Shown: positions 1 through 7,299 of the stretch, in pieces
How the letters are laid out: each line of letters begins with the position of its first letter
How positions within the stretch are numbered: position 1 is the stretch's first letter
Source of the DNA: Candidatus Vampirococcus lugosii
GTDB lineage: Bacteria > Patescibacteriota > Gracilibacteria > Absconditabacterales > Absconditicoccaceae
Direction of reading: 5' to 3'
Length of the DNA: 7,299 bases
NCBI RefSeq assembly: GCF_018420025.1
Contig: NZ_JAEDAM010000047.1
Coordinates: 1-7,299 of the forward strand
Made by a program: the position numbers and the translations under genes
Notes under the pieces: model-generated
Told to the model about the DNA's origin: nothing
The model's input: only the letters and a program-made list of their open reading frames with translations
Database searches by the model: none

Positions 1-72
1 CCTGTAATTCATCTTCAATTGAATCTTCCTGTAATTCATCTTCAATTGAATCTTCTTGTAATTCATCTTCAA
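1..72. repeat. 27-bp tandem repeat with two identical copies plus one partial diverged copy; the array is truncated by the window edge.
   Basis: Positions 1..27 and 28..54 are identical (cctgtaattcatcttcaattgaatctt). Positions 55..72 repeat the first 18 nt with one c>t change. One unit is exactly 9 codons and encodes EDSIEDELQ on the minus strand. Confidence 0.9.
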
Positions 73-127
73 AAACATAATCATCTACTGAATTGCTTTT
101 TAAATCTGTTAATTTAATATTATTCAT
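1..127 (-). CDS. 5' end of a CDS that runs off the left edge. It encodes an acidic protein with 9-aa tandem repeats; function unknown.
   Basis: The ATG is the reverse complement of 125..127, and an in-frame TAA lies just upstream (143..145). The translation MNNIKLTDLKSNSVDDYVFEDELQEDSIEDELQEDSIEDELQ... stays open to position 2. The frame differs from that of the other four genes. No family was recognised. Confidence 0.6.
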   Translation of the reverse strand, partial: MNNIKLTDLKSNSVDDYVFEDELQEDSIEDELQEDSIEDELQ

Positions 128-152
128 ATTTTTTATTTTTATTTATAATCTA

Positions 153-174
153 AAAACAATTTTTTAATTGTTTT
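153..174 (-). promoter_or_regulatory. Inverted repeat aaaacaatt-tttt-aattgtttt between the DUF368 stop and the next start codon. It could be a weak intrinsic terminator, a leader hairpin or an operator.
   Basis: The arms are 9 bp (153..161 and 166..174) with a 4-nt spacer. On the minus strand the hairpin is followed by a 5-T run. It starts 1 nt after the candidate -10 hexamer. The stem has only one G:C pair, so it is weak. Confidence 0.3.
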
Positions 175-175
175 A

Positions 176-203
176 ATTTTATTATTTTTTTTAAATTTGT
201 CAA
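176..203 (-). promoter_or_regulatory. Candidate sigma70-like promoter for the leftmost (partial) gene.
   Basis: On the minus strand there is an exact TTGACA (revcomp of 198..203), a 16-nt spacer, and TAAAAT (revcomp of 176..181), about 50 nt upstream of the ATG at 127. -10-like hexamers are abundant in DNA this AT-rich, so the exact -35 is the main support. Confidence 0.35.
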
Positions 204-225
204 TTTTTTTATATAATATAAATAT

Positions 226-1071
226 TTATTGTTGACTTTTTTTGTTTTTAATGTTTAATAAAATTTTTGGGAAATAAAATGAAATTGAAAATCAAATTAT
301 AAATATAATAATAAGAATTATATATACATATATATTATATATATTTTTAAATGGAATTAAAGTAAAAGATGAAGCTAAAACCATAGCTATTATAATATAA
401 TAAAAATGAGATGCAAAAGATGAATTTAAAATATAATATATAACACGAGCTGATAATATAATTCATATTATAGCTCAAAATCATATTATAAATAACTTAT
501 CAAAAACAAAATCTTTTACAAAAGAAAGTATATTTTCATATTCACCCAAAATAAGCAACATCATAGATCATGAAAATCAAGGTATTATCATGGAAGCGGC
601 TGCAACAAATCAAGAAAAAAAAAGTTTTATATTGTAAATAATTCAATTTGTATCACTATTTGAATATAAATCTCAACTTCAAAAATAAAATAATAAAAGA
701 ACAGAAAATAATCAAATTAAAAAAACTAATATTTTTGAAATTGATAATTTATTATTTGGAATATTTTTATATAAATAAGGAATAGATCATAATATAATTC
801 ATATTATAAAAATATTTGTATAGATTTCATAAGAATCTATAAGTGCAGAAAATATATAAGAGAATATAAATATTCAAATTAATGCTCAAATTCAAATAAT
901 TGATAAGAAAAGAAAATATTTTTTTCTATTTTTAGAATCTGTAATAATATTTGAAATAGATTTTGTTAATTCTTTATATATTCAAAGAATTACCGCCATT
1001 GTTCATCAAGACAATCATGGAATTATATTAGCAATTCAAATAAGCATTCATTTTAATAAATTCAAAAACAT
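226..1071 (-). CDS. DUF368-family polytopic membrane protein, PopT-like, a candidate for undecaprenyl-phosphate translocation/recycling; 281 aa under table 25.
   Basis: The frame is open from ATG (1069..1071) to TAA (226..228) with about 22 in-frame TGAs and no TAA or TAG. The N-terminus reads [35 protein letters not shown]. A second half-repeat signature reads AAASMIIPGFSGSMMLLILGE. The protein is hydrophobic throughout (e.g. IIGIGALIGIFIFSYIFSAL, LIGLFSVLLLFYF). The paired PGxSGG/PGxSGS motifs are the hallmark of DUF368. Confidence 0.85.
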
Positions 1072-1092
1072 TAAATTATATTTAAATATAAA

Positions 1093-2172
1093 TTATTTAT
1101 TATTTTTCATAAGATATAATGCACTTCATAATAAATTTTTATCATTTTTATCAACTGTAACGGAAGTATGTGGGTAAGGTATTCTTATATTATTTTCCAA
1201 AATAGCTTTATAAATATAATGATTTATTTTTCATAATATTACTGGAGGTCAATCCAAAACAACATTAGGATCTATATGGAAACTTGCTCTAATTTCTACT
1301 CAATTTGAAGTATTATTAGTAAAATCACGATCTCATCAACTATCTCAAATTTTACTTATCAAAGCTTTAGTTAATTTTTTATTAGTAACTAGTCAAGAAT
1401 TATTTACTGCATCTATTATAACATCACAAGCTTTTTGAATATCTTCTTCATAATGTATCAAAACAAAAGTTCGTAATATAATACTATCTTCAGAAGTATA
1501 AGTTTTTAATGGATTTGTAATCATATCTAAATTAGGAATTATAACTCTTCTTTTGTCATATATAAGTCTTAATACCGTATATCTAATAGTTATTTCATCA
1601 ATTATACCAAAATATGATTGATTATTTGGTTTTTCTAATTCAACTTTATCTCAAAGTTTAATTTCTTTTGTAAGTAAAAGCATAACTCAAGCAAACATAT
1701 TACCCAATATTTCTCTAAAAGCAAATCATATACCAACAGAAAGTCATCATAACAAAATTCATATATCAAAACCAATTATTTGAAATCAAATAAAAATTGA
1801 AATCAACAATAATGGATAGAAAATCATACTAGAAACTAAATTTCAAGCTCTCTGAGAATAAACATCAACATCATCATCTTCTCAAGCATTTTCATTATCT
1901 GGAATATTAATATTATTAATAAATCTATTTCTAATATAAACTGCGATTATTTTTGAAATAAACATTAAAACTGCAGTTACTAATATTGCAATAATAGCTT
2001 GTATAGCAATAGTAAAAATATTGCTATCAAAAATAGAACTAGAATTAGTATTTACGGTAATTGCTTCTTCAGTTCATTCTCATTGAGCATAAGTTTTAAC
2101 TAAAAATAAGACATTTATCAAAATTATTAAAAATAATTTTATATTTTTAGTATTTAATAAATTTAATTTCAT
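1093..2172 (-). CDS. mscS: MscS-family small-conductance mechanosensitive channel; 359 aa under table 25.
   Basis: The gene runs from ATG 2170..2172 to TAA 1093..1095 with about 19 in-frame TGAs. The core GLSVGIGFAFREILGNMFAGVMLLLTKEIKLGDKVELEKPNNQSYFGIIDEITIRYTVLRLIYDKRRVIIPNLDMITNPLKTY matches the MscS pore helix and beta-domain pattern (G.G.AFA...L.N...G..LL......GD.V......G.I..I..R.T.L......R.IIPN). The N-terminus MKLNLLNTKNIKLFLIILINVLFLVKTYAQG looks like a signal peptide or first TM helix. The C-terminal IRIPYPH motif is typical of the family. Confidence 0.85.
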
Positions 2173-2193
2173 TTTAATATTTATTTTTTTAAA

Positions 2194-5100
2194 TTAAAAG
2201 TTAAATCATCCTAAATTAGGATTTTGGTTTCTATTTCTTTTGTAATCAAGATTATTTGGATCTTCATCTACTTTTTTCTTAGCAGAAACAACATTTTCTT
2301 GTTTAAATATTACATAAAGAACAGATTCTAATTTATCATTACTAATATTTGATATATTATTTGCTATATATGAAGATAATAATTCAAGTCATTGTCTCAT
2401 TTGTGAAGGCATACTTCTATTAATCCCAGTACCAAAACAGTTTTCAAACATAGACATAATTTCTTTTTTTGTTTCTGATTTAGATTTTCAATCACTTTTG
2501 GAGTGTAAAATACTTTGTAAAATATCAGAATATGTATTTGAATGAACATTTACAAACCAAGTAGAATAAACTCACATTATATATTCAAATTTATTTATAT
2601 TTACATCAAATTCATATTTTTTTAGAGTTCAATTAAATATATTCCAAAGTCCACGTCACAAAGGATTATTAAAATCTCTTCAATTATGAGATTTCATACT
2701 AGAATCAGCAAGTTTAGGTCAAATATGTAAAATAGATTTCATATATGGAATAGCTTCATTTGGTTTTAATTTTGAATCATATGGAATATCTTTTCATTTT
2801 TTCAAAACTATATCTTTATATTCTCATAATATTTCTTTAATTTCTTTTTGTTCTTTATTTAGATTTTGTAAATTTTCTAATTTTTTTAATTCAGCAAAAG
2901 CTCAATTATCTAAATCAGAATTTGATAAAAATGAAGATATTTTTGATCAATTAGAAGCCCACCAATAAAGAAATTTACTTTGAATTTTTTCTTTTTTATC
3001 AGCTCCAGAATCAGGAGATATTGTATTCATAGACCAAGATGTAAAACTTGAGAATTCATTAGATCATTTACTAATATAATCAAATAATTTTACTATTTTT
3101 TCAGGACCTTTGTAAGTATTAACAAAAAAACCTACAGGAAAAGAATATGTTCAAGCTATTTTCATATATTCTGTTTTAAGTGTTTCATCCCAATTTAAAT
3201 ATTCTCAAGATATAATAGGTAAAAGCATCATTCAATACCACTTTTGATAATGTCATTCATGATCAACTTTTTCAGAAAGAGCTCTTAATGTTCAAATTTG
3301 TCTAGCTGGCATAGCTCATTTCATAATTCAATTTAAATCATTATAAACCATTTCAAAATTAGATTTACTTGACATATTATTATGCATTTCATCAACTTTA
3401 GACGAACTAAAATTCGTTGATATAGCTCAATCCAAAGCTCATTGAAATTTGGAACCAAAAATTTTTCTCATTTTTTCAGAACCTACTGTATCTTTTATAT
3501 AATCTAATTCAAGTCTTGCTAATTCATTTTGAAGTGTTTCGTTGTCTCAAGTTTTTTTTAATTGTGATATTAGAAAACTTTTATTATTTTGATAAACTTT
3601 TAAATATTCAGGTCACAATATTGCATTAACCCAAGCTCAAGATCATGAATATTTTTTTAATCATCTATAATATGGACCTCATCATTTTTCCAAAGAATGA
3701 AGAAGATATCCAGCAGCTTTTAATTTATCTTTTGAAGATCATTTTTTTTCAAAAACTTCATTTTTTATTACATTAACAATTTCTTTATCATGAACTGCAC
3801 CATCACGAGATAATCTATCTTTATGTTTATTTATTATTGACCAAAGTTTACTATCATATTCAGAGAATGCCTCTTGTCTCAATTCAGAAACAATAGAACC
3901 TGGAATTACAGATGCTATTTTACTATCCAAAAGTGACATATAAAATTGTGATGCCCTAAGTTCATCTTCACTTTTCCATCTTTCCAAATAATTATCTTTT
4001 ATAGATTTAAATGATATTAACATAGCTGAAATTGATAATCCATTACTTTTCATTTTTTTATCAGGATTAGCATTAATTTTATTTTTTAACATTTCGGCAT
4101 CTTCTTTTGTATATGGATTAAGTCATTTTTCTGAACAAAAAATAGAAAATGCATTATAAGACATTTTTTTTTCTTTTGGTGATAGATTTTCATTTCCCAA
4201 AATTATTCAATCTGGCAAATATTTTATATAATATAATAATGGTATTTTTTTTGAATTTCAAGATTCATTATATTCATCATATTCCATTCAAACATAATCA
4301 ATTTGATTATTGTCAGAATCAAAAAATTTTCATCATTTTTCTTTTAAATTCAACCATTTTTCTTTAAAATTTTTGAATCATTTGTAATCTTCCAAGTTTA
4401 TATTTTTTATATATTTCAAAAATTCATCAGAACTATCTATAGTTTTGAATTTCATAGAAACTCAACTTACTGGTTCTTTATTCAAAAAATTAGAAAATTG
4501 TTCATAATTTATTTCTATTTTTTTTGAAAAATATTCATTAGTTTCTCAACAATAAAAATTAGCTTCAATTTTTACTTTTCAATTGTATAAAATTTTAGGT
4601 TCACTTGTTATTTCCATAAATCACCATTGAGATCATCATCATGGATAAATTGATTCTCAAACTCTAAAAGCTAGACTAGATCAAATATTAAATTCTGCAT
4701 CTTTATCTCATTTTATTTTTTTCCAATCATTATTTATTAAAGATAAAGTTTCATTTCAATCCATATTTTCATTAAATTGTAAATCTTCATCAAAAGATTT
4801 TACACTTTCATCTATTGATAATCAATTTGTAAGTAAACCAGATAAATTAAGATATAATAAATCTCATATTTTTTCATTACTAATTTGTAAATTATCATCA
4901 ATAATTCATAAATTTTTAAGTAAATTTAAAACTTCATTATCTCATTGTGTTTGAGAAATTTTTAAATTTAAATTAATTTGCATATTTTCATCTATAAAAA
5001 TTTTTTTTTCATCAAATACTAATTTAGTATATTTATTTCACAAATATAAATTTAATTCTTTTTGATTTGGATTCAATAAATTTGTAATAAATTCTTTATG

Positions 5101-6159
5101 ATTATTTATCATAGATTTTGGTAAAGAAAAATAATTTTCTAATTTGGAAGAAAAAGATGAAGAAAAAAGAATTTCAACAAATTCTTCAAAATCTATTTTT
5201 TTATTATCAATACTAGAAAAGTTATTCAATAAAAATTTCTTTTTTGAATTATCTATTTCAGATTCATCCAAAAGTAAAATATTAGCAATAATATAATTTA
5301 AATCCAAATCTTTTTGATCAAGAGTATCAGAAAACTTATCATCAATATTAAATCATTTTTGATTAAGTTTATCTTTTTGAGATTCAATATATTGTTTATC
5401 TATATTTTTTACTTTATTAAAAAGTTCTTCTCACAAATATTCTTTAATAAAATTTTTTGTATCAAAAATATTAGATAAACCAGAAAAATAATTTTCCATA
5501 TCATCCGTATATTTAATTACCTCACTTTTGCAAGAAGATTTAATGAATCAAGATTGTATATCTTCATTATTATCCAAATTAGTAATAAAATCATTATCTA
5601 AATTAGAAACAAGATCAGATATAGATATAGATTGTTTAGAAATAAAGTTTTTTTGTTCTTCCAAAAGATTATCGGAAATTATTAATTCAGTATTAAAAAA
5701 AACTTGTAATCAATCTATATCTTGGACTTGTCAAATATTTTCAATATAATAATTTAATTCATTTTCTTCTAATCATAATATATAAATTTTTTCTATAAGT
5801 TTATTCTTAATAGTTTGCAAAAATCAATTATGTAAACTATTTTTATATTTTATATAAAAATCTGATGATAAAAAATCATTTGATAAAACATAATCAAATG
5901 TCATTCACATATTACTAAAATCATCTAATATTAAATTTTTATTTCAAGATTTATTTATAATTTGTTTGTAATTATTTATTATATCTTGATCTGAAATATT
6001 GTTTGAACTTATAAAGTTTTTGAAACTATCATAATTTGTAATTTGTGAATTACTATTTTTGTATAATAAAGATATTAATAATTGAGTTTGAATATTAGAA
6101 ATTAATTTATTTCTATTATTTTTTTGTAAAGAATCTAAATTTTTTTGATCTAATTCCAT
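2194..6159 (-). CDS. Giant orphan protein of 1,321 aa under table 25; function unknown and no recognisable domain.
   Basis: A single frame is open from ATG (6157..6159, preceded by an in-frame TAA at 6169..6171) to TAA (2194..2196). It has no TAA or TAG in 1,321 codons of ~25% GC DNA and about 62 in-frame TGAs. It joins the track fragments 5944..6159, 5038..5307 and 3739..4092, which all lie in the same frame. The N-terminus is MELDQKNLDSLQKNNRNKLISNIQ... and the C-terminus is ...DYKRNRNQNPNLGGFNF. I saw no Walker A motif, no HExxH, no N-terminal signal peptide and no obvious TM helix. Confidence 0.85.
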
Positions 6160-6197
6160 TTTATAATTTTATATTTTATATATTAAAATTACTATTA

Positions 6198-6225
6198 ATA
6201 ATAAATAATTATTATTTAATGTCAA
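6198..6225 (-). promoter_or_regulatory. Candidate sigma70-like promoter in the 84-nt tatD/giant-ORF spacer.
   Basis: On the minus strand there is an exact TTGACA (revcomp of 6220..6225), a 16-nt spacer, and TATTAT (revcomp of 6198..6203), about 40 nt upstream of the ATG at 6159. It sits in the only sizeable intergenic gap inside the array. Confidence 0.35.
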
Positions 6226-6243
6226 TTTAAAAATTATTTTATA

Positions 6244-7044
6244 TTATCAATATAATGCAAAAAAATTATCTTCTATAATATCTATATAATTATCTAAATC
6301 ATAATCAATTAAGTTTGCTGTATATTCATAAATATATTTAATATAAGATGAATCATTTATTTTTCATCTATATGGATGTGGTGTTAGATATGGAGCATCA
6401 GTTTCTATTAAAATATTTTGTTTTTCTGTTGCCAAAAAAGATTCTCTAATGTTTTCTGCTTTTGGAAAAGTAATATTTCAAGTATATCATATCCAAATAT
6501 TTTCAAAATTTTCTTGTAATACATTAATTTCATTTGCTCAATATCACCAACAATGAAAATAAATTTTTAATTTTGGAAAATTTTTAATTATATCATATGT
6601 AGACTCAAAATCATCTCTAGAATGAATTATTACTGGTAAATCTAATTTTTGAGCTAATTCGCATTGCATCATAAAAAATTTTTTTTGACTTGATAGAGTT
6701 TCTGATTTACTTGAATAATGAACATCAATACCACATTCACCTATAGCATAAATATATTTTATATTTTTGTTGTAAAATTGTTCCATTTCATTCAAAATAT
6801 TTTCAAATTGATATGGATATATATTTTCATTTGCTACCAAACTTGGATGATATCAAATACTAGAAAATAATTGTAATGATGTATTATTATTTTTTTGTAT
6901 TTCTACAGCTTTTAAAGCCCGATCCATATCTACTGCCACATTCATTAATCATTTTCATCAATTTTCTTCAAATTTTTTTAAAAAATATTCATAGTCTGCA
7001 AATAATTGTTCAGAATTTAAGTGTGTATGAGAATCAAAATACAT
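6244..7044 (-). CDS. tatD: TatD/YabD-family metal-dependent hydrolase (DNase); 266 aa under table 25.
   Basis: The gene runs from ATG 7042..7044 (in-frame TAA at 7051..7053) to TAA 6244..6246 with 10 in-frame TGAs. The sequence reads MYFDSHTHLNSEQ (HxH metal site) ...SSIGYHP...AIGECGIDVHY...LPVIIHSRD...YFHCWGYG...IGYTGNITFPKA...[28 protein letters not shown]. The track ORF 6544..6840 is the internal TGA-free segment. Confidence 0.9.
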
Positions 7045-7250
7045 ATTTTTTTATATTATTAATAAGAATTAAATTATTTAATAAATATTTATTTATAATA
7101 AATATTTGTATAAAGTATTTTATACATATTTAAATAAATAGCAATATATTTTGAATTTTTTTGTAATAGTTTATTTAATTTAGTATTTTATAAAAAATTA
7201 ATTAATGTAAAAAGACTTGAATATATATTTATTTTCTTTATATATTTCAA

Positions 7251-7272
7251 AACTCAATTAATTAATTGAGTT
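7251..7272. other. Perfect 22-bp palindrome aactcaattaattaattgagtt. It could be the terminator of an upstream minus-strand gene or a dimeric-regulator operator.
   Basis: The 22-mer equals its own reverse complement. On the minus strand the stem runs into TTTT-G-AAA. A minus-strand frame is open from the right edge (...IKYTLNMIYNSIN) and stops at TAA 7258..7260, inside the palindrome. This fits a gene end with a terminator, but only 13 codons are visible. Confidence 0.4.
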
Positions 7273-7299
7273 ATATATCATATTTAGTGTATATTTAAT

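Follow-up and report, generated by a model that had tools for sequence, protein, structure and literature searches.

What does the codon TGA mean in the genome of Candidatus Vampirococcus lugosii (Absconditabacteria/SR1, Candidate Phyla Radiation), a predatory bacterium? The question is raised by one complete 7299-bp contig of its assembly (20.2% G+C), referred to here as the window, in which a single minus-strand frame common to four genes is interrupted by TGA throughout. Judged from the sequence, UGA in this organism is a sense codon that specifies glycine (table 25), with UGG encoding tryptophan and UAA (with UAG) serving as the terminator. The original prediction had proposed glycine and neither tryptophan nor a stop, and profiles, structures, codon pairs, and composition agree on this. 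We hold the explanation as a whole, which joins a UGA-glycine code to the mechanism of the clade and to an A+T-driven rise of TGA, to be very nearly certain.

Reading frames and termination codons in the window

The shared frame (codon low coordinate equal to 1 mod 3) encodes four proteins (Table 1): a hydrolase of the TatD family, an orphan of 1321 aa, a channel of the MscS type, and a DUF368/PopT-like transporter. It holds 114 TGA, 18 TAA, and 1 TAG codons. All TAA and TAG codons in it lie outside the genes except for four terminal TAA codons, at positions 6244, 2194, 1093, and 226; since TAA closes each of the four complete genes and none has an internal TAA or TAG, UAA and UAG still act as terminators. 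When only TAA and TAG are taken as stops, this frame yields four open frames of 269, 1325, 367, and 289 codons, and the longest TAA/TAG-free run in any other frame of the window is at most 162 codons. In the remaining five frames, TAA and TAG make up 3 to 9% of codons. The genes contain 113 in-frame TGA codons (10 + 62 + 19 + 22), about 5% of their codons, where a count by hand had given some 110. Coordinates and stop counts bear out the earlier description of breaks confined to one shared frame with TAA and TAG absent within genes, and each site that had been singled out (three in TatD, one in MscS, and three plus two in DUF368) is indeed TGA. The genes also hold 15 TGG codons, among them those in the HCW, NIW, and LYWW sites at which TGG had been said to be kept.

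Under table 11, the longest open reading frame in the window is 117 aa, which by itself looks like decay and would fit a UGA that is still a stop, the frames then being pseudogene fragments or products of occasional read-through. This reading has a probability that we place at practically nil. The roughly 2227 codons of the genes hold 113 TGA codons versus no TAA or TAG, for which the chance is about 1e-86 (base-composition expectation at 20% G+C), and Pfam alignments cross the TGA codons end to end, spanning positions 1-253 of 253 in the TatD family and 1-237 of 246 in the DUF368 family; the missing TAA/TAG codons and these full-length matches refute table 11 combined with pseudogenes. The TGA positions are moreover kept in a relative, with 23 TGA-TGA codon pairs between the window and the related contig L001.

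A fifth gene enters the window in another frame, and a 27-bp tandem repeat spans positions 1..72, inside that fragment.

Table 1. Genes and individual TGA sites in the window, by coordinate
Feature	Position	Strand	Details
Fifth gene, 5' end, runs off the contig	1..127	-	Other frame, no TGA; ATG at 127..125 gives MNNIKLTDLKSNSVDDYVFEDELQEDSIEDELQEDSIEDELQ
DUF368/PopT-like polyprenyl-phosphate transporter gene	226..1071	-	281 aa + TAA; 22 TGA, 1 GGN only
Two TGA, second DUF368 motif P-x-FS-x-S (aa 165, 168)	565..582	-	Gly emission 0.79, 0.61; Trp 0.002
Three TGA, DUF368 motif P-x-LS-x-x-T (aa 19, 22, 23)	1000..1020	-	Gly emission 0.79, 0.65, 0.79; Trp 0.002
MscS-family mechanosensitive channel gene	1093..2172	-	359 aa + TAA; 19 TGA, 1 CGA
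TGA, MscS aa 174 (KL-x-DKV)	1651..1653	-	Opposite Gly of riGDtv, kvGDwi in MscK, MscS, MscM
Orphan 1321-aa protein gene	2194..6159	-	62 in-frame TGA, 13 TGG; frame open for 1325 codons
TatD-family metal-dependent hydrolase gene	6244..7044	-	266 aa + TAA; 10 TGA, 2 TGG, 1 CGG
TGA, TatD aa 227 (PYR-x-K)	6364..6366	-	Opposite invariant Gly of PfRGK, PyRGK, PhRGK
TGA, TatD aa 189 (YT-x-NITF)	6478..6480	-	Opposite Gly in 4/4 full-length solved TatD homologues and E. coli TatD
TGA, TatD aa 64 (SSI-x-YHP)	6853..6855	-	Opposite Gly of 1j6o, 2gzx/6l25, 1yix (svGvHP, iiGwHP, scGvHP)

The residue at TGA codons

The amino acid was read from the columns of a DUF368 hidden Markov model built on 119 homologues with at most 46% identity; their median tryptophan content of 0.4% means that none of them is a mistranslated sequence. 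Glycine has the highest emission in 19 of the 22 TGA columns; the other three are variable loop positions that favor no residue. The emission of tryptophan does not exceed 0.007 at any TGA column. The log2-likelihood for TGA is -33.9 with glycine and -87.4 with the next residue, alanine; in such a test it is the margin that matters, here 53 bits in favor of glycine, as the same procedure calls TTT leucine and not phenylalanine in this membrane protein. That TTT call reflects amino acid drift driven by A+T and is not a recoding.

Comparisons of whole families point the same way. With glycine at TGA, the TatD protein scores 195.4 bits against PF01026 (TatD_DNase), the DUF368 protein 145.2 bits against PF04018 (VCA0040-like/DUF368), and the MscS protein 37.5 bits against PF00924 (MS_channel_2nd), all above the Pfam gathering thresholds of 27, 26, and 20.2 bits, respectively; with tryptophan, the scores are 168.4, 77.2, and 29.4 bits, so that table 25 outscores table 4 in all three families, as had been anticipated. 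When TGA was read in turn as A, C, E, G, K, L, N, R, S, or W and the Pfam bits were compared, glycine was the best of the ten in TatD (191.6), DUF368 (146.1), and MscS (35.6), and tryptophan was among the worst (164.5, 74.1, and 28.1). The eight candidates other than glycine and tryptophan each scored below glycine and were rejected. The NCBIfam PopT model gave 130 bits on the DUF368 gene, under its 400-bit equivalog cut-off, and none of the window proteins reached an NCBIfam equivalog cut-off; exact functions (TatD versus YcfH, PopT) are therefore left at the family level.

Structure alignments were made with X placed at the TGA positions beforehand. The TGA sites coincide with invariant glycines of solved TatD and MscS chains, the MscS translation being alignable to solved MscK, MscS, and MscM chains. 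Together with the DUF368 columns, these alignments uphold the expectation that TGA columns would prove to be glycine and not tryptophan.

A reading of UGA as tryptophan (table 4), the code of Mycoplasmatales and of several very low-G+C insect endosymbionts, has some appeal, since a G+C content of 20% resembles that of code-4 endosymbionts, table 4 likewise gives full-length frames, and automated pipelines have chosen it, as in the Logan-derived tryptophan versions P0001, P0005, and P0006. The DUF368 column test refutes it, and the tryptophan reading costs 27 bits in TatD, 68 in DUF368, and 8 in MscS. Codon pairs between the window and contig L001 also speak against it: besides the TGA-TGA pairs, there are 10 TGA-GGN, 8 TGG-TGG, and no TGA-TGG pairs (Fisher p = 6e-8 for GGN opposite TGA), so that UGA swaps with GGN and never with UGG, which stays tryptophan. 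The encoded proteins would contain 5.7% tryptophan and 1.1% glycine under code 4, versus 0.7% tryptophan and 6.2% glycine under code 25. We consider tryptophan exceedingly improbable.

The orphan gene holds 62 of the 113 TGA codons, whose residue is judged from codon pairs with one relative, as a search for standard-code homologues returned only the protein's own tryptophan-translated copy and one distant relative. No match to the orphan protein was found in Pfam or NCBIfam. Its sole distant homologue, P0127 (28% identity), comes from a related contig of another recoded organism. The P0127 gene, like the orphan gene, adjoins an MscS gene.

Proposed decoding and the remaining codons

Glycine at UGA would be inserted by an additional tRNA-Gly that has the anticodon UCA and bears glycine identity elements, and release factor 2 (RF2), otherwise the recognizer of UGA, would be absent; both steps are proposed by analogy with the clade literature. 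SR1 has such an extra tRNA-Gly(UCA), and its use of UGA for glycine lowers G+C (PMC3812714); proteomics has given peptide evidence for UGA as glycine in BD1-5 (PMC4032931); and the recoding has been linked to tRNA(UCA)-Gly together with a lack of RF2 (PMC8629427). Neither release factors nor tRNA-Gly are mentioned in the main text or supplements of PMC8080830, which describes the V. lugosii genome. ARAGORN found no tRNA gene in the window or on contig L001, and Rfam returned no RNA family in the window. A scan of GTDB genomes with a degenerate pattern for a tRNA(UCA) carrying the glycine acceptor elements G1:C72, C2:G71, G3:C70, and U73 gave, among the matches listed, at least 67 of these tRNAs, the majority from genomes that bear the label Gracilibacteria, Peribacteria, or Patescibacteria; a V. 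lugosii tRNA(UCA) was absent among the at least 120 matches listed.

TGA accounts for 113 of the 137 glycine codons in the window (82%) and for 95% of those in three genes of a relative. It probably became the main glycine codon because it is the sole one with a single G/C and lies one G-to-T change from GGA, under the strong A+T mutation pressure of a genome at 20% G+C. Among these codons, there is no GGC and a single GGG. This near-replacement of the glycine box suggests that GGC and GGG could be effectively unassigned, or free for tRNA loss or further reassignment, with CGA and CGG perhaps already read as tryptophan; taken together, we think this extrapolation unlikely.

Taken singly, the last point would refine the glycine assignment of UGA without competing with it, as the code would then not be exactly table 25. 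CGA and CGG have been predicted to encode tryptophan across Absconditabacteria (PMC8629427, Shulgina and Eddy), in a study that does not mention V. lugosii. Both codons are near extinction in the window, with one each versus 29 AGA codons, as expected if they were reassigned or unassigned; such counts carry no statistical power. One TGG of the window stands opposite CGG in the relative, yet the relative's single CGA stands opposite an AGA (arginine) of the window, and the window's own CGG falls in a variable TatD column, where solved homologues have D, T, or S. On balance, we regard a tryptophan assignment of CGA and CGG as a tentative possibility, somewhat on the doubtful side. If it is true, table 25 itself mistranslates this genome at a few sites.

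Prior annotation and related codes

UGA has been known to encode glycine in SR1 since 2013. The same is already known for the present genome and is not new, contrary to the novelty implied by the original prediction: the UGA-to-glycine recoding is stated in the 2021 paper on the Ca. Vampirococcus lugosii genome (PMC8080830), for which genes were called by Prodigal with table 25, and the deposited annotation already has glycine. Our glycine translations are identical to deposited Ca. Vampirococcus lugosii proteins for TatD (MBS8122157.1/WP_213349428.1), MscS (MBS8122154.1), and the DUF368 gene (MBS8122153.1). NCBI taxonomy places the matched proteins in Candidatus Absconditibacteriota, which fits the lineage, Absconditabacteria or Gracilibacteria, that had been deduced from the code.

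The warning that a table-4 annotation of this DNA would be wrong proved apt, as Logan assemblies hold TGA-as-tryptophan versions of at least two of the genes (TatD and DUF368), and the orphan gene has a tryptophan-translated look-alike there (P0126, 95% identity); no such version of MscS was found in the Logan-derived protein collection. Table 11 shatters every gene of the contig, and table 4 puts tryptophan at 113 glycine positions. The contig is useful chiefly as a positive control, in that an alternative code was recoverable from 7 kb of sequence by a reader without tools.

Code 4, in which UGA encodes tryptophan, occurs in Mycoplasmatales, Entomoplasmatales, Hodgkinia, Nasuia, Zinderia, and Stammera. 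The window shares with it a UGA sense codon, an A+T-rich small genome, and genes that are fragmented under table 11, and differs in the amino acid, which here is glycine. Genetic code 25 of Candidate Division SR1/Gracilibacteria was reportedly described by Campbell et al. and by Rinke et al., both in 2013. In SR1, UGA is read by the extra tRNA-Gly(UCA) and not, as in code 4, by a changed tRNA-Trp (PMC3812714). The window and its proteins stand unchanged in the genome that Moreira et al. (2021, Nat Commun 12:2454) published for Ca. Vampirococcus lugosii. The organism belongs to the Absconditabacteria, the lineage in which code 25 was defined, and shares with that code UGA as glycine in conserved genes, UGG as tryptophan, and UAA as the terminator; there is no difference in kind, and what stands out is the degree, with TGA supplying the great majority of glycine codons and GGC and GGG scarce.

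UGA is decoded as glycine

With TAA and TAG taken as the only stops, the window (7,299 bp; 20.2% G+C) holds four long open frames, all on the minus strand and in one common frame (codon low coordinate = 1 mod 3), whereas the longest open frame in all other window frames is at most 162 codons under the same rule. The common frame contains 114 TGA, 18 TAA, and 1 TAG codons; 113 of the TGA codons lie inside the four genes, while TAA and TAG are confined throughout the frame to intergenic stretches or terminal stops. TAA and TAG make up 3 to 9% of codons in the remaining five frames and would be expected at about 8.5% from base composition, which puts the chance of finding none across about 2,227 codons at about 1e-86. 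Under table 11, in which UGA is a stop, the longest ORF is 117 aa. These counts bear out the original prediction of genes in a single frame that is broken only by TGA, and the TGA coordinates it quoted were all right. The four genes share a frame because the three spacers (6160..6243, 2173..2193, and 1072..1092; 84, 21, and 21 nt) are each divisible by three; such co-phasing, with a chance of about 1 in 27, is probably a coincidence, since the genes on L001, a related contig from the Logan assemblies, are not co-phased.

Features of the window and of the related contig L001
Feature	Position	Strand	Open frame (TAA/TAG stops)	Remarks
TatD hydrolase gene	7044..6244 (ATG to stop)	minus	7050..6244	10 TGA, terminal TAA
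1,321-aa orphan gene	6159..2194 (ATG to stop)	minus	6168..2194	62 TGA, terminal TAA
MscS-family channel gene	2172..1093 (ATG to stop)	minus	2193..1093	19 TGA, terminal TAA
DUF368/PopT-like transporter gene	1071..226 (ATG to stop)	minus	1092..226	22 TGA, terminal TAA
Fifth gene, 5' part	1..127	minus		frame unlike other four; runs off contig end
27-bp tandem repeat	1..72			2.7 copies, 97% matches
AAATTGACA, -35-like TTGACA	about 6205..6215 and 195..205	minus		both longer intergenic spacers
CTCAATTAATTAATTGAG, perfect 18-bp palindrome	7253..7270			upstream of TatD, near contig end
CGG codon	6919..6921			TatD aa 42, variable column
CGA codon	1471..1473			MscS aa 234
P0127 gene	L001 293..4915			homologue of window 2194..6159 (minus)

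When the three recognizable proteins were scored against Pfam, glycine at TGA (table 25) gave higher scores than tryptophan (table 4) for TatD_DNase (195.4 versus 168.4 bits), VCA0040-like/DUF368 (145.2 versus 77.2 bits), and MS_channel_2nd (37.5 versus 29.4 bits), as had been anticipated. In a chimera of the three proteins with TGA set to A, C, E, G, K, L, N, R, S, or W, glycine ranked first in every family (191.6, 146.1, and 35.6 bits); serine and alanine were the strongest alternatives, and tryptophan came next to last in TatD and DUF368. Translation with code 25 gives the four proteins an ordinary composition (Gly 6.2%, Trp 0.7%), whereas code 4 would give Gly 1.1% and Trp 5.7%.

Individual columns were assessed with an HMM built from 119 DUF368 homologues of at most 46% identity, chosen for independence from code-25 annotation; their median Trp (0.4%) and Gly (10%) contents indicate that no mistranslated relative is among them. 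With the window protein aligned as X at its TGA positions, glycine had the highest emission in 19 of 22 columns (0.6 to 0.8 in ten), and tryptophan did not exceed 0.007; the summed log2-likelihood was -33.9 for glycine and -87.4 for alanine, the next best residue. As a control, the procedure recovered I, K, L, and S for ATT, AAA, TTA, and TCA. It miscalled TTT as Leu, which we attribute to A+T-driven Phe enrichment, and therefore only large likelihood margins are trustworthy. In alignments to solved structures, again with X at TGA, TatD residues 64, 189, and 227 line up with the Gly of xxGxHP, the G before xxTF, and the Gly of P-x-R-G-K (1j6o, 2gzx, 6l25, and 1yix), and residues 163 and 174 of the MscS-family protein fall on Gly in MscK, MscS, and MscM. 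TGG codons occupy aromatic positions (e.g., HCW versus HCF, HSF, and HAF). The expectation that TGA would mark family-conserved glycines and not tryptophans, with TGG kept at plausible Trp sites, thus holds in both column and structure alignments. UGA is decoded as glycine, UGG is read as tryptophan, and UAA terminates; the observation is confirmed and its interpretation as UGA = Gly supported.

Codon exchange and glycine codon usage

The orphan protein had no match in Pfam or NCBIfam searches, and its sole distant homologue among 5.8 billion proteins is P0127 (1,540 aa; 28% identity over 47% of the query), encoded on L001 (7,567 bp, 21.9% G+C). On both contigs, the orphan gene lies immediately upstream of an MscS-family gene. 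Across 1,487 aligned codons of the two gene pairs, window TGA stood opposite L001 TGA 23 times, GGN 10 times, and TGG never; window TGG met TGG in 8 cases. Conversely, 9 of the 20 aligned window GGN codons were opposite L001 TGA (Fisher p = 6e-8 versus background), compared with 0 of the 13 aligned window TGG codons. TGA thus acts like a further GGN codon and forms a class distinct from TGG, a conclusion that, at the level of aligned codons, holds independently of protein families.

TGA is the dominant glycine codon on both contigs, more than an addition to GGN: it accounts for 113 of 137 Gly codons (82%) in window 226..7044, with no GGC and one GGG, and for 138 of 146 (95%) in the three genes of L001 293..6843. 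This usage may be explained by GGA to TGA requiring a single G-to-T change and by TGA being the most A+T-rich Gly codon. UGA = Gly reduces G+C content, all other Gly codons being richer in G+C (Kantor et al., PMC3812714).

For Absconditabacteria, CGA and CGG have also been predicted to encode Trp (Shulgina and Eddy 2021, PMC8629427). The window genes contain one of each versus 29 AGA, and the comparison with L001 gave one TGG-CGG and one AGA-CGA pair (window codon first), counts far too few to decide. If the prediction is true for V. lugosii, GenBank table-25 proteins would wrongly carry Arg at these rare codons.

Contig end and intergenic motifs

The fifth gene has an acidic product (MNNIKLTDLKSNSVDDYVFEDELQEDSIEDELQEDSIEDELQ) that the tandem repeat encodes; this repeat probably broke the assembly at the contig end. 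The AAATTGACA copies lie upstream of the orphan gene and of the fifth gene.

Decoding machinery, database entries, and known status

SR1 genomes have an additional tRNA-Gly(UCA), not a wobbling tRNA (Kantor et al., PMC3812714), and BD1-5 peptides confirm Gly at UGA (PMC4032931); in Gracilibacteria that lack this tRNA and have RF2, UGA is still a stop (PMC8629427). No tRNA gene lies within the 7,299-bp window. A scan of GTDB genomes with a degenerate pattern combining tRNA(UCA) and Gly acceptor elements yielded, among the 120 matches listed, at least 67 tRNA(tca) genes confirmed by ARAGORN, which labels these 79-nt genes with anticodon TCA as tRNA-SeC. Most genomes carrying these tRNA genes have low-to-moderate G+C and Gracilibacteria, Peribacteria, or Patescibacteria labels; V. 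lugosii is not among the 120 matches listed. Several are labelled Candidatus Peribacteria or Patescibacteria group and not Gracilibacteria, which hints at many genomes with UGA = Gly being catalogued under different names.

The warning that annotation with other tables would be wrong proved apt. Trp translations of TatD and DUF368, though none of MscS, were found in the protein collection, and five Logan-derived entries (P0001, P0005, P0006, P0126, and P0127) represent window and relative genes read with TGA as Trp. The public collection therefore holds Trp-laden copies beside the correct NCBI proteins, with which they share clusters at 90% identity. The practical value of the case lies in this spread of wrong-code translations of the window genes through derived databases; methodologically, it serves as a positive control.

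With TGA read as Gly, the TatD, MscS, and DUF368 proteins are identical at every residue to MBS8122157.1, MBS8122154.1, and MBS8122153.1 of Candidatus Vampirococcus lugosii (NCBI; phylum Candidatus Absconditibacteriota), so that the proposed SR1 or Gracilibacteria source was exactly right. The genome paper reports the UGA-to-glycine recoding, and its authors called genes by Prodigal with translation table 25 (Moreira et al., PMC8080830); UGA = Gly is already on record for this genome and is nothing new. With respect to code 25, the window is one more case of the known UGA = Gly kind.

Follow-up and report, generated by a model that had tools for sequence, protein, structure and literature searches.

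A family of large, predicted soluble proteins of TGA-recoded Absconditabacteria/Gracilibacteria, often encoded directly upstream of an MscS-type channel gene

Introduction

MscK, the cyclic-nucleotide-gated bCNG channels and the plant MSL proteins are members of the MscS family in which cytoplasmic regulatory parts are fused to the channel polypeptide itself. Large multidomain proteins are also known from phages and conjugative elements, the polyvalent proteins (Iyer et al. 2017, PMC5512222), and the same work defines the zincin-like metallopeptidase (MPTase) by two features, an HExxH motif carried by one helix and a Glu on the following helix that binds zinc (PMC5512222). Finally, giant proteins of Vampirococcus have been proposed to act as host-attachment factors (PMC8080830).

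Here we describe protein X, our label for the product of positions 2194..6159 on the minus strand of the window, that is, of the whole 7,299-nt stretch of DNA analysed. An intact gene reading TGA as glycine encodes this predicted soluble, three-part protein of an undescribed family. Our best explanation, which we hold tentatively, is that it acts as a partner of an MscS channel.

Results

The minus strand of the window carries 1,324 consecutive codons without TAA or TAG (2194..6168), in DNA whose base composition on that strand predicts such a stop about every 12 codons. Among 300 shuffled sequences, the longest open frames were 92 codons long on average and 149 at most; the X frame is about nine times longer than any of them. 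The first ATG lies at 6159, three codons past an in-frame stop, and the coding sequence (2194..6159, minus strand) specifies 1,321 aa under code 25, with 62 TGA codons read as glycine and a TAA stop at 2194-2196, 21 nt before the ATG of mscS at 2172. Under table 11, the same strand yields just fragments of 71, 89, 117, 50 and 41 aa. A preliminary description, made from the letters of this DNA, had reported a single uninterrupted frame with a clean ATG, an upstream in-frame stop, a 21-nt distance to mscS and shattering under the standard code, and all of this is borne out. Its six quoted sequence islands were likewise found in the table-25 translation, as were its four cysteines, and the HExxH motif is absent from X, as it had stated. 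By contrast, the gene is not hidden as claimed: public collections already hold the 1,321-aa product (P0001), with Trp at TGA, and NCBI has annotated relatives with table 25. Searches of the window for tRNA genes, rRNA genes and Rfam families found none that could place it directly.

Reading TGA as glycine (table 25) instead of tryptophan (table 4) improved the scores of all three neighbouring genes, from 168 to 195 bits for TatD, from 29.4 to 37.5 bits for MscS and from 77 to 145 bits for DUF368. When X was aligned to its relatives, its TGA codons faced GGN 11 times and TGG 0 times, its GGN codons faced TGA of a homologue 15 times, and its TGG codons faced TGG 22 times. X uses 62 TGA and 17 GGN glycine codons, and sense TGA was present in 26 of the 26 related reading frames read. 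Judging from the neighbouring genes and from these codon correspondences, TGA is glycine here, as expected of the recoded lineage to which the preliminary description had assigned the gene. The sequence thus shows X to be an intact gene of expressed type, belonging to an Absconditabacteria (SR1)-like bacterium in which TGA encodes glycine.

The Kyte-Doolittle hydropathy of X never exceeds 1.16 in any 19-residue window, and neither a transmembrane (TM) segment nor a signal peptide was seen. The same simple hydropathy analysis found no hydrophobic N-terminus or TM-like segment in 41 long members of the family, apart from three explainable exceptions. One N-terminal hydrophobic segment among these 41 proteins probably reflects a mis-called start. 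X is thus predicted by hydropathy to be soluble, devoid of signal and TM segments, as proposed earlier, and its relatives share this property.

An exhaustive HMMER scan recovered relatives of X in 58 clusters at 50% identity (E<=1e-3), 29 of them at E<=1e-30, with a profile built from database sequences that carry Trp mistranslated at TGA; X itself matched its own family profile with an E-value of 0. The orphan status first attributed to X is therefore withdrawn, these clusters being spread across Absconditabacteria, SR1 and Gracilibacteria metagenome-assembled genomes (MAGs). Two relatives were compared with X directly. WP_231176344.1 / UFX83276.1 (P0060) of Candidatus Absconditicoccus praedator is 38.6% identical to X over 840 aa (X 479-1318), and MEF2176143.1 (P0007), from a Ca. 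Absconditabacteria MAG, is 28.6% identical over 865 aa. Both share with X a common three-part architecture and an MscS gene directly downstream; they differ in their upstream neighbours and are longer (1,568 and 1,523 aa, respectively) because their N-terminal regions are larger. NCBI annotates the relatives under table 25 as 'hypothetical protein', and these two therefore add no functional information.

According to record titles, the family loci in GTDB belong to Absconditabacterales, SR1, Gracilibacteria and 'Peribacteria'-labelled MAGs. A further 23 loci were retrieved with a TGA-aware DNA pattern on the motif at aa 814-849, in which glycine positions could be GGN or TGA; tblastn showed about half of the pattern matches to be chance occurrences in bacteria that are not related, and these were set aside. 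The complete homologous frames, of 1,364-2,218 codons, are all uninterrupted. In the family pair L050/L053, which is 81% identical, dN/dS is 0.28 (0.30 in the N-terminal and 0.26 in the C-terminal half); the ratio is not computable for X itself, because its only close relative, L002, differs at 1 of 3,966 nt and the next relative is 43% identical with saturated dS. The preliminary description had named interrupted homologues and a dN/dS near 1 as signs of a failed gene call; the homologous loci carry no TAA or TAG interruptions, and the family dN/dS is close to 0.3. X retains 42 of the 44 positions conserved in at least 80% of the family, together with the boundary motif W..L.GD (G484-D485), after which come the beta modules and the helical domain. 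We conclude that X represents a family that has not been described before and that occurs only in TGA-recoded Absconditabacteria/Gracilibacteria.

The first of the three parts of X is a variable N-terminal region (aa 1-478; 4726..6159, minus strand), rich in N, K, S, D and I and predicted to be mostly helical. Across the family it is weakly alignable, at about 15-20% identity, and the similarity between X and P0060 in this region is 26% over 195 aa. Structural predictions were made with AlphaFold (AF2) on the A. praedator relative, 39% identical to X, not on X itself. Its equivalent N-terminal region was modelled mostly as helices at a pLDDT of 59, with residues 486-697 below 50, and a fold search with this model returned no match (best E=0.87). 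For the conserved C-terminal ~840 residues, the model reached a pLDDT of 85.6 and a pTM of 0.68, and in this part two small beta modules are predicted to precede a large domain made up entirely of helices.

The beta-rich region (aa ~483-698; 4066..4713, minus strand) starts with the boundary motif W..(I/L).GD, found in more than 40 members, and would comprise the two small beta modules with short helices. It includes SLAFRVGESIYPGGGSQWGFMEI, one of the six islands quoted earlier. Model residues 16-235 correspond to its strands, with a pLDDT mostly of 65-95, and Foldseek gave weak Tudor/Agenet-type matches alone for this region (probability <=0.41). The C-terminal all-helical domain (aa ~710-1308; 2236..4032, minus strand), with about 35 predicted helices and a model pLDDT mostly above 90, is the best conserved part of the protein and holds the other five islands. 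Column counts in a 45-sequence alignment place the most conserved motif of the family at aa 814-849 (3613..3720, minus strand), KAAGYLLHSLEKGGGPYYRGLKKYSGSGAWVNAILG, where X matches the family pattern KAAGY..(Y/F)A.E...PY.R.L..Y.G.G.WV.A(L/I)LG and where Y830, R832, L834 and W843 are nearly invariant. The nearly invariant polar and aromatic residues of the whole helical domain are K780, K814, Y830, R832, W843, E884, D1027 and Y1114.

Searches for known families and folds agree with the preliminary description, which could not match X to any family: no characterised family, solved structure or fold was found for it. X had no match in Pfam at E<=0.1, in NCBIfam at E<=1, or in PHROGs and PADLOC, and no catalytic motif was recognised in it. 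Profile scans of 27 family members returned isolated, single-member chance matches only, and at the lenient Pfam threshold of E<=10 nothing beyond noise was obtained with the HExxH module of the long relatives, with the beta region or with the helical domain. The lack of a Pfam entry is probably explained by most pipelines fragmenting these genes under table 11 or placing Trp at their TGA glycines. Comparison of the family with PDB sequences gave no accepted match. A PDB profile match to 'PP507'/'DP622' (E=2e-5) was rejected: it paired the low-complexity helical N-terminus with apparently designed Lys/Glu/Leu-rich helical repeats, at poor alignment accuracy. With the model of the conserved region, Foldseek found no match in PDB or BFVD at E<=1e-3; the top PDB matches of the helical domain were alpha-solenoids, none of them significant (best E=0.046, TM <=0.13, 9-13% identity), and the sequence showed no repeat periodicity.

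Long-form members of the family (among them P0024, P0026 and P0036; 1,870-2,280 aa) share the beta modules and the C-terminal helical domain with X, and P0024 also has mscS directly downstream. They differ by an inserted module of about 250-340 aa with the motif AW[IV]xxG...HExxHR...xExLCxIAE. At the sequence level, 12 long relatives carry the zincin-like MPTase motif, while X, which lacks HExxH, shows a gap in place of the module, as do its closer relatives. The family scaffold may therefore be able to carry an enzyme, but X does not.

Finally, we compared the genes that surround the family. In the window, a gene for a 359-aa MscS-family mechanosensitive channel (1093..2172, minus strand; PF00924, E=2.6e-9) starts 21 nt past the X stop and is followed, 21 nt past its own stop, by a gene for a DUF368 / VCA0040-like (undecaprenyl-phosphate translocase-like) protein (226..1071, minus strand; PF04018, E=3.2e-42), the last of the co-directional cluster. 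A TatD-family hydrolase gene lies upstream of X (6244..7044, minus strand; PF01026, E=1.4e-57). The 84-nt spacer between tatD and X contains a promoter-like site, TTGACA-16 nt-TATTAT (6198..6225, minus strand), 39 nt upstream of the X start, which matches 11 of 12 consensus positions and is the joint best of the window; the total of such sites is not above that of shuffled sequences, and this one is therefore suggestive only. No terminator-like site was detected in the window.

In 10 of 18 assessable family loci (window/L002, L001, L003, L004, L006, L008, L025, L027, L032 and L056), the next gene downstream is an MscS gene of the same orientation, and it is the sole conserved neighbour. The relatives at these loci are 24-43% identical to X, in DNA of 20-43% GC, and include long HExxH forms. 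Between called genes, the gap separating X from mscS is 19-24 nt in the window, L003 and L004, and 137-144 nt in L001 and L006. The genes upstream of X and after mscS differ in almost every locus: tblastn placed TatD next to an X relative in one case, the near-identical contig L002, and outside the window DUF368 adjoins mscS in A. praedator alone, where it is on the opposite strand. Hence, of the tatD-X-mscS-DUF368 order put forward for synteny analysis, the X-mscS pair is conserved and the positions of tatD and DUF368 are not. In the other 8 loci (L005, L007, L022, L050-L053 and L057, with L055 and L019 being one contig), MscS is missing downstream and the neighbours are unrelated housekeeping genes. 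In about half of the sampled lineages, therefore, the family works with no channel gene beside it.

Discussion

Gene order weakly suggests that X is a soluble cytoplasmic partner of the adjacent MscS channel. X and the channel gene that starts 21 nt past its stop would be transcribed together, and X would sit at the cytoplasmic face of the membrane, partnering the channel as a scaffold or gating regulator. The conserved helical domain may then serve as the binding surface, and the variable N-terminus may provide lineage-specific contacts. A bolder version, which we regard as improbable, is that the family constitutes an obligatory cytoplasmic subunit of 150-250 kDa of a specialised MscS-type channel in TGA-recoded predatory/episymbiotic CPR bacteria, docking on the cytoplasmic cage and controlling opening. 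If so, an osmotic safety valve could, for instance, become a regulated conduit used while prey is consumed, long forms bearing the zincin-like module would contribute proteolysis as a further control, and a universal channel family would gain a new type of accessory subunit, with a fold that has no known relatives.

It is possible, if somewhat doubtful, that X is instead a core cytoplasmic scaffold or machine component unrelated to the channel, its adjacency to mscS being an inherited operon arrangement of no functional meaning. In about half of the assessable loci mscS is missing, and the gene there has housekeeping neighbours (PriA-like, MnmA, Dus, sigma-70, peptidyl-tRNA hydrolase, ProRS); the family occurs widely and evolves under purifying selection; and its helical domain most resembles, although not significantly, alpha-solenoid scaffolds. 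However, X-mscS is the sole pair kept while other neighbours change, at 24-43% identity and in the long HExxH forms too, and the intergenic gaps in the called genes are as short as 19-24 nt in three loci, with 137-144 nt in two.

We consider an enzymatic role for X unlikely, in which a new catalytic domain built only of helices would act, possibly on the cell envelope. The nearly invariant polar and aromatic residues are indeed grouped in a few motifs of the helical domain, and the constellation of K780, K814, Y830, R832, E884, D1027 and Y1114 fits an enzyme as well as a binding surface. Envelope genes also occur near some loci, DUF368 both in the window and in A. praedator, and in the latter sortase, M23 peptidase and Lgt as well, but these neighbours are not conserved between loci and no enzyme family was matched by sequence or fold. 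Since X has no signal peptide, any envelope substrate would need to be cytoplasmic.

Less probable still is a host-interaction or predation effector delivered to prey, a counterpart of the polyvalent proteins that phages and conjugative elements encode. Known relatives come from predatory/episymbiotic lineages such as A. praedator, the HExxH...E module of the long members fits the zincin-like MPTase motif (PMC5512222), weak BFVD matches include polyvalent proteins and, from a phage, a protein labelled 'KTSC and metallopeptidase-like' (E=0.085), and the attachment role proposed for Vampirococcus giant proteins (PMC8080830) points the same way. Yet the module is missing from X, all fold matches are non-significant, the gene is chromosomal and lies among housekeeping genes, and, whereas a membrane location was inferred for the giant proteins of Vampirococcus, neither a signal nor a TM segment was seen in X. 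In addition, the family DNA pattern had no match in IMG/VR viral contigs, nor did tblastn of the family against 50,697 phage records.

That the frame is decaying or non-coding DNA, or that it follows table 4, the code of Mollicutes with TGA=Trp, as its splitting under table 11 and the Trp placed at its TGA codons by public pipelines might suggest, is already refuted by a frame about nine times the longest shuffled one, 58 homologous clusters, intact frames in all homologous loci, a dN/dS of ~0.3, a confident fold prediction, TGA codons repeatedly opposite GGN and never TGG, and the better fit of table 25 to all three neighbours.

Most pipelines miss or mistranslate the X family, as table-11 fragments or with Trp for TGA glycine. 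Absconditabacteria and Gracilibacteria have tiny genomes (~1.1 Mb in A. praedator) and nevertheless devote 4-7 kb to an X-family gene under purifying selection, so that it probably matters for their unusual predatory/episymbiotic life. The name and the complete genome record of A. praedator (CP054059.1) suggest that it is a cultured predator. The channel-partner reading, which joins a confident model that has no detectable relatives to a conserved channel pairing, is thus a concrete hypothesis, testable in this organism.

Compared with described systems, the X family resembles the polyvalent proteins (Iyer et al. 2017, PMC5512222) in being large and multidomain, in the zincin-like motif of its long relatives and in weak BFVD matches, but X is not encoded by a phage, conjugative or other mobile element and lacks the MPTase motif. 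The giant surface or membrane proteins of CPR predators, of the Vampirococcus type, would be expected to carry a signal peptide or TM anchor that gives a membrane or surface location, whereas the hydropathy of X peaks at 1.16 over 19 residues. HEAT/ARM-like scaffolds such as karyopherins, exportins and cullins share with X a long stack of helices, a likeness of general shape only. In MscK, bCNG and MSL proteins, the regulatory parts are fused to the channel, whereas the X family would provide a separate partner of 1,300-2,200 aa, encoded upstream; the idea common to both is an MscS-type pore coupled to a large cytoplasmic regulatory element.

X is an intact gene in which TGA encodes glycine

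On the minus strand of the window, whose G+C content is 20.2%, positions 2194..6168 hold 1,324 codons without TAA or TAG, and 62 TGA codons inside. Strand composition predicts one TAA or TAG per ~12 codons, and the longest open frame in shuffles (n = 300) averaged 92 codons with a maximum of 149, confirming the long open frame reported in the preliminary description. The first ATG, at 6159, lies three codons past the upstream in-frame stop and opens the 1,321-aa protein X, which ends at a TAA (2194-2196), 21 nt before the ATG of the next gene. As had been anticipated, standard calling (table 11) shattered this strand into pieces of 71, 89, 117, 50 and 41 aa only. The protein-level description was likewise accurate: X has four cysteines, contains all six sequence islands singled out, and carries neither an HExxH motif nor, by simple hydropathy, a hydrophobic segment; by this measure X is predicted to be soluble.

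The three flanking genes were translated both ways, with TGA read as glycine (code 25) or as tryptophan, and scored against Pfam. The glycine reading scored higher in all three: 195.4 versus 168.4 bits for TatD, 37.5 versus 29.4 bits for MscS, and 145.2 versus 77.2 bits for DUF368. Inside X, a codon alignment to two relatives with readable DNA gave 11 pairings of TGA in X with GGN and none with TGG, and 15 pairings of GGN in X with TGA; for TGG there were 22 pairings with TGG and none with TGA. On the basis of these pairings and of the neighbours' Pfam scores, we conclude that TGA encodes glycine; the tryptophan reading, with no TGA/TGG pairing and lower scores in all three neighbours, was rejected. 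TGA encodes 62 of the 79 glycines of X. Taken together, these results show that X is a real code-25 gene.

"Hidden", as X had been called, overstates its status, since the public protein collection already contains the 1,321-aa product (P0001), with tryptophan at every TGA; the contig of this entry differs from the window by one base within the gene. Most database relatives are stored in the same way, and contain 3-7% tryptophan versus ~1% in correct translations. This mistranslation corrupts the conserved glycine motifs of the family, and is probably an obstacle to building families and predicting structures across the whole lineage.

X belongs to a constrained, lineage-restricted family

X had been considered an orphan. 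However, an exhaustive HMMER search with a profile of its C-terminal 760 residues retrieved 58 clusters of relatives (50% identity) at E≤1e-3, 45 of them at ≤1e-10 and 29 at ≤1e-30. Most of these relatives have a length of 1,300-2,300 aa and match over the C-terminal ~750 residues. NCBI records exist for two: WP_231176344.1/UFX83276.1, a "hypothetical protein" of Candidatus Absconditicoccus praedator (38.6% identity to X over 840 residues), and MEF2176143.1, from a Ca. Absconditabacteria MAG (28.6% over 865 residues). A DNA pattern based on the most conserved family motif, with GGN or TGA allowed at glycine positions, led to further loci that tblastn confirmed, 12 of them in species-representative genomes (Absconditabacterales, SR1, Gracilibacteria and "Peribacteria"-labelled MAGs) and the other 11 in metagenomes. 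No match was obtained with this pattern in viral contigs, nor by tblastn of the protein in phage genomes.

The complete homologous frames were all uninterrupted (1,364-2,218 codons), and dN/dS was 0.28 in the closest family pair available (81% identical), with 0.30 in the N-terminal and 0.26 in the C-terminal half, both results favouring a gene over a decaying region; the dN/dS of X itself is not estimable because its sole close relative is virtually identical. Sense TGA was present in 26/26 frames read, 10 to 102 per frame, and on this sampling the family therefore occurs only in TGA-recoded lineages. We conclude that the family is sizeable, constrained and lineage-restricted, and that X fully belongs to it. 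The initial view, that a recoded CPR bacterium here encodes a protein that is specific to its lineage and whose function is unknown, was largely right.

In its branch of the family, X is persistently followed by an mscS gene

In the window, tatD, X, mscS and the DUF368 gene are co-directional, with spacers of 84, 21 and 21 nt, and no terminator-like site was found in the window. The tatD-X spacer contains a sigma-70-like site, TTGACA-16-TATTAT (6225-6198, minus strand), joint best in the window with 11 of 12 positions matched; a promoter upstream of X is suggestive at most, because the total count of promoter-like matches was not above that in shuffles. The two best matches in the window, this one and a second 11-of-12 site at 176-203 (minus strand) upstream of the left-edge gene, sit exactly in two spacers 5′ of minus-strand genes. 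The left-edge gene, of which only the start is present (1-127, minus strand, ATG at 127, running off the left edge), includes a 27-nt tandem repeat (1-72, 2.7 copies, 97% match) encoding acidic nine-residue repeats (...FEDELQEDSIEDELQEDSIEDELQ). Spacers 1072-1092 and 2173-2193, each exactly 21 nt and following a TAA stop, are A/T-only apart from the flanking codons, with no Shine-Dalgarno-like purine run visible. The MscS gene between them (1093-2172) encodes 359 aa, with a signal-peptide-like hydrophobic start (MKLNLLNTKNIKLFLIILINVLFLVKTYAQ), then an acidic stretch, then membrane helices.

An MscS-family gene is the only conserved neighbour across X relatives. In 10 loci it follows the family gene directly and in the same orientation: the window (with its near-identical copy L002), L001, L003 (A. 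praedator), L004, L006, L008, L025, L027, L032 and L056. Between called genes, the gap is 19-24 nt in the window, L003 and L004, and 137-144 nt in L001 and L006. These mscS-linked relatives are 24-43% identical to X, with a GC of 20-43%, and the linked MscS proteins, 36-59% identical to each other, are thus better conserved than X. The upstream gene changes each time (TatD, class-I tRNA synthetase, M16 peptidase, glycosyltransferase), the gene after mscS also varies, and tatD was not found beside the closest distinct relative (L032, 43% identical). These data show a persistent linkage between X and an MscS-type channel gene within its branch of the family.

Persistent tight pairing amid changing neighbours is a classic signature of functionally coupled genes. 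Since the X-mscS pairing persists while all other neighbours change, our best guess, a tentative one, is that X may act at the cytoplasmic face of the adjoining MscS-type channel, either as its scaffold or as a partner in gating. A main rival makes X a core scaffold in the cytoplasm that has no relation to the channel, in agreement with the many family loci without MscS: mscS is absent from 8 other assessable loci, which have unrelated housekeeping genes as neighbours (PriA-like, MnmA, Dus, sigma-70, peptidyl-tRNA hydrolase, UPF0176-rhodanese, M23 peptidase).

In two divergent mscS-less loci, L007 (13650-14759) and L052 (5653-6768), the UPF0176-rhodanese gene lies immediately downstream on the opposite strand, which suggests a second, local conserved arrangement. 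At L003 (CP054059.1, 813066-837772), the X relative and mscS occur with DUF368, sortase, M23 peptidase, DUF87/TraG-like ATPase and Lgt genes, an envelope/secretion-flavoured grouping not seen in other loci.

Predicted architecture of X and comparison with known folds

A sharp internal boundary, the motif W..(L/I).GD, is found family-wide and falls at G484-D485 in X. Residues 1-478 are N/K/S/D/I-rich, with ~15-20% identity across the family; AlphaFold predicted the same region of the A. praedator protein to be mainly helical with moderate confidence (pLDDT 59), good at residues ~70-200 and ~300-440 and poor at 486-697. A confident model was obtained for residues 700-1568 of this relative, built with 45 family sequences (mean pLDDT 85.6, pTM 0.68, 453 residues ≥90). 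From it, a beta-rich part of two small modules and short helices is predicted at X ~483-698, followed by ~35 helices at ~710-1308. X keeps 42/44 family positions conserved at ≥80%, among them the near-invariant residues Y830, R832, L834, W843, E884, D1027 and Y1114; HSLEKGGGPYYRGLKKYSGSGAWVNAILGPEY, one of the islands singled out at first, is the most conserved motif of the family. The invariant polar residues are consistent with another main rival to a channel partner, a new helical enzyme.

X matched nothing in Pfam (E≤0.1), NCBIfam (E≤1), PHROGs or PADLOC, nor any PDB sequence by phmmer, and 27 family members scanned singly gave isolated chance matches only. The family profile matched no PDB proteins other than two helical-repeat, designed-looking ones, and this match, to the low-complexity N-terminus, was rejected as compositional. 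Foldseek of the confident model returned no PDB match at E≤1e-3 and nothing significant in BFVD, and the N-terminal model gave no fold match. X is thus confidently predicted to have a three-part architecture without detectable known relative, and the family provisionally stands without one.

Twelve long members (P0024-P0028, P0030-P0032, P0036, P0037, P0040 and P0049; 1,486-2,278 aa), such as that at L006 7719-14366, an mscS-linked locus, carry a ~250-340-aa insertion that separates the N-terminal region from the beta modules. It contains AW[IV]xxGx[IV][FY], HExxHR and, 35-45 residues on, an invariant Glu within xExLCxIAE. At the motif level, the insertion fits the definition of a zincin-like metallopeptidase (PMC5512222), in which one helix bears HExxH and the following helix a zinc-binding Glu; Pfam failed to identify it even with the cut-off relaxed to E≤10. 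Past the module, several long members share an extra conserved stretch, by eye roughly '..vvLP...G...LG..la....yL'. The insertion is missing from X and its closer relatives, which show a gap at its site, and X is therefore not such a peptidase. The last main rival, in which X resembles polyvalent proteins and acts as an effector of predation, draws its sole support from the HExxH relatives and weak fold matches, and is contradicted in that neither a mobile-element nor a secretion signal was found.

CPR genomes commonly encode large hypothetical proteins. The family, the structure model, the in-gene proof of the glycine code, the relatives with HExxH and the conserved pairing of X with MscS, all added here, together turn an "unknown" into a testable hypothesis, and a conserved family predicted to fold confidently, without detectable relatives and with a candidate channel partner, is worth following up. 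Among known systems, zincin-like metallopeptidases resemble the 12 long relatives at the motif level, but not X. Among the weak BFVD matches of the model are polyvalent proteins, tape-measure proteins and, at E = 0.085, a phage protein labelled "KTSC and metallopeptidase-like". Its best Foldseek PDB matches are alpha-solenoids (karyopherins, cullins), a generic likeness (E 0.05-1, TM ≤0.13), and its beta part weakly resembles Tudor/Agenet-type barrels (prob ≤0.41).
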